Part shown: one piece after another, positions 1 to 54,783 of the stretch
Layout: the number at the start of each line of letters is the position of its first letter
Position numbering within the stretch: the first letter of the stretch is position 1
NCBI GenBank assembly: GCA_019358935.1
Contig: JAHHIK010000057.1
Coordinates: forward strand, 1-54,783
Length of the DNA stretch: 54,783 nucleotides
Direction: 5' to 3'
Source: Tolypothrix carrinoi HA7290-LM1
GTDB taxonomy: Bacteria; Cyanobacteriota; Cyanobacteriia; Cyanobacteriales; Nostocaceae
The notes under the pieces: model-generated
The model's database searches: none
What the model was told of the DNA's origin: nothing
The model's input: the letters and a program-made list of their open reading frames with translations, nothing else
Position numbers and translations under genes: made by a program

Positions 1-122
1 AATTGAAGACTTGCTTGATACTTTGCCGGAACCACTAAAAGAAAATATCACGGCGCTTGGTTAACCCTGCATCGTAGCTTTCATCCCCTGGCTAAAGCCA
101 AGGGGTTTTCAGCATACCTCTT
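1..122 (-). mobile_element. IS200/IS605-family element left end (partial, runs off window), inserted 3' of TTAT; carries the 3' end of a small ORF (2..64, +, ...IEDLLDTLPEPLKENITALG*), probably a ribbon-helix-helix protein
   Basis: Subterminal hairpin CCCCTGGCTAAAGCCAAGGGG at 85-105. End motif ttcatc...ggggttttc.gcat....ttataa recurs in reverse at 35695-35775. It truncates the adjacent gene. Confidence 0.7.
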
Positions 123-417
123 ATAATGTCAGCTGGTCTGTGCCCATCAAACCGTTTACCTGGTCAACGTACTGTTTGATAGTATCTCTAGGCTGGGGCG
201 AACCATCACCAAATTTGCTGAGTACTCCGTCAATTACTGCAAGGTCTTGTTGGTCATCTTTGATAAAGTCGTTAAAGCGATCGCTAATTTCACTATCGCT
301 GCTCAAAGCAGGCGTTAATTTCTGTTCAGTAGCAATCAATAACTCTTGTAGCGCTTTCAAATCTGCCAGTTCCCTAGCGATCGCGCTACGCTTTGTATCA
401 TCCAAAGCTACAACCAT
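121..417 (-). pseudogene. 5' fragment of a cyanobacterial hemerythrin/ferritin-like domain protein, interrupted by the IS
   Basis: N-terminus MVVALDDTKRSAIARELADLKALQ resembles a longer cyanobacterial family. The stop TAA is created at the IS junction (TTAT|AA). Confidence 0.65.
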
Positions 418-532
418 GATTGACTTTCCTCAAATAATAAGCGAGCAAGATTAATATCTCACGGTTATTTGTTATTTCCCTCTTTCTTGAGATACATTAT
501 CAATTATTTGCTTTTTATTGCTATGAGCCAAA

Positions 533-1507
533 TTACAGGGTTAGCGGATGCAGTATTGTTAAATGAAAGCCGTGTCTAGTTTCCGGTTTCAAATACCGCT
601 CCTGTAAGGGTTGCCACTGCTGCCACAATTTATAACGATTTTCTGCTAATAAATTTGCAAAAGTGGGAAGTTTAGTTTCAATTTCTGACTCGAAGACATC
701 CGTCAGCCACTCGCCTAAGACTACACTATCTTGAATTGAACCCAAGATGTCTTGAATGTTTTTAACATCTGCTACATAAACTGAGTAAGATTCAGCGTAT
801 AACTCAGTAAATAACTCCATCTGATAGCGCACGCGCTTGGCTTGTTTACGCAATGTATGCAGCATTTCGCCATTAGTTGCCAATTCTTTCTCTATCTTCT
901 GGGCTTTTAAACCTTTAGGAATGACAACTTTTGCATTTTCTACTTGCGTTCCCACTAACCAACCCGGATCTAGCAATAAACTACTCACTTCCGGCAAAAG
1001 TAAATCCGGTAGCAATTCTTGCATAGGCAAAGATGCTACAGGTAGATAAGTTGGGTTTTCCAACCACTCGTTCATTCCCTGTTTTAGAGACTTATAATGC
1101 TCATCTTTAAATGTTGCTTGCACTCCTTCTAACGCATCTTCGCGTTGTTTAGATAAAGCATCGAAAGCTGTTTGCAGAGATTTTTGTTCTTTATGCGGTA
1201 AATTTGGACGGTAAGTGTTTTCCAAAGATTCTTTGAGTACATCCAAATCTCGCAACGTACCAAGACGACGGGCAATTTTGCCAATATTTTTATCACTTAC
1301 TGGCTTAGATAAATCTAAAGCTAGCCCAAATCTGCTGACTGCTGTGCGTAAACGACGCATCCCTACTCGCATTTGATGCAGAGCTTCTGGATCTTCGTCT
1401 TTCTTAACAGTTTTTTCCCACTTTAAGGTTTTCTTAAAGTGTTTTTTCATTGCTTCGTGAGCATAGTCACCTAGCGTTTTTAGTTTGGCTTGTGCAACTA
1501 ATTCCAT
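533..1507 (-). CDS. CHAD domain protein (polyphosphate-binding)
   Basis: EALHQMRVGMRRLR, LGTLRDLDV, LHTLRKQAKRVRY and QDILGSIQD motifs. Confidence 0.9.
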   Translation of the reverse strand: MELVAQAKLKTLGDYAHEAMKKHFKKTLKWEKTVKKDEDPEALHQMRVGMRRLRTAVSRFGLALDLSKPVSDKNIGKIARRLGTLRDLDVLKESLENTYRPNLPHKEQKSLQTAFDALSKQREDALEGVQATFKDEHYKSLKQGMNEWLENPTYLPVASLPMQELLPDLLLPEVSSLLLDPGWLVGTQVENAKVVIPKGLKAQKIEKELATNGEMLHTLRKQAKRVRYQMELFTELYAESYSVYVADVKNIQDILGSIQDSVVLGEWLTDVFESEIETKLPTFANLLAENRYKLWQQWQPLQERYLKPETRHGFHLTILHPLTL

Positions 1508-1850
1508 AATATTATTGGTATGAATTTGATAGCAACAACTGCTTAATTAGATTTTTGTATGATAACACTAATTACAATTTTATCTCTCTTTTTTGCAGAT
1601 TTTTATCTAATTGATTTCAACGGCATTATTCTAACTTTTGATGCTTGTTTGTCTTTTATAAGAATGTTAATTATCACATTTTTTTCATATTAAGTTATAA
1701 ATGTTTTTAGAGTAACATATAAACTTAATAAATATTATTTTAGCTGGAAAAACTGGATAAACGTTATACTTGCTGTCATTATTTTTAATACTAAAGTATG
1801 ATAAAACACATAATAATAACAATATATTACACGATAGGAGCAAAGGTAAA

Positions 1851-2918
1851 ATGGATAACTCATATTTACTAAGTCAAGTATCCTTAACTTTTACTGACGG
1901 TTTTAAAGAATACAGAGAAGACCTTTCCGCAGTGCTGCTGACTCCAGAAAAGCATTTGTGGTTGGGTTCAGATGAAACCTCGACTATTGAGCGTCTTTCT
2001 TTGGTTGATGGCGATAATTTTGCAAATCACGATCGCTATCGAGTGGCAGAATTTATAGATTTACCGGCATCAGAAGAAAAAGAAATTGACATTGAAGGAC
2101 TTGCCTACACCGATTATTATCTTTGGTTAACAGGTTCCCATAGCTACAAACGCAAAAAGCCTAAATCTGATAAATCAGATGAAAAAAACATTGAAAGACT
2201 GGCAAAAATTGACACAGAACCTAATCGTTATATTCTGGGAAGAATTCCGCTTGTGGACGGTAAGTTATTTGAGTCATGCCCGCACCCGCAAAATCCAGAT
2301 ATATTGTTAAGTGCCGCCAAGCTGGAAATAACTCCGACAGGAAACTTGTTAATGGCAGCTTTAGCAGACGATCCTCATTTAGGCTTTTTTGTGAAAGCAG
2401 CAATTCCGGGGAAAGATAATGGCTTTGATGTGGAAGGGATAGCTGTCTGTCAAAAGCGAGTTTTTATCGGTTTGCGCGGTCCGGTTTTGCGTGGTTGGGC
2501 GGTGATGCTGGAAGTAGAATTAGAAACATCTACCCCCAAAATCATGACACTGCGGGAAATTGGTAAAGAGGGAAAGTCATATAAAAAGCATTTTCTCTTT
2601 TTGAATGGTTTGGGAATTCGGGATATGCATCTTGATGGTGAGGATTTGTTGATTTTAGCCGGACCAACAATGGATTTAGATGGACCGGTGCAACTTTATC
2701 GTTTGCGAAATGCTGTGAATTTAACAGAAAATACACTTCATTATCCAGAGTTTCTGCAAGATATTCCTTATGGAAACAGAATTGAACACGCTGAAGGCTT
2801 TACGTTATTTCAAGATGTAACTGGGATACCTTCTGTATTGGTGGTTTATGACTCGCCGGCAAAAACTCGGTTGTTTGGTGATGGTGGTGTGATGGCTGAT
2901 GTGTTTCGTCTGAGTTAA
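1851..2918 (+). CDS. DUF3616 domain protein
   Basis: IDIEGL, GSHSYKRKK, GFDVEG and GLRGPVLRGWA motifs. ATG at 1851 is preferred to the TTG at 1770. Confidence 0.8.
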   Translation: MDNSYLLSQVSLTFTDGFKEYREDLSAVLLTPEKHLWLGSDETSTIERLSLVDGDNFANHDRYRVAEFIDLPASEEKEIDIEGLAYTDYYLWLTGSHSYKRKKPKSDKSDEKNIERLAKIDTEPNRYILGRIPLVDGKLFESCPHPQNPDILLSAAKLEITPTGNLLMAALADDPHLGFFVKAAIPGKDNGFDVEGIAVCQKRVFIGLRGPVLRGWAVMLEVELETSTPKIMTLREIGKEGKSYKKHFLFLNGLGIRDMHLDGEDLLILAGPTMDLDGPVQLYRLRNAVNLTENTLHYPEFLQDIPYGNRIEHAEGFTLFQDVTGIPSVLVVYDSPAKTRLFGDGGVMADVFRLS

Positions 2919-3319
2919 AGGTTGGTTGAGATTGCTTGGACGGGACAGGTGGGTATACATTGTTCGCAGACGATGCAACGCGATCGCGTAAATGTCAGTT
3001 TATATGTTTCCGGGTTCAGGGTAAGCGCTTCGGTGGGACAAACTCCCGTACACAAACCACAATCAACACAAACATCTTCATCGATCGCTATTTCGCCTAA
3101 ACTGAGGGAAACGTTAATATTTTGCGATCGCATCCACTCTATTGCCGCATCTAGCTGATCTATGTCCCCTGAAAGTTCAACTACAAGTTTACCAATTTGA
3201 TTTGGGGCAACTTGAGCGCGGATAATATTTGCAGCGACGTTGAATTCTTTCGCCAGTCTATAGGTTACTGGCATTTGTACAGCGCGTTTGGGAAAGGTGA
3301 GGGTAACTCTTTTTTTCAC
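2915..3319 (-). CDS. NIL domain plus 2[4Fe-4S] ferredoxin
   Basis: N-terminal NIL-like domain and two CxxCxxCxxxCP motifs. Confidence 0.9.
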   Translation of the reverse strand: MKKRVTLTFPKRAVQMPVTYRLAKEFNVAANIIRAQVAPNQIGKLVVELSGDIDQLDAAIEWMRSQNINVSLSLGEIAIDEDVCVDCGLCTGVCPTEALTLNPETYKLTFTRSRCIVCEQCIPTCPVQAISTNL

Positions 3320-3434
3320 AGATTTGTCAGAGGGTTTTATCTGTTGTAGCGTAGTGGGTTGAGCGTAGGAACCGCCAAGACAGAAAAAGGTAAACTAAAG
3401 AAGATGCAACTTAATAAGATTTAATAAATTTGTT

Positions 3435-4022
3435 ATGAGTACAGATTCGCCTATATCTTCTCAAAAGCCAGAAACTACAGCGGGGACACGCTTAAGAAAT
3501 TTTGCGATCGCAATGGTAGCGATCGCCCTGAGTGTTGCCTTATTTTTAGGATTGCGAACTCAAACACCCGAAGCAAGTCTTGCAAAGTTAGATGAAGGGT
3601 CTACACCATTAGAATTAGCTTTGACAAACGGCAAGCCAACGCTGATGGAGTTTTATGCAGATTGGTGTACTGTTTGCCAAAAAATGGCACCAGATATGCA
3701 ACAGTTCGAGACGCAATATGCTGACAAAGTTAATTTTGTCATGCTGAATGTAGATAATACCAAATGGCTGCCGGAGATGTTGAAGTATCGGGTGGATGGA
3801 ATTCCCCATTTTGTTTTTTTGGGTAAAGATGGGGAAACAATCGCCCAGGCGATCGGCGATCTACCGCGTACAATTATGGGAAGTAATTTAGAAGCCTTGG
3901 CTACTGGTTCATCTTTGCCTTATGCTCAAGCAAGCGGACAAGTTTCCAAATTTTCCGCACCAGTTAAACCAACAAGTAGTAAAGACGATCCTCGCCTCCA
4001 CAGTAGCCAAGTTGTAAATTAG
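3435..4022 (+). CDS. txlA: Membrane-anchored thioredoxin, TxlA/HCF164 family
   Basis: N-terminal TM helix, EFYADWCTVC active site, YRVDGIPHFVF, C-terminal DPR motif. Confidence 0.9.
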   Translation: MSTDSPISSQKPETTAGTRLRNFAIAMVAIALSVALFLGLRTQTPEASLAKLDEGSTPLELALTNGKPTLMEFYADWCTVCQKMAPDMQQFETQYADKVNFVMLNVDNTKWLPEMLKYRVDGIPHFVFLGKDGETIAQAIGDLPRTIMGSNLEALATGSSLPYAQASGQVSKFSAPVKPTSSKDDPRLHSSQVVN

Positions 4023-4100
4023 CAGAAATTCTTAATTCCTAAGTTTGGTTTTCATACCATTTCTCTATGAGCCTGCATTTAATTTAGGTTCGACGAAGAA

Positions 4101-4137
4101 TAGCTAGGCGATCGCAGCGGGGGCAATCGCCTAGCTA
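4101..4137. terminator. Inverted repeat between convergent txlA and csp genes
   Basis: TAGCTAGGCGAT...ATCGCCTAGCTA stem. Confidence 0.55.
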
Positions 4138-4186
4138 TTAAGGCTGATACTTACTGGTGTCGCGTACTTGTAGTGGTAGTTGTGGG

Positions 4187-4507
4187 TTAGATTGGTGTGA
4201 CATTAACGGCGGCCGGTCCTTTCTGACCGTCTTGAATCTCAAACTCGACTGATTGACCTTCCGCAAGGGTCTTAAAGCCATTGCCTTGTATGGCAGAAAA
4301 ATGTACGAAAACGTCTTTACTCCCATCTGCTGGTGTTATGAAGCCAAACCCTTTCGCTTCATTAAACCACTTTACTTGACCTTTCATCTTGGTGGCTACG
4401 GCGTATGATGGTGCGCTGATACCTATAACAAGCACAGCAACCAGAGCCACTACAATTATTAATCGACGTACTAAGCGAGACATTTTTTGCTGAAATAGTA
4501 CACTCAT
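4187..4507 (-). CDS. csp: Cold-shock domain protein (CspC-like) with N-terminal Sec-type signal peptide
   Basis: [16 protein letters not shown] (RNP1) and VFVHF (RNP2). A 36-aa leader has basic N-region, hydrophobic core and SYA site. AAAGGA RBS precedes ATG 4507. Confidence 0.9.
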
Positions 4508-4630
4508 TACAAATTCCTTTGTCTTGTAAGGATTGATCTAGCGTCATATTAGCATGACCTTCTGCCCTCTGCCTTCGCCATCACCAAATGCCAAGACCCT
4601 TAATTTAGCCCACGCAGGTAAGCTCTGTAC

Positions 4631-5149
4631 GTGATTGCAATGGTAGCGATCGCCCTGAGTGTTGCCTTATTTTTAGGATTGCGAACTCAAACGTCAGAAG
4701 CAACTCTTGTGAAGTTAGATGAAGCGTCTACACCATTAGAATTAGCTTTGACGAATGGCAAGCCAACGCTGATGGAGTTTTATGCTGATTGGTGTACTGT
4801 TTGTCAGAAAATGGCACCAGATATGCAACAGTTGGAGACGCAATATGCTGACAAAGTTAATTTTGTCATGCTGAATGTAGATAATACCAAATGGCTGCCG
4901 GAGATGTTGAAGTATCGGGTGGATGGAATTCCCCATTTTGTTTTTTTGGGTAAAGATGGGGAAACAATCGCCCAGGCGATCGGCGATCTACCGCGTACAA
5001 TTATGGGAAGTAATTTAGAAGCCTTGGTTACTGGTTCATCTTTGCCTTATGCTCAAGCAAGCGGACAAGTTTCCAAATTTTCTGCACCAGTCGCACCAAC
5101 AAGTAGTAAAGACGATCCTCGGCTTCATAGTAGCCAAGTTGTAAATTAA
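4631..5149 (+). CDS. txlA: Second, 5'-truncated copy of txlA (possibly pseudogene)
   Basis: Near-identical to 3504-4022, lacks the first ~23 codons, has no evident RBS, keeps WCTVC. Confidence 0.75.
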   Translation: MIAMVAIALSVALFLGLRTQTSEATLVKLDEASTPLELALTNGKPTLMEFYADWCTVCQKMAPDMQQLETQYADKVNFVMLNVDNTKWLPEMLKYRVDGIPHFVFLGKDGETIAQAIGDLPRTIMGSNLEALVTGSSLPYAQASGQVSKFSAPVAPTSSKDDPRLHSSQVVN

Positions 5150-5180
5150 CGTGAGTTCGGCAAACCTCAAAGTATAGCAA

Positions 5181-5216
5181 AAAGTTTGAGCGGAAGTTAC
5201 GATCGCTCAAACTTTT
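5181..5216. terminator. Hairpin downstream of txlA copy 2
   Basis: AAAAGTTTGAGCG...CGCTCAAACTTTT. Confidence 0.6.
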
Positions 5217-5305
5217 ATGCGTTAGGTAATTATGAATTATTAAGGAATTCGACCTTTACATGGTGAAATAATATAGCAATCCGAAACGAGACATCTAGTC
5301 AAATT

Positions 5306-6529
5306 ATGAATAGACCACAAGCGATCGCCACTGTATTCTTAAGCATCTGTACCGTACTGCTAACAGCTTGCAGTGGTAGTAACACTGGGACAAATGCCAA
5401 TAATACTACCAGCAGTACGACCAAAACTACATCGAGCGCTATTCCCATCGGTGTCGCCTTTGCCCAGACTAGCAACGTTGCCTTACTTGGTCAAGAGGGA
5501 GCCGCAGGAGCAAAAATTGCCGAAAAGTATTTTAATGAGAAAGGTGGCGTAAATGGTACACCAATTAAATTAATTTTTCAAGATACTAGCGGTGATGAAG
5601 CCGGAGCAATTAACGCTTTTCAAACTTTAATTAACAAAGATAAAGTTGTCGGTATTATTGGACCGACTTTATCACAGCAAGGATTTAGCACTGGTCCGGT
5701 TGCAGAACGTGCTAAAGTTCCAGTAGTAGCTGCATCGAATACAGCATCAGGAATACCTGAATTAGGCGATTATATTTCTCGTGTTTCTGCACCTGCTTTT
5801 AAAGTCGCTCCTAATTCTGTCAAAGCTGCATTAAAACAGAATCCACAAATTAAAAAAGTTGCTTTTTTCTACGCTCAAAATGACGCTTTTAATAAATCAG
5901 AAACAGAAATTTTTCAGAAAACAGTTAAGGAACAAGGTTTAGAAATAGTCACGGTGCAAAAGTTCCAAACTACTGATACTGATTTTCAAAGTCAAGCGAC
6001 TAATGCAATTAATTTAAAGCCAGATTTAGCGATTATTTCTGGTTTAGCTGCTGATGGTGGGAACTTAGTGCGACAATTGCGCGAACTCGGTTATAAAGGC
6101 TTAATTATTGGTGGTAATGGGTTGAATTCATCTAATGTATTATCAGTTTGTAAAGCGCTATGTGATGGAGTGATGATTGCTCAAGCTTACAGTCCAGACC
6201 ATTCTAATGAGATTAACAAATTTTTTCGTCAAGCATATCTTGACCAATACAAAAAAGAACCTCCTCAATTTACCGCTCAAGCTTTTACCGCAGTACAGGT
6301 TTATGTAGAAGCACTCAAGGCTTTAGATAATAAGAGCAAAGTTAATAAATTACAACTACCGCAATTACGAACAGAATTAAATAAGCAGATCCTAGCTGGA
6401 AAGTATGACACACCATTGGGTGAAATTTCTTTTACCCCCATAGGTGAAGTAGTCCAGAAAGATTTTTATGTTGCCCAAATCAAAATGGATAAAGATGGTA
6501 AAAATGGAAAATTCACCTTCATTAAATAG
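5306..6529 (+). CDS. Branched-chain/neutral amino acid ABC transporter substrate-binding lipoprotein (LivJ/K-like)
   Basis: Lipobox LTAC, Peripla_BP_6-like motifs, first gene of a liv-type operon. Confidence 0.9.
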   Translation: MNRPQAIATVFLSICTVLLTACSGSNTGTNANNTTSSTTKTTSSAIPIGVAFAQTSNVALLGQEGAAGAKIAEKYFNEKGGVNGTPIKLIFQDTSGDEAGAINAFQTLINKDKVVGIIGPTLSQQGFSTGPVAERAKVPVVAASNTASGIPELGDYISRVSAPAFKVAPNSVKAALKQNPQIKKVAFFYAQNDAFNKSETEIFQKTVKEQGLEIVTVQKFQTTDTDFQSQATNAINLKPDLAIISGLAADGGNLVRQLRELGYKGLIIGGNGLNSSNVLSVCKALCDGVMIAQAYSPDHSNEINKFFRQAYLDQYKKEPPQFTAQAFTAVQVYVEALKALDNKSKVNKLQLPQLRTELNKQILAGKYDTPLGEISFTPIGEVVQKDFYVAQIKMDKDGKNGKFTFIK

Positions 6530-6584
6530 TCAATCTATCCGCTTGAGTAAAAATTACCAATAAACTCATAAATCAGTTCAGCAA

Positions 6585-7535
6585 ATGGATATAACTTTCG
6601 TTTTGCAGCAATTATTAAATGGGTTATCCATTGGCAGTGTATACGCAATTTTTGCCTTGGGATATACCTTAGTTTATTCAATTTTGGGCATCATTAATTT
6701 AGCGCACGGGGCAATTTTTACCTTGGGTGCATATTTTACTTATGCACTCATGGGTGGTAATTTTGGCTTTAGTGGCTTATTAGCTAATGCAGTTTTACCT
6801 GTAAAATTGCCTTTTGCTATTTCTTTGATTTTAAGTAGTATTTTGGCAGGTTTAATCGGGATAATAATGGAACGCATCGCTTTTAAACCACTACGACGTA
6901 AAGGTTCTGACCCATTGCTGACAGTTGTTTCTAGCTTGGGTGTAGCGGTGGTAATTGTTAATTTGATTCAATATTTAGTAGGTGCAGAAAGTTACACTTT
7001 TCCGGCAGATACTTTTGGTAATTTACCCGCAGCAATTAACTTTGGCACTGTAGAGAAACCGATTCCTATCCGCAGCGTGCAATTGGTAATTTTTGCCGTT
7101 TCTATGTTAATTGTTTTGATTCTTACTTATTTTATTAATTCTACAAAATATGGGAAAGCAATGCAAGCGATCGCTGAAGATCAAGTGACTGCGAGTTTAT
7201 TAGGAATTAACACAGATAAATTTATTATTCTCACCTTTTTTATCAGTAGTTTATTAGCAGGACTAGCAGGTAGTTTAGTTGCTTCTAGTGTCAGTATTGC
7301 TGGTCCATATTTCGGGATTGGTTTTGGTTTACGGGGTTTAGCAGTCATAGTTTTAGGTGGTTTAGGAAGTATTCCGGGTGCAGTTTTAGGAGGTTTAGTT
7401 ATTGGTGTAATTGAAGCCTTAGTTCCATCGGAATATTCTGGTTATAAAGATGCTGTGGCTTTTGGCATATTATTTATCATGCTGTTAGTTAGACCTGAAG
7501 GTTTGCTCGGAAAGAAGTTTATTCAGAAAGTATAA
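6585..7535 (+). CDS. livH: Branched-chain amino acid ABC permease
   Basis: QQLLNGLSIGSVYAIFALGYTLVY, INLAHG, VLGGLGSIPGA. Confidence 0.92.
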   Translation: MDITFVLQQLLNGLSIGSVYAIFALGYTLVYSILGIINLAHGAIFTLGAYFTYALMGGNFGFSGLLANAVLPVKLPFAISLILSSILAGLIGIIMERIAFKPLRRKGSDPLLTVVSSLGVAVVIVNLIQYLVGAESYTFPADTFGNLPAAINFGTVEKPIPIRSVQLVIFAVSMLIVLILTYFINSTKYGKAMQAIAEDQVTASLLGINTDKFIILTFFISSLLAGLAGSLVASSVSIAGPYFGIGFGLRGLAVIVLGGLGSIPGAVLGGLVIGVIEALVPSEYSGYKDAVAFGILFIMLLVRPEGLLGKKFIQKV

Positions 7536-7542
7536 AAATTAA

Positions 7543-8472
7543 ATGAATGATTTTTTTTCAACTTACGGTTCTTTAATTGTCTCAATGGTCTTAGGTTCAC
7601 TGGTTGGATTATCATTATACTTACCATTAATGACTGGACAGTTATCTTTAGCGAGTCCAGGATTTTATGCTTTAGGTGGCTATATTGCCGCAATTTTATC
7701 TACTAAAGTATTCATCTCTAAGAGTAATTTATTCCCAATTCATTTCTTATTATTGGAAATGTTAATTGCTGGAATTATTTCTGGTTTCTTGGGTATCGCT
7801 GTCGGGATTCCGGCTTTAAGATTAAGAGGAATATATTTAGCGATCGCGACTATTGCCTTTGTCGAAGTTTTGCGCGTCATCTCCCTGAATTTAGACATTA
7901 CAGGTGGTGCAGTTGGTATTTTTGGTATTCCTCAACCTTTTGAAACTCAAATAGAATATCTCTGGATAGCACTTCCATTATTAATTATAAGTATGATGCT
8001 ATTTTATCGCTTAGAACAAATTCGTGTTGGTAGGGCTTTTCTGGCAATTAGAGAAGATGAATTAGCAGCAGGGGCAATGGGAATTAACCCGACATATTAT
8101 AAGGTATTAGCATTTACTTTGGGTTCAATTCTTGCGGGAATTGTTGGTGCAATTAGCGCTCATTTTCTCAATACTTGGAATGCGCGTCAAGGTACATTTG
8201 ATGCTAGTATTATTTATTTAACTTTTGTCTTAATAGGTGGTTCGAGAAGTTTTTTAGGTGCTGTATTAGGAGGAATGGTTTTTACAGCTTTACCAGAAGT
8301 TTTAAGGAATTTAGCTGATACAGGTGGTTTACCTGATTGGTTATCTCACTTTTTACGTGATGGTAGATTGATTATTTTTGGATTGTTAATTGTGATTGGG
8401 ACAATATTTTTTCCGCAAGGTTTAGTAACTCCTGATATATTCAAAAAATTAACTAAAGTTAAACGTAGTTAA
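7543..8472 (+). CDS. livM: Branched-chain amino acid ABC permease
   Basis: LRLRGIYLAIAT, GRAFLAIREDELAA. Confidence 0.92.
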   Translation: MNDFFSTYGSLIVSMVLGSLVGLSLYLPLMTGQLSLASPGFYALGGYIAAILSTKVFISKSNLFPIHFLLLEMLIAGIISGFLGIAVGIPALRLRGIYLAIATIAFVEVLRVISLNLDITGGAVGIFGIPQPFETQIEYLWIALPLLIISMMLFYRLEQIRVGRAFLAIREDELAAGAMGINPTYYKVLAFTLGSILAGIVGAISAHFLNTWNARQGTFDASIIYLTFVLIGGSRSFLGAVLGGMVFTALPEVLRNLADTGGLPDWLSHFLRDGRLIIFGLLIVIGTIFFPQGLVTPDIFKKLTKVKRS

Positions 8473-8474
8473 AT

Positions 8475-9254
8475 ATGCAATTATCTCCAAAAACTACAAT
8501 TATTTTAGAAGCAAAACAACTAACTCGTCGTTTTGGTGGTTTAGTAGCAGTGAATAATGTTTCTTTTGCAGTTAAGAAACATGAAATATTCGGTTTAATT
8601 GGTCCCAATGGTGCTGGAAAAACTACTCTGTTTAATTTAATTACCGCTTTAATTCCTTTTTCTAGCGGTGAATTAATTTATGCAGGTAAAGTTATTTCCC
8701 AATTGAAACCGCATCAAATAGCAGGTTTAGGTATTGCCAGAACTTTTCAAAATATTCGCTTATTCGGAGAATTATCGGCTTTAGAAAATGTAATTATTGC
8801 CCGTCATTTGCATACCCAAAGCAATATAATTACAGGTGTTTTAGGTTTACCGCTGGCAGCGAGGGAAGAGGAAAATAGCAGAGAAAAAGCGTTAGCATTA
8901 TTAGAGTTGATTGGATTAAGCGATCGCACCGAAGAAAAAGCCAAAAATTTCGCTTATGGTGACCAGCGTCGCTTGGAAATAGCTCGCGCTTTAGCCTTAG
9001 AACCGCAAATTTTATTGTTAGATGAACCTGCTGCGGGAATGAACCCTAATGAGAAACATCAATTAAGTGAATTTATCCGCGATCTGCGCGATCGCTTTAA
9101 TTTAACAATCATCTTGATTGAGCATCATGTACCATTAGTAATGGGATTATGCGATCGCATTGCCGTCTTAGATTTTGGACAATTAATTGCTTTAGGTGAA
9201 CCATCTGTAGTCAGAAACGATCCAGCCGTAATTGAAGCATATTTAGGAGATTAA
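8475..9254 (+). CDS. livG: Branched-chain amino acid ABC ATPase
   Basis: GPNGAGKTT, ARTFQNIRLF, YGDQRRLEIARAL, LLDEPAAG. Confidence 0.93.
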   Translation: MQLSPKTTIILEAKQLTRRFGGLVAVNNVSFAVKKHEIFGLIGPNGAGKTTLFNLITALIPFSSGELIYAGKVISQLKPHQIAGLGIARTFQNIRLFGELSALENVIIARHLHTQSNIITGVLGLPLAAREEENSREKALALLELIGLSDRTEEKAKNFAYGDQRRLEIARALALEPQILLLDEPAAGMNPNEKHQLSEFIRDLRDRFNLTIILIEHHVPLVMGLCDRIAVLDFGQLIALGEPSVVRNDPAVIEAYLGD

Positions 9255-9272
9255 TAAGGAATTAAACCGCAA

Positions 9273-10007
9273 ATGAATCCCGATAAACACCAAGTAATAG
9301 ATGAAATTATATTACAATTGCAAGACTTAGATGTAAGTTATGGCGGTATTAAAGCACTAAAAAAAATTAATTTAACTATCAAAAAAGGTGAAGTAGTTAC
9401 CCTAATAGGTGCTAATGGTGCTGGTAAGACTACTACTTTGAGAGCTATTTCTAAAATAGTTAATCCTCAAAGTGGTAACATTATTTATAATGGACGCAAT
9501 ATTACTCGTCGTCAGGCTCATGAAGTTGTCAAATTGGGTATTGCTCATTGTCCCGAAGGACGTAGGGTTTTAGCCAAACAAACAGTTCTTGATAACTTCA
9601 TGTTAGGAGCTTATATTCGTGACGATCGAGAAATCAAAGCAGATATTAACAAGCAATTTGATTTATTTCCTCGGTTAGCGCAAAGACGCAATCAACTAGC
9701 AGGAACTTTAAGCGGTGGTGAACAACAAATGTTAGCTATATCCCGTGCTTTAATGAGTAGACCAAAACTTTTACTTTTAGACGAACCGAGTTTAGGTTTA
9801 GCACCTGCGATCATCAAGGAAATTTTTGCAATTATTCAAAATTTGCGGAAAACAGGTGTGACAATATTATTAGTTGAACAAAACGCAAATCTCGCTTTGC
9901 AAATCGCAGATAGCGGTTATGTTTTAGAAGCTGGTTCTATTACTTTAACAGGTGCAGCATCAGAATTAATTAGTGATGAAAGAGTCAAACAAGCCTATTT
10001 AGGTTAA
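9273..10007 (+). CDS. livF: Branched-chain amino acid ABC ATPase
   Basis: GANGAGKTT, PEGRR, LSGGEQQMLA, LLDEPSLGLAP. Confidence 0.93.
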   Translation: MNPDKHQVIDEIILQLQDLDVSYGGIKALKKINLTIKKGEVVTLIGANGAGKTTTLRAISKIVNPQSGNIIYNGRNITRRQAHEVVKLGIAHCPEGRRVLAKQTVLDNFMLGAYIRDDREIKADINKQFDLFPRLAQRRNQLAGTLSGGEQQMLAISRALMSRPKLLLLDEPSLGLAPAIIKEIFAIIQNLRKTGVTILLVEQNANLALQIADSGYVLEAGSITLTGAASELISDERVKQAYLG

Positions 10008-10013
10008 AAATTT

Positions 10014-10042
10014 GTAGAGACGTTCCAATGGAACGTCTCTAC
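10014..10042. repeat. GTAG-type REP-like palindrome
   Basis: GTAGAGACGTTCC-AAT-GGAACGTCTCTAC, with a second copy at 24932-24960. Confidence 0.75.
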
Positions 10043-10083
10043 GATAGTTGCGGTCTTTTTATTAGTGCATGACGTGATATAAT

Positions 10084-10326
10084 TCATAACTCCTCAGTGG
10101 AGTGAAGCGACTCCAAAACCCCACTGCGGATTATCAGTTGAGGCCACATCAACAAGAAGAAGCCCATCCAAGTTAATATAGGCACTGAGACGAGAACTGT
10201 TAGCCAGATAATTTTAAATATTATCCAGCTACCACTAATCAGCGTCACACCTGTTAAAAGAATAGACCAAGGCTGACACCACCAAGGTTTGTAGTTCCAA
10301 GGACTGATAGGTTTTTGTTCAGACAT
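10084..10326 (-). CDS. Small membrane protein, DUF6737-like
   Basis: MSEQKPISPWNYKPWWCQPWSILLTG conserved cyanobacterial motif and two TM segments. Confidence 0.75.
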   Translation of the reverse strand: MSEQKPISPWNYKPWWCQPWSILLTGVTLISGSWIIFKIIWLTVLVSVPILTWMGFFLLMWPQLIIRSGVLESLHSTEEL

Positions 10327-10425
10327 GTGAATTAAGGTAATACAAATAGTCCTTTTACAAGTTGTAGCGTAAAAGCAGGATAAATGCGATGCCGAGTACT
10401 TAACCATTGCGGAACGCCTTCTTTA

Positions 10426-10725
10426 GAGGTTGTTTGAAAAGTGGTTAGCCGTGATTTTAGGCACTCGTTGATCCCCCCTACCCCCCTTTCCAAGGGGAGC
10501 CACTGCGTTGCGGAGCCAGCGCTGTGCGGAGGTTCCCTCCGTTGAGGCGACTGGCGTGGGGTTTCCCCCGTTGTAGCAAGTGGCGTGGGAATTAGAATCA
10601 AAGTCCCCCTTTTCAAGGGGAGCCACTGCGCTATCGCGGCTAGAAGCGACAGTCACGCATGTGGCGTGGATAATGGGGGATCTAAAACTATTTGATACAT
10701 CATTAAGGACTTTTCAAACATCCTC
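10426..10725. mobile_element. MITE with TIRs and TA flanks, carrying nested 45-48 bp elements
   Basis: GAGGTTGTTTGAAAAGT...ACTTTTCAAACATCCTC flanked by TA at 10424-25 and 10726-27. Confidence 0.75.
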
Positions 10726-10726
10726 T

Positions 10727-11039
10727 AAATCACAATTGCGTTGGCGTAGCCCAACCCAGGCATCGCCAAATCGATAAATGCGATCGCCAAATCTATAAAT
10801 GCGATCGCGAAAATCACAATTGCAGTCGCCGAAATCACAATTGCAGTCGCCGAAATCACAATTGCGATCGCGAAAATCACAATTGCAGTCGCCAAATCAA
10901 TAAATGCGATCGCCAAATCGATAAATGCGATCGCGAAAATCACAATTGCAGTCGCCGAAATCACAATTGCAGTCGCCGAAATCACAATTGCGATCGCGAA
11001 AATCACAATTGCAGTCGCCAAATCAATAAATGCGATCGC
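10727..11039. repeat. 21-bp HIP1-containing tandem array (14 units) with 126-bp higher-order period
   Basis: Units CAAATCGATAAATGCGATCGC, GAAAATCACAATTGCAGTCGC, CGAAATCACAATTGCGATCGC. Confidence 0.95.
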
Positions 11040-11057
11040 CATCGGTTCTTACACTTA

Positions 11058-11208
11058 TCCCCCTTAAAAAGGGGGGAAAACTTCTGAAAGTCCCCCTTTT
11101 TAAGGGGAGCCACTGCGGTGGACGGGTTCCCCGGCATAAAGCAAGTGGCGTGGATTTAGGGGGATCTAAAACTTTTGCTACCAACAAAAGGACTTTTCAA
11201 ACATCCTC
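11058..11208. mobile_element. Partial copy of the same MITE family (right end only) with a nested 45-bp element
   Basis: Shares AAGTCCCCCTTTT..AAGGGG, GGGGGATCTAAAACT and GGACTTTTCAAACATCCTC with 10600-10725. Confidence 0.7.
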
Positions 11209-11235
11209 TTAGAGTATCCTTGATTTTCGAGTAGG

Positions 11236-11616
11236 TTATGTATTCGGCTTTGGAAATGAACATTCAACGGTAATCTTCAAATTACTTTTAGCAGTGCCTT
11301 TTGTAACATAAGGAACCCCAGCTTCTCCACCCACTTCGATGCCGAATTCTAAAGTAACTTTGTTGATGTTCTCAATGGGAATTTGCTTAAACGCATTCAA
11401 GCTATAAACAGTGTAAGCACGTATCGTATGTTGAACAACCTGAAAATTTTGCAACATTTGCTTTCGCACTTCTTCAGAAATTCCCTTATCAGTTAGTGCT
11501 TCTTCCTCTTCCTCTGCGGATTCTTCGGTGATAATTAAGGGAACGTTGACGTCTTCGCTAGCTTCGATGTAGATAATTGTGTTGTCATCGAGTTGGATGG
11601 GTGCGAGTTTGGTCAT
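11236..11616 (-). CDS. Trypco1 / CU044_2847-like small protein
   Basis: C-terminal VTLEFGIEVGGEAGVPYVTKGTAKSNLKITVEC pattern, divergent from a caspase-STAND gene. Confidence 0.7.
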   Translation of the reverse strand: MTKLAPIQLDDNTIIYIEASEDVNVPLIITEESAEEEEEALTDKGISEEVRKQMLQNFQVVQHTIRAYTVYSLNAFKQIPIENINKVTLEFGIEVGGEAGVPYVTKGTAKSNLKITVECSFPKPNT

Positions 11617-11660
11617 GGCAGGAATTTATAGCCCTTCTCGTTTGTATGTGATACACTCTG

Positions 11661-11778
11661 ACCTCTCTCCAAACCTCTCTCCTACAAGGAGAGAGGCTTT
11701 GAGGCTTACTCCCCAACCCAAGTAGGGAAGGGGCTGTTCTTGTTAGGTCTGTATTAGACTCAACTGCAAACCGCTATA
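11661..11778. repeat. Dispersed hairpin repeat element
   Basis: CCTCTCTCCTACAAGGAGAGAGG hairpin and TTAGGTCTGTATT...CGCTATA end, shared with 49797-49891. Confidence 0.6.
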
Positions 11779-11901
11779 TTTTGACAAATAATTACTAATG
11801 AAAACAATATTTCAGTAATTTTACTCGGAAATTGTGCTAAGTTTTTTGTATTTATATTAGTTAAATAATCGCTCTCTTAAGCTAGAGCAAGGCTTTATGC
11901 T

Positions 11902-14802
11902 ATGAGCCGCGACGCTTTGGTAGTTGGGATTAATACATATAATTACGATCGCTTGACCAAACTATCAGCGCCTGCACAAGATGCAGAGGCGATCGCTCAA
12001 CTGTTAGAATCCGGCGAGTTTAAAGTCAAGCGCCTACCTGCGGTCAAGGATAAGCAGAATAACACGATTCGCGTTGGAAAGACAACTCAAGTTACTTTGA
12101 CTCAGTTAGAAGAGGCGATCGTCCAATTATTCAAGCCAGAGGGCAGAAATATTCCCGATACGGCACTTCTGTATTTTTCCGGACATGGACTGCGTAAAGA
12201 CCGAGGCATCCAGGAAGGGTATTTGGCTACCAGTGATGTCAACCCTGATTTAGGCAACTGGGGTATTCGCTTGAAATGGCTGCGAGAACTATTGCAAGAA
12301 AGTCCCGTGCGACAGCAGATTATTTGGCTGGATTGTTGCTATAGCGGTGAATTGCTGAATTTTGCCGAAGCAGATCCGGGGGATAGGGGAAAAGGACGCG
12401 ATCGCTGTTTTATAGCTGCATCACGAGAATTTGAGGTGGCATATGAAACAATTGATAGCAAGCATAGCGTATTGACAGAGGCATTGTTACAAGGGCTTGA
12501 CCCCAGACGACATTCCGGCACATGGGTAACAAACTACACTCTCATTGACGTTCTCAATCAGCGTTTGCAGGCATTTCCCCAGAGTCCCATATTTGCTAAC
12601 TCCGGTGGTGCGATTAACCTGACGCGCACTTGGCAAGCACCGAACCCAGATAGTAATTCAGTTGTCACAACGATTTGCCCTTATCGCGGGTTGCAATACT
12701 TTGATTGTACAGAAGAAGATGCTAAGTATTTCTACGGTAGGGAAGCGCTGACAGACCAGTTATTAGAAAAAGTGCGTGTAGGGAATTTCCTGGCAGTTTT
12801 GGGAGCATCGGGAAGTGGTAAATCTAGTGTTGTGAGAGCGGGATTACTTTATCAGCTTACCTTGGGGCGGCGGTTGTCGGGTAGTGACACTTGGCAAATC
12901 AGGATTTTTCGACCGGGTGAGCATCCCGTTGAAAGTTTAGCACGAGCCTTTTTGGATTCCGGTTTATCAGATATTGACCGAGCATCCCAGTTAGCAAAAG
13001 CTGAGGAATTGATTGCTAAGAGTTCTGTAGGTTTAGGACAACTCATCGACGCTGCTGACACCAAGCGAGTCATACTCATGGTGGATCAGTTTGAAGAAGT
13101 TTTTACTCTGTGCAAAGACATCGGCAAACGACAGCAGTTTTTTGAATGCTTGCTGGATGCGTTGCAGCGTTGTGGCGATAAACTCTGCTTGGTGCTGACG
13201 ATGCGGGCAGATTTTTTTGGCAAGTGTGCTGAATATAGCAAACTAACACAGCAGATTCAGGAAAATCTGGTGACGGTGACACCGATGACAGAAGAGGAGT
13301 TGAGACAGGCAATTACCGAACCTGCGAAACAGGTAAGTTTGCAAGTCGAGCCTGAGCTTGTTAACCAGATGATAGTCGATGTTGAAGGTTCACCGGGAAG
13401 TTTGCCGTTATTACAGTACACGTTAACCGAGCTTTGGCAGCAGCGAAGCGAGGAAAAATTAACAGTTTCGGCTTACACGCGGTTGGGTGGGGTGAAGGGA
13501 ACGCTGCAAAAACGCGCCACTGAGATTTATGAGAGTTTGTCACCAGAGGAACAAACAGCAGCGAAGCGGATTTTTCTTGAGTTGACACAGTTAGGAGAGG
13601 GAACAGAAGATACTCGCCGGCGGGTTTTGCTACAAGATTTAGTGACATCGCAGCAATCAAGTTTAGTAGAACAGGTGATTCAAAAGTTGGCGGATGCGAA
13701 GTTGATTGTCACCAGTACCTTGATTGAAAAAGGAGCGGAATCAGGTAAAGTGGCGGTGGTGGATGTTGCCCATGAAGCACTGATTCGCCATTGGTCACTA
13801 TTAAGAAAATGGCTGGATGAGAACCGGGATAAGTTAAGACAAAAGCGTAAAATTGAAGCTGCTGCCGAGGAGTGGCGAGAAAAGCGCAAGGCAAAAGATT
13901 ATTTGCTTGGGGGAAAACCTTTGCAAGATGCTAAGACGTTTCAGAAACAGCAAGCTGGAAATCTGACTTTATCTAACCTGGCGGAAGAATTTATTAGCAA
14001 AAGCTTAAAACAAAGTTGGGTTAGGTCACTGAAAACTGCTAGCCTTCTGACAATTCCGATCTTGGTTGCCCTTTTTGCTGTTGTCCCAGCTATAAGAAAC
14101 CAAAACTACAACAAAGCTTGGGAAACTATTAGAAGTCAAGATAAAAAACAAGGCAAGCGTGCAGCACTGGAATTGCTGACAGAGGGATGTTGGAAAACAA
14201 AGCAATGGCAATGGATTCATAGTGATGTTGCATTTTTATTGTTTGGAGGGTGTCCTAGTTTTAATGGTGAAGACCTCAGCGGTGCCAACCTCAGCGGTGC
14301 CGACCTCAGCGGTGCCGACCTCAGCCTTGCCGACCTCACCTTTGCCGACCTCAGCCTTGCCGACCTCAGCTTTGCCGACCTCAGCTTTGCCGACCTCAGC
14401 CGTGCCTACCTCACTGGTGCCGACCTCAGCGGTGCCAACCTCAACCGTGCCGACCTCAGCCGTGCCGACCTCAGCCGTGCCGACCTCAGCCGTGCCGACC
14501 TCAGCCGTGCCAACGTAAAAGGGGCTGTTTACAACAAAGAAACAAAATTCCCTGAGAATTTTGACCCTGCTAGTCAGCAGATGCTCTTGATTGCTCCTGG
14601 TGTTAATCTCAGTGGTGCCGACTTTAGTCTTCTTGACCTCAGGGGTGTTGATTTCAAAGCAGTCAACCTCAGCAATGCCGACCTCAGCAGTGCCAACCTC
14701 AGCGGTGCCAAAAACCTGACTCCTGAGCAAGTTAAATCTGCCAAGAATTGGGAAAAAGCTATATATAATTACGAGTTTCTCAAACCGCTAGGGTTGAAAT
14801 AG
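11902..14802 (+). CDS. Caspase-family (C14) protease - nSTAND1-type NTPase - TM - pentapeptide repeat protein
   Basis: YFSGHG and LDCC dyad, CPYRGLQYF, Walker A GASGSGKS, VDQFEEVF, PGSLPLLQYTLTELW, HEALIRHW, TM near residues 715-732, ADLS repeats. Confidence 0.9.
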   Translation: MSRDALVVGINTYNYDRLTKLSAPAQDAEAIAQLLESGEFKVKRLPAVKDKQNNTIRVGKTTQVTLTQLEEAIVQLFKPEGRNIPDTALLYFSGHGLRKDRGIQEGYLATSDVNPDLGNWGIRLKWLRELLQESPVRQQIIWLDCCYSGELLNFAEADPGDRGKGRDRCFIAASREFEVAYETIDSKHSVLTEALLQGLDPRRHSGTWVTNYTLIDVLNQRLQAFPQSPIFANSGGAINLTRTWQAPNPDSNSVVTTICPYRGLQYFDCTEEDAKYFYGREALTDQLLEKVRVGNFLAVLGASGSGKSSVVRAGLLYQLTLGRRLSGSDTWQIRIFRPGEHPVESLARAFLDSGLSDIDRASQLAKAEELIAKSSVGLGQLIDAADTKRVILMVDQFEEVFTLCKDIGKRQQFFECLLDALQRCGDKLCLVLTMRADFFGKCAEYSKLTQQIQENLVTVTPMTEEELRQAITEPAKQVSLQVEPELVNQMIVDVEGSPGSLPLLQYTLTELWQQRSEEKLTVSAYTRLGGVKGTLQKRATEIYESLSPEEQTAAKRIFLELTQLGEGTEDTRRRVLLQDLVTSQQSSLVEQVIQKLADAKLIVTSTLIEKGAESGKVAVVDVAHEALIRHWSLLRKWLDENRDKLRQKRKIEAAAEEWREKRKAKDYLLGGKPLQDAKTFQKQQAGNLTLSNLAEEFISKSLKQSWVRSLKTASLLTIPILVALFAVVPAIRNQNYNKAWETIRSQDKKQGKRAALELLTEGCWKTKQWQWIHSDVAFLLFGGCPSFNGEDLSGANLSGADLSGADLSLADLTFADLSLADLSFADLSFADLSRAYLTGADLSGANLNRADLSRADLSRADLSRADLSRANVKGAVYNKETKFPENFDPASQQMLLIAPGVNLSGADFSLLDLRGVDFKAVNLSNADLSSANLSGAKNLTPEQVKSAKNWEKAIYNYEFLKPLGLK
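14272..14514 (+). repeat. 15-bp tandem coding repeats (16 units) encoding pentapeptides
   Basis: GACCTCAGCNNTGCC units. Confidence 0.95.
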
Positions 14803-14868
14803 GGAGTCGGAGAGAAGGGGACAAGGAAGACAAGGGGGAAATGCGCTCTCTCACCATTCACGATAAAT

Positions 14869-14970
14869 GCGATCGCTGTTTAGTTGATGAAGAGTTGAGG
14901 CGATCGCTGTGAAGGTTGATGAAGTGTTCAGGCGATCGCTTTTGCTGTGGTTTGAGGAATGTGCGATCGC
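14869..14970. repeat. Four HIP1 sites spaced about 31 bp apart with partly repeated spacers
   Basis: GCGATCGCTGT....GTTGATGAAG.GTT.AGGCGATCGC occurs twice. Confidence 0.7.
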
Positions 14971-14972
14971 CT

Positions 14973-15557
14973 TCACGATAGAATAATTGGCGGTAACATT
15001 TCTAAAACCACAATCTGCAAATCTACAAACTGTAAAGGCGAAATCATCTCATTTTCACCCAATATCACTTTGCTTTCATAGCCTTCTTCATTGGGTTCTC
15101 GAAATACATATAATTGACGATTGACTACATCTAGCACCCAATAATCTGCAATTCTCGCTTGAGCGTAAGCTTTACCTTTTGTTTCACAGTCAAATTTTAA
15201 ACTGCTATCTGCTACTTCAATAATCAGATAAATCTCGCTGGGGGTAGGATGATGGTCTGCATAGTCGAGTGGGTCTATTTGCAAAACTGCAACATCTGGT
15301 TCGGGTTCTGAGCGTTCATTTAACTTTATCGGGTCTTGAATTGATACCCATGCCCGATTTGCTAACCTGTTTTTGAGCAAGTAATCTGTTCTTCCCACCG
15401 CTGACCGATGCGCTGTCCCTTTAGCACTCATCCAAATAATCTTTCCTTCTAACAATTCTACTCGCTCATCTTCATCCAAAATCCCAGTCTCTGCCATGCG
15501 GTGGTAGTCCGCAACTGTCCACAAGCGAAGATTTAAGCTGGTATCTGTATTCTGCAT
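14973..15557 (-). CDS. Uma2 family (DUF820) PD-(D/E)XK endonuclease-like protein
   Basis: WTVADYHRMAETGIL, RVELLEG, SEPEPDV, LIIEVADSS, DYWVLD. Confidence 0.92.
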   Translation of the reverse strand: MQNTDTSLNLRLWTVADYHRMAETGILDEDERVELLEGKIIWMSAKGTAHRSAVGRTDYLLKNRLANRAWVSIQDPIKLNERSEPEPDVAVLQIDPLDYADHHPTPSEIYLIIEVADSSLKFDCETKGKAYAQARIADYWVLDVVNRQLYVFREPNEEGYESKVILGENEMISPLQFVDLQIVVLEMLPPIILS

Positions 15558-15712
15558 GGCTTGTGTATTAAGTGTGGAGATTATTGAGGTTAGCAAGACT
15601 CTTATTATTTAATATCGTAGCACTTATGTGCTATTGACATAATTGACTTTTTATGCAGCAAGTTAGGGAAAAGAAGCGTAGACACCTTGCGTCCACGCCT
15701 CCACACTTTTCC

Positions 15713-15946
15713 TTAATCTTGTACTCTCGGACGCTGCAACATACTAATCATTTCTTTTGGGTTGCGGGTTGGCATTAACCGACTCCATTCTGACATTTCC
15801 GCAAAACCCAAAGAATGCAACCTATAAATCACCCCCTTTACCCATTGCGGCGCACCAATTAAAATCATCCGATTTGCTGATTTTCCTGAATTTAAAGCAT
15901 CTATCGCAAGGGTTTCATTATCATCATGTTCGTGATTCTCTGACAT
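15713..15946 (-). CDS. Small conserved cyanobacterial hypothetical protein
   Basis: LIG...V...I..LH.LGFAE..EWS..P pattern recalled from cyanobacterial small proteins, AGGT upstream, divergent from an XRE gene. Confidence 0.65.
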   Translation of the reverse strand: MSENHEHDDNETLAIDALNSGKSANRMILIGAPQWVKGVIYRLHSLGFAEMSEWSRLMPTRNPKEMISMLQRPRVQD

Positions 15947-15976
15947 TTGGATTTACCTGGTTTCTAGAGTCAAGTT

Positions 15977-16031
15977 TGTTGACAATCGTCAACCAGAATA
16001 TTGTCATACTAACCGTAGACTATTGTCAACA
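15977..16031. promoter_or_regulatory. Candidate XRE operator / divergent promoter
   Basis: TGTTGACAAT (15977) inverted to ATTGTCAACA (16022), palindrome GTTGAC-N4-GTCAAC, third half-site TATTGTCA. Confidence 0.5.
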
Positions 16032-16066
16032 TTTACTTAGTCATGTTCCTCTGAGACTATTGGGGC

Positions 16067-16312
16067 ATGGCAAGAGCAGGGAAAGCACTTAAACAAGTAC
16101 TCGAAACCTATAACATCAGCCAAAATCAACTGGCAGTAGCGATGGGTATAGGACGATCTAGTATTAATAGATGGGTAAATGAAAGCCGAGATCCTTCGGC
16201 TGAGGCAGTTATTGAGATTATCGAAGCGCTAGATAAAATTAACAAAGCCGCTGCGAGAGATTTTCTGGTACTGTACTTGGGGCGGATCGTTGAGGATGGC
16301 AACCAGACATAA
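16067..16312 (+). CDS. XRE-family helix-turn-helix regulator
   Basis: ISQNQLAVAMGIGRSSINRWVNESRDP. Confidence 0.9.
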   Translation: MARAGKALKQVLETYNISQNQLAVAMGIGRSSINRWVNESRDPSAEAVIEIIEALDKINKAAARDFLVLYLGRIVEDGNQT

Positions 16313-16452
16313 CCGATAGAAGTTAAGCATGTATAGGCACTTTTGTAAAGATAGAAAAAGAGCGATGCCTACGGCAACCCGAAGCGGGAACGCCCGACCG
16401 CTTCAATATCCCTAAAATTGCCTACAATTGGGATAAAAGGGGAGAGGCAAAA

Positions 16453-16656
16453 ATGAATACAAAAGAACAAATCCAAGCCGAAATTGACAGCCTCAAAGAA
16501 GAATATCTTAATGAGCTATATATTTTAATCAAAGATTTTGCCCAATCTAAACAACAGCCTAAAAATGCGAGTTTCATGTCGAAGCTAAAAAAAATCAAAA
16601 TTGATGCACCCCTAGATTTTGCTGCTAATTTCGATTTATATGTATGTGAAAATTAA
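16453..16656 (+). CDS. Small antitoxin-like protein (DUF2281-like), no toxin adjacent
   Basis: GGAGAGG RBS and FMSKLKKIKIDAPLDFAANFDLY tail typical of PIN-toxin partners. Confidence 0.55.
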   Translation: MNTKEQIQAEIDSLKEEYLNELYILIKDFAQSKQQPKNASFMSKLKKIKIDAPLDFAANFDLYVCEN

Positions 16657-16699
16657 GTTTGATGCTGCGTTTGAAACAATGCGATCGCATTCTTTGTGA

Positions 16700-17434
16700 T
16701 TAAGCTTCTACAACTTGAATTTCATCGAGTTGATTAATCACCACATCCGCACCTTGGACATTATCCGATCTACCAATCCAAGTAATACCAATGCAACCTG
16801 CGGATGAAGCATTACGCGCCATTTGCATATCACCTACAGCATCACCTACCATCAAGGTAGCGCTAGGTTCTACTCCCAAAGATTTGCAAGCTTGTAAAAA
16901 TAATATTGGATCTGGTTTACTCGGACCTTCATCGACTCCCATTTCTAGTTGAATGTAATCGCTCAATTGGTGATGCTTGACAAATTCATTAACTTCTGCT
17001 GTACTTGCGGCTGAAAGGATACCGAGTTTCAATCCAGTTTCTGACAAGGATTTTAACACTTCTAAACTACCGACAAACAGCGGTGAAGAAGTTTTGCCGA
17101 TGTATTTTTCGGCTTCATCTAAGGCAAGACGGGCGATTTTGAGCGATTCAAACCAACTTTTGCCAGTTTCGGCGATATATGCGGCAGTAGCAATTTCTGT
17201 TTCCCGACGACTTGCCACGGCAATTAAACCGGCGGGATCTAAGCTTGAGCCATTAATCCCAAAAGCCATTAACAAAGGTTCACCAGTTCCGGGAACTTGA
17301 GCATCTACGATCCGTGCTGCTTTTTGTGCAAGCGATCGCAAATACGCTTCTGAGTCTTCCAGAGTACCGTTTTTGTCAAACAAAATCGCCTGGATATTAG
17401 AAAACGTCATGTTTCTACACTTAATAGTTGCCAC
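16700..17434 (-). CDS. HAD-superfamily hydrolase
   Basis: ILFDKNGTLED, KPDP, MVGD motifs. Confidence 0.9.
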   Translation of the reverse strand: MATIKCRNMTFSNIQAILFDKNGTLEDSEAYLRSLAQKAARIVDAQVPGTGEPLLMAFGINGSSLDPAGLIAVASRRETEIATAAYIAETGKSWFESLKIARLALDEAEKYIGKTSSPLFVGSLEVLKSLSETGLKLGILSAASTAEVNEFVKHHQLSDYIQLEMGVDEGPSKPDPILFLQACKSLGVEPSATLMVGDAVGDMQMARNASSAGCIGITWIGRSDNVQGADVVINQLDEIQVVEA

Positions 17435-17476
17435 ATTCCACCCTATTTAAATAAGAACTAAATTTTTAATTTACAT

Positions 17477-17506
17477 AAAAAAAGAGAGGAAAACCTCTCT
17501 CTTTTC
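17477..17506 (-). terminator. Intrinsic terminator of rps1
   Basis: GAGAGG-AAAA-CCTCTC hairpin with U-tract on the minus strand. Confidence 0.7.
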
Positions 17507-17532
17507 ACAATGATTTCAAGGGCATTATTATT

Positions 17533-18573
17533 TTATGCTGAAGGTGCTTCCTCTTCGATAGCTGAAGGTATTTCCTCTTCAACTGCTGAGGGTATATCTT
17601 CTTCTACAGCTGAGGGTATATCTTCTTCCATAGCTGAGGGTATATCTTCTTCAGCTACCGCAGTCAGACCTTGCTGTTTAGCTAACATTTGTTCGCGATA
17701 TTTAGCAGCCATTTCTTCTGCTTTATCGTAGACCAAATCGCGATTTTTAATCATGTCACCTGGTTCGGGTTCCAACTGTTTTGTAGACAGAGAAATCCGA
17801 CCTCTTTCTGCATCCAAGTCAATGATCATGACTTTCACTTCATCATTGACATTAAATACACTGTGAGGTGTATCAATATGTTCGTGAGAAATTTCAGAGA
17901 TGTGCAGCAGACCGCTCACACCGCCAATATCAATAAATGCACCGTAAGGTTTGATACCGCGAACTGTACCTATAACAACTTCGCCAACTTCTAAGCGATT
18001 CATCTTACGCTCAACCAGCGCTCGACGATGGGATAGAACTAAACGATTACGCTCTTCGTCTACTTCTAAGAATTTCAATGGCAAATCTTCGCCTACCAAT
18101 TCTTCTTTAGGTTTGCGGGTGCTAATATGAGAACCTGGGATAAAACCACGTAATCCCTCAATTCTGACCAAAGCTCCACCACGATTGGTCGCAAACACAC
18201 CAGAACGAACAGTAGCATCTTCTGCTTGCAATTGCCGTACTCGTTCCCAAGCTCGCATATATTCAATGCGACGAATGGAAAGAGTTAATTGACCATCTTC
18301 GTTTTCATCTGTGAGAATGAAAAATTCCCGCGTTTCGTTTGATTGTAAGACTTCTTCCGGGGCATCGACCCGGTTTATAGACATTTCTTGTATAGGTATA
18401 TATGCTGCGGTTTTTGCACCAATGTCAATCAGAGCGCCGCGCGGCTCTATACTGAAAACGGTTCCTGGTACAACATCTCCAGGGCTAAAGTGATAATCGT
18501 ATTTGTCTAATAGAGCAGCGAAATCTTCGTGAGTGAAGCCTATTTCTGTAGCGGTTAATTTCTGATTGACCAT
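17533..18573 (-). CDS. rpsA: 30S ribosomal protein S1
   Basis: Three S1 domains, FTHEDFAALLDKYDY N-terminus, acidic 8-aa C-terminal repeats. Confidence 0.97.
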   Translation of the reverse strand: MVNQKLTATEIGFTHEDFAALLDKYDYHFSPGDVVPGTVFSIEPRGALIDIGAKTAAYIPIQEMSINRVDAPEEVLQSNETREFFILTDENEDGQLTLSIRRIEYMRAWERVRQLQAEDATVRSGVFATNRGGALVRIEGLRGFIPGSHISTRKPKEELVGEDLPLKFLEVDEERNRLVLSHRRALVERKMNRLEVGEVVIGTVRGIKPYGAFIDIGGVSGLLHISEISHEHIDTPHSVFNVNDEVKVMIIDLDAERGRISLSTKQLEPEPGDMIKNRDLVYDKAEEMAAKYREQMLAKQQGLTAVAEEDIPSAMEEDIPSAVEEDIPSAVEEEIPSAIEEEAPSA

Positions 18574-19021
18574 GCTGTTTTGTACCTGGTTTTAGTCTCC
18601 GTAAAGTTATTGCTCAAGGCGGATGTATATGCAAGCGCCAATGTTTAGGGCTGTTTACACATACATCCTTTCTATCCTAGCGCAGAAAAGCTGGGTTTAA
18701 CACATATCAACTTCCAGATGGAACATTGTATCACACATCCAAAACCGTAATTAATCATTTATTAATTATTTTTAGACTCCGAAGCGATCGCGCTTCAGGA
18801 TAAAAGGGACTCTTTACTGGGGACTGGCAAAGAAATTCGCGTTTTGCTTTTTTGACGTGGTTTTAAGCAAATCAACAAGTATCCTTAGTTTTCAATCATT
18901 AATAAAGAAACAACTGACGGGGTGACAAATAACGTCAAAAAATATCCGCTGCAACCAAATGGTAGCAACGGATAAAAGGCTTGTATTTTCTGGTTAAAAG
19001 TCTAATAGTAGAGAAAATCTA

Positions 19022-19126
19022 CTATTCGTCTTTCTTTTCGATGCGGGGAGGTTCGCGAAATGCGATCGCAAAGAAAAGAACTCCTATTGCCAAGGTCAAA
19101 ATCAAAATGTATGCAACGCTTTCCAT
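19022..19126 (-). CDS. psbT: Photosystem II protein T (not in ORF track)
   Basis: Manual translation [34 protein letters not shown], downstream of psbB. Confidence 0.97.
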
Positions 19127-19256
19127 ATCACAACTTCCTACCTATCCAGCCAGTCTAGTAATGATAGTGTACCAAGATACAGTCTATAAAGGATGAAGTA
19201 CGAAGATTTACAAACTTCTTCTTTTTTATACTTCATCCTTCATCATTCATCCTTTA

Positions 19257-20810
19257 TTAAGCTTCCTTGCGGCGGGTTGACTTGTCACCCACTTTCTGGA
19301 ATAGACCCCACTCAACTTGTTCTTCGAGGTCGGCGTCAACACCAGCAAACACGTCTCGGTAGATTGTTCGAGAACCGTGCCAGATGTGACCAAAGAAGAA
19401 CAAAAGAGCAAATACAGCATGAGCGAAGGTAAACCAACCTCTGGGACTGGTACGGAAGACTCCATCGGGTTTAGCGATCGCTAAATCGCCAAACCTGGTG
19501 CTTTGGTCTCCGTCAAACTGAAATGGTTCACCCAACTGTGCTAAACGTGCGTACTTCTTCACATCAGCTGGATCTTTAAAGCTTTCTCCGTTTAGTTCAC
19601 CACCGTAGAAGCTTACAGTCACACCAGCTTGCTCAAAGCTGTACTTTGATTCTGCCCGACGGAAAGGAATATCCGCACGGACAATACCATCAGCATCGGT
19701 CAAGATGACTGGGAAGGTTTCAAAGAAGTTCGGCAGACGACGCACTTCTAATTCCCGACCTTCACCGTCTTTGAAGACTGGATGACCCAACCAAGATAAA
19801 GCAATACCATTGGTTTTATTCATCGGTCCGACGCGGAACAAACCACCTTTAGCGGGGCTGTTGCCTACGTAGTCGTAGAATGCCAGTTTTTCGGGAATTC
19901 GTGACCAAGCTGCTGAAAGACTTGCACCATCGGCAACGTCAGCTTGTACGCGCCGATTAATTTCTTGTTTGAAGAAATCTTGATCCCATTGATAACGGGT
20001 CGGACCATACAGTTCAATTGGGGTGGTGGCGCTACCGTACCACATAGTACCGGCAACGACGAAGGCGGCAAAGAATACTGCGGCAATACTGCTAGAAAGT
20101 ACAGTTTCGATGTTCCCCATCCGCAAAGCTTTGTAAAGCCGTTCGGGGGGTCGTACTGTCAGGTGGAATAAGCCAGCAATAATACCAACCACCCCAGCAG
20201 CAATGTGGTGAGCCACTACGCCACCAGGATTATACGGGTTAAACCCAGCCGGTCCCCACTCTGGCGCCACTGCTTGAACGTGACCGGTTAAGCCGTAGGC
20301 ATCAGAAATCCACATCCCCGGTCCAAATAGCCCGGTGAGGTGAAAAGCACCAAAACCAAAACAAAGTAAACCAGATAAGAACAGGTGAATGCCAAACATT
20401 TTTGGCAAATCGAGAGCGGGTTCACCAGTGCGGGGGTCTTGGAAGAGTTCCAAATCCCAGTAAACCCAGTGCCAAACGGCGGCTAAGAATAATAGACCAG
20501 AAAGAACGATGTGAGCGGCGGCTACACCTTCAAATGACCAGAAACCAGGATCGTAACCTGGCTGACCTGCGACGTTCCAGCCACCCCAAGAGCCAATTAC
20601 GCCTAAGCGTGACATGAAGGGTATTACATACATCCCTTGACGCCACATTGGGTTGAGTACGGGATCGCTGGGGTCAAAAATAGCTAGTTCGTATAAAGCC
20701 ATCGAACCAGCCCAGCCTGCCACTAGGGCTGTGTGCATCAAGTGTACAGATATCAATCGCCCCGGATCGTTCAGAACGACTGTATGTACTCGGTACCAGG
20801 GTAGTCCCAT
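19257..20810 (-). CDS. psbB: Photosystem II CP47 chlorophyll-binding protein
   Basis: [28 protein letters not shown]-terminus, GAGGAG RBS. Confidence 0.99.
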
Positions 20811-21172
20811 TGACTACGCTCCTCCTCGATGAATTATGTTTACAAGCAAGTTTCGGTTTTTTGTTATTGCCACCAAATTTTTCAGATTGCCTTCACTCGT
20901 CAGACAATGTGAATAATTTAGCAATGCTCACACGAAGAAGGGAATCTTACCCCGGAGGGTAGCGATCGCCCGAAAACACCGCAACTGAATTTTATTTTAT
21001 AAAATCCACTTTTTGTTCCGGAAGAACAAGACAAACGTTTTTTAGGCGTTTGGGCGGTAATAGACGCTTTGCTATTGCAAGCGCAAAAATGAGAATGTTT
21101 TAAAAAGTGTAACTATTGATGGACTTGTTTGCAAGCGGGTAAGTGAATGCGATCGCGTAGCATTACGGATAG

Positions 21173-21316
21173 AGTGGGGAATGGGTAATGGGGATGGGGA
21201 AGACAAGGGAGACAAGGGGGATGGGGAAGACAAGGGAGAAATTTTTTTTTGTCCTCCTTGTCCTCCTTGTCCTCCTTGTCCCCCCTGCCCCCCTGCCCCC
21301 CTGCCCCCTTGTCCCC
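21173..21316. repeat. STRR-type short tandem repeats (7- and 9-mers) in inverted arrangement
   Basis: GACAAGGG units facing TTGTCCTCC and CCCCCTG tandem units. Confidence 0.85.
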
Positions 21317-21639
21317 TACTTCACAACCAAATCGATATTTTGCAGATGGCACCTCGTTTCGGCGCTACCTAAGCGCTCGATTACTTGCTCGGCACTCATT
21401 AGACGCTTCAGCACTACTTGACCGATGGGGGCTACTTGTTGGAGTGCTGTTGGCTTGACTTCGACGGTTAAAACGGCTTCTTCAACTCGGTAAAGCCATA
21501 ACAATTCATTTTGTTCTACTAGACAAATATTCATTTGCTGAATATCTGGTTGGCGTCGCCATGCGGTTATCTGCCATAATCCCTCAGATGCCCAAACTCT
21601 GCCAACTGTCCATCCCTCTGATAGAAAGAAGTACTTCAC
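21316..21639 (-). CDS. Conserved cyanobacterial hypothetical protein
   Basis: MKYFFLSEGWTVGRVW...IGQVVLKRLMSAEQVI, a family recalled upstream of psbB. Confidence 0.75.
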   Translation of the reverse strand: MKYFFLSEGWTVGRVWASEGLWQITAWRRQPDIQQMNICLVEQNELLWLYRVEEAVLTVEVKPTALQQVAPIGQVVLKRLMSAEQVIERLGSAETRCHLQNIDLVVK

Positions 21640-22032
21640 GCTCGTAAGTCCCGCTATTAGACTATCAATTTGCTGTTTACAATATCGCGATCGCGTTTCT
21701 TAATTATGTATCTACATGCAGTTTCTCAATAAAGCTATGCAAAAATATCATTTCCGTCAGCTTCAACTACGGTCAAAGCTTAACAAATCTCAAAAGAGCG
21801 GAAATCTGATTTTTTAACTAACTTTGTTATAAATTGTAATTTTTATTTAAAAAAAGTTTGAAGCGAACTGAAAATATCAAAATATATATTTTTGTTAAAT
21901 TTTTGTGTCAACGATGGCTAAGTTGCAGTCGGTATATTGCGAAGCTTTAAATACAGGCGGAAAAATTAAATAAAGTATTTAGGCACACATATAGTAAAAT
22001 AGCTCACCGCTAATATCAAAAATTTTAATGCT

Positions 22033-23679
22033 ATGACCTGGTTTTCCTTGTCACTAAAGCCGTGGGGTGGAATTACCAAATTCCTTTGTTTGTTTTGTTT
22101 ATGTTTATTGTTGATTGTTAGTTGCGGTAATCCCGAACAGACAGGGACTTCACCATCTGATGTGAATAATACAGGCAATGGTCGGATTACTGTAGGTACA
22201 ACGCAGAAGCCACGTACTCTCGATCCGGCTGATGCTTATGAGTTGGCATCGCTGGGTTTAGTGTATAACATGAGCGATCGCCTCTACACCTACGAACCAG
22301 GAAGCACCGAAATTAAGCCTCAATTGGCTACAGCATTACCGCAAATTAGTCAAGATGGTTTAACTTACACGATTCCCCTGCGTCAAAAAGTAGTTTTTCA
22401 CGATGGAACTCCTTTTAACGCAGAAGCAATGGCATTTAGTCTCAAGCGTTTTCTCCAAAATAAGGGAAAACCCTCTTTCTTGCTGGCAGATGTGGTGCAA
22501 TCAGTAAAAGCTACCGGAGATTATGAGTTAACCATCAAACTGAAAAAGCCTTTTGCAGCGTTTCCCTCACTATTAGCATTTTCTGGAGTTTGTCCTGTTT
22601 CCCCTAAAGTTTACGAAATTGGTGAAGGTAAATTTAAGCCGAATATTTTTGTCGGAACCGGTCCTTACAAATTAGCGAATTTTGGTCCCGATTCGGTGCA
22701 ATTTGATGTTTTTGATAAGTATTGGGGACAAAAGCCAGCTAATAACGGTATTAAATTGCAAATTCTCAGCAGTGGAGTGAATTTGTATAATGCTTTCCGG
22801 AAAAAGTCTGTAGATGTAGCTTACCTGTCGATGGACCCGGATCAAGTTCGCAGTTTGAAAGATAAAGCAAAAAACGGCGATTGGCAAGCGATTCCGATTC
22901 AGGGTAGCGTTATGAGTTATATGGCTCTGAATCAAAATCAAAAGCCTTTAGATAATCCAGTTGTCAGACAAGCGATCGCTTCCATGATTGACCGAGAGCA
23001 AATTAAAGAGCGAGTTTGGTATGGTCAAGCTGACCCAGCTTACAGTATGATACCGACAACTTTAAATGTTTACAAGCCAGTCTTTGAAAAGCAATATGGA
23101 GATGGCAACACCGAAAAAGCAAAACAACTGCTAATATCAGCTGGTTTCTCAAAAAGCAATCCGGCAAAGATAGAAATTTGGTATCCTTCTAGTTCTCCTC
23201 CTCGCAGTTTGGCAGCTATAGTACTCAAGGCTTTAGCTAAGAAAACAATGGATGGAATTTTGCAATTTGAAGTGATTGCTGTAGATTCCACAACATTTTT
23301 TCAACAAATTCCTAAAGGTTTGTATCCAGCAATTTTGCTCGATTGGTATCCTGACTTTTTAGATGCAGACAATTACATTCAACCGTTTCTCTCTTGCGAT
23401 AAAGGCTCAAGTGTGAAAGGATGTCTTGACGGTGCAAGTCAGTCTCAAGGCTCATTTTACTATAGCGATCGCATGAATAAACTCATTGACCAGCAGCGTC
23501 AAGAGCAAAATCCGGAAGTTCGTCAAAAAATCTTTACAGAAATTCAAGAATTAATCGCACTAGATGTGCCTTACGTTCCTTTATGGCAAAGTAAAGATTT
23601 TGTTTTTGCTCAAAAAGGTATGAATGGTGTCCAACTAGATCCTACCCAAAATTTGATATATAGAGCAATTAAAAAGTAG
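22033..23679 (+). CDS. Peptide/nickel ABC transporter substrate-binding lipoprotein (family 5)
   Basis: Lipobox IVSC, TLDPA, FHDGTPFNAE, VGTGPY. Confidence 0.92.
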   Translation: MTWFSLSLKPWGGITKFLCLFCLCLLLIVSCGNPEQTGTSPSDVNNTGNGRITVGTTQKPRTLDPADAYELASLGLVYNMSDRLYTYEPGSTEIKPQLATALPQISQDGLTYTIPLRQKVVFHDGTPFNAEAMAFSLKRFLQNKGKPSFLLADVVQSVKATGDYELTIKLKKPFAAFPSLLAFSGVCPVSPKVYEIGEGKFKPNIFVGTGPYKLANFGPDSVQFDVFDKYWGQKPANNGIKLQILSSGVNLYNAFRKKSVDVAYLSMDPDQVRSLKDKAKNGDWQAIPIQGSVMSYMALNQNQKPLDNPVVRQAIASMIDREQIKERVWYGQADPAYSMIPTTLNVYKPVFEKQYGDGNTEKAKQLLISAGFSKSNPAKIEIWYPSSSPPRSLAAIVLKALAKKTMDGILQFEVIAVDSTTFFQQIPKGLYPAILLDWYPDFLDADNYIQPFLSCDKGSSVKGCLDGASQSQGSFYYSDRMNKLIDQQRQEQNPEVRQKIFTEIQELIALDVPYVPLWQSKDFVFAQKGMNGVQLDPTQNLIYRAIKK

Positions 23680-23865
23680 GGAATGGGCATTGGGCAATGG
23701 GCAATGGGCAATGGCTAATGGAAAGAATTTCTCTTGAATCCAATCCCAATACCCAATACCCAATTCCCCATTACCCCTTCGGGTTCGCCAGTCGCCTGCG
23801 GAGGGAAACCCTCCCGCAGCGCTGGACTCACCATTACCCATTACCGATTACCAACTATCTACCAA
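23680..23865. repeat. STRR heptamer array with an inserted ~55-bp hairpin element
   Basis: GGGCAAT and CCCAATA units, and CCCTTCGGGTTCGCCAGTCGC...GCGCTGGACTC. Confidence 0.8.
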
Positions 23866-23869
23866 TATC

Positions 23870-24895
23870 ATGTCTCGTTCCAAAGCAATAACATATTACA
23901 TAACTTCGCGTTTGCTGTTAGCACCACTTCAACTGTTAACAATTATCACAATTGTATTTCTTTTATTAAGAGCAACACCAGGAGATCCAGCTGATGCAAT
24001 TCTTGGTGGACGCGCACCAGAAAGTGCTAAGGCAGAATTGCGAAAACAACTAGGTTTAAATCTACCTATAGGACTGCAATATCTAAACTATGTGGGAAAT
24101 CTATTGCATTTAGATATGGGAAGTTCTATCAGCAGTAGGGGACAGAAAGTTTGGGATATTATTTGGCAATTCTTTCCAGCAACAGCAGAATTAGCGGTAT
24201 TTAGTATTGCGATCGCTTTAATTGTCGGTATTACTGTCGGAACTATTTCTGCTTCTCGTCCCGGTACACCTCTTGATGTTGGAGGACGATTATTTGGTAT
24301 TATCACTTATTCACTTCCCATGTTTTGGGTAGGAATGATTTTGCAATTAATTTTTGCAGTTCAACTTGATTGGTTGCCGTTGGGAACACGCTTTCCGGCA
24401 ACTGTTCCCGCACCCAATCATATCACTGGTTTATATACAATAGATAGTTTATTTGGTGGTAATTTAACTCAGTTTTTTACGACTTTGTATTATCTGATTC
24501 TTCCGAGTTTTACCTTAGGGCTTTTGCTGAGTGGTATTTTTGAGCGGATTGTGCGAGTTAATTTAAAGCAAACCATGAAAGCAGATTATGTAGAAGCAGC
24601 TAGAGCAAGAGGTATTCCGGAGAAAAAGATTTTAGTCTCTCACGCTTTAAAAAATGCTTTAATTCCAGTAATTACAGTTTTAGGATTAACTTTTGCTTCT
24701 TTGTTAGGTGGAGCAATTTTAACCGAGGTAACATTTTCTTGGCCCGGATTAGCGAATCGATTGTATCAAGCGATTACCGAGCGCGATTATCCCACAGTAC
24801 AGGGAATCATGGTCTTTTTTGGAGCGATTGTCGTGGGTGCAAGCATTTTAATTGATATTTTAAATGCATATATAGACCCACGGATTAGATATTAG
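23870..24895 (+). CDS. Peptide ABC transporter permease (DppB-like)
   Basis: PGDPA, FPATAELA, EAA loop DYVEAARARG, HALKNALIP. Confidence 0.92.
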   Translation: MSRSKAITYYITSRLLLAPLQLLTIITIVFLLLRATPGDPADAILGGRAPESAKAELRKQLGLNLPIGLQYLNYVGNLLHLDMGSSISSRGQKVWDIIWQFFPATAELAVFSIAIALIVGITVGTISASRPGTPLDVGGRLFGIITYSLPMFWVGMILQLIFAVQLDWLPLGTRFPATVPAPNHITGLYTIDSLFGGNLTQFFTTLYYLILPSFTLGLLLSGIFERIVRVNLKQTMKADYVEAARARGIPEKKILVSHALKNALIPVITVLGLTFASLLGGAILTEVTFSWPGLANRLYQAITERDYPTVQGIMVFFGAIVVGASILIDILNAYIDPRIRY

Positions 24896-25035
24896 CAAAT
24901 AATTTGGCATTCCATAACCGTGGGATGAATCGTAGAGACGTTCCGGCGGAACGTCTCTACAATACGTTCAATTTTTGATATTATGTCACAAAATCATCCC
25001 CCCTACACACATCACTTGCTTCAAGAAAGTTGTGC

Positions 25036-25426
25036 TGAAGCTGTCGTGACATGTTATAAGGAAAATTCAAGCCGTCGTTACCACAACTGAAGCTGTGGTT
25101 ATGAATGCTGAAGCCGTCGTTACCACAACTTCAAGTGTTATAAGTAAAATTTAAGCCGTATTTAAGACAACTTAAGCTGTGCTTATCGATCCTAAAGCTG
25201 TCGTTACCACAACTTCAAGTGTGATAAGTAAAATTCAAGCCGTAGTTAACACAACTTAAGCTGTGGTTATGAATGCTGAAGCTGTCGTTACCACAACTTA
25301 CTCCCTTCCCGGTCTAAGATTACCTATAATTTTCCCTCTTTGCGTCTTTGCGACTTTGCGTGAGCCTAGAAATTCTTTCGGTAATCTTCTAGCGGAAAGG
25401 GAGTAAGCTGTGGTTATGAATGCTTC
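25036..25426. repeat. Degenerate 21-bp tandem array (84-bp higher-order period), interrupted by a MITE
   Basis: Units such as AAGCCGTCGTTACCACAACTG and AAGCTGTGGTTATGAATGCTG. Confidence 0.85.
25301..25403. mobile_element. 103-bp MITE with imperfect 24-bp TIRs and TA target duplication
   Basis: TA-CTCCCTTCCCGGTCTAAGATTACC...GGTAATCTTCTAGCGGAAAGGGAG-TA. Removal restores ACAACTTAAGCTGTGGTTATGAATGC, identical to an upstream unit. Confidence 0.85.
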
Positions 25427-25598
25427 AATCATTGCGATCGCACTATCCTCTAAAGTTAAATTAAACACGCACATACCAAAATATTTCTCTTCTCTCTGCG
25501 CTCTCTGCGCCTCTGCGGTTCATTAAACAGTATATTGTTCACAACCTCAAATCGCTGTACTTGGTATACTAATTCCTAATTAAACCTTTATACAATGC

Positions 25599-26915
25599 GT
25601 GGATAACAGTGATATTCCTGTAAAAATCCTGTTTTTAGTAGCCGATCCGAGTGATGAAGCTCGGTTGCGTTTATTGCAAGAGTTGCGAGATATTCGTGAA
25701 CGGCTGCAACTATCCAAACAGAGAGATAGATTTATATTAGAGTCCCGTGAATCCGTTCGCGTTGGGGATATAACACAGGCAATATTCGATGTCGAACCGC
25801 AAATAGTGCATTTCTCCGGACATGGAACAAGCACAGGTGAGCTTTACTTCGAGAGTTTAACAGGAAACTCGCAGCCTGTGCAAGCCGATGCTTTAGCAAA
25901 TTTATTTGAACAGTTAGCAGATAAAATCGATTGTGTAGTCTTGAACGCTTGTTATTCTGAGATTCAGGCTCAAGCGATCGCAAAACATATTAGATTTGTC
26001 ATTGGGATGAATCAAGCGATTGGAGATAAAGGAGCGATCGCCTTTTCTGTCGGTTTTTATAAAGCATTAGCCGCAAACCGTTCAATTGAAGAGGCTTATC
26101 AGTTTGGCTGTGTAGAAATTCAACTATATAATCTTCCAGAACATCTCAAACCAGTTATTTATATAAATCCCACCGCAAAGCCGAGAGTAAAAAAAATAAT
26201 TCCTAATCCCTTTATACCCCAAAATGGCAGAGTAGAACAGCCGCAACAGTTTTTTGGACGACAGCGAGAAATCCAAAGAGTATTTGAAGTGTTAAATAGT
26301 GGTAGTAGTGTAGCTTTAATCGGAAAAGATGGTATTGGCAAGTCTTCTCTGTTATGGGAGATTTGCCGAGTCGCAGAAAAGCGTCTTCAACACGAGCGTC
26401 AAGCAGTATTCTTTGATTTAAATGACGTTGGTGATGAAAAAGACTTCTACATTGCTTTGTGTGACAAGCTTGGTATCCCCGAAAGTAAAGGTTATAAACT
26501 AACTCGTAACTTGCGACAACGCGATAAAAAAGTACTCCTAGCTTTAGATAATGTGGGGAAGCTTACCTGGAAAAGATTTACTCGTCAAGTTCGCGATCAA
26601 CTGCGGGGTTTAGCTGAAGGGGGTGATGCTGCTCTGCGATTAATTCTAGCTGCTAATGAACCTCTGGAAGATTTGTTTAACGACAGTCACAATGATGGCA
26701 AAACATCACCGCTTGCAGGTATTTGCCAAGAAGAAAATATCCAACCTTGGGAGGATGCCATCATGCGTGATTTTATTGCGGCTCGTTTGGTGAATACTTC
26801 TGTGAGATTTGCTGAAGAGGAAATTATTCAACTTGTCCAAGAAAGTAGGGGACATCCTCGGAAGCTGATGCAACTGTGCTATCGAACTTATGCGCGGTAT
26901 GTGGAGGGTGTGTAA
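25599..26915 (+). CDS. CHAT (caspase-like) protease fused to STAND/AAA ATPase
   Basis: HFSGHG and VVLNACYS dyad, NPF..FFGRQRE, Walker A GKDGIGKS, SRGHP. Confidence 0.88.
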   Translation: MDNSDIPVKILFLVADPSDEARLRLLQELRDIRERLQLSKQRDRFILESRESVRVGDITQAIFDVEPQIVHFSGHGTSTGELYFESLTGNSQPVQADALANLFEQLADKIDCVVLNACYSEIQAQAIAKHIRFVIGMNQAIGDKGAIAFSVGFYKALAANRSIEEAYQFGCVEIQLYNLPEHLKPVIYINPTAKPRVKKIIPNPFIPQNGRVEQPQQFFGRQREIQRVFEVLNSGSSVALIGKDGIGKSSLLWEICRVAEKRLQHERQAVFFDLNDVGDEKDFYIALCDKLGIPESKGYKLTRNLRQRDKKVLLALDNVGKLTWKRFTRQVRDQLRGLAEGGDAALRLILAANEPLEDLFNDSHNDGKTSPLAGICQEENIQPWEDAIMRDFIAARLVNTSVRFAEEEIIQLVQESRGHPRKLMQLCYRTYARYVEGV

Positions 26916-26949
26916 TGAAATTGCATCTTGCACAATTGTTGTTTGTCGT

Positions 26950-27150
26950 CCACACCCGCCTCGGATTAAAATCCCAGGCTGATAGCGAAAGTCCACTCAA
27001 GTGGACTGTTGTCGGGTTTGGCAATTATATAGAGAAGATTTTAGCTATTGCTCAATTAATAAGGGTGCATACTTATCAGTTCCAATCTATCTTGATTTCA
27101 GTGCGTTGAAACGCACTTAAGCTATTAGCCCGAAATTTATTTCTGGGCGG
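26950..27150. repeat. Inverted pair of hairpin repeats (MITE/REP-like)
   Basis: CCGCCTCGGATTAAAATCCCAGGCTGATAGC..AAGTCCACTCAAGTGGACTG mirrored by CAGTGCGTTGAAACGCACTTAAGCTATTAGCCCGAAATTTATTTCTGGGCGG. Confidence 0.65.
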
Positions 27151-27216
27151 GAAAACAACGCAAAACCGACGTTTCGAGTTTGTCGTTCACACCCACCTGA
27201 GAATGCAAGGTATCCA

Positions 27217-29682
27217 ATGAACCAACAACGCCCAGTTCCCCGCCTAGACTTAGCGCCCAAACTCAAGCGCCCCCTCTCCCTGTGGAACCCGTTGGATTAT
27301 CTGCGCCTGTTGTACTGGGTATTTTACTTCCCCCAGGCTTTGCGATGGTATGTAGACAGATTTGGGGGTGGGTATATTCCTGAAGAGGGAATCAATTGGC
27401 GAAATCCCATTCAGCGTCAGTTACTTTTTCAGGGAGTGGTTTTAACAATTGTTACACCACTGCTTTTGTGTGTAATTCTTGAGCGAATAGGTGTTTCTAT
27501 TAATTGGTCCAACGTGGCGTTGGGCGTGGCGTTGGGCGTGGCGTTGGGCGTGGCATGGTGCGATACGTCGGGCGTGGCGTGGGGCGTGGCGTGGGGCGTG
27601 GCGTTGGGCGTGGCATGGGGCGTGGCGTGGGGCGTGGCGTTGGGCGTGGCATTGGGCGTGGCGTTGGGCGTGGCGTGGGGCGTGGCGATACTACGTCCAG
27701 AAAATTGGCTTTTAGGTCTACCTTTTTTTCTACAAACGTCCCAGAATAAAAAACGGGAAATTCCCCATGTCACCCCAATTCCCCTTTACTCTCTATCTTC
27801 TCGATTGAAAAGTTGGCTGCATCAAGACTGGGAAACTGGTTTATATAATGCCAATCAACTGCTGGCTTACACTCTGCAATTTATTCCTGTTGTTAAAGCT
27901 GTAAATGAGGTTTTGGCTGTAACGCCTCCAGAGCAAGTCATTTTTCGCGTAATCCAGTTAGCTGAAACCCCTTTTCATTGGCAGCTAGTGCGTTTTGCCT
28001 CTGCTTCTTTAAACGCAGCCCTAAAGTCAGAATTTATTAGAGGTATCTTTTTCTTAACCTCTAGCTGGACACGAACATTCCAGGCTGGTTTTTTTCTCAC
28101 TGATACACGCTTAGACACACCAGCCCGTGCTGCTGCGGCTGGTTTCTGGTATCTGTATGAAAAAAAACCACTAAAAGCAATGGAAGCTTTTGCAGTGGTA
28201 CGATCGCTTCTTTATGGCGAAGAAATGTTCATCCTCGCCGAAACTCTCGCAGCCTTTGATAAAGCTAAAACTGCAAACACCATTACTGCTATACAAATTC
28301 CTTCTTTCCCACAAGAACCGCTGCTGCGTCCAACAACTTGGGCAACACTCACATCTCTAAAGTGCGTAGTTGAAAATGCCCAACGTGTGCAGCGTAGTTC
28401 TTCCCGTTTTCAACGTTCCTCAGCCCTTGCCCGCGCTTTAGGGGAACTGAAAACTATTCTAGACAATCAGCAATCTTTGCCCAACGCGGAGCGAGATTTA
28501 ATTGTCAACATCGCCCAAACTTGGCAAGAAGCACTGTTAAATATTGCAGGTGAAGTAGGCGAAATTACCATTACCGAACCTGTAAATAATCCCTACGTTG
28601 CCGGGAACCCAGTGCAAGGCAACCTTTTCGTCGGACGGGAAGACGTGATCCGACAGATAAAAGAACTCTGGGTGACAAATCATCAACTCCGGTCTGTGGT
28701 AATCTACGGTCACAGACGCATGGGCAAAACCTCAATCTTGCGAAACGTCGCTAATTTTGTCAGTGCAAATGTACAGATAGCCTATGTCAACCTGCTAGAA
28801 GTGGGAGATGCACCCGAAGGAGTTGGAGAGGTAATGATGGCAATTTGTGATGCCATTTCTGAGGTGGTGCAAATTCCACCCCCAAGCAATGATGATTTGT
28901 TAAGTCTTCCCTTGCCGACTTTTAGAAGATATTTGGAACAGGTAGAGAAAAAACTAGGCGAAAACAGTTTAATTATCGCTTTAGACGAGTTTGAGCAAAT
29001 CGAGAAACTAATTGAAGCGAAGAAAATACCTGTAGATTTTATGGGATATCTGCGGGGGTTGGCGCACAAAAGCTCTAAAATTGCTTTTGCTTTAGCTGGT
29101 TTGCACACTTTGGAAGAAATGACAAGCGATTACTTCCAACCTTTTTACGCTAGCGTTATTACTATTCGCGTTTGTTTTATGGAAGCCGGCGCAACACGAG
29201 AGATTTTAGCAAATCCAGCTATTGAGGATTTTCCCCTCGACTATACCCCCGAAGCACTAGATAAAATCTACGACCTCACCCACGGACAACCTTATTTAGT
29301 GCAACTCGTGGGTTTTCAGTTAGTTCGTCGCTACAACGACCAAGTTTTTACCATGAGAAACCAACGCAACCCCCTTTTGACAGTCGAGGATGTGGAAGCT
29401 GTGATTAGCGATCGCGATTTCTTCAAAAAGGGAAGCGGCTATTTTAATGGTGTTTGGGGTCAAGCGGTGTGCGGTGCGGTTGGACAACATGATATACTCA
29501 GGATACTTGCACCTCACCCACAAGGGCTAACTCTGGATGCCTTAGTTCAATCTACAAACATGGATGAGGCAACTTTGCAAGAAGCCTTGAAAACTCTCAC
29601 GCGGCATGATGTAGTTAAAGAAATTGACGGATGCTGGCGAATTATTGTAGAACTTTTTCGCCTTTGGCTTTTACAATTGTAG
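27217..29682 (+). CDS. Membrane-repeat protein with C-terminal STAND/AAA ATPase and winged helix
   Basis: VA(L/W)G TM repeats, [15 protein letters not shown], Walker [25 protein letters not shown]. Confidence 0.88.
27514..27687 (+). repeat. 12-bp tandem coding repeat (about 14 units)
   Basis: GTGGCGT(T/G)GGGC units. Confidence 0.95.
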
Positions 29683-29758
29683 AGCATTTTTATCTCAAGC
29701 GTGACTTTTTTCTCCGAGAAAAATATACTCGAAATATATCGTTGATGCCAGAAGTCTC

Positions 29759-32239
29759 ATGACATGGACACCTTTAAGGGATAGGTTGAATAACCTGCCA
29801 CTCGTTCTCGCTGGACCAATTCTGAGACGCACTGAAGCGAATGCTGTAACTGTGTGGGTAGCTTTGAAAGAAAGCCGCACTGTTTATTTAGCTGTTTTTG
29901 ATACTAGCAAAAAATTATTACTTACAGGAAGCCGAAAAACAATTCAACTTGGTATTCATTTGCATGTTGTCGCTGTGACTGCGAAAGCAGAATCAAATGT
30001 GCTTTCACCTGGGGAAAATTATCTCTACAATTTAGCATTTGACCCTGGAGAAACGCTGAGTAAGCCTGGTATTTTAAATTCATCTGGCTCAATTGAAGAT
30101 ATTACATATCCTCCATATAACTTACCTTCTTTCGCGCTTCCGCCAAGTAATTTAAATCATTTACGCATCATTCACGGTTCTTGCCGCAAAGCACACGGAG
30201 AAAGTATTGACGCGCTTGCGACGTTGGACAAGATGATTAAAGAAGCGTTGATACAAGACCCGAAAAAGCGACCGCATCAACTTTTTCTCACTGGCGATCA
30301 AATTTATGCTGATGATGTAGCAGATACTTTACTTTTCATGTTAATTGATGCTGGTCAGACGCTTCTAGGATGGTCGGAGGTGTTACCAGATGTGGAAAAT
30401 ATTGAAGAGTTAAATGCTGGAAAACGCAATAATTTAGCAACATATACTGCTGGTTTGACAAGCAGTCTTACTAAATTTAACAAAATTTCTAATGTTGCTA
30501 AAAGCCATTTATTTACATTAGGCGAATTTTCTGCAATGTATTTATTTGCCTGGTGCGATGCGCTGTGGACTAAACCTGAAGATTTACCAACATATGCAGA
30601 TGTTAACTTGAATGTACCAGGAAAACGAAAAGATATAGCTTTATTTAATGAAGAACTTGGCTATTTACAACAATTTCAGATAACGCTCAAGGAAATCAGA
30701 CGCGCTTTAGCGAATATTCCGACTTACATGATATTTGACGATCATGAAATTACCGATGATTGGTATCTGAATATGGCTTGGTGCGATCGCGTCCTCACTA
30801 AACCCTTAGGCAGACGTGTTCTACAAAATGGTATGCTGGCATATGCTGTATTTCAAGCCTGGGGAAATACACCAGACCAATTTACAGAAGGCAAACCTGG
30901 AAATGCATTACTTGACGCTGCTGTTGCATGGTCAGCATCAAAAGGTGAAAATATAAAGTATGAAAAAGAAATCGCTTATCGCCTTGCTTTACCGACTGTT
31001 GCAGATATTATAAACAACAACCCTAGAGGAATACCTCACACTGACAATAACATAAAATGGCACTACACAGTAACTAGTCCAGGCTATGAAGTCATAGTAC
31101 TCGATACTCGCACTTGGCGCGAATTTCCCGGAAAAGATTTTGATTTTCCGGCACTTTTGGGTGCTAAAGGTTGCGATGAGCAAATATCAAAAGTAGTTCC
31201 TCCTAATACAAAAATAACTTTTTTGATATCCCCTGGTCCAGTTATTGGTGTACCATTTCTAGAAGAAATACAAAAGGTAGTTAAAACTGTATCTCAGCAA
31301 CTGGGTACTGTAGCTTGGGGTTTTGACCCAGAAGCTTGGAGTTTAGATGATGCTGCATTTGAAAGGTTATTTGCGGCTTTAACATTACGCGCATTACCAG
31401 CACAGAAAAGTAGAGTAGTTATCTTGTCTGGTGATGTTCATTACAGTTTTGGTGCTCGTTTACAATATTCAGCAACACGTCCATTTCAAAGTTTAGAAAA
31501 AGTTGATACTGAACTTGTAGTTGCTCAATTTACTAGCAGTTCTTTGAAAAATGAAGTTAAGGGAATAGGTGGCAGCCATTCTTTGCATACTAAAGGTTTT
31601 TTTCCCATAGAATTTATTCATAAATTACCAACTTCTAAGATTATTGGCTGGGAAAATAAAGCTGGTAAGGAATTATAAATTGGTATTTCATATATGATAA
31701 TGGACAATACAATTCAATCTGTCCCTTGGAGAATTAAGGGAAGTCCAGCCGTAATTAATTTAGTTGAAGAGCGCATTTGGCATACAGCGTTAAAAATTAC
31801 AGAAAAACCTGAATGGTTATATCGAATTGATTTTTTGTTAGCTAAATATGAAAAATTCACTGAGCCACCAGGTTCACGTCCTGTTGAAGCGATATCTATA
31901 ATAGCTCCTTTGCCTGGACAAGCACGCAAGGAGTTTTTGGAAAAATATTTAGCGATCGCCAAAAACGATCGTGATTTTCGCGGCAAATGGGGACACGGTA
32001 AACAAATTGTCGGAGTTAACAATATTGGCGAAATTACTTTTGAATTGATTGATGGTAAAGAAATAGCTGTGCAAACTCTTTGGTGGAGATTAGAAAGTTG
32101 GGAAAAAGACAAGCTTTTAGAACCTTTCCCCTTGACTAGATGTGAAGTATCTTTGGTTTTTGATGACAAAGATTACCCAATGGCTGATATTTTGAAGGAA
32201 AGATTCACGCTCGAAAATTTCTTTAAAGAACCGTTTTGA
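29759..32239 (+). pseudogene. PhoD-like metallophosphatase with one in-frame TAA at 31676-31678
   Basis: HGSCRK, LTGDQIYADD, FDDHEITDDW, LSGDVHY. ORFs 29759..31678 and 31694..32239 are in the same frame. Confidence 0.8.
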
Positions 32240-32601
32240 TTAGTTGCCTAAATAGTAGCTTTGCAGCTTAAAGTCGCTTTTCACCGCAATTAAATGCGGT
32301 AAATTACCGTAAACATAGTTATTTATTATACATATTTGATTCAGAATACAAATTTATTTGGATTGTAAAGCCAGTCTGGGTATAACTTAATCTCTCTTGT
32401 CTTAATGTATAAAAAATTGAAAAGTTTATTATTTTACTGGTGTCAACGCATCTGTAATATTTCTTAACAAAAAACTTGGTTAACTCATACTCATATCGAC
32501 TATGATTTAAAAAAGATAAAAAACTCCAGTCTGCAAAGCCTTGTTACAGGTAGGCATCTGGGAACGAGATACGAAAAATTACAACATAAAAGGAACACAA
32601 A

Positions 32602-32997
32602 ATGAACTTTACTCGTTTTGAACACATTAACCTTGCTTGCAAAGATATTGACGCAACCAAAAAGTTTTACCAAACCCTCTTTCCTGATTGGTATGTGCGC
32701 GTTGAAGGTGTATTTAACGGTAGTCGCTGGATGCATTTTGGCAACGATCAATTTTATCTTGCCCTCAACGATTATCCTGAGTTAAAGCATGTGCATACAG
32801 CTTATGAAAATATCGGTATCAATCATGTAGGCTTTACGATTAAAGATGGGGAAGCGATGAAAAAGCTTCTTGATTCTGAAGGCATCGAGTATTATACAAT
32901 GACTGCACCATAAACGAAGCACAGAATTTACGTTAACGATCCTGATGGGAATGAGATTGAGTTAGTTGAATATAACTTAGAGTACGCATTGAGGTAA
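32602..32997 (+). pseudogene. VOC/glyoxalase family protein with in-frame TAA at 32911-32913
   Basis: EHINL and NHVGF motifs. Past the stop the frame reads TKHRIYVNDPDGNEIELVEY, the canonical VOC C-terminal motif. Confidence 0.88.
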
Positions 32998-33017
32998 TTT
33001 TAGTTAGGAGGAAGTTA

Positions 33018-33731
33018 ATGAGTACACCAAATAAAGTTGCTGTAGTTACTGGTGGAAATCGCGGTTTGGGATTTGAAGCTTCTCGTCAGTTAGCTAAACT
33101 TCAGTATCAGGTAGTTCTCACGAGTCGAGATGAAGCAAAAGGTAAAGCTGCGGCTGAAAAGTTGCAAGCTGAGAATTTGGATGTGACATTTCATTCTCTT
33201 GATGTGACTAGTGATGAAAGTAGTCAGAAATTAGCTGAATTTATTTCTCAGCAGTTTGGCAAACTTGATGTTTTGGTGAACAACGCAGGTATATATATTG
33301 ATGAAGTTGGCAAAAACAGTGTTTTGGATGCCAAAGTTGACACTGTGCAGCAAACGATGGAAACGAATGTTTACGGTGTTTTGCGAGTGAGTCAAGCGTT
33401 AATTCCGTTGATGAAGAAACAGAATTATGGACGCATAGTAAATGTTTCTTCTGGGATGGGACAACTTCATGATATGGGTGGTGGTTACACCGGATATCGC
33501 CTTTCTAAAGCTGCTGTGAATGCTTTAACCCGGATTTTTGCAAGCGAATTACAAGGCACAAATATCTTAGTTAATTCTGTTTGCCCTGGTTGGGTAAAAA
33601 CAGATATGGGTGGGGCGAATGCAACTAGAACTCCAGAACAAGGAGTTGATACAATTGTTTGGCTGGCAACTCATGCTGATGGAGGTGCGACGGGTGGATT
33701 TTTCCGGGATAGAAAACCAATTGATTGGTAA
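33018..33731 (+). CDS. SDR oxidoreductase (carbonyl reductase-like)
   Basis: TGGNRGLG, NNAG, YRLSK, CPGWVKTDMGG. Confidence 0.93.
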   Translation: MSTPNKVAVVTGGNRGLGFEASRQLAKLQYQVVLTSRDEAKGKAAAEKLQAENLDVTFHSLDVTSDESSQKLAEFISQQFGKLDVLVNNAGIYIDEVGKNSVLDAKVDTVQQTMETNVYGVLRVSQALIPLMKKQNYGRIVNVSSGMGQLHDMGGGYTGYRLSKAAVNALTRIFASELQGTNILVNSVCPGWVKTDMGGANATRTPEQGVDTIVWLATHADGGATGGFFRDRKPIDW

Positions 33732-33933
33732 TAGTTAGTGGTTATTGGTTAGTTGTTAGTTGGAGCGTTGTTAGTTGTTGGGCAATGGGCATTGGGCATT
33801 GGGCAATGGGCATTGGGCTTTTCCTCTTTCCCCTTTCCCCTTTTCCCTTTTCCCCTCTTCAAATCCCCACTATCCACTATCCACTATCTACTATCCACTA
33901 TCCACTAACTACTAACACCTAACTACTAACTAC
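33726..33933. repeat. Composite STRR heptamer arrays
   Basis: TTAGTTG, TGGGCA(A/T), TTTCCCC, TATCCAC, TAACTAC units. Confidence 0.85.
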
Positions 33934-34041
33934 TCTCTTTTTGATGCATAGTAGCGAGTATTCCTACTCGATTACTAAACAATTGCTGATTTTTCATTGC
34001 CAATTAAACTCCGCAAATATTGCAGAATTAAATATCTATAT

Positions 34042-34860
34042 TTAATAACTTAACTCCTGACTTTTGAGAAATTCTCGAATATATCCAGCGACAATACCAG
34101 CGCAAGATTCTGGTAAGTCGCTTTTACCATGAGCAATTATTTTTAACTCAGATGAAGGAATTTGACTGTAAACTTTACTCATGGCTAAACTGTGTGGTGT
34201 ATCTTCTGCACCTTGCAAAATCAAAACTGGCATTTCTAAAGTATATAATCGGTCGTGTAAGAATTCGGCATTAATTTCTGGCTGCTGACGTTGAAATAAT
34301 ATTTTGCAAGCTGTGGGATATTTCACCAGTGTTTGATAAAGCTGCCAATCTTGTTCAATTTCTTTATCCCAGCCTAACATTTTAGTTATGGGGCGAAGTA
34401 ATCGTAATAATTTAAATATAAAAGGCGATCGCTTTACTAATTGCCGCATTTTCTGCAAACGCTTTTCTTGTCCTTCTATTTCCACACCCTCTGGTGCTAA
34501 CAATACTAAACCAATAACTTGCTGTGAATATTTTAAAGCATAACTAGCAGCAATCCAGCCTCCCAGAGAATGTCCGACTAAATAAACTTTTTCCAGCTTT
34601 AAAGCGTCAATAAATTCAGCAAGAGATTCTAAGAGTAAATCAATTGAGTAATGAACATTAGGATAATCTGACTCACCGAAACCGAATAAATCTGGTGCAA
34701 AGCAATGGTAATTTGAAAGCGATTCCATCACCGATAACCATTCACAGCTATCATTCCAAGCACCATGTAAGAAAATTATAGAAGTTCCTTCCCCAAGTTC
34801 ACGCCAAAATAACAACCCTTGAGAAAGTTTTCTCCGGGAGTTACGAAACAGATTATTCAT
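34042..34860 (-). CDS. Alpha/beta hydrolase
   Basis: FLHG, PDLFGFGES, GHSLGG nucleophile elbow. Confidence 0.9.
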   Translation of the reverse strand: MNNLFRNSRRKLSQGLLFWRELGEGTSIIFLHGAWNDSCEWLSVMESLSNYHCFAPDLFGFGESDYPNVHYSIDLLLESLAEFIDALKLEKVYLVGHSLGGWIAASYALKYSQQVIGLVLLAPEGVEIEGQEKRLQKMRQLVKRSPFIFKLLRLLRPITKMLGWDKEIEQDWQLYQTLVKYPTACKILFQRQQPEINAEFLHDRLYTLEMPVLILQGAEDTPHSLAMSKVYSQIPSSELKIIAHGKSDLPESCAGIVAGYIREFLKSQELSY

Positions 34861-35093
34861 TTTAATTTATTGGTTAGTAGATAGTGGTTAGTGGGGCATG
34901 GGGCATGGGGGAGCCAGTGCGTTGGGCGGCTCTGCCGACTTGAAGCATCTGGCGTCATGGGGCATGGAAAGAATCGTATTTATTCACCCACTCGCGCATC
35001 ACCGAACTTCTTTAATTCCCAATTCCCAATTCCCAATGCCCAATGCCCAATGCCCATTGACAACCAACAACCAACAAGCTGACAATTATACTT

Positions 35094-35588
35094 TTACGCT
35101 AATGTTGTCAAGCCCTGCAAGTAATCTTGCAACTGTCGGTTGTGATCGTGGGACATTTCCCCTGGTGGTAGAGAGTTGAGAGGAAATGCCTGGATTTCCA
35201 TTGCTTCCAAGGTATCCTGAATTTCCATAATTCCTTGCACTTCTGCTTCAACGACAATACAAATCGAATGAATTCTGGGATCGCGATCTGGTGCGGAGTA
35301 GACTCCTACCAAACGCCGAATTTTCACCAAATCAAGCCCAGTTTCCTCCATCAACTCGCGCTGGACTGTATTCGGAATATCTTCTCCCCAGTCCACCATC
35401 CCTCCAGGCAATGCCCAGCGACCATTGTCACGCCGCCGGATTAGCACAATCCTACCATCGGGTAAAATGGGGATGATACTGGTGCCAGTGATGGGATGAC
35501 GAAAGAGGATACCCAGTACGGCTTGTCCAAAGCGCCATAAGCTACGTGTGGACTGGACAGTTGCAGCAAAAAAAGCAAAAACGTTCAA
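35094..35588 (-). CDS. NUDIX hydrolase
   Basis: Nudix box GGMVDWGEDIPNTVQRELMEETGL. Confidence 0.92.
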   Translation of the reverse strand: MNVFAFFAATVQSTRSLWRFGQAVLGILFRHPITGTSIIPILPDGRIVLIRRRDNGRWALPGGMVDWGEDIPNTVQRELMEETGLDLVKIRRLVGVYSAPDRDPRIHSICIVVEAEVQGIMEIQDTLEAMEIQAFPLNSLPPGEMSHDHNRQLQDYLQGLTTLA

Positions 35589-35782
35589 TCTTCCAATGTC
35601 TGTGTTGTACTGTAGAACTCGCCACCACTAACATCCGTTCAACTACGAAAATATTGAATTTTGTGTTATGTCAGGATGCTCGTGGTTTAAGATTTTATAA
35701 GGAAAATGCCGAAAACCCCGGAGGAACAACAGGTACGCAGTACCGTATTCCACAGCGTAAAACCGGCGATGAAGGCTGGGCG

Positions 35783-35935
35783 CTATCCTTTATCCTGCCT
35801 TGGCAATCTCTTGATATAGTCGCGCAAAACCTCTGCTGCCGAAATTTGCTTCGACTCTGCGTATTGATTTAACTTTTCCCATTCGTCGTTACTCAATCTA
35901 AGTTGGTAAACTTTAGGTCTTTTTCTGATTGACAT
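35783..35935 (-). CDS. 50-aa ribbon-helix-helix (CopG-like) protein, not in ORF track
   Basis: Manual translation MSIRKRPKVYQLRLSNDEWEKLNQYAESKQISAAEVLRDYIKRLPRQDKG*, with a beta-strand, helix, S.AE..R helix pattern. Confidence 0.8.
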   Translation of the reverse strand: MSIRKRPKVYQLRLSNDEWEKLNQYAESKQISAAEVLRDYIKRLPRQDKG

Positions 35936-35957
35936 GGTAATGTTTTTGCACTACCAT
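35929..35957 (+). promoter_or_regulatory. Sigma70-like promoter overlapping the RHH start codon and a palindrome
   Basis: TTGACA-N17-TACCAT and an ATGGTA...TACCAT inverted repeat. Confidence 0.6.
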
Positions 35958-35964
35958 TAATCAT

Positions 35965-36475
35965 AACAGGAACGGTAATTAACCTGTATAAAAACCGAAC
36001 TGCCTAAAGGCAATCTGAACCTTCTCCCAAGGGGAGACGCTAACGCGAAGACAATTGAATCTATGCGGTTCTACTGCATTGTTCTAGTTTCCTCCTAGCG
36101 GTAGGTAAAAGATTCACTCCTTAGCTAGACGACTGGTGAATTTTGAAACGATTTGTTTCAAACTAAACAGAACTTGCAGCAATGCAACTACCGAGGGGCA
36201 CTCGGAAAGTTAACGTTTGGGAGCCAGTGCGTTGGGGAGGCAGTGCGTTGCGGAGCCAGTGCCGTGCGGAGGTTCCCTCCGTTGAGGCATCTGGCGTTGG
36301 GGTTCCCCCCGTTGTAGCACCTGCCGTCGGCGGAGCCGACAGTCACGCACCTGGCGTGGAGAGTCCCACCTCTGGGCTAGATAACGCAAGGAATCTAGTT
36401 TAAGTGGTCTCGTTTACCCTGTGAATCCCCGTGCATTTATGCCGGGGAGTGTCAATCTAACGATTACCGCAGAAC
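35965..36475 (+). ncRNA. Putative structured RNA ending in a TnpB omegaRNA-like scaffold plus flanking guide
   Basis: Multiple stems and a 5' H-type pseudoknot. ACCGAGGGGCACTCGGAAAGTTAACG...CCCACCTC...AAGTGG...TCAA resembles IS605 tnpB 3' ends. Confidence 0.55.
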
Positions 36476-36948
36476 ATATCAATTTTAGCATTTGATGAAA
36501 CTAAAACTATGTATATACATAATCATTATGAGCTAATAATTTTTTAGTTTTTAGCTAATATTACCTTGTTGAAAGTGGCAATAAATACTTGCTGAAAAAT
36601 CTAAATTGCTTAAATCTCTACTGGAAATAACGTTAATCTTTTCAACTCTTTAAAATTTTTCTATGAAATTTTCTTATAAAATAGTTTCTATATTTAAATA
36701 TTTTGCTTTTAAATTGCCTATTCCACATCAAAATTGAGCAAGAAAATTACAAATATTAATTCATTGTTAATTAATCAAAAAATAATTCTCAAGTTTGATT
36801 GACAGAAAAAAGTTAAATGCGGTAGACTAGAACACTGTTTAAAGTGTATTGAGTGCTGAGTTAGACTAAGACTATATCAATAACGTTGGTCGTTGATATT
36901 GGCTAAGTTATTTCTGGCTTCAGTTTGTTGTTTATTAATGAGGTGAAC

Positions 36949-37116
36949 ATGGCGAAGCGCCGCAACCCCAAAAAAGAAAAGGCGCTACGGAACCAGGCAT
37001 ATGCCCGAAAGTTTCGTAAACGAACTACTACAGGACGAATGCAGAGAAGATTCCAGCAAAGACCGCCGAAGAGTGAAGAGGATGAGGGCGCAGCTTCAAT
37101 GGATGCTGCTGAATAA
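36949..37116 (+). CDS. Small highly basic protein (55 aa)
   Basis: GAGGTG RBS, MAKRRNPKKEKALRNQAYARKFRKR, upstream TTGACA-N18-TAGACT near 36799. Confidence 0.75.
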   Translation: MAKRRNPKKEKALRNQAYARKFRKRTTTGRMQRRFQQRPPKSEEDEGAASMDAAE

Positions 37117-37341
37117 AGAATGTTGCTCAAATGCTTGTTGAGCTTTTCTTTTAGCTTAGATTCCATAATGCTCCTATCCTTAGCCGATCGCTAGGGGTAG
37201 AGATAAATAGGTAATACGATAATCATACATACCGCTTTGGGACGGCATAGCGTAGATTTAAGTCCTTAAAAGCCAAGGATGTTATGTAGTCTCATAATCC
37301 GTCAATTGAAAGGGCGTATATTATTTATACGCCCTTATTTA

Positions 37342-38730
37342 TTATTTAACAGTTATTTGAGTGCGGGCGGCTTTCAGCGCTTTGCTTACTTGTTCAAAGC
37401 CTGTACCACCGTAGCTGTTGCGGGCTGCAACAACTTGACGGGGGGCGATCGCTTCATAAATATCTGCCTCAAACGCAGGATGCAATTGTTGCCATTCTGA
37501 TAAACTCAAATCTTTTAAAAGTTTACCTGCGGCAATACTGGTTTTCACCACTTTACCCACGAGATTGTAAGCTTCCCGGAAAGGAACACCCCGCGCCGCT
37601 AGATAATCTGCTACATCGGTAGCATTTGAAAAGTCCTCCGCTACAGCTGACGTCAAGCGCTGAGTGCGAAATTCTAAACCTTCCCGCAGCAAAATCGTCA
37701 TCGCTTCTAAACAAGCTTTAACTGTTTTGACACTATCAAATAAACCTTCTTTGTCTTCTTGCAAGTCTTTGTTATATGCCAAAGGTAGCCCCTTCATTAT
37801 CACCAGCATTGCTTGCAGATGACCGAATACGCGCCCAGTTTTCCCCCGCACCAATTCTGGAACATCGGGGTTTTTCTTTTGCGGCATAATGCTGGAACCC
37901 GTAGCACAGCTATCTTTCAGGGTGACAAAGCGGAATTCTTCTGATGACCAAAGAATTACCTCTTCCGAAAGGCGGCTGAGGTGAACCATAATCAAGCTAG
38001 CAGCACACAAGAATTCAATCGCAAAATCGCGATCGCTTACTCCATCCAAGCTATTAGCATAAACTTCGTCAAATTGCAATAGTTCGGCGGTGTAATGGCG
38101 GTCAATCGGGAAAGTAGTTCCCGCTAAAGCACCACACCCTAAAGGCGAAATATTTACCCGGCGAGAAACGTCTGCCAAGCGTTCCCAGTCGCGCTGTGCC
38201 ATCTGATAATATGCTAAGAGGTGATGAGCCAAACTTAGAGGCTGGGCGCGTTGTAGGTGCGTATAACCTGGGATCAGAGTTTGAATATGGTTGTCGGCTA
38301 TATCTAATAAGACAGTTTGAAATTCTCGCAGAGAATTGCGGATGTGTTGAATTTGGTCGCGCAAATAAAGTCTGGTATCGGTACCAACTTGGTCATTACG
38401 CGATCGCGCTGTATGCAGCTTTTTCCCGACATCACCAACAATTTCCGTCAATCGCTTTTCTACGGCAAAGTGTACATCTTCCGCGTCGATACCTGGGTGA
38501 AATTTGCCGGCGCGATATTCCTGACGAATTTGTTCTAAACCTGAAACCAGAAGACTTCCTTCTTCTGGGGAAATGATGTTAGTGTGAGCCAGCATTTTCG
38601 CATGAGCTTGAGAGCCAGTGATATCGTATTCGATTAATTCAATGTCAAAACTTATACTTGCGTTCAAACGAGCGATCGCCGGATGCAAAGCTGATTCAAA
38701 TCGCTGACTCCAAGTTGGTTCTTTTGTCAT
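37342..38730 (-). CDS. argH: Argininosuccinate lyase
   Basis: [33 protein letters not shown]. Confidence 0.98.
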
Positions 38731-38732
38731 AG

Positions 38733-38915
38733 AGATGGGGGGATGGGGGGAGAGGGAGAGGGGGAGAGGGGGAGAGGGGGAGAGGGGGAGATGGGGGGAG
38801 AGGGAGAGGGGGAGAAAGAATTATTCTCATTGTCACCTTGTCACCTTGTCCCCTTGTCCTCCTTGTCCTCCTTGTCCCCCACTCCCCACTCCCCACTCCC
38901 CACTCCCCACTCCCA
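38733..38915. repeat. STRR arrays (GGGGGAGA, TTGTCCTCC, CACTCCC)
   Basis: Direct inspection. Confidence 0.9.
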
Positions 38916-38921
38916 CAAATT

Positions 38922-39128
38922 TTAACCGTAGCTGGTTAGATTCCGGATCATATAGCCAATGACTAACCCAATCAACAGTGCCCACACTTGACCTGTTTGG
39001 ATAAAGTGGTTAAAAGCTGTTTGCACTTGACCGATAAGATTAGCATCTCTAACGGTTTGAGCTAGCATCGTTGAATATACTGGTAAATCCCACACTAACT
39101 GATACATAGAATCTAAAGCGTTGTTCAT
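38922..39128 (-). CDS. Small conserved membrane protein
   Basis: FIQTGQVWALLIGLVIGY motif. Confidence 0.7.
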   Translation of the reverse strand: MNNALDSMYQLVWDLPVYSTMLAQTVRDANLIGQVQTAFNHFIQTGQVWALLIGLVIGYMIRNLTSYG

Positions 39129-39188
39129 ACTTATTAATCAATGGGTTATTCGCAGCATTGTCAGTTGTTTGTTTTACTGACCAAAACT

Positions 39189-39377
39189 AGGGTGCAGGGT
39201 GCAGGGTGTAGGGTGTGGGGTAAGAAAGATAAATTTGTATTATTTGACACCCAGCCCCGAAACCGCCTTGGTGTCATAGCCCCCACCAAAATCTATGATT
39301 TGGTGGTCTAAAATCAGTGGGGGTACTTGCGAACACTGATTTATTCCTTACACCCTACACCCTATACCCCACACCCT
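39189..39377. repeat. Element bounded by inverted AGGGTG(C/T) heptamer arrays
   Basis: AGGGTGCAGGGTGTAGGGTGTGGGG...CACCCTACACCCTATACCCCACACCCT. Confidence 0.7.
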
Positions 39378-39465
39378 TCTTTTTGACATTGACCACATAC
39401 TGAAATTATGTGGATAACTTTAATGTCATAACCTCAAGATGCAGGTGATGTAAATAGGGTCTTTT

Positions 39466-40110
39466 TCATAAATCGACGGGATGCTGTCCATAATAAGGTA
39501 AAGCGTCTGACCAGTGGGGACGCTTGCCTTGTTGCCAGTCGAGATATGCGAGTTCCAACACGCTGGTTACTGTTGCTGCTAAGTTAGATTTGGCTTCGAT
39601 TAATTGATAAGTTGTATTTGAAGCTAATTTTTCTTGCCACGCTTCTGGTGTAAATACGGTATCAGGCAACAAAGATATTAAATTAGAAGCATCAGGCATA
39701 TATTGATAAATAGCTGCAAAAACTTGACCTCGTTGTGCTGGCATTTGCACAGCAATGATACTGTGGTTTGAATCTTTTTGGGAGTAGGCGATCGCTGCTA
39801 ATGTGGAAATAGCAAACACCGGAATATTCAACTGTTGTCCTAATGTTCTGGCAGTTACAACTCCGATTCGAGTACCAGTAAATCCACCGGGTCCCTTGGC
39901 TACGGCGATAAACGCTAAATCTGCCCAAGTTTGCGGTTTAATAAAATTAATTAAGTATTCATGCAACAAGCTAGATACATTACGTTCTAAATTCCAAACG
40001 TCAGAACGTGTATCTTCCGCAAAGTTACTTATTGCCAAACCCAATTCAGGTGTGGTGGTATGTAGCGATAAACCGTATTTTGTTGGTTGGATTTCTAATT
40101 CAGTGGTCAA
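39466..40110 (-). CDS. tsaB: tRNA threonylcarbamoyladenosine biosynthesis protein TsaB
   Basis: IAVAKGPGGFTGTRIG, ISTL, AQRGQVF. Confidence 0.93.
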   Translation of the reverse strand: MTTELEIQPTKYGLSLHTTTPELGLAISNFAEDTRSDVWNLERNVSSLLHEYLINFIKPQTWADLAFIAVAKGPGGFTGTRIGVVTARTLGQQLNIPVFAISTLAAIAYSQKDSNHSIIAVQMPAQRGQVFAAIYQYMPDASNLISLLPDTVFTPEAWQEKLASNTTYQLIEAKSNLAATVTSVLELAYLDWQQGKRPHWSDALPYYGQHPVDL

Positions 40111-40204
40111 GCGATTTTAGATTTAGGATTTTGGATTAACTGCTTTTGTAGTGACGCAATTCATTGCGTCATGACAACGCAATAAATTGCGTTACTACGG
40201 ATTA

Positions 40205-40453
40205 TCAAGTTGGTACCAATTCACCAGGACGCAACTTAGACCATTTACCGGTTTCCCGCTTAAAGCTGAGACAACCGACAACATCCCATTCCATTTCAAT
40301 ATAATCCTCTTTGGGACGGATGTTAACGTTGATAGAGGGTTCATTCGGTTCAAAATTTGGGGTTTCCGTCAGGTGAGGTTGTTCGTGCTGCGTTTCTACT
40401 GCGTTGTAGGTGATGCAGCGGTCTACATAGTGGCAGTTGACACAAATACACAT
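40205..40453 (-). CDS. ycf34: Ycf34 family protein
   Basis: MCICVNCHYVDRCITY...EWDVVGCLSF. Confidence 0.93.
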   Translation of the reverse strand: MCICVNCHYVDRCITYNAVETQHEQPHLTETPNFEPNEPSINVNIRPKEDYIEMEWDVVGCLSFKRETGKWSKLRPGELVPT

Positions 40454-40540
40454 AATATAACCACGATACAAAGAGCTTTATTGTTAATCTAGCTTAAGCC
40501 AAATCGTAATTCATTAGTTGCTGGATTGATTTTTATTACA

Positions 40541-41782
40541 ATGCATGGTTCAAATTTTTCTAACTTATCTGATAATTATCCTTTTAGCCGGGAATTGTTG
40601 CCAAAAACAGCTTACATGGTAGGTGGTGCTGTGCGCGATCGCATTTTAGGAAGAAGTCGCGAGTATTTGGATCTAGATTTTGTTCTATCATGTGATGCGG
40701 TCAAGGTAGCGCGAAAAATCGCGAAGCATTACAAAGCTGGTTTTGTCTTACTCGATCCGCAAAGACAAATTGCCCGTGTGGTGTTTCCCCAAGCTACGGT
40801 TGATTTTGCCCAACAGTCGGGGGAATCTATAGAAACTGACTTGTATAGAAGGGATTTTACTGTAAATGCGATCGCCTACAATCCGCACACGCAAGAAATC
40901 GTCGATCCTCTGCAAGGTTGTGCTGATTTAGAACAACGCATGATGAGGATGATATCACCTGCCAATCTGCAAGACGATCCCTTGCGGTTAATGCGAGCTT
41001 ATCGCCAAGCGGCGCAACTTAATTTTACAATTGAGACAGATACTCAGATAGCAATTCGTTCTCTAGCTTCACATATAACTGAAGTTGCCGCAGAACGAGT
41101 TCGGGTAGAAATCAATTATTTGCTTTTGAGTTCTCAAGGAACAGCTTGGATAACTCGCGCTTGGGAGGATAATTTACTTACGCCTTTTTTTCAGTTCGCT
41201 ACATCAGAAAGTTTTGCTAAACTAGCAGCAGTTGACGATGCAGCGGTGAAATTAGCAGAAAATTGGCAGGAATTAGGCGTAAAACTGCAAGAGTATGTTA
41301 GGGATACAGTTAAAACTACTTGGTTGAGTATTGCTAAACTTGCTTGTCTTGTCAACCAAAATCCAGAAGTTGCGGAAATTGAATTACAAAAACTAACTTA
41401 TAGTCGTGCAGAAATTAAAGGTGTAACCACCGCCTTAAAGCTGTTCCCGCAATTAAAATTATCTCAGATGTCTTTGCGAGAACAGTATTTTTTCTTTCAA
41501 GAAGCCGGTTTTGTTTTCCCGGCTACAGCAGTTTTAGCTGTAGGACATGATATCTTGGTAGAGGCGATCGCACCCTTGATCGACCGCTACCTGAACCCTG
41601 ACGATCTGGTTTCTCATCCCACACCCTTATTGAGTGGGAAGGAACTAATTCTAGCATTGCGGATTCCGGCTTCGCCACTATTAGGCAAACTATTAATGGA
41701 AATCGCTGTAGCGCAAGTTGAAGGGAAAGTCTCGACCCCAGCAGAAGCGATCGCTTTTGCCCGTCAGTTACTTGAGGGTTAA
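40541..41782 (+). CDS. tRNA nucleotidyltransferase / poly(A) polymerase family (CCA-adding type)
   Basis: VGGAVRD, DLD, DLYRRDFTVNAIA, DDPLRLMRAYR, ERV. Confidence 0.92.
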   Translation: MHGSNFSNLSDNYPFSRELLPKTAYMVGGAVRDRILGRSREYLDLDFVLSCDAVKVARKIAKHYKAGFVLLDPQRQIARVVFPQATVDFAQQSGESIETDLYRRDFTVNAIAYNPHTQEIVDPLQGCADLEQRMMRMISPANLQDDPLRLMRAYRQAAQLNFTIETDTQIAIRSLASHITEVAAERVRVEINYLLLSSQGTAWITRAWEDNLLTPFFQFATSESFAKLAAVDDAAVKLAENWQELGVKLQEYVRDTVKTTWLSIAKLACLVNQNPEVAEIELQKLTYSRAEIKGVTTALKLFPQLKLSQMSLREQYFFFQEAGFVFPATAVLAVGHDILVEAIAPLIDRYLNPDDLVSHPTPLLSGKELILALRIPASPLLGKLLMEIAVAQVEGKVSTPAEAIAFARQLLEG

Positions 41783-41814
41783 TTGTTATAATCTACAAGT
41801 TAGTATTCTTGCTA

Positions 41815-41985
41815 AGTACAGCTTTGCGTAAAAATGAACACGTTTTTTTAACGCAGAGGGACGCAGAGTTAGCGCAGAGGTGAATCAGTCGGCGGAGTCG
41901 GTTTCCGTCCCGTCGAACTGATGAACCCGAAGGGGACGCAGAGTTTTTCTGAATTTAATTCGTTACTTACCTTGTGCAATGTTCT
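41815..41985. mobile_element. Probable MITE-like repeat with ACGCAGAG units and a nested hairpin element
   Basis: CGCAGAG repeats and GTGAATCAG...CTGATGAACCCGAAGGG insert. It abuts the 3' end of the hicB-like ORF. Confidence 0.5.
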
Positions 41986-42149
41986 GCAAGTTCTCGATTT
42001 GATATTAAGATTAGTGCGATCGCTTCTGTGCAACTTTCCCTTGCTTCTTCGAGAGTTTTCTCTTGGACATTAGCACCAGGTAGCTCTTGGATGTAGCCAA
42101 TATACCAACCATCTACCTTTTCAAATACCGCAGTAAAAGAGTTTTCCAT
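41967..42149 (-). CDS. hicB: HicB-like antitoxin, probably C-terminally truncated
   Basis: FTAVFEKVDGWYIGYIQELPGANVQ.KTLEEARE. Confidence 0.7.
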   Translation of the reverse strand: MENSFTAVFEKVDGWYIGYIQELPGANVQEKTLEEARESCTEAIALILISNRELAEHCTR

Positions 42150-42192
42150 TATCTACCCTACGAGCTTTCGCTTATTGCGTGAACAAGTAAAT

Positions 42193-42421
42193 TTAATTTT
42201 CCAAAGCTTCCAAGAATTCGTCTACCGTTATTTCTGCCTTGGAAATTAAACTTCGCAATGTGCCACGAGCTACTTCGTTATGATTTGGTACAGAAAGAGT
42301 AGCTGGATATCCTTCTTTTGTCAGAATAATATGACTTCCACGCTGGCTTTGAAACTTCCCACCCAAGTTTCTCAAATGTCTTGATAACCTCCGAAGGTTT
42401 CAATATTGGTACAGCAGCCAT
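42193..42421 (-). pseudogene. hicA: HicA mRNA interferase toxin with +1 frameshift
   Basis: ATG 42421 overlaps the hicB stop (TAATG). MAAVPILKPSEVIKTFEKLGWEVS is followed one base out of frame by QRGSHIIL...LSVPNH.EVARGTLRSL. Confidence 0.85.
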
Positions 42422-42627
42422 TATACAGAAACTTCCACTTCGCGAGTTATCACGGTCATTGGCATTCCTTTTTCAGCCCTTACCTCTAAACATTCCTTAA
42501 TTGCTTCTTGAATGTTTGCAATAGCCTCTTTTTCGGTTTTGCCTTGACTAACACAGCCAGGAATTACTGGACATTCAGCAATGAACATCCCATCTTCATC
42601 TTGAAGGATAGTAATAAGAAACTTCAT
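42421..42627 (-). CDS. hicB: HicB-family antitoxin
   Basis: DEDGMFIAECPVIPGCVSQGKTEKEAIANIQEAI, AGAGGA RBS. Confidence 0.9.
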   Translation of the reverse strand: MKFLITILQDEDGMFIAECPVIPGCVSQGKTEKEAIANIQEAIKECLEVRAEKGMPMTVITREVEVSV

Positions 42628-42748
42628 TCCTCTTGTCCTATTTCCTAAATGGTAACATCTTCAAGATTCTTATGATTTAATTCGGACAATTAATGCAATT
42701 TATGCTTAATGTTAGTGAGAAGCAGATACTAACATTCAGCATACGTCT

Positions 42749-43186
42749 TTAAGCTACTTGATTCTTCGTTGAGTGTAGTTGTGTGGGAGGTGAAATAGGC
42801 GATCGCTTTTGACTTTCGATTAAATTAGCTTTATCCACCAGCCTATTGACAATTTTCTCGGCATAAGCATAAAGCTCACTATCATGCTGAAAATTGGTAA
42901 GTAGAAAAAAGATGTGCCATTCATCGCGACTAATTGCTAAATATTCCCCTGGTTGATAATTATCTACCCCTGCGAGGATTTTTCGCTCCGCATTCCAGGG
43001 TAACTTAATTTGCAGATAGCGTTGACGAGCGCTGTTAAAACAAACTTTAACTTTTAATATATGACCGCTATTATTTTTTATCGATGTCTCGCTGATATAT
43101 TCTTTACCATAATACTGCATTTCGTTCCATAGCTGATAGACATATTTACCAGCTTCGTAGAACGCCACAAACTGTGATAGATTCAT
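42749..43186 (-). CDS. Hypothetical protein
   Basis: 145-aa ORF, no family recognised. Confidence 0.6.
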   Translation of the reverse strand: MNLSQFVAFYEAGKYVYQLWNEMQYYGKEYISETSIKNNSGHILKVKVCFNSARQRYLQIKLPWNAERKILAGVDNYQPGEYLAISRDEWHIFFLLTNFQHDSELYAYAEKIVNRLVDKANLIESQKRSPISPPTQLHSTKNQVA

Positions 43187-43522
43187 TTTTACACCCTTAT
43201 GTTATAAGTTTTTTAATATTAGTATTTAAACACTTATTGCTGTTATAACGATATACTTATCAAAATGTAACTTGTTGCAATTACTTAAAATTAGTTATTT
43301 TAGGGATTGTTAATTGTTAGCAGCATTTAATACAGTAAATATGCGAGGAAATAAAAGCTGTGTGCAAGCACACAATCTCATAAAACTTAACAATTTCTTC
43401 AGGATGTAATTTATAATTTAGTAGCGCAGGCGTTCCCGCTTCTCAATCGCGGAGACGCACTCGCGTTCGGGTTGCCGTAGGCATCGCTTTTGCACATCAG
43501 CTACTCTATAGTTAAAATATTT

Positions 43523-44068
43523 TTATAAAGGAAGGTAACGTATCTGCCCTTCCCATTCGCCATCAAGACTACATTCTGCTAACAATAAAATATCTTCAAT
43601 CGCGCTGCCAATTGGCACATCTAAGCTAACCTCAAAGACTCCAGGCATAGACAACCCCGCTTCGACCCGTTCATAAGCATACTGTGTAATGGTTGCGACA
43701 TCATGGGTCAACAACACTCGCCCTTCTTGCGCTGCCCATTGCAGTACTGTTGGATCATCTGCCCCAGATAGTCCCACATCTTGAATTCGGTTGAAGAAAG
43801 GCAGAGGGCAGGAGGCAGAAGGCAGAAGGAGCAATCGGATGGGGATTCAAACCCCAACCGATTGAATCCACCGTGTAGACGGTGGGGTTTTATACCCAGT
43901 TGGCTCCAGCCAGAAGGCTGAATCAAAGACATAATTTATACCTTCTGCCCTCTGCCCTCTGCCTTCTGCCTTCCGCCGAAGGCGGATAATATCCAATTCT
44001 GGCTGCCGACGCGATAAGCCTCGCACAATATTGTTGTTAAAATTTTCGTCGGCAAGAAATCGCAACAT
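43523..44068 (-). pseudogene. DUF5615 PIN-like toxin interrupted by a 195-bp element
   Basis: MLRFLADENF...DIIR|IQDVGLSGADD...RVLLTHD. Removing the insert gives a 116-aa ORF. Confidence 0.9.
43791..43985 (-). mobile_element. 195-bp STRR-flanked non-autonomous element
   Basis: Inverted GGCAGA(A/G) heptamer arms, terminal hairpin CCGCCTTCGGCGG, TTCAA end, CGG at both junctions. Confidence 0.8.
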
Positions 44069-44073
44069 AATTA

Positions 44074-44400
44074 TTAAATGCGACGTGCCATTAAACGTTG
44101 ACGCACATCTTGAGGATTAAATTTAGCCTCATTTAATTTACGGATTTCACTTGAGCGTTGTTGCCGTTGGTGCAAGTAAGCTTCAACATCCTGCTGATGC
44201 CGTAAATAGTAGCTTATCACAGCATAAACATCAGCTAGCTGCAAAGATGAATATTGAAACACAATTTCCTCGGCAGTTGACCCTTGGTTGAAGGCAGCTA
44301 CAACTGTATCTAGTGTTACCCGTGTTTCCCCTACTCGCACTACTCCATCAGGGTTAAGTTGCAAGGGAAGGGGTTCTGTTATGAGAGAAAGGGTCATCAC
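44074..44400 (-). CDS. DUF433 antitoxin
   Basis: RVGETRVTLDTVV..F.QG.TAEEI...Y.SL.LADVYAVISYY. Confidence 0.9.
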   Translation of the reverse strand: MMTLSLITEPLPLQLNPDGVVRVGETRVTLDTVVAAFNQGSTAEEIVFQYSSLQLADVYAVISYYLRHQQDVEAYLHQRQQRSSEIRKLNEAKFNPQDVRQRLMARRI

Positions 44401-44558
44401 ATTTACTTTCAGTCTTTGATTTTAGGAATAAAGCTATATTAGCTTTTGCATCCCAGCGACAACAATTTCTCCTTTGATTATCAGATAAAGTTAGCAATGG
44501 CTTTTGCAATCCCCATTCCTTTACTTTAGTTGCTGAAAGAGCACCGTGAGCAGCCACC

Positions 44559-44634
44559 GTAGGGTGTGTTACCGCGTAAAGCGCGTAACGCACACCATTA
44601 ATGGTGCGTTAAACTTCGTTATAACGCACCCTAC
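44559..44634. repeat. GTAG-type REP doublet
   Basis: GTAGGGTGTGTTA...TAACGCACCCTAC, with related units at 49632-49660 and 49706. Confidence 0.7.
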
Positions 44635-44707
44635 GCTATCTATATGCGAAGTCGGGGATCTGAAGAAGGGCAATTAATAGGTAGGAAATGTGTCTTACTT
44701 ACAAAGC

Positions 44708-47700
44708 TTAAATTGTTACACCCTCAATTTCCTCATCAGTTAAGTCGTACAACTGACGCAACTGTTGCAACTTATCCTCACTCGCATTCCAAAAACCGCG
44801 TCCGGAAGCTTCTAGCATTCTCCCTATAATATTGCGGAAAGCTTCTGGATTCGACTTGCGTAATCTTTCCGCCATCTCTGCATCCAAAGCGTAAGTATCT
44901 GCGGCTTGCTCGTATACCCAATCATCAGTAAAATCCGCAGTGCCGCCCCAGCCAATCAACGCCGTCATGCGTTGCGAAATTTCAAACGCACCACCAGAAC
45001 CTTGATTAGCCATTGCTTCTGCCCATTTAGGATTTAGCAACTTGCTGCGATATTCCATCCGCAGTAAATCATCAAGATTGCGGGGTGTAGTATCTTTCGA
45101 GAAACTTTCTACAAAGCTGGTTGTTACCTTCTTCTTGCTTTGTTTTTCTGCCGCCTTTTTCAAACCGCCAGTATTAGCGTAATATTCTTGAATATCAGTC
45201 AAACCGTATTCTACCGAATCGATTTCTTGAACAATGCGATCGCTTGTTTTTAACAACTGCGTCAGTACTTCTGGTCTAGCTTGACCCTTATCCTGCCTAC
45301 CGTAACTGAAAACATTGCGACCTTGCCAAGTATCCCCCAACTCATCACCAGATTCCCAATTACCATCAACAACTCTATCATTTACCAACGAACCAAAATC
45401 ACCAGCCGGATTAGAAAATAATCTCGCCGAAGCATTTTCTATACCTTCTGCCTTCAAAGCCAAAGCATGTTTTCTAATAAAATTCTCCTCTGACGATTCA
45501 TCCGCATCAGCCGCACGTTGAAACAAATCATCCAACAACTCAATAATATTGACAAAACTATCACGAAAAATACCAGATAAATTCGCCAAAACATCAATTC
45601 GCGGATGTCCAACCTCAGACAAAGGCATCAATTCATAACGAACAATGCGTCCCGTCCCCTCCTTCACAGGTTCGGCACCCACCAACTCCAAAAGAATACC
45701 TAAAGACTCCCCCTTCGTCTTAATTGCATCCAAACCCCATAACATCACCGCCACAGTTTCCGGATATTTACCATACTCTTCTAAATGCTGTGAAATAATT
45801 TTTTTACCTATCTCCCTCCCCCTTTCATAAGCACCAGCAGAAGGCATTCTATAAGGATCTAAAGCATGAATATTCCTTCCCGTAGGCAACACACCAGAAC
45901 CATCCCGCAACAAATCGCCACCAGGCGCCGGCATAATATACTCCCCATTCAACCCCCGCAAAAGATTCGTCAACTCATCAGTAGATTGCATCAACAAATC
46001 TCTAATCTCCTCCTCCTCCTCTCTGCGTTCTCTGCGCCTCTGCGGTTCGTTTTCTCCAAAATAAGCCTGCAAATACCCCGCCATTTCCTCCTCATTTGGC
46101 GCTTCACCCAAAGTATGCAAACCCGAAGAAAAAAGCCGACCTTCTAACACCTGCAAATACTCATACAACTTCACCAAATAATCATTAAAAGCATGACCGC
46201 TAAACATCCTGACATTCTCAGGACTAAACGAAATCCCCAACCGTTTCGCCTCATCAAACGGACAATCAGCATCTAAACCAGTATCAACAACCTTCTGACA
46301 AATCACTGACTTCAGCGCATAATTCTTTTGCGGATCTTCTCGATACTCAGAAATCAAATCCCGCAGAGACATTAACTCCTTATACAAACCAGCACGTCCA
46401 TAAGGCGGGACATTGTGAGAAATTAACACACCATAGCCGCGACGCTTCGCCAAAATTGATTCAGAAGGATTATTCGCCGCATATATATATAAATTCGGCA
46501 AATCTCCTAACAAAATATCCGACCAAGAATAACCCGTATTTCCTAACGGCGATCCCGGCAACCATTCGACAGTACCGTGCATTCCAAAATGCACCACAGC
46601 ATCAGCTTGAAACTGATTTTGCAGCCATTTGTAGAAAGCAGCATATTGAGGATGTGGCGTTAAATCTCGTTCAAACATCAACCGCATCGGATCGCCTTGT
46701 ATACCTAAAGGTGGTTGTACACCGATCCAAATATTTCCTAACTGAATACCGCCAATATTAAACTCATCACCGTAAGTTTTAATTCCCGTACCCGTGAGAG
46801 ATTTCCATTGTTTTTCGATGCGAGATGTGCGGAGATATCCCAACCATTTTTCCAGAGTTTTCGCGTTGACAGTAGTGGGACTAGTCTCTAGCTTTTCATC
46901 TGCTTCTTTGACAGCGCGAATCAACTCTTCTCCATCTTCGGGTAAATCTGCGATCGCATAACCTTGATTTTGCAGTGCCTGGAGAAAATTGAGAAGCGAT
47001 CGCGGTACATTTAATAGTGCAGCTGTTCCTGTTGCACCGTACCCAGGTGGAAAACCATACAAAATAATCGCTATCTTCCTCTGTGAAGCAGGTTTTTGCC
47101 GCAACGCAACCCAGCTTTTTACCCTGCCAATCAATCTCTGCACTCGTTCTGGAACGAGATAAATTTGTTCTCCCACCAACCCACCGAGGGGAATTGTATC
47201 AATAGCGCCGTCTAATTCTGGCAATGCATATAATACGACACTTTGCAAGCCCCCGATACCTTGGCGTGTCCAAGAGTGAATATCTTGAATTAGCAGTGGT
47301 GCAGCGACGATGTAAGGTACATTCTTGGCAGCAAGGATTTTTACCGCAATTTGCGTTTGCCGTCCTGCTTCCATTGAACCAGCAGGACCACCCACTAAAG
47401 GAAAGCCAATTGTAGATACGATCGCATCCACTTTCACTGCTTCGTTGGTGAGTGAAAGAGTTTCAATATTATTATTATTTCGTTGCTGCGTTTCATAGTC
47501 GCTGGTCATCCAATCTCGCACGGCAACGTGTCCTTCAACACCGTTAATAAAAATGGGTAAAGGTATCAAACCAGCTTCTTCAAAACTGCGAATTAATTGA
47601 GGAATATAAGGTTGTTTGGTAATAACGTGTTTGCGATAAAGCAAGATTCCAATAATTGGGGAATGGGGCATTGGGCATGGGGCATCGGGCATGGGGCTTT

Positions 47701-48433
47701 GGTAATAATTCTTTTCCTTCTCCCTTTCCCCTTTCCCCTTTCCCCTTTCCCCCTTTCCCCTCTTGTGATACCACTTTAAATATTCTCGCGGAGATTCAAA
47801 AAAGCCTTGATAATCGGGATGAAGCAATCCCATATTCGGAGTTTCTATCGGCGGAGGGATTTCGCCGATTTTTAAATCTAAATATTTTTCTGCTAATATC
47901 CAAAATAATGCGGCTACGTTTTCTGCACCGCCAGCATTCCAATAACCATAAATAATTAACCAGTTGCGTAAGTCTTGCACTTTTTGCACTGGCACAAATT
48001 TGAGAAGTTTGGGACCTATTTTTAAGAAGCTAATGTAACCTGCAAGTTTGTCTTCTTCTTTTCCGTTGCTAAATTTATCAAGAATGAATTTAACTGGTTT
48101 GGGCATTCCTTTGGGTTTGTCACCAATCGCAAAATCACCCAATTTAGTTAAACTCATCAATTCTAAAGCTGACTCGAACACCAAACGGATGGGAATTTGG
48201 GCAACGCGATCGCGCAACCACAAAACTTCGTCATAATCAAATAGCAAGCTGCCAAAAAACACATCCGCGTTATGAAGTGCTGCTTCTACCTCGCTACGGT
48301 TGGTGGTAATATCGCGATCGCTAAACACGCGAATATCCAACTCACCACAGCGCAAGGACGCCAAGTAAGATGCTTTTCTATACAAGTCAGCGTTGAACGA
48401 TTCAAATCCAGCAATCAAAACTATGCGTTTCAT
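44708..48433 (-). CDS. bchH: Magnesium chelatase subunit H / CobN family protein (shorter paralog type)
   Basis: LVGGPA, LPELDGA, HFGMHGTVEWLPG, NNPSE..LAKRRG, LPTGRNIHALDP, LTDIQEYY, KLLNPKW. Confidence 0.9.
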   Translation of the reverse strand: MKRIVLIAGFESFNADLYRKASYLASLRCGELDIRVFSDRDITTNRSEVEAALHNADVFFGSLLFDYDEVLWLRDRVAQIPIRLVFESALELMSLTKLGDFAIGDKPKGMPKPVKFILDKFSNGKEEDKLAGYISFLKIGPKLLKFVPVQKVQDLRNWLIIYGYWNAGGAENVAALFWILAEKYLDLKIGEIPPPIETPNMGLLHPDYQGFFESPREYLKWYHKRGKGERGKGKGEREKEKNYYQSPMPDAPCPMPHSPIIGILLYRKHVITKQPYIPQLIRSFEEAGLIPLPIFINGVEGHVAVRDWMTSDYETQQRNNNNIETLSLTNEAVKVDAIVSTIGFPLVGGPAGSMEAGRQTQIAVKILAAKNVPYIVAAPLLIQDIHSWTRQGIGGLQSVVLYALPELDGAIDTIPLGGLVGEQIYLVPERVQRLIGRVKSWVALRQKPASQRKIAIILYGFPPGYGATGTAALLNVPRSLLNFLQALQNQGYAIADLPEDGEELIRAVKEADEKLETSPTTVNAKTLEKWLGYLRTSRIEKQWKSLTGTGIKTYGDEFNIGGIQLGNIWIGVQPPLGIQGDPMRLMFERDLTPHPQYAAFYKWLQNQFQADAVVHFGMHGTVEWLPGSPLGNTGYSWSDILLGDLPNLYIYAANNPSESILAKRRGYGVLISHNVPPYGRAGLYKELMSLRDLISEYREDPQKNYALKSVICQKVVDTGLDADCPFDEAKRLGISFSPENVRMFSGHAFNDYLVKLYEYLQVLEGRLFSSGLHTLGEAPNEEEMAGYLQAYFGENEPQRRRERREEEEEIRDLLMQSTDELTNLLRGLNGEYIMPAPGGDLLRDGSGVLPTGRNIHALDPYRMPSAGAYERGREIGKKIISQHLEEYGKYPETVAVMLWGLDAIKTKGESLGILLELVGAEPVKEGTGRIVRYELMPLSEVGHPRIDVLANLSGIFRDSFVNIIELLDDLFQRAADADESSEENFIRKHALALKAEGIENASARLFSNPAGDFGSLVNDRVVDGNWESGDELGDTWQGRNVFSYGRQDKGQARPEVLTQLLKTSDRIVQEIDSVEYGLTDIQEYYANTGGLKKAAEKQSKKKVTTSFVESFSKDTTPRNLDDLLRMEYRSKLLNPKWAEAMANQGSGGAFEISQRMTALIGWGGTADFTDDWVYEQAADTYALDAEMAERLRKSNPEAFRNIIGRMLEASGRGFWNASEDKLQQLRQLYDLTDEEIEGVTI

Positions 48434-48466
48434 GCGTTAAGTGGTAAACACTCCATCTTAATTTTA

Positions 48467-48675
48467 AGCCCTCACCCTAGAAGGGTGGGGCTAAACAAAC
48501 GAAGTCCGCCTGCGCGGACTAGGGAAAATTAGGGATTTTCAAGCCTGCGCTCGTCTGGCTTTGTACGTATAGCCGCACCCTTCTAGGGTGAGGGCTGGAA
48601 GCTAAAAGAAAATGAGTGATTTTCAAGCCTGCGCTCGTCTGGCTTTGTACGTATAGCCGCACCCTTCTAGGGTGA
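48467..48675. repeat. Inverted hairpin repeat with a directly duplicated ~57-bp arm
   Basis: GATTTTCAAGCCTGCGCTCGTCTGGCTTTGTACGTATAGCCGCACCCTTCTAGGGTGA at 48534 and 48618. Confidence 0.85.
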
Positions 48676-48775
48676 CGGTGCTGCGGTGCAGCAATTTTCC
48701 GAAAAAAGAAGTTTTCCGCTTGTAGGTAGTATAGACAATTCTAGTCAAATCAAACAGTTCTTCAAGGAGTTAACT

Positions 48776-49030
48776 ATGATACAAGAAGTTCAAGCAACAG
48801 CTAGTAAAGAATTACCTGTTTTGCGAAAGGGTGATACTGGCGGTGCTGTAAAGTTGTTACAGAATCTTTTGATTTCTTTAGGCTATTTCGACAAAGATTT
48901 GCGTACTGGAAATTTTTTCGACCAAACAGAACTTGCCGTAAAAAATTTCCAAAATGATTATAACTTGCAAGCAGATGGTATAGTCGGCGCGAAAACTTGG
49001 GATTTGTTGGGTAGTGTTCTTTGGGATTAA
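48776..49030 (+). CDS. Stand-alone peptidoglycan-binding domain protein (PG_binding_1)
   Basis: LRKGDTGGAVKLLQ..L, AVKNFQ, ADGIVGAKTW, AAGGAG RBS. Confidence 0.85.
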   Translation: MIQEVQATASKELPVLRKGDTGGAVKLLQNLLISLGYFDKDLRTGNFFDQTELAVKNFQNDYNLQADGIVGAKTWDLLGSVLWD

Positions 49031-49119
49031 ATTAGCGTCTCAATAACTAAGAAATTAGTCATTAGGGTGTACTTAATCAAATCTGATAGCACCCTAATTA
49101 AGCGCTTTTAACATACAGA

Positions 49120-49461
49120 TTAAACAGTTTCTTGGGAATCAACTTCTGTTAACTGCAATGACTTTTCAAATTCCAAGCGCTGTTGTACGTTATGTAAGAA
49201 GTAACCATTAAGCATGGCAGATCCTAACAACATTCCCAAGTGTTGGCGACTGGTGGTAATTTCAACGTCGAAGTCTTCTGAAGGTAAGTTACCCAACATA
49301 CTCACAATGGTGCGCTCGATCGCTTGAAGTACTTCTGGTGATGTTGGCTTGGATAGTTGGGCAACCATTTCTGGATTCAGCGATTTAATGTATTGCCACA
49401 AGTTGTTGTTAACTGCTTCCGAACCAAAGTTCTCTGGATTGCGATTAGAAATATTATTCAT
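49120..49461 (-). CDS. DUF760 domain protein
   Basis: NLWQY..SL.PE, LGNLPSEDF.V.ITTSR..LG.LL.SAMLNGYFL. Confidence 0.85.
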   Translation of the reverse strand: MNNISNRNPENFGSEAVNNNLWQYIKSLNPEMVAQLSKPTSPEVLQAIERTIVSMLGNLPSEDFDVEITTSRQHLGMLLGSAMLNGYFLHNVQQRLEFEKSLQLTEVDSQETV

Positions 49462-50055
49462 GATAGTAAACTAGCAATAATTTATCAACTTGTATTTACT
49501 TTAACAATCTTTTTATAATAGCGATGTCAGCTTAACCGAACTTATTTTAGGGCGGTTTCTTCTACTTATATTTTGTCTGTTGAAGTAGCTGGTTGCAATT
49601 ACAGCGTTTTTCAGGTAATTAAGGTACACAGGTAGGGGCACAACATTGTTGTGCCCTTACAATAATCAGTACCGAACCTTGTTGCAATTTGCTGTAAATC
49701 AGTCAGTAGGGTGTGTTATGCCGCAGGAAGATCGCACCATTCGGTGATTTTCGGTGCGTGATTGTCGCTTCGTCCATAACTACCAGATTCTTTTTCCCCT
49801 TCCCTACAAGGGTAGGGGAGCCACTTGCATGGGCGGGTTTCCCGACTTGTGCAATGTGGCGTGGTTAGGTCTGTATTTGAAAAGCGCTATATACGATCGC
49901 AGGTAGATGTCCCCACCTACTTAAAGATGATTAAATATAAAAAATGGCTATGTTTTGTCGTCCAAGAGGAATAAGCGTGAAAGCTTTTGCGCTCGGTGAA
50001 ACCAAAGCCTCTAAACTAAGGGCTAAATCTTTTACTGAAGCTGTGGCTGCGCTCG

Positions 50056-53000
50056 ATGAATAATAGGCGATCTTCTAAAAAATCTCAATCCAAGCTTGAT
50101 GGGGAGCAGCAAGACAACTCAAATGTATTCCCGATTGTGGGGATTGGAGCGTCTGCGGGTGGATTGGAAGCATTTACGCAATTGCTAAATTATCTGCCGA
50201 GTGATACCGGCATGGGATTTGTGCTGGTACAGCACTTAGCCCCAGATCATAAAAGTTTGTTGAAGGAGATTCTTTCGAGAGCAACCCAGATGACGGTGCA
50301 TGAAGTGGTTGATAATACAACCGTAGAACCGAACCAGCTTTATGTAATTCCGCCGAATAAGCAGATGACTATTTCTCAGGGGGTGCTGAAACTGATGCCC
50401 CGTGAGAAAATTCGCGGACTAGCGATGACGGTTGATACATTCTTTCTTTCTTTAGCTGAGGATCAAGGTAACAAAGCGATCGCTGTTGTTCTTTCTGGGG
50501 GTGATTCTGATGGGGCACTGGGAGCAAAAGCAATCAAAGCGGCTGGGGGGATTACCTTTGCTCAGTGTCAAGACACGGCACAAGTTAGCAGTATGCCGAA
50601 CACTGCTGTCGCCACCGGACATGTAGACTTTATTTTACCACCGCAAGTGATCGCCCAAGAACTAGCAAAAATCAGCCAGCATCCCTACATCGCCGATTCT
50701 GCTTCAGTAAACCTCGTTGAAGAACCAGAACCAATTGAAGGCGAGAATGCCTTACAAACCATCTTTGTATTGCTGCGGGCTGCTACAGGAGTTGACTTTA
50801 CTTATTACAAACACACTACCTTGAAGCGGCGAATTCTCCGCCGGATGGTGCTATATCAGATAGAACGATTGCAGGATTACGTCAAGTTTCTCCAAAACCA
50901 TCCGGCTGAAGTGCTGGCTTTGTACGAAGATGTTTTGATTAACGTCACCAGTTTTATGCGTGACCCTGAAGCCTTTGAAGCTTTAAAAAGTAAAGTATTT
51001 CCGATAATTACCAAAGATAAATCAGCAGCAATACCGATCCGCATTTGGGTGGCAGGTTGTGCAACCGGGGAAGAAGCTTATTCTATCGCCATTTGCTTGT
51101 TGGAATTTTTAGAGACGCAGCCAATTAAGCCGCCGATTCAGATTTATGCTACAGACATCAGTGAGAGTGCGATCGAAAAAGCTAGGGTTGGCATCTATAA
51201 ACACAGCCAGATGCAAGATCTCTCACCAGAACGTCTGCGACGCTTTTTTGTCCGGCAAGACGATGGCTACCAAATTAGTAAGCCGGTGCGCGAACTGTGT
51301 GTCTTTGCCAAACAAAATTTGTGCGCTGATCCGCCATTTTCCAAGCTCGATTTGATCACCTGTCGCAATGTAATGATTTATTTTGGGGCGACTTTGCAGA
51401 AGAAGATTCTGCCAATCTTCCATTATGGTCTGAAGTCAACCGGATTTCTGATGTTAGGAACTTCGGAAACCGTGGGGGAATTTTTAGACTTGTTTTCGCT
51501 GGTTGATAAAAAGTACAAAATTTATGCCCGAAAGTTGACCCAGGCTCGCTTGCCCATAGATATAGTAAGCAACAACTATCCCTTAAACTTAGGAAATCTT
51601 AATCCACAAGTCAACGAAGAGACTTTTACCGATCTTGATTTGCAGAAACAAGCAGACCAGATCGTTTTGAATCGCTTTGCGCCGGCGGGTGTAATTACAA
51701 ACTACGATTTGGAGATTCTGCAATTTCGGGGACAGACCAGCTTTTATCTGGAACCTGCCCCAGGCAGGGCAAGTTTGAATTTGCTGAAAATGGTTCGAGA
51801 AGACTTGCGGCTAGAAATCCGCACGGCAATTCAGCAAGCAAAAAAGCATGACTTGCCAGTGAAAAAAAAGGACTTGCAAATCTGGGAGAACCAGCAGCCA
51901 CGGCAGATTAGTATTAATGTTATTCCCTTCAGAGCGCGCACCTCAGAAGAACGCTACTTTTTAATTTTGTTTGAGGATGCTCCTGCGACATCTGAGTTAG
52001 GAGAAACTAAAAGCGAAAAAACTACGCAAAGAAAGCAAACAACTGACAAGGAAATTGCTCGGCTGCAACAAGAACTAACGGTTACTAAAGAGCATCTGCA
52101 AGCGATTATTGAGGAGCAGGAAGCCTCTAATCAAGATTTGAGAGCTGCCAACGAGGAAATTCTCTCCAGCAATGAGGAATTGCAAAGCACCAATGAGGAG
52201 TTGGAAACTGCCAAAGAAGAAATTCAAGCAGCAAATGAAGAATTAAATACCCTTAACGACGAACTGTTTCGGCGCAATATCGAATCGAACCAAGTCAGCA
52301 ACGATTTGCAGAATTTGCTCAGTAGTACGAACATTCCGATTGTCATGCTGGGAGCCGATCTCCGCATTCGCCGCTTTACTCCTTTAGCACAACAAATTTT
52401 GAACTTGATTCCCACCGATGTGGGGCGACCTTTAGGTGATATTAATCTTAATCTCAACGTGCCAGATTTAGAGCAAGAGATTTTGGATGTGATTAATAAC
52501 CTCAGCCCCAAAGAGCAGGAAGTGCAAGACAACAAAGGGCATTGGTATGATTTGCGAATCCGTCCCTACCGAACGATAGACAATAAAATTGATGGTGCGG
52601 TGGTGATATTGGTGGATATTGACGCGCTCAAACGCAGTGCAACGCAGCTGGCACAATCGCGCAATTATGCAGAAGCGATTGTAGATACGCTGCGGGAACC
52701 CTTGGTGGTGCTGGATACCAGCTTACAAGTCATCAGCGCGAATCAAGCTTTCTATGAGTTGTTCCAAGTTCAAGCAGGGCAAATAGAACAGCGTTTACGG
52801 ATTTTTGAATTAGGGAATGGACAATTGAACATTCCCCAATTGCGATCGCTTCTGGAAGATATTGTTCCTAGCAATAATCAGCTAGAGGATTTTCAAAACT
52901 TAGAGCTTGAGTATGAGTTTGAGCATGGACGCAAAACTTTGCAGGTTAATGCCCGCAAAATGTCTCAAGCAGGCGATCGCGACTTGATTCTTTTAGCGAT

Positions 53001-54285
53001 CGCTGACATCACGCAGCAAAAACAGTTGCTGCGTGAACGCGCTCAACTTTTATCTCAAGAACAGTCAGCGCGAGCTGCCGCTGAGACAGCTAACCGCATT
53101 AAGGATGAGTTTTTATCGATTCTCTCGCACGAACTGAGAAATCCCCTTAATTCTTTAGTAGGATGGGCACAGTTGCTCCGCAAGCAAAAACTTGACAAAA
53201 ACAAGCTTGCTCGCGGGCTTGAGGCAATTGAAAACAGTGCCAAATTACAAACTCAACTGATTGAGGATTTGTTGGATATTTCCCGCATTACATCAGGTAA
53301 GATGCCCTTGGATGCGCGGATGATACAGCTTGTCCCGGTAATTAACGCAGCAATCGAAGTCGTCCGCACCTCAGCAGACAGCAAACAAATTCAAATTGTA
53401 CCCAGGCTTGATGCTTCCTCCCAACAAATATTTGGCGATCCCATCCGCATACAGCAAGTCGTCTGGAATTTACTTTCTAACTCGATTAAATTCACTCCCG
53501 CACGAGGACGAGTTGAAATTACATTAGAGTATATTGATTCAATGGCTGAAATTCAAGTCAGCGACACGGGTAAGGGCATCAGTGCTGACTTTTTACCTTA
53601 TGTTTTCGATCGCTTCCGGCAAGCAGATAGTACGCTCACCCGACAAAATTCTGGACTCGGACTCGGACTGACGATTGTCCGTCACTTAGTTGAAGCTCAC
53701 GGTGGCACAGTTGAGGCTGAAAGTTTGGGTGAAAAACAAGGAGCGACATTTACCGTCAGGCTGCCGCTGCAAGCCCAAATTGAAGATGCGGTGTCACCAG
53801 ACGCGATCGACATAGAAGTGTTAGTTGAAGATATCCCATCCATAGCAGGTGTGCGAGTCTTAATTGTCGATGATGCGGCAGATGTGCGTGAGATATTCAC
53901 CGCAGTGCTGCAAGACAATCAAGCCACAGTCACAACAGTTGCTACAGCAAGTGAAGCGATCGCCACTTTAACAGCAAATCCATCAGAATATGATGTGTTG
54001 TTATCTGACATCAGTATGCCAGGGGAAGACGGCTACACATTAATTCGCCGAATCAGACAACTAAGTGCTTCATCTGGGGGACAAATTCCCGCAGCAGCGC
54101 TGACAGCACATGCGAGAGACGAGGATCGAGCAGAGGCTTTAGCCGCCGGCTTTCAAATGCATCTTACCAAACCTGTACCTCCCAATCAACTAGCGCTTGC
54201 AGTCGCAACTTTAGCCGGACGAATTCGCGGTAATGGGGAGAGGGGGGGAGAGGGGGAGGGGGAGAGGGGGGGAGGGGGAGAATAA
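50056..54285 (+). CDS. CheB-CheR-PAS-histidine kinase-receiver hybrid
   Basis: GASAGG and QH (CheB), WVAGCATGEEAYS and CRNV (CheR), NEELQSTNEEL coiled coil, SHELRNPL, DTGKG and GLGLGL, C-terminal REC. Confidence 0.95.
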   Translation: MNNRRSSKKSQSKLDGEQQDNSNVFPIVGIGASAGGLEAFTQLLNYLPSDTGMGFVLVQHLAPDHKSLLKEILSRATQMTVHEVVDNTTVEPNQLYVIPPNKQMTISQGVLKLMPREKIRGLAMTVDTFFLSLAEDQGNKAIAVVLSGGDSDGALGAKAIKAAGGITFAQCQDTAQVSSMPNTAVATGHVDFILPPQVIAQELAKISQHPYIADSASVNLVEEPEPIEGENALQTIFVLLRAATGVDFTYYKHTTLKRRILRRMVLYQIERLQDYVKFLQNHPAEVLALYEDVLINVTSFMRDPEAFEALKSKVFPIITKDKSAAIPIRIWVAGCATGEEAYSIAICLLEFLETQPIKPPIQIYATDISESAIEKARVGIYKHSQMQDLSPERLRRFFVRQDDGYQISKPVRELCVFAKQNLCADPPFSKLDLITCRNVMIYFGATLQKKILPIFHYGLKSTGFLMLGTSETVGEFLDLFSLVDKKYKIYARKLTQARLPIDIVSNNYPLNLGNLNPQVNEETFTDLDLQKQADQIVLNRFAPAGVITNYDLEILQFRGQTSFYLEPAPGRASLNLLKMVREDLRLEIRTAIQQAKKHDLPVKKKDLQIWENQQPRQISINVIPFRARTSEERYFLILFEDAPATSELGETKSEKTTQRKQTTDKEIARLQQELTVTKEHLQAIIEEQEASNQDLRAANEEILSSNEELQSTNEELETAKEEIQAANEELNTLNDELFRRNIESNQVSNDLQNLLSSTNIPIVMLGADLRIRRFTPLAQQILNLIPTDVGRPLGDINLNLNVPDLEQEILDVINNLSPKEQEVQDNKGHWYDLRIRPYRTIDNKIDGAVVILVDIDALKRSATQLAQSRNYAEAIVDTLREPLVVLDTSLQVISANQAFYELFQVQAGQIEQRLRIFELGNGQLNIPQLRSLLEDIVPSNNQLEDFQNLELEYEFEHGRKTLQVNARKMSQAGDRDLILLAIADITQQKQLLRERAQLLSQEQSARAAAETANRIKDEFLSILSHELRNPLNSLVGWAQLLRKQKLDKNKLARGLEAIENSAKLQTQLIEDLLDISRITSGKMPLDARMIQLVPVINAAIEVVRTSADSKQIQIVPRLDASSQQIFGDPIRIQQVVWNLLSNSIKFTPARGRVEITLEYIDSMAEIQVSDTGKGISADFLPYVFDRFRQADSTLTRQNSGLGLGLTIVRHLVEAHGGTVEAESLGEKQGATFTVRLPLQAQIEDAVSPDAIDIEVLVEDIPSIAGVRVLIVDDAADVREIFTAVLQDNQATVTTVATASEAIATLTANPSEYDVLLSDISMPGEDGYTLIRRIRQLSASSGGQIPAAALTAHARDEDRAEALAAGFQMHLTKPVPPNQLALAVATLAGRIRGNGERGGEGEGERGGGGE

Positions 54286-54362
54286 GTTGCACTCAAGAGC
54301 GTTAAGTAAAGCGGGCGATCGCATTTTCTAATCTTTGAAATTGGCGATCGTATTATATTTGG

Positions 54363-54571
54363 CAGAGCGACGTTATCTTATAACAGAGCGACGTTATCTT
54401 ATAACGGACCGATGTTATAGCATAACGGACCGATGTTATCTTATAACGGACCGATGTTATCTTATAACGGACCGATGTTATCTTATAACGGACCGATGTT
54501 ATCTTATAACGGACCGATGTTATAGCATAACGGACCGATGTTATGCCAATACAGAGCGATGTTATGCTAAC
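54363..54571. repeat. 21-bp tandem array (about 10 units)
   Basis: ATAACGGACCGATGTTATCTT units. Confidence 0.95.
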
Positions 54572-54589
54572 AGTCGCAGGTACATACAA

Positions 54590-54661
54590 ATGAGTCCAGA
54601 ACAAGAGTTATTAGCAAAATGGCGTTCCCTTCCCCAGGAAAAACAAAAGGAAGTTTTGTAA
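54590..54661 (+). pseudogene. 5' fragment of a DUF2281-like protein truncated by IS insertion
   Basis: MSPEQELLAKWRSLPQEKQKEVL, with the stop provided by the IS end. Confidence 0.7.
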
Positions 54662-54783
54662 GGATTCAGGTCAGGGGTATTGACAAGTGTGACATCTCAG
54701 GCGGAATATCACAATTATGGAAAAAGACCTGCCTGTGAAACTAGACCGTGAAACGCTTCTCCAGTTGGCTCCGGAAGAACTGG
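54658..54783 (+). mobile_element. IS66-family element left end and start of its transposase (ATG 54717), partial
   Basis: GTAAG terminus, TTGACA, ORF start MEKDLPVKLDRETLLQLAPEEL resembling cyanobacterial IS66 transposases. Confidence 0.65.

Follow-up and report, generated by a model that had tools for sequence, protein, structure and literature searches.

Genomic locus

The window, meaning the whole stretch of 54,783 nucleotides analysed from contig JAHHIK010000057.1 of Tolypothrix carrinoi HA7290-LM1, carries on its minus strand a complete ORF (4187..4507) that runs uninterrupted over 106 codons and a stop codon, exactly where the preliminary description had placed it. The ORF list, Pfam, NCBIfam and AlphaFold2 together identify it as encoding a predicted signal peptide followed by a cold-shock domain (CSD), and it is referred to below as csp. 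The gene lies in an inserted cassette of approximately 610 bp (4023..4630) that is absent from the same site in the congener G009. On either side is a plus-strand copy of a thioredoxin-like (TxlA-like) gene: copy 1 is full-length (3435..4022; Pfam Thioredoxin, 4e-17) and has its 3504-4022 portion repeated downstream, while copy 2 (4631..5149; Pfam Thioredoxin, 1.2e-17) is 5′-truncated and lacks the first 23 codons. The repeated 519 bp (4631-5149 against 3504-4022) are 95.4% identical. G009 possesses a single thioredoxin-like gene contiguous with both flanks, that is, the empty site. The two copies differ at 24 positions, which are concentrated at both ends of the repeat; at the 5′ end it is copy 1 that agrees with G009 more often (10 versus 5), and at the 3′ end copy 2 (7 versus 1). 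This distribution would be expected after a single crossover with a circular donor fragment.

Immediately upstream of csp, on the same strand, alignment reveals a block (4508..4575) that is homologous among the Nostocaceae copies and includes TAATAT at 4546-4551. Its conservation leads us to presume that it holds the promoter and the 5′ UTR; a consensus promoter scan of 3950-4750 returned no sites. A hairpin with a 17-bp stem (4096..4140) separates csp from the convergent thioredoxin-like gene. On RNA folding it reaches -28.3 kcal/mol (z -5.8), none of 200 shuffled sequences being as good, and it is presumed to be a bidirectional terminator; the terminator scan omits it because it has no T run. 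The Rfam cspA model gave a sub-threshold score with the window gene (58.7 bits against 78), in the coding part only. Metatranscriptome run X19 matches the thioredoxin-like repeats only and is uninformative on csp either way.

The homologous genes of two other Nostocaceae genomes, G214 and G196, adjoin ABC-transporter genes instead, and what the loci have in common does not extend beyond about 70 nt on the 5′ side and 55 nt on the 3′ side of the gene. These differing contexts and short common flanks indicate that the mobile unit is the monocistronic gene. The neighbouring genes offer no functional hint, their contexts differing among genomes. Among plasmid and phage records, none covers 80% or more of the cassette; the CSD part alone is matched, at no more than 79%.

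The preliminary description had named a chimeric or contaminant assembly as a possible objection. Two circumstances might suggest that unrelated sequences were fused in assembly, or that an enterobacterial contaminant was attached to cyanobacterial sequence: the amino acid identity to Enterobacterales is very high, and the gene sits between near-identical repeats, where assemblers may err. A 741-nt Logan contig from run X1, which is probably the source sample, spans 3926-4666 and both junctions with no differences, at a depth of 494; the flanks in this run have depths of 510-527, and the collapsed identical part of the repeat about 1300-1500. A bridging contig at flank-like depth means that the insertion is not an assembly artefact. 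In addition, DNA identity to any sampled enterobacterial csp does not exceed 77%, and other Nostocaceae genomes, assembled independently, contain the same leader-CSD gene. We give a chimeric or contaminant origin next to no credence. Runs X2 and X4 hold conserved parts of relatives only; in X4, a lichen metagenome, a 237-nt contig over 4306-4547 has a depth of 2.2 and is too thin for use.

The cold-shock domain

The CSD proper (4193-4387, minus strand) is recognized by Pfam PF00313 at residues 41-105 with an E-value of 2.8e-33 and a score of 114 bits (cut-off 27), the alignment spanning profile positions 1-65 of 66. KGFGFI and VFVHF, which we take to be the RNP1 and RNP2 nucleic-acid-binding motifs, are unchanged in the translation, and the aromatic and basic residues of both are all intact. 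A complete domain with both motifs, as described earlier, is thus present. An AlphaFold2 model made with 11 homologs predicts a helix at residues 4-29, a loop at 30-40, and a five-stranded barrel at 41-105 with strands at 41-49, 54-59, 66-69, 86-94 and 97-105; the pLDDT over the domain is 74-90.

The protein passes all three NCBIfam CspC/CspE models, scoring 156 bits against a cut-off of 137 with NF008190 (CspC), 135.1 against 133 with NF007062 and 128.8 against 120 with NF049933. Over residues 40-106 (67 residues) it is 97% identical to CspC of Pantoea sp. B9002; 59 of 60 core residues match Pantoea, and 58 of 60 a CspC-type protein of Citrobacter. These values, together with the tree placement described below, bear out the near-identity to enterobacterial CspC that had been proposed earlier. 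No second CSD was found in the 7.96-Mb genome from which the window derives.

The leader

Codons 1-36 (4400..4507, minus strand) look like a Sec-type signal peptide, on the basis of a script applied to 11 aligned homologs. The n-region is long (15 residues) with a net charge of +4; the uncharged core extends over 17 residues, 12 of which have a mean Kyte-Doolittle value of 3.8; and the c-region ends in P-S-Y-A, placing Pro at -4, Ser at -3 and Ala at -1. Cleavage is predicted between Ala36 and Val37, which would yield a mature protein of 70 residues (codons 37-106; 4190..4399, minus strand) with a mass of 7.5 kDa and a pI of 6.75. With its 106 residues and hydrophobic 36-residue leader, the window protein does not correspond to a CspC of about 69 residues free of targeting signals.

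The same build, as expected of a signal peptidase I substrate, recurs in all 11 aligned full-length relatives. Their n-regions carry a charge of +1 to +4, the uncharged stretch measures 14-18 residues, and the leaders end in x-x-A|A. Ala36 is invariant in the 11 leaders, and Pro33 and Ala37 occur in at least 90% of the alignment. The suspicion that the leader might not be conserved in homologs is therefore dispelled. The leader dN/dS of 0.3-0.9 is expected when hydrophobic character, rather than exact sequence, is selected. No frameshift occurs among five intact DNA copies; leaders and linkers differ by substitutions or by indels in multiples of three, such as a two-codon gap in the leaders of G010 and G337 and an extra linker of 16-22 residues after the leader in P0002 and P0004 (also given as G214 and G196).

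Other kinds of targeting signal were considered. A lipoprotein signal peptide is ruled out since Cys, which the lipobox demands, is absent from residues 1-44. The Gly-Gly ending seen in some relatives (see below) is absent from the window gene. The pair Arg14-Arg15 followed by hydrophobic residues recalls a twin-arginine (Tat) signal, by which the CSD would be exported already folded; Arg-Arg precedes the core in the window leader and in 6 of the 11 aligned leaders, and the fast folding of CSDs would favour a pathway for folded cargo. Yet the pair is missing from the other five (P0002, P0007, P0121, P0122 and P0026), the c-region contains no basic residues, and the core greatly exceeds typical Tat signals in hydrophobicity. 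We consider a Tat signal improbable.

The leader might also remain uncleaved as a signal anchor and tether the CSD to the cytoplasmic or thylakoid membrane, on its periplasmic or lumenal side. The length of the uncharged run (17 residues) and its Kyte-Doolittle value are compatible with this, as is the modelled helix of 26 residues, which is long enough to span a membrane, and the additional linker residues in G214 and G196 are tether-like. The invariant Ala at -1 and the small residues at -3 in 11 of 11 leaders are, however, needed by a peptidase site and not by a plain anchor, so that we regard anchoring as an unlikely outcome compared with a cleaved Sec-type signal peptide.

Translation start

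The ribosome-binding site was said to precede the leader ATG and not the internal Met, and this holds: an SD-like AAAGGA (4515..4520, minus strand) lies 7 nt 5′ of the ATG (4505-4507), and no SD-like motif precedes Met41. Alignment shows that the block GGA(A/G)TTTGT(A/C)ATG, which combines the SD with the start codon, is kept at the DNA level in G214, G196 and G010. From the sequence we infer that the leader ATG serves as the start codon of the window gene; Met9, the position at which shorter forms begin in the alignment, is an alternative.

Initiation at Met41 would instead yield a normal CspC-like RNA chaperone of the cytoplasm, and the frame ahead of it would be no more than a chance 5′ leader. 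Met41 stands directly before the domain; the NCBI annotation begins late in P0123, P0124, P0106 and P0008; and the TAG within the leader of G171 allows only the short form from that copy. Apart from the position of the SD-like motif, this reading is opposed by the retention of the frame and of the hydrophobic pattern over many substitutions and in-frame indels, and by four relatives (G196, G010, G337 and G712) that have no Met between leader and CSD, making the leader start obligatory for those proteins. An internal start, earlier put forward as a way in which the export hypothesis could fail, now appears very unlikely. The NCBI records call these proteins “CspE antiterminator” and several begin 3′ of the leader, with the consequence that the signal is hidden in the annotation.

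Relatives and their distribution

A whole-protein search retrieved full-length relatives with the same N-terminus: P0002 (128 aa), P0004 (122 aa; Nostoc sp. “Peltigera membranacea cyanobiont” 232), P0135 (116 aa; Nostoc sp.), the P0007 cluster (98 aa; 23 members, some in Anabaena or Aphanizomenon bins) and P0026. Six-frame genome searches added G010 and G337 from the Nostocaceae and G712 from another cyanobacterial family. The carriers of the gene thus include lichen cyanobionts and planktonic Anabaena/Aphanizomenon. Restricting the query to the leader (residues 1-42) returned only the query itself and P0002, since the leader varies too much for a word-index search.

Of the 389 species genomes sampled in the family, 14 gave a match to the query protein at E <= 1e-12, and in the class sample a canonical CSD (E <= 1e-15) is found in 22 of 401 genomes, the window genome being counted in both. 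The statement that most cyanobacteria lack cold-shock proteins (CSPs) agrees with these counts. The 13 other family matches comprise four with an intact Sec-type leader (G010, G337, G214, G196), two in which such a leader has decayed (it is cut by TAG in G171, and G075 has internal stops), four from genus g66 (G255, G197, G218, G257) with a 28-residue acidic leader ending in Gly-Gly, and three that are leaderless or doubtful, namely one at the end of a 635-nt contig, one with an unlike Gly-rich frame, and a different leaderless CSP. An export leader is therefore present now, or was formerly, in 10 of the 13; the decay in G171 and G075 implies that the export form is dispensable. Besides the window genome, the class sample contains one clear signal-peptide form (G712), and the others read as leaderless. 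Further leader-CSD fusions, for which a search had been recommended, accordingly exist in other Nostocaceae and in G712.

N-terminal matches in enterobacterial and Gemmatimonadota loci were rejected, as they represent read-through of non-coding DNA upstream; a hydrophobic leader was found in none of the 17 non-cyanobacterial loci checked. A profile search of 1.84 billion representatives listed 150 matches, mostly multi-CSD proteins of which a handful were useful. Among the matches listed are proteins from other metagenomic sources that combine a signal peptide with tandem CSDs, one such cluster including a Deltaproteobacteria bin.

The leader is not confined to the CspC-like domain. G010, G337 and P0173 share with the window gene the leader, the upstream block and the Thr-rich tail, but their CSD reaches only 57-60% identity and is placed apart from the CspC set in trees. 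In P0235 this leader and tail accompany a CSD with 76% identity to a cyanobacterial CSP that has no leader. At least two CSD types besides the CspC-like one thus bear the leader and the tail.

Double-glycine relatives

The four g66 (Nostoc-genus) genes, located at L114:10021-10311, L115:10270-10548, L116:10145-10453 and L117:9994-10284, encode a CspC-type CSD directly after the 28-residue acidic leader ending in Gly-Gly; that of G255 scores 144 bits with NF008190 (cut-off 137). This leader presumably fits the double-glycine consensus, and it yielded no matches to library models. Each of the genomes has 9-13 matches to C39 peptidase. No transporter or immunity gene is found within +/-10 kb of the double-glycine genes, and no transporter on the same contig. 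A Gly-Gly leader on the same CSD type adds support to an extracytoplasmic role for the domain.

The double-glycine leaders are kept among themselves (dN 0.03-0.08, dS 0.12-0.44, dN/dS 0.1-0.25), and the CSDs change mainly at nonsynonymous sites. Between G197 and G257 all 18 differences in the 60 CSD codons compared are nonsynonymous, none being synonymous (binomial p 0.012), and the contrast between leader and core in this pair has a Fisher p of 0.001; between G255 and G257 the values are 3.5 synonymous versus 20.5 nonsynonymous, which is not significant (p 0.35). Some copies have replaced W by L or Y and His by N or D, and that of G197 is C-terminally truncated. The pattern could reflect diversifying selection on a secreted product, or decay.

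These relatives provide the main support for a different function, in which the secreted CSD would be aimed at other cells, in an antagonistic or signalling role (bacteriocin-like or host-perceived), and would not act on nucleic acid. A conserved leader with fast-changing cargo is typical of leader-guided secreted peptides, and key aromatic and His residues have been lost. Toxic effectors resembling CSDs exist as well, the NCBIfam retron Se72 effector model giving a sub-threshold match (54.5 bits versus 82). The window copy behaves in the opposite way, with every binding residue kept at a dN/dS of 0.06; moreover, the second double-glycine pair tested was not significant, the surroundings (10 kb) of these genes hold neither immunity gene nor transporter, and the truncation of the G197 copy makes simple decay an alternative. 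An action on other cells is, in our estimation, a minor possibility for the window protein, for which an activity on nucleic acid is preferred.

Origin and selection

At the DNA level the window CSD is 74-77% identical to the sampled Enterobacterales (best 77%), and 79.2% identical to E. coli cspE over 202 nt. Against Pantoea there are 42.8 synonymous differences on 39.2 sites, which is saturation, with a dN of 0.023. The CSD dN/dS is 0.06 relative to the nearest Nostocaceae copy (G214) and 0.13 relative to G171. The abundant synonymous codon changes and the purifying selection that the preliminary description had anticipated are both apparent in these figures. High protein identity combined with saturated synonymous sites indicates an old transfer under strong purifying selection and not contamination.

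Two quick maximum-likelihood trees place 13 Nostocaceae export-type CSDs, the window CSD among them, inside the CspC/CspE set (SH-aLRT 84-85). The other rows of this 40-row set (SH-aLRT 85) are Enterobacterales and one member of the Orbales (Gilliamella); no other cyanobacterial CSPs fall inside it. The trees are built on 67 columns with most forks open, and their rows are the best query matches, so that sampling is biased to near relatives. By the AU test a single clade is not rejected, either for all 15 Nostocaceae export-type CSDs (p 0.21) or for the 11 Sec-type ones (p 0.26).

Between the window and G010, synonymous divergence is lower in the leader (6/26.5 sites) than in the CSD (18.8/38.8; Fisher p 0.04). 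The same tendency appears in closer pairs, which makes this contrast weak evidence, and the G010-type CSD may be read in two ways: as a segment exchanged within a conserved export frame, or as the product of fast divergence in that lineage.

The results support an old transfer of a cspC/cspE-type gene from Enterobacterales to Nostocaceae, its CSD having apparently been joined to a leader that is also found on other CSD types. Enterobacterial plasmids carry cspE-like genes and are a possible vehicle. Of the earlier proposal that a single CSP was acquired and redirected for export, the horizontal CspC-type origin stands. The history is more complex, for the leader occurs on at least two other CSD types; with the same leader on CSDs only 57-60% identical and outside the CspC set, a single acquisition followed by a single fusion is too simple. 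The occurrence on the CspC type of a second kind of leader, the double-glycine one, likewise speaks against a single-fusion history.

Predicted export and function

CSPs are textbook cytoplasmic nucleic-acid chaperones, and their presence in bacterial secretomes is usually ascribed to lysis or to unknown routes. The window gene probably encodes a CspC/CspE-type CSD that is sent out of the Nostocaceae cytoplasm, to judge from its leader and from those of its relatives. Once translation had begun at the leader ATG, the strongly hydrophobic core would target the growing chain to the Sec translocon, with SRP probably mediating co-translational delivery. CSDs fold very fast and are awkward substrates for post-translational Sec export; the SRP route would suit such a domain. 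Signal peptidase I would then cut after P-S-Y-A (Ala36) and release the 70-residue, 7.5-kDa, near-neutral CSD to the periplasm, or possibly to the thylakoid lumen or the medium.

Outside the cytoplasm, the most likely activity would be the binding or melting of ssDNA or RNA, because the binding face is intact under a dN/dS of 0.06. We assign slightly less than an even chance to this retained activity of the exported CSD on single-stranded nucleic acid. A possible target would be nucleic acid outside the cell, in the sheath or the periplasm, where the CSD might aid secreted nucleases.

Still more tentatively, and at distinctly lower probability, these proteins may represent an undescribed class of exported CSDs that is built on a reusable export frame and occurs in at least one cyanobacterial family besides the Nostocaceae. 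The frame would consist of the homologous Sec-type leader and the Thr-rich tail and would carry at least three CSD types (CspC-like, KGYG, and a third with 76% identity to a cyanobacterial CSP that lacks a leader). Separately, a double-glycine leader would have been attached to the CspC-like CSD, which there evolves with an excess of amino acid changes. If this is true, there is an extracellular task for CSDs that has been recruited repeatedly, be it the handling of ssDNA/RNA or an action on other cells.

Searches of openly available full-text literature listed no description of CSPs with signal-peptide or double-glycine leaders. Passages in PMC11890772 concern CsbD-family stress proteins and a SignalP citation, which are unrelated to signal-peptide CSPs.

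A conserved CSD family that employs two unrelated kinds of export signal, in a phylum mostly without CSPs, would allow the deliberate export of a domain that binds nucleic acid to be tested directly. The case is relevant to the roles of extracellular DNA and RNA in cyanobacterial sheaths, mats and symbioses, to the Sec passage of a very fast-folding domain, and to the new use of a transferred housekeeping gene. There is also a point of annotation, in that late starts in NCBI hide the leader of the “CspE antiterminator” records.

Comparison with known systems

CSD-DUF1294 membrane proteins likewise combine a CSD with membrane-spanning segments and are found in 8 of 10 congeners; no member of this family was found in the window's genome. 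They differ in that the CSD is N-terminal and weak (E 1e-9), the hydrophobic part coming after it.

Double-glycine leaders are exported and cut by C39-peptidase ABC transporters, as in class II bacteriocins, microcins and many cyanobacterial peptides. The likeness to such substrates is confined to the four g66 relatives, since the window gene has a Sec-type leader, and unlike those systems the g66 genes have no adjacent transporter.

Bacterial CSPs are among the patterns perceived by plants, through the csp22/csp15 epitope in the RNP1 region. The window protein has this epitope-bearing region, and some carriers of the gene are lichen cyanobionts; elicitor CSPs, however, are not known to carry a signal peptide, and window-type genes also occur in planktonic Anabaena/Aphanizomenon.

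With the secretory proteins of Gram-negative bacteria that are processed by Sec and signal peptidase I, the leader shares the n-region, the core, the small residues at -3 and -1, and the Pro at -4. It differs in its long n-region (15 residues) and in its cargo, which is here an otherwise cytoplasmic nucleic-acid chaperone domain.

The closest counterparts of that cargo are CspC and CspE of the Enterobacterales, which serve as cytoplasmic RNA chaperones and transcription antiterminators. The domain is essentially the same, with its RNP motifs intact and all three NCBIfam cut-offs passed. The window gene lacks the long 5′ UTR of the cspA type, and its protein is distinguished from CspC/CspE by the 36-residue signal-peptide-like leader, the cyanobacterial host and the predicted extracytoplasmic location.

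Leader and tail on different cold-shock domains

The Sec-type leader of csp (window 4187-4507, minus strand), together with a Thr-rich C-terminal tail, is found on cold-shock domains (CSDs) of clearly different types, namely in two metagenomic proteins (P0173 and P0235) and at two loci cut from genomes (L108 and L106). The tail corresponds to the 3′ untranslated bases of the window directly past the csp stop. That differing CSD types have both leader and tail in common suggests, from sequence comparison, that the domain has been exchanged inside a conserved frame. Decayed csp copies occur in two Nostocaceae: in G171 (locus L101 / L120) a TAG interrupts the leader and the remaining short form starts within the c-region, and the copy in G075 (L111) contains internal stops.

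A 48-codon ORF elsewhere in the same strain's genome (L157:1486-1632, contig C130) has an N-terminus that is weakly like the csp leader (E 0.012) and closes with S-P-S-Y-A. The ORF may specify another small exported peptide; contig C130 also has a C39 peptidase-domain match, at a distance of about 5.4 kb.

Double-glycine relatives

CspC-type CSDs are also present behind a Gly-Gly leader in four genomes of one Nostocaceae genus (L114:10021-10311, L115:10270-10548, L116:10145-10453 and L117:9994-10284). The leader, 28 residues with a Gly-Gly end, is conserved among the four, whereas the changes in the CSD are mostly nonsynonymous, one pair showing 0 synonymous and 18 nonsynonymous differences. 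The copy in G197 is truncated, and that in G218 adjoins a phage-integrase fragment (L116:10918-11334). No C39 transporter was found near the gene at any of the four loci.

In the ORF list for L114, six short minus-strand ORFs between 2400 and 5100 have a repeated peptide motif in common, which points to a candidate regular DNA repeat array in the underlying sequence. Two ORFs adjoining it (L114:365-2022) appear cas-like by eye only.

Other CSD proteins: putatively exported and membrane forms

In the metagenomic proteins P0154, P0162 and P0273, two CSDs stand behind an N-terminus that resembles a signal peptide. One cluster of this group takes in a Deltaproteobacteria bin, so the range of exported CSDs may be wider than the cyanobacteria. 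A CSD-DUF1294 membrane protein of 230 residues (L013:1465-2157) is common in the genus of the window, with similar loci in 8 of 10 congeners; used as a query against the window's genome it revealed no such protein, the sole match being csp itself.

Flanking duplication and comparison with cspA

The csp cassette lies between the copies of a TxlA-like thioredoxin gene partly duplicated in tandem (window 3435-4022 and 4631-5149). The downstream copy is without the first 23 codons and its own promoter. Relative to congener G009, the 24 differences between the copies form a mosaic, as would be expected if a circular donor fragment had integrated by a single crossover.

The Rfam cspA thermoregulator model matches window 4189-4526 (minus strand) below threshold (58.7 bits; gathering score 78). 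Since the match extends across the csp coding region, it probably reflects coding similarity rather than a thermosensor.

Follow-up and report, generated by a model that had tools for sequence, protein, structure and literature searches.

A gene-less IS200/IS605 element in a cyanobacterium carries a conserved, structured RNA leader in the place of tnpB

The question raised by this locus is what occupies the place of tnpB in an IS605-type element without enzyme genes, a decayed gene or an RNA in its own right. The window (the whole stretch of DNA analysed) is a contig of 54,783 nt from Tolypothrix carrinoi HA7290-LM1. The element spans 35699-36455, ends in TCAA and lies directly 3′ of TTAT (35695-35698), with a NUDIX gene on one side and a small basic ORF on the other. 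The genes and repeats around it suggest a filamentous cyanobacterial host, and its named relatives are cyanobacteria. An earlier note, made from the sequence, had placed TTAT at the left and TCAA at the right, and this agrees with our boundaries, with 36455 as the right end. The same note had called the element transposase- and nuclease-free, and neither tnpA nor tnpB is present inside 35699-36455. Its expectation of empty sites in relatives was also borne out, as flank alignment gave the exact empty site, TTTTAT joined to TCT[AC]ACG, in 8/8 aligned congeners (the left flank is present in 9/10 congeners, and G007 was omitted from this alignment). In the aligned congeners, the left flank is continuous with the right flank and there is no target duplication. 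Because these flanks join directly, the insertion behind TTAT was precise and made no duplication. Insertion 3′ of a tetranucleotide without duplication is the signature of IS200/IS605. In addition, two other elements of this genome, one with tnpA (on C133) and one with tnpB (on C30), have left ends to which that of our element could be aligned, and subterminal hairpin ends are common to our element and the tnpA-bearing one. The stretch 35699-36455 is a mobile, non-autonomous (PATE-like) derivative of IS200/IS605, and its excision would be carried out by TnpA in trans. In the wider family, 65 of the 69 recognised left ends were preceded by TTAC (38) or TTAT (27), and the flanks were diverse (147 distinct 14-mers among 179 ends). 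In L331 and L356, two different family members stand head to tail, and the guide of the first is the left end of the second.

The features, in window coordinates, are as follows.

35695..35698, +, target tetranucleotide or TAM TTAT, outside the element; empty site in 8/8 congeners
35699..35790, +, IS200/IS605 left end with subterminal hairpin; aligns with left ends on C133 and C30
35783..35935, -, gene for a predicted 50-aa ribbon-helix-helix (RHH, Arc-like) repressor, optional in the family; weak Pfam hits
35929..35957, +, predicted sigma70-type promoter TTGACA-17-TACCAT; -35 box overlaps the RHH start codon
35934..35957, no strand, palindrome, putative RHH operator
35966..35997, +, module A, compact H-type pseudoknot with A-rich linker; covariation
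36001..36012, +, short hairpin before boxA, in a boxB-like position; 71% paired, alignment variable here
36017..36056, +, candidate cyanobacterial boxA (GAACCTT/GACAATT); primer match, interrupted at 36024-36049
36056..36135, +, module B core; covariation, 95.2% paired
36143..36187, +, variable linker with an optional hairpin (36143-36161) and a hairpin (36174-36187)
36186..36455, +, TnpB omegaRNA-type scaffold with right end; model hits on tnpB 3′ ends
36222..36357, +, 136-bp high-copy dispersed repeat inside the scaffold; more than 100 BLAST hits, relatives contiguous
36456..36475, +, host flank, candidate guide; matches the empty donor junction

The tnpB position holds an RNA leader of about 220 nt, which belongs to a multi-copy cyanobacterial family and is no decayed gene. 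Further copies of the leader were found on C97 of the same genome, with a distant one on C1. The evidence for its structure is comparative; single-sequence folding of the window was mildly above chance (z -2.0). We aligned 26 leader sequences, leaving out copies with large inserts, and tested a model in which a 5′ H-type pseudoknot and a hairpin are followed by a core of two helices, with a loop pairing downstream, and by two 3′ hairpins. In this alignment, 91.3% of cells were paired and double changes occurred in 24/51 pairs. The score was reached by 0/500 shuffles, and slid controls gave 33-47%. The pairings of module A (35966-70 with 35983-87, and 35973-76 with 35994-97) were kept in 88.5% and 89.4% of cells, with double changes in 3/5 and 1/4 pairs, respectively. 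Module B consists of a 7-bp helix, a conserved internal loop (UA-NN-SGGUU / GGUAAAA) and a second 7-bp helix, and its loop forms a pseudoknot with a strand 3′ of the lower helix. In 34 divergent members with short loops, 95.2% of the core cells were paired and 15/21 pairs had double changes, including all 3 pseudoknot pairs, and 0/500 shuffles equalled the score. Furthermore, the lower helix was fully paired (7/7) in 95/114 distinct loci. Kinship among the sequences inflates the counts of double changes; nevertheless, the many different pair types speak for a real structure.

Several pairings proposed earlier had to be revised. The long helix TGCATTG..TTCT / AGAA..CAATGCA paired in 71% of cells over 26 members, and we rejected it because its shuffles paired equally (383/500). 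The helix AAGATTCAC/GTGAATTTT does exist in the window copy but is peculiar to it and not family-wide. For CCTA/TAGG, the pairing itself stands, but in the family CCTA partners the TAGG after AGATTCA, and that TAGG is lost in the window copy. The TTGAAAC/GTTTCAA and TGCC/GGCA hairpins are present, although variable in the family. The two pseudoknots, the boxA and the inserted repeats (36024-36049 and 36222-36357) had escaped the earlier note. Meanwhile, its proposal of a covariance model and an Rfam comparison gave strong covariation and no Rfam match for the leader.

This last result held for the leaders of the window, of 8 intact loci and of 11 RHH loci. No riboswitch or ribozyme model of Rfam matched at E ≤ 5 in the window or at E ≤ 10 in the 8 intact loci. 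By comparison with consensus sequences, an identity as a group I intron or as a twister, pistol, HDV, c-di-GMP-II or preQ1 RNA was not supported. A decayed tnpB was considered too, and the leader had no nucleotide hit to any tnpB locus. The earlier note had named decayed tnpB coding sequence without covariation as a finding that would speak against its claim; the leader covaries and is unlike tnpB DNA, which the tail of the element does resemble. The reverse strand of the leader is faintly like TnpB residues ~139-166, with a best score of 8.4 bits against a shuffled maximum of 9.6. The statement that the element is not a simple deletion is thus well founded, since a conserved, covarying RNA occupies the tnpB position.

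The family is widespread. A BLAST search of the order, in which two candidates were scored for each genome, detected it in 64/301 genomes. In a phylum-wide sample of 151 genomes, 24 and 28 were positive with covariance models, and a single genome had as many as 16-18 scored copies. Pattern scans gave at least 119 loci each in the genome and metagenome collections, and loci collected in this way cannot reveal variation where the pattern fixes positions. The tnpB gene was in its normal place in 0/42 loci and in 0/80 loci. Among the 119 metagenome loci listed, none had tnpB in place; TnpB hits were seen in 4, all on the opposite strand. A right end followed the core in 103 of the 119 genome loci listed (9 truncated, 7 unrecognised) and in 95 of the 119 metagenome loci listed (15 truncated, 9 unrecognised). 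The same core sits on several IS605 right-end subfamilies: among the 119 listed genome loci, 86 core-bearing elements end in TCAA and 17 in TCAC, and these two kinds differ clearly in scaffold type. Module A was present in 78/119 listed loci, and certain elements contain it but lack the core. Leader, scaffold and end parts are modular. Because module B is missing from some ORF-less elements, and in some no boxA can be recognised, neither of the two is universally needed. In viral contigs, the narrow pattern gave 0 matches and the core pattern 2, and one look-alike without an IS end had a different boxA variant. Three plasmid records contain the family, and the 'transposase' annotated over one of them is that of the neighbouring gene.

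The tail of the element carries an omegaRNA-type scaffold, with a 5′ hairpin (36191-36205), a right-end hairpin starting at 36423 and the TCAA end. The tails of 38 TnpB-less elements share this structure, with double changes in 24/36 pairs, and the covariation extends beyond the end hairpin needed for transposition. A model built from TnpB-less tails alone scored 51.7-106.3 bits on 8/8 tnpB-locus 3′ ends of the same genome. As this TnpB-less model scores the tnpB loci, the tail is the same scaffold as tnpB 3′ ends, kept without coding constraint, and the tnpB-type, omegaRNA-like 3′ region claimed earlier is homologous to tnpB 3′ ends. Judged from sequence, the family has a candidate stand-alone omegaRNA, a homologous scaffold abutting the element end, which is interrupted and altered in the window copy. 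Rfam gave weak matches to RAGATH-18 (18.6-27.3 bits in 5/8 loci; gathering score 44.9) and to HgcC (22.9 bits in the window scaffold; gathering score 50), none of them over the leader.

The candidate guide had no other TTAY-flanked match with ≤2 mismatches in 16 nt anywhere in the genome, so it fits a role at the empty donor site only. The search for TTAT plus guide targets suggested earlier thus turned up no further target. The genome has seven full-length related TnpBs, all (7/7) with D-E-D, and for 6/7 a TTAY-preceded left end is visible in the flank shown. There were also 7 Y1 transposase hits. TnpA and catalytically intact TnpB encoded by this genome could therefore act in trans, as far as the gene content tells. 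A TldR-like partner, which the earlier note had considered, finds no backing in these intact related TnpBs or in the guide search. A close TnpB was found in 18/24 RNA-positive genomes and 18/127 RNA-negative genomes, which are kin and not independent, so that this co-occurrence is suggestive only. Six of the 24 RNA-positive genomes are without the close TnpB clade at E ≤ 1e-60. In the five of these six that were checked, other TnpBs are present, whose loci score ≤38 bits with the scaffold model. These exceptions count against the guide-cassette reading proposed below.

Upstream of the leader, the 50-aa minus-strand RHH gene described earlier corresponds to the ORF 35783-35935. Its hits to NikA-like and DUF6290 in Pfam are sub-threshold, its NCBIfam hits likewise fall below the cut-off, and no solved structural relative was found by sequence. 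The predicted monomer structure contains two helices and lacks the strand. Of 111 family loci with enough upstream DNA, 12 have an RHH gene divergent from the leader; it is an optional accessory in the family. The promoter overlapping a palindrome was also found as described, at 35929-35957 and 35934-35957, respectively. The promoter is unremarkable alone (4 promoter-like sites versus 2.1 in shuffles). In 89/94 loci, a count with duplicates kept and no chance control, TAnnnT lies 14-21 nt upstream of the first helix. A similar palindrome, ATNGTAG..N..CTACNAT, recurs over the -10 region at related RHH loci. By position and palindrome, the divergent RHH gene appears to have a putative operator over the element promoter.

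Fifteen loci with close RHH homologues were compared. Eleven of them face non-coding sequence (one family member, three with a core variant, six with another RNA, and one with module A and the scaffold). A twelfth locus has a tnpB hit, and of the remaining three, one is probably a tnpB remnant, one has an unrelated context and one lies at a contig end. The other RNA (L262, L263, L268, L269, L274 and L275) is non-coding, ~300 nt long and divergent from the RHH genes; it ends in TAAGCTTAC in 5/6 loci and has no Rfam match. Arc proteins repress IS605 promoters (bioRxiv 10.64898/2026.09.24.754181), and in the available part of that preprint the Arc-regulated elements resemble ours in having a small, divergently oriented RHH gene and an operator that covers a bidirectional promoter. 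However, that promoter drives tnpB/tnpA, and here it faces a non-coding RNA. The part of the preprint's main text available has no mention of non-coding, PATE, standalone, boxA or cyanobacteria.

Between the two modules of the leader stands GAACCTTGACAA[CT]T, which agrees with a cyanobacterial boxA primer, taken as its reverse complement, given in the available part of PMC9769826. This boxA is intact in 159/164 family sequences, a biased sample in which many were gathered by the boxA pattern. In the window genome, 7/8 sites matching GAACCTTGA[ACT]AA[CT] lie near the 5′ end of long non-coding RNAs, namely five group II introns (two by Rfam, three by a shared start at contig ends), one tRNA array and one tmRNA-like/tRNA locus. 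A looser pattern gave 16 sites versus 9.0 expected. In a near-complete relative there were 14 sites versus 3 for the reversed control. Seven of the 14 sites are in rRNA operons and one is in a CRISPR leader, with the same motif as in the family; one is in a family member, one precedes a presumed Cas12k tracrRNA, and 4 were left unassigned. The same motif was found at rRNA leaders, the ITS, group II introns and the tRNA array. Thus, the family has a candidate boxA, that is, the host rRNA consensus near the 5′ end of an untranslated RNA. The same motif, likewise behind a short hairpin, serves boxA-Nus antitermination of rRNA and CRISPR arrays in the parts available of PMC13753749 and PMC9769826; in contrast, here it stands on a small transposon guide RNA, with putative NusB binding, in a host without detectable Rho. 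The genome has nusB, and Rho was not found in it. The absence of Rho was counted against an antitermination role, because the target of boxA suppression then becomes doubtful.

Some of the other boxA sites deserve mention. Four group II introns (L216, L217, L219 and L220) have boxA ~75 nt inside their 5′ end, and no description of this was found in the literature searched. At L218 (G000 C91:27900-29100), an 84-nt tmRNA-like match and then tRNA-like genes follow boxA, and at L221 (G000 C183:5800-8500) an array of ~20 tRNA genes does. At L454, the RNA directly 3′ of boxA is presumably a Cas12k tracrRNA, upstream of a CRISPR-DR15 array. This locus offers a parallel, in that a guide scaffold stands apart from the ORF of its nuclease.

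The copy in the window is damaged. Its boxA is divided by a 26-bp repeat (36024-36049), part of the module B pseudoknot strand is replaced and the closing CAG changed, and the closing stem of the scaffold is altered. The centre of the 136-bp repeat has more than 100 BLAST hits within the genome, and relatives are contiguous across 36222-36357. This copy is probably crippled, weak or dead and a poor guide, although it is a young insertion. Since it is absent from all aligned congeners, movement needs no intact RNA. Dispersed repeats have entered the same two spots in independent members (L007, L008 and L021; L018, L161 and L276), and this recurrence suggests that the spots are sequence-specific targets.

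A soil metatranscriptome contig of 330 nt covers a relative of the family; 168 nt of it precede the shared piece and 125 nt follow. By our own count, it runs from ~20 nt inside the leader to ~29 nt past the element end. Its depth was 10.6, whereas its neighbours had about 2, and the library may contain DNA. Such soil RNA contigs give neither strand nor start, and X19 and X20 represent small shares of the runs. The contig is a weak hint of transcription through the right end into the flank.

We propose, with a probability of roughly 0.6, that the element is a stand-alone guide-RNA cassette which uses TnpA and TnpB in trans, with the leader replacing the lost translated ORF. This reading starts from the insertion behind TTAT, the ends common with autonomous elements, the conserved structured leader and the conserved omegaRNA scaffold. 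From anatomy, mobility, conservation and homologies, we infer the following mechanism. TnpA of another element would peel and paste the cassette. Its own promoter, repressed by RHH where that gene is present, would give one untranslated RNA of ~330-350 nt reaching into the flank. The boxA may recruit NusB-S10/NusG, as on rRNA operons, and the pseudoknotted leader may protect or fold the transcript; together they would supply what the translated tnpB frame gives ordinary elements. For module B, we favour transcript stabilisation or processive transcription as its job. TnpB from trans would then bind the scaffold and trim the leader, just as other TnpBs are described to trim the omegaRNA 5′ end in the available part of PMC10278001; stand-alone omegaRNAs acting in trans are described in the available part of PMC10691335. 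After excision, the TnpB-RNA complex would cut the TTAY-flanked empty site, and the element would be copied back.

Other explanations should be weighed against this cassette. It is unlikely that module B is instead an active RNA, either a self-cleaving ribozyme or nuclease-processing site setting the omegaRNA 5′ end with no need of TnpB, or a ligand aptamer gating the guide. The near-invariant unpaired nucleotides around the 54-nt pseudoknotted core, kept across very divergent elements, would suit such an RNA. The order of the helices in module B is similar to that of the c-di-GMP-II aptamer, and the fold of module A to that of preQ1-I, and this topological likeness would suit it as well. However, the Rfam ribozyme and riboswitch models stayed silent in the window and the 8 intact loci, the soil contig keeps the leader joined to the scaffold, and TnpB is able to process its own RNA. 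We think it quite unlikely that the RNA is a TnpB decoy, a sponge or an antisense regulator that dampens autonomous elements and does not guide repair of its own site. Many copies with their own promoter could titrate TnpB, and the faint reverse-strand likeness to TnpB fits this idea, but that likeness is inside the shuffled range, and the scaffold keeps its precision right to the junction with the guide, which a functional guide requires.

We rate lower still the idea of an ordinary PATE-like remnant, whose interior would merely be carried along and whose structure would reflect ssDNA folding for transposition or shared recent ancestry. ORF-less IS605 remnants are already known, and damaged copies, including that of the window, are present at new sites. 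Against this stand the double changes with many pair types in both helices and the pseudoknot, a boxA, which exerts its action on nascent RNA, the constant spacing of the -10 box, a core common to different end families, and a leader unlike the coding DNA of tnpB. A role as a domesticated regulatory guide, paired with a TldR-like protein that is nuclease-dead, seems very improbable. In its favour are the regulated promoter and, within one genus, a few orthologous copies that are immobilised and have decayed ends. Against it, the family consists of mobile copies with ever-changing guides, the related TnpBs keep D-E-D and the genome has no TAM-flanked target.

Beyond the stand-alone cassette, we entertain a wider idea, which is tentative and which we hold doubtful. 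Cyanobacterial IS605 elements may repeatedly have swapped tnpB for dedicated RNA leaders, and the 54-nt core may be a new RNA class (an antiterminator, a TnpB-recruiting platform, a ribozyme or an aptamer), by which a gene-less element outcompetes cis guides for TnpB. If true, such an element would count as a hyperparasite made of RNA alone, and it would be a living model for the way in which a guide scaffold parts from the gene of its nuclease, the course that tracrRNAs took.

IStrons, in which a group I intron is combined with IS605/IS607, likewise have a structured RNA beside an omegaRNA inside an IS605-type element. A terminal G marks the end of IStrons. In contrast, our elements end in TCAA or TCAC, gave no Rfam group I intron match, and have an RNA that starts inside the element behind its own promoter. 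Stand-alone omegaRNAs and PATEs, as far as the available parts of PMC10691335 and bioRxiv 10.1101/2023.03.14.532601 go, share the gene-less state, the IS605 ends, the tetranucleotide insertion, the right-end omegaRNA scaffold and the reliance on trans enzymes. However, the present element is no deletion remnant. Its ~220-nt leader is unrelated to tnpB, has two pseudoknots and a boxA, and is common to several end and scaffold subfamilies, and the available parts of the PATE accounts contain no such leader. Thus, stand-alone omegaRNAs, PATEs and the RHH (Arc) repressor are already known, and the leader with its boxA was not found described. Neither Rfam nor the literature searched, supplements and subscription papers aside, had an entry or account of the leader, of its boxA or of its occurrence in several subfamilies. 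No paper in that search combined boxA, antitermination and TnpB, and the leader is not described in the available parts of PMC4143802, PMC3610870, PMC11448079 and PMC13565253. It may be noted in the original stand-alone omegaRNA report.

According to the available part of PMC10691335, it is unknown what role stand-alone omegaRNAs play. With the present family, hundreds of natural cassettes become available, in which promoter, leader, scaffold and guide are combined and the structure is defined by covariation. The family makes testable how an untranslated guide RNA gets made, kept and loaded in trans. In addition, the boxA connects transposon guide RNAs with Nus antitermination, and this in a host where no Rho was detected. 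In cyanobacteria, the leader may be a practical part for TnpB guide expression.

Some further loci were seen at the borders of the family. At L285:1501-1825, core B and an IS605-type end lie on a GC-rich contig that is not cyanobacterial-looking, and L432 has core B, an IS605-type end and a different boxA variant in a distant family of the phylum. The copies L424, L426 and L429 are orthologous and apparently immobilised in one genus, with decayed boxA and ends and a retained core; they are possibly domesticated. The leaders of six other ORF-less elements had no Rfam match, with one preQ1 hit (E=1) over a left end. Three ORF-less IS605-type elements (G000 C4:38031(-), C51:9500(-) and L273) have a divergent small gene, a module-A-like pseudoknot and no core B. 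Their scaffold is longer, and they have a boxA variant, which in C4 and L273 is clear. ORF-less IS605-type elements of G000 also contain two further leaders, unrelated and non-coding, at C28:59431(-), C48:6441(+), C34:44718(-), C86:35612(-), C40:778(-) and C93:20795(+). These loci suggest that several leader classes exist in the ORF-less IS605-type elements of G000, and one of the two further leaders occurs on two different scaffold types.
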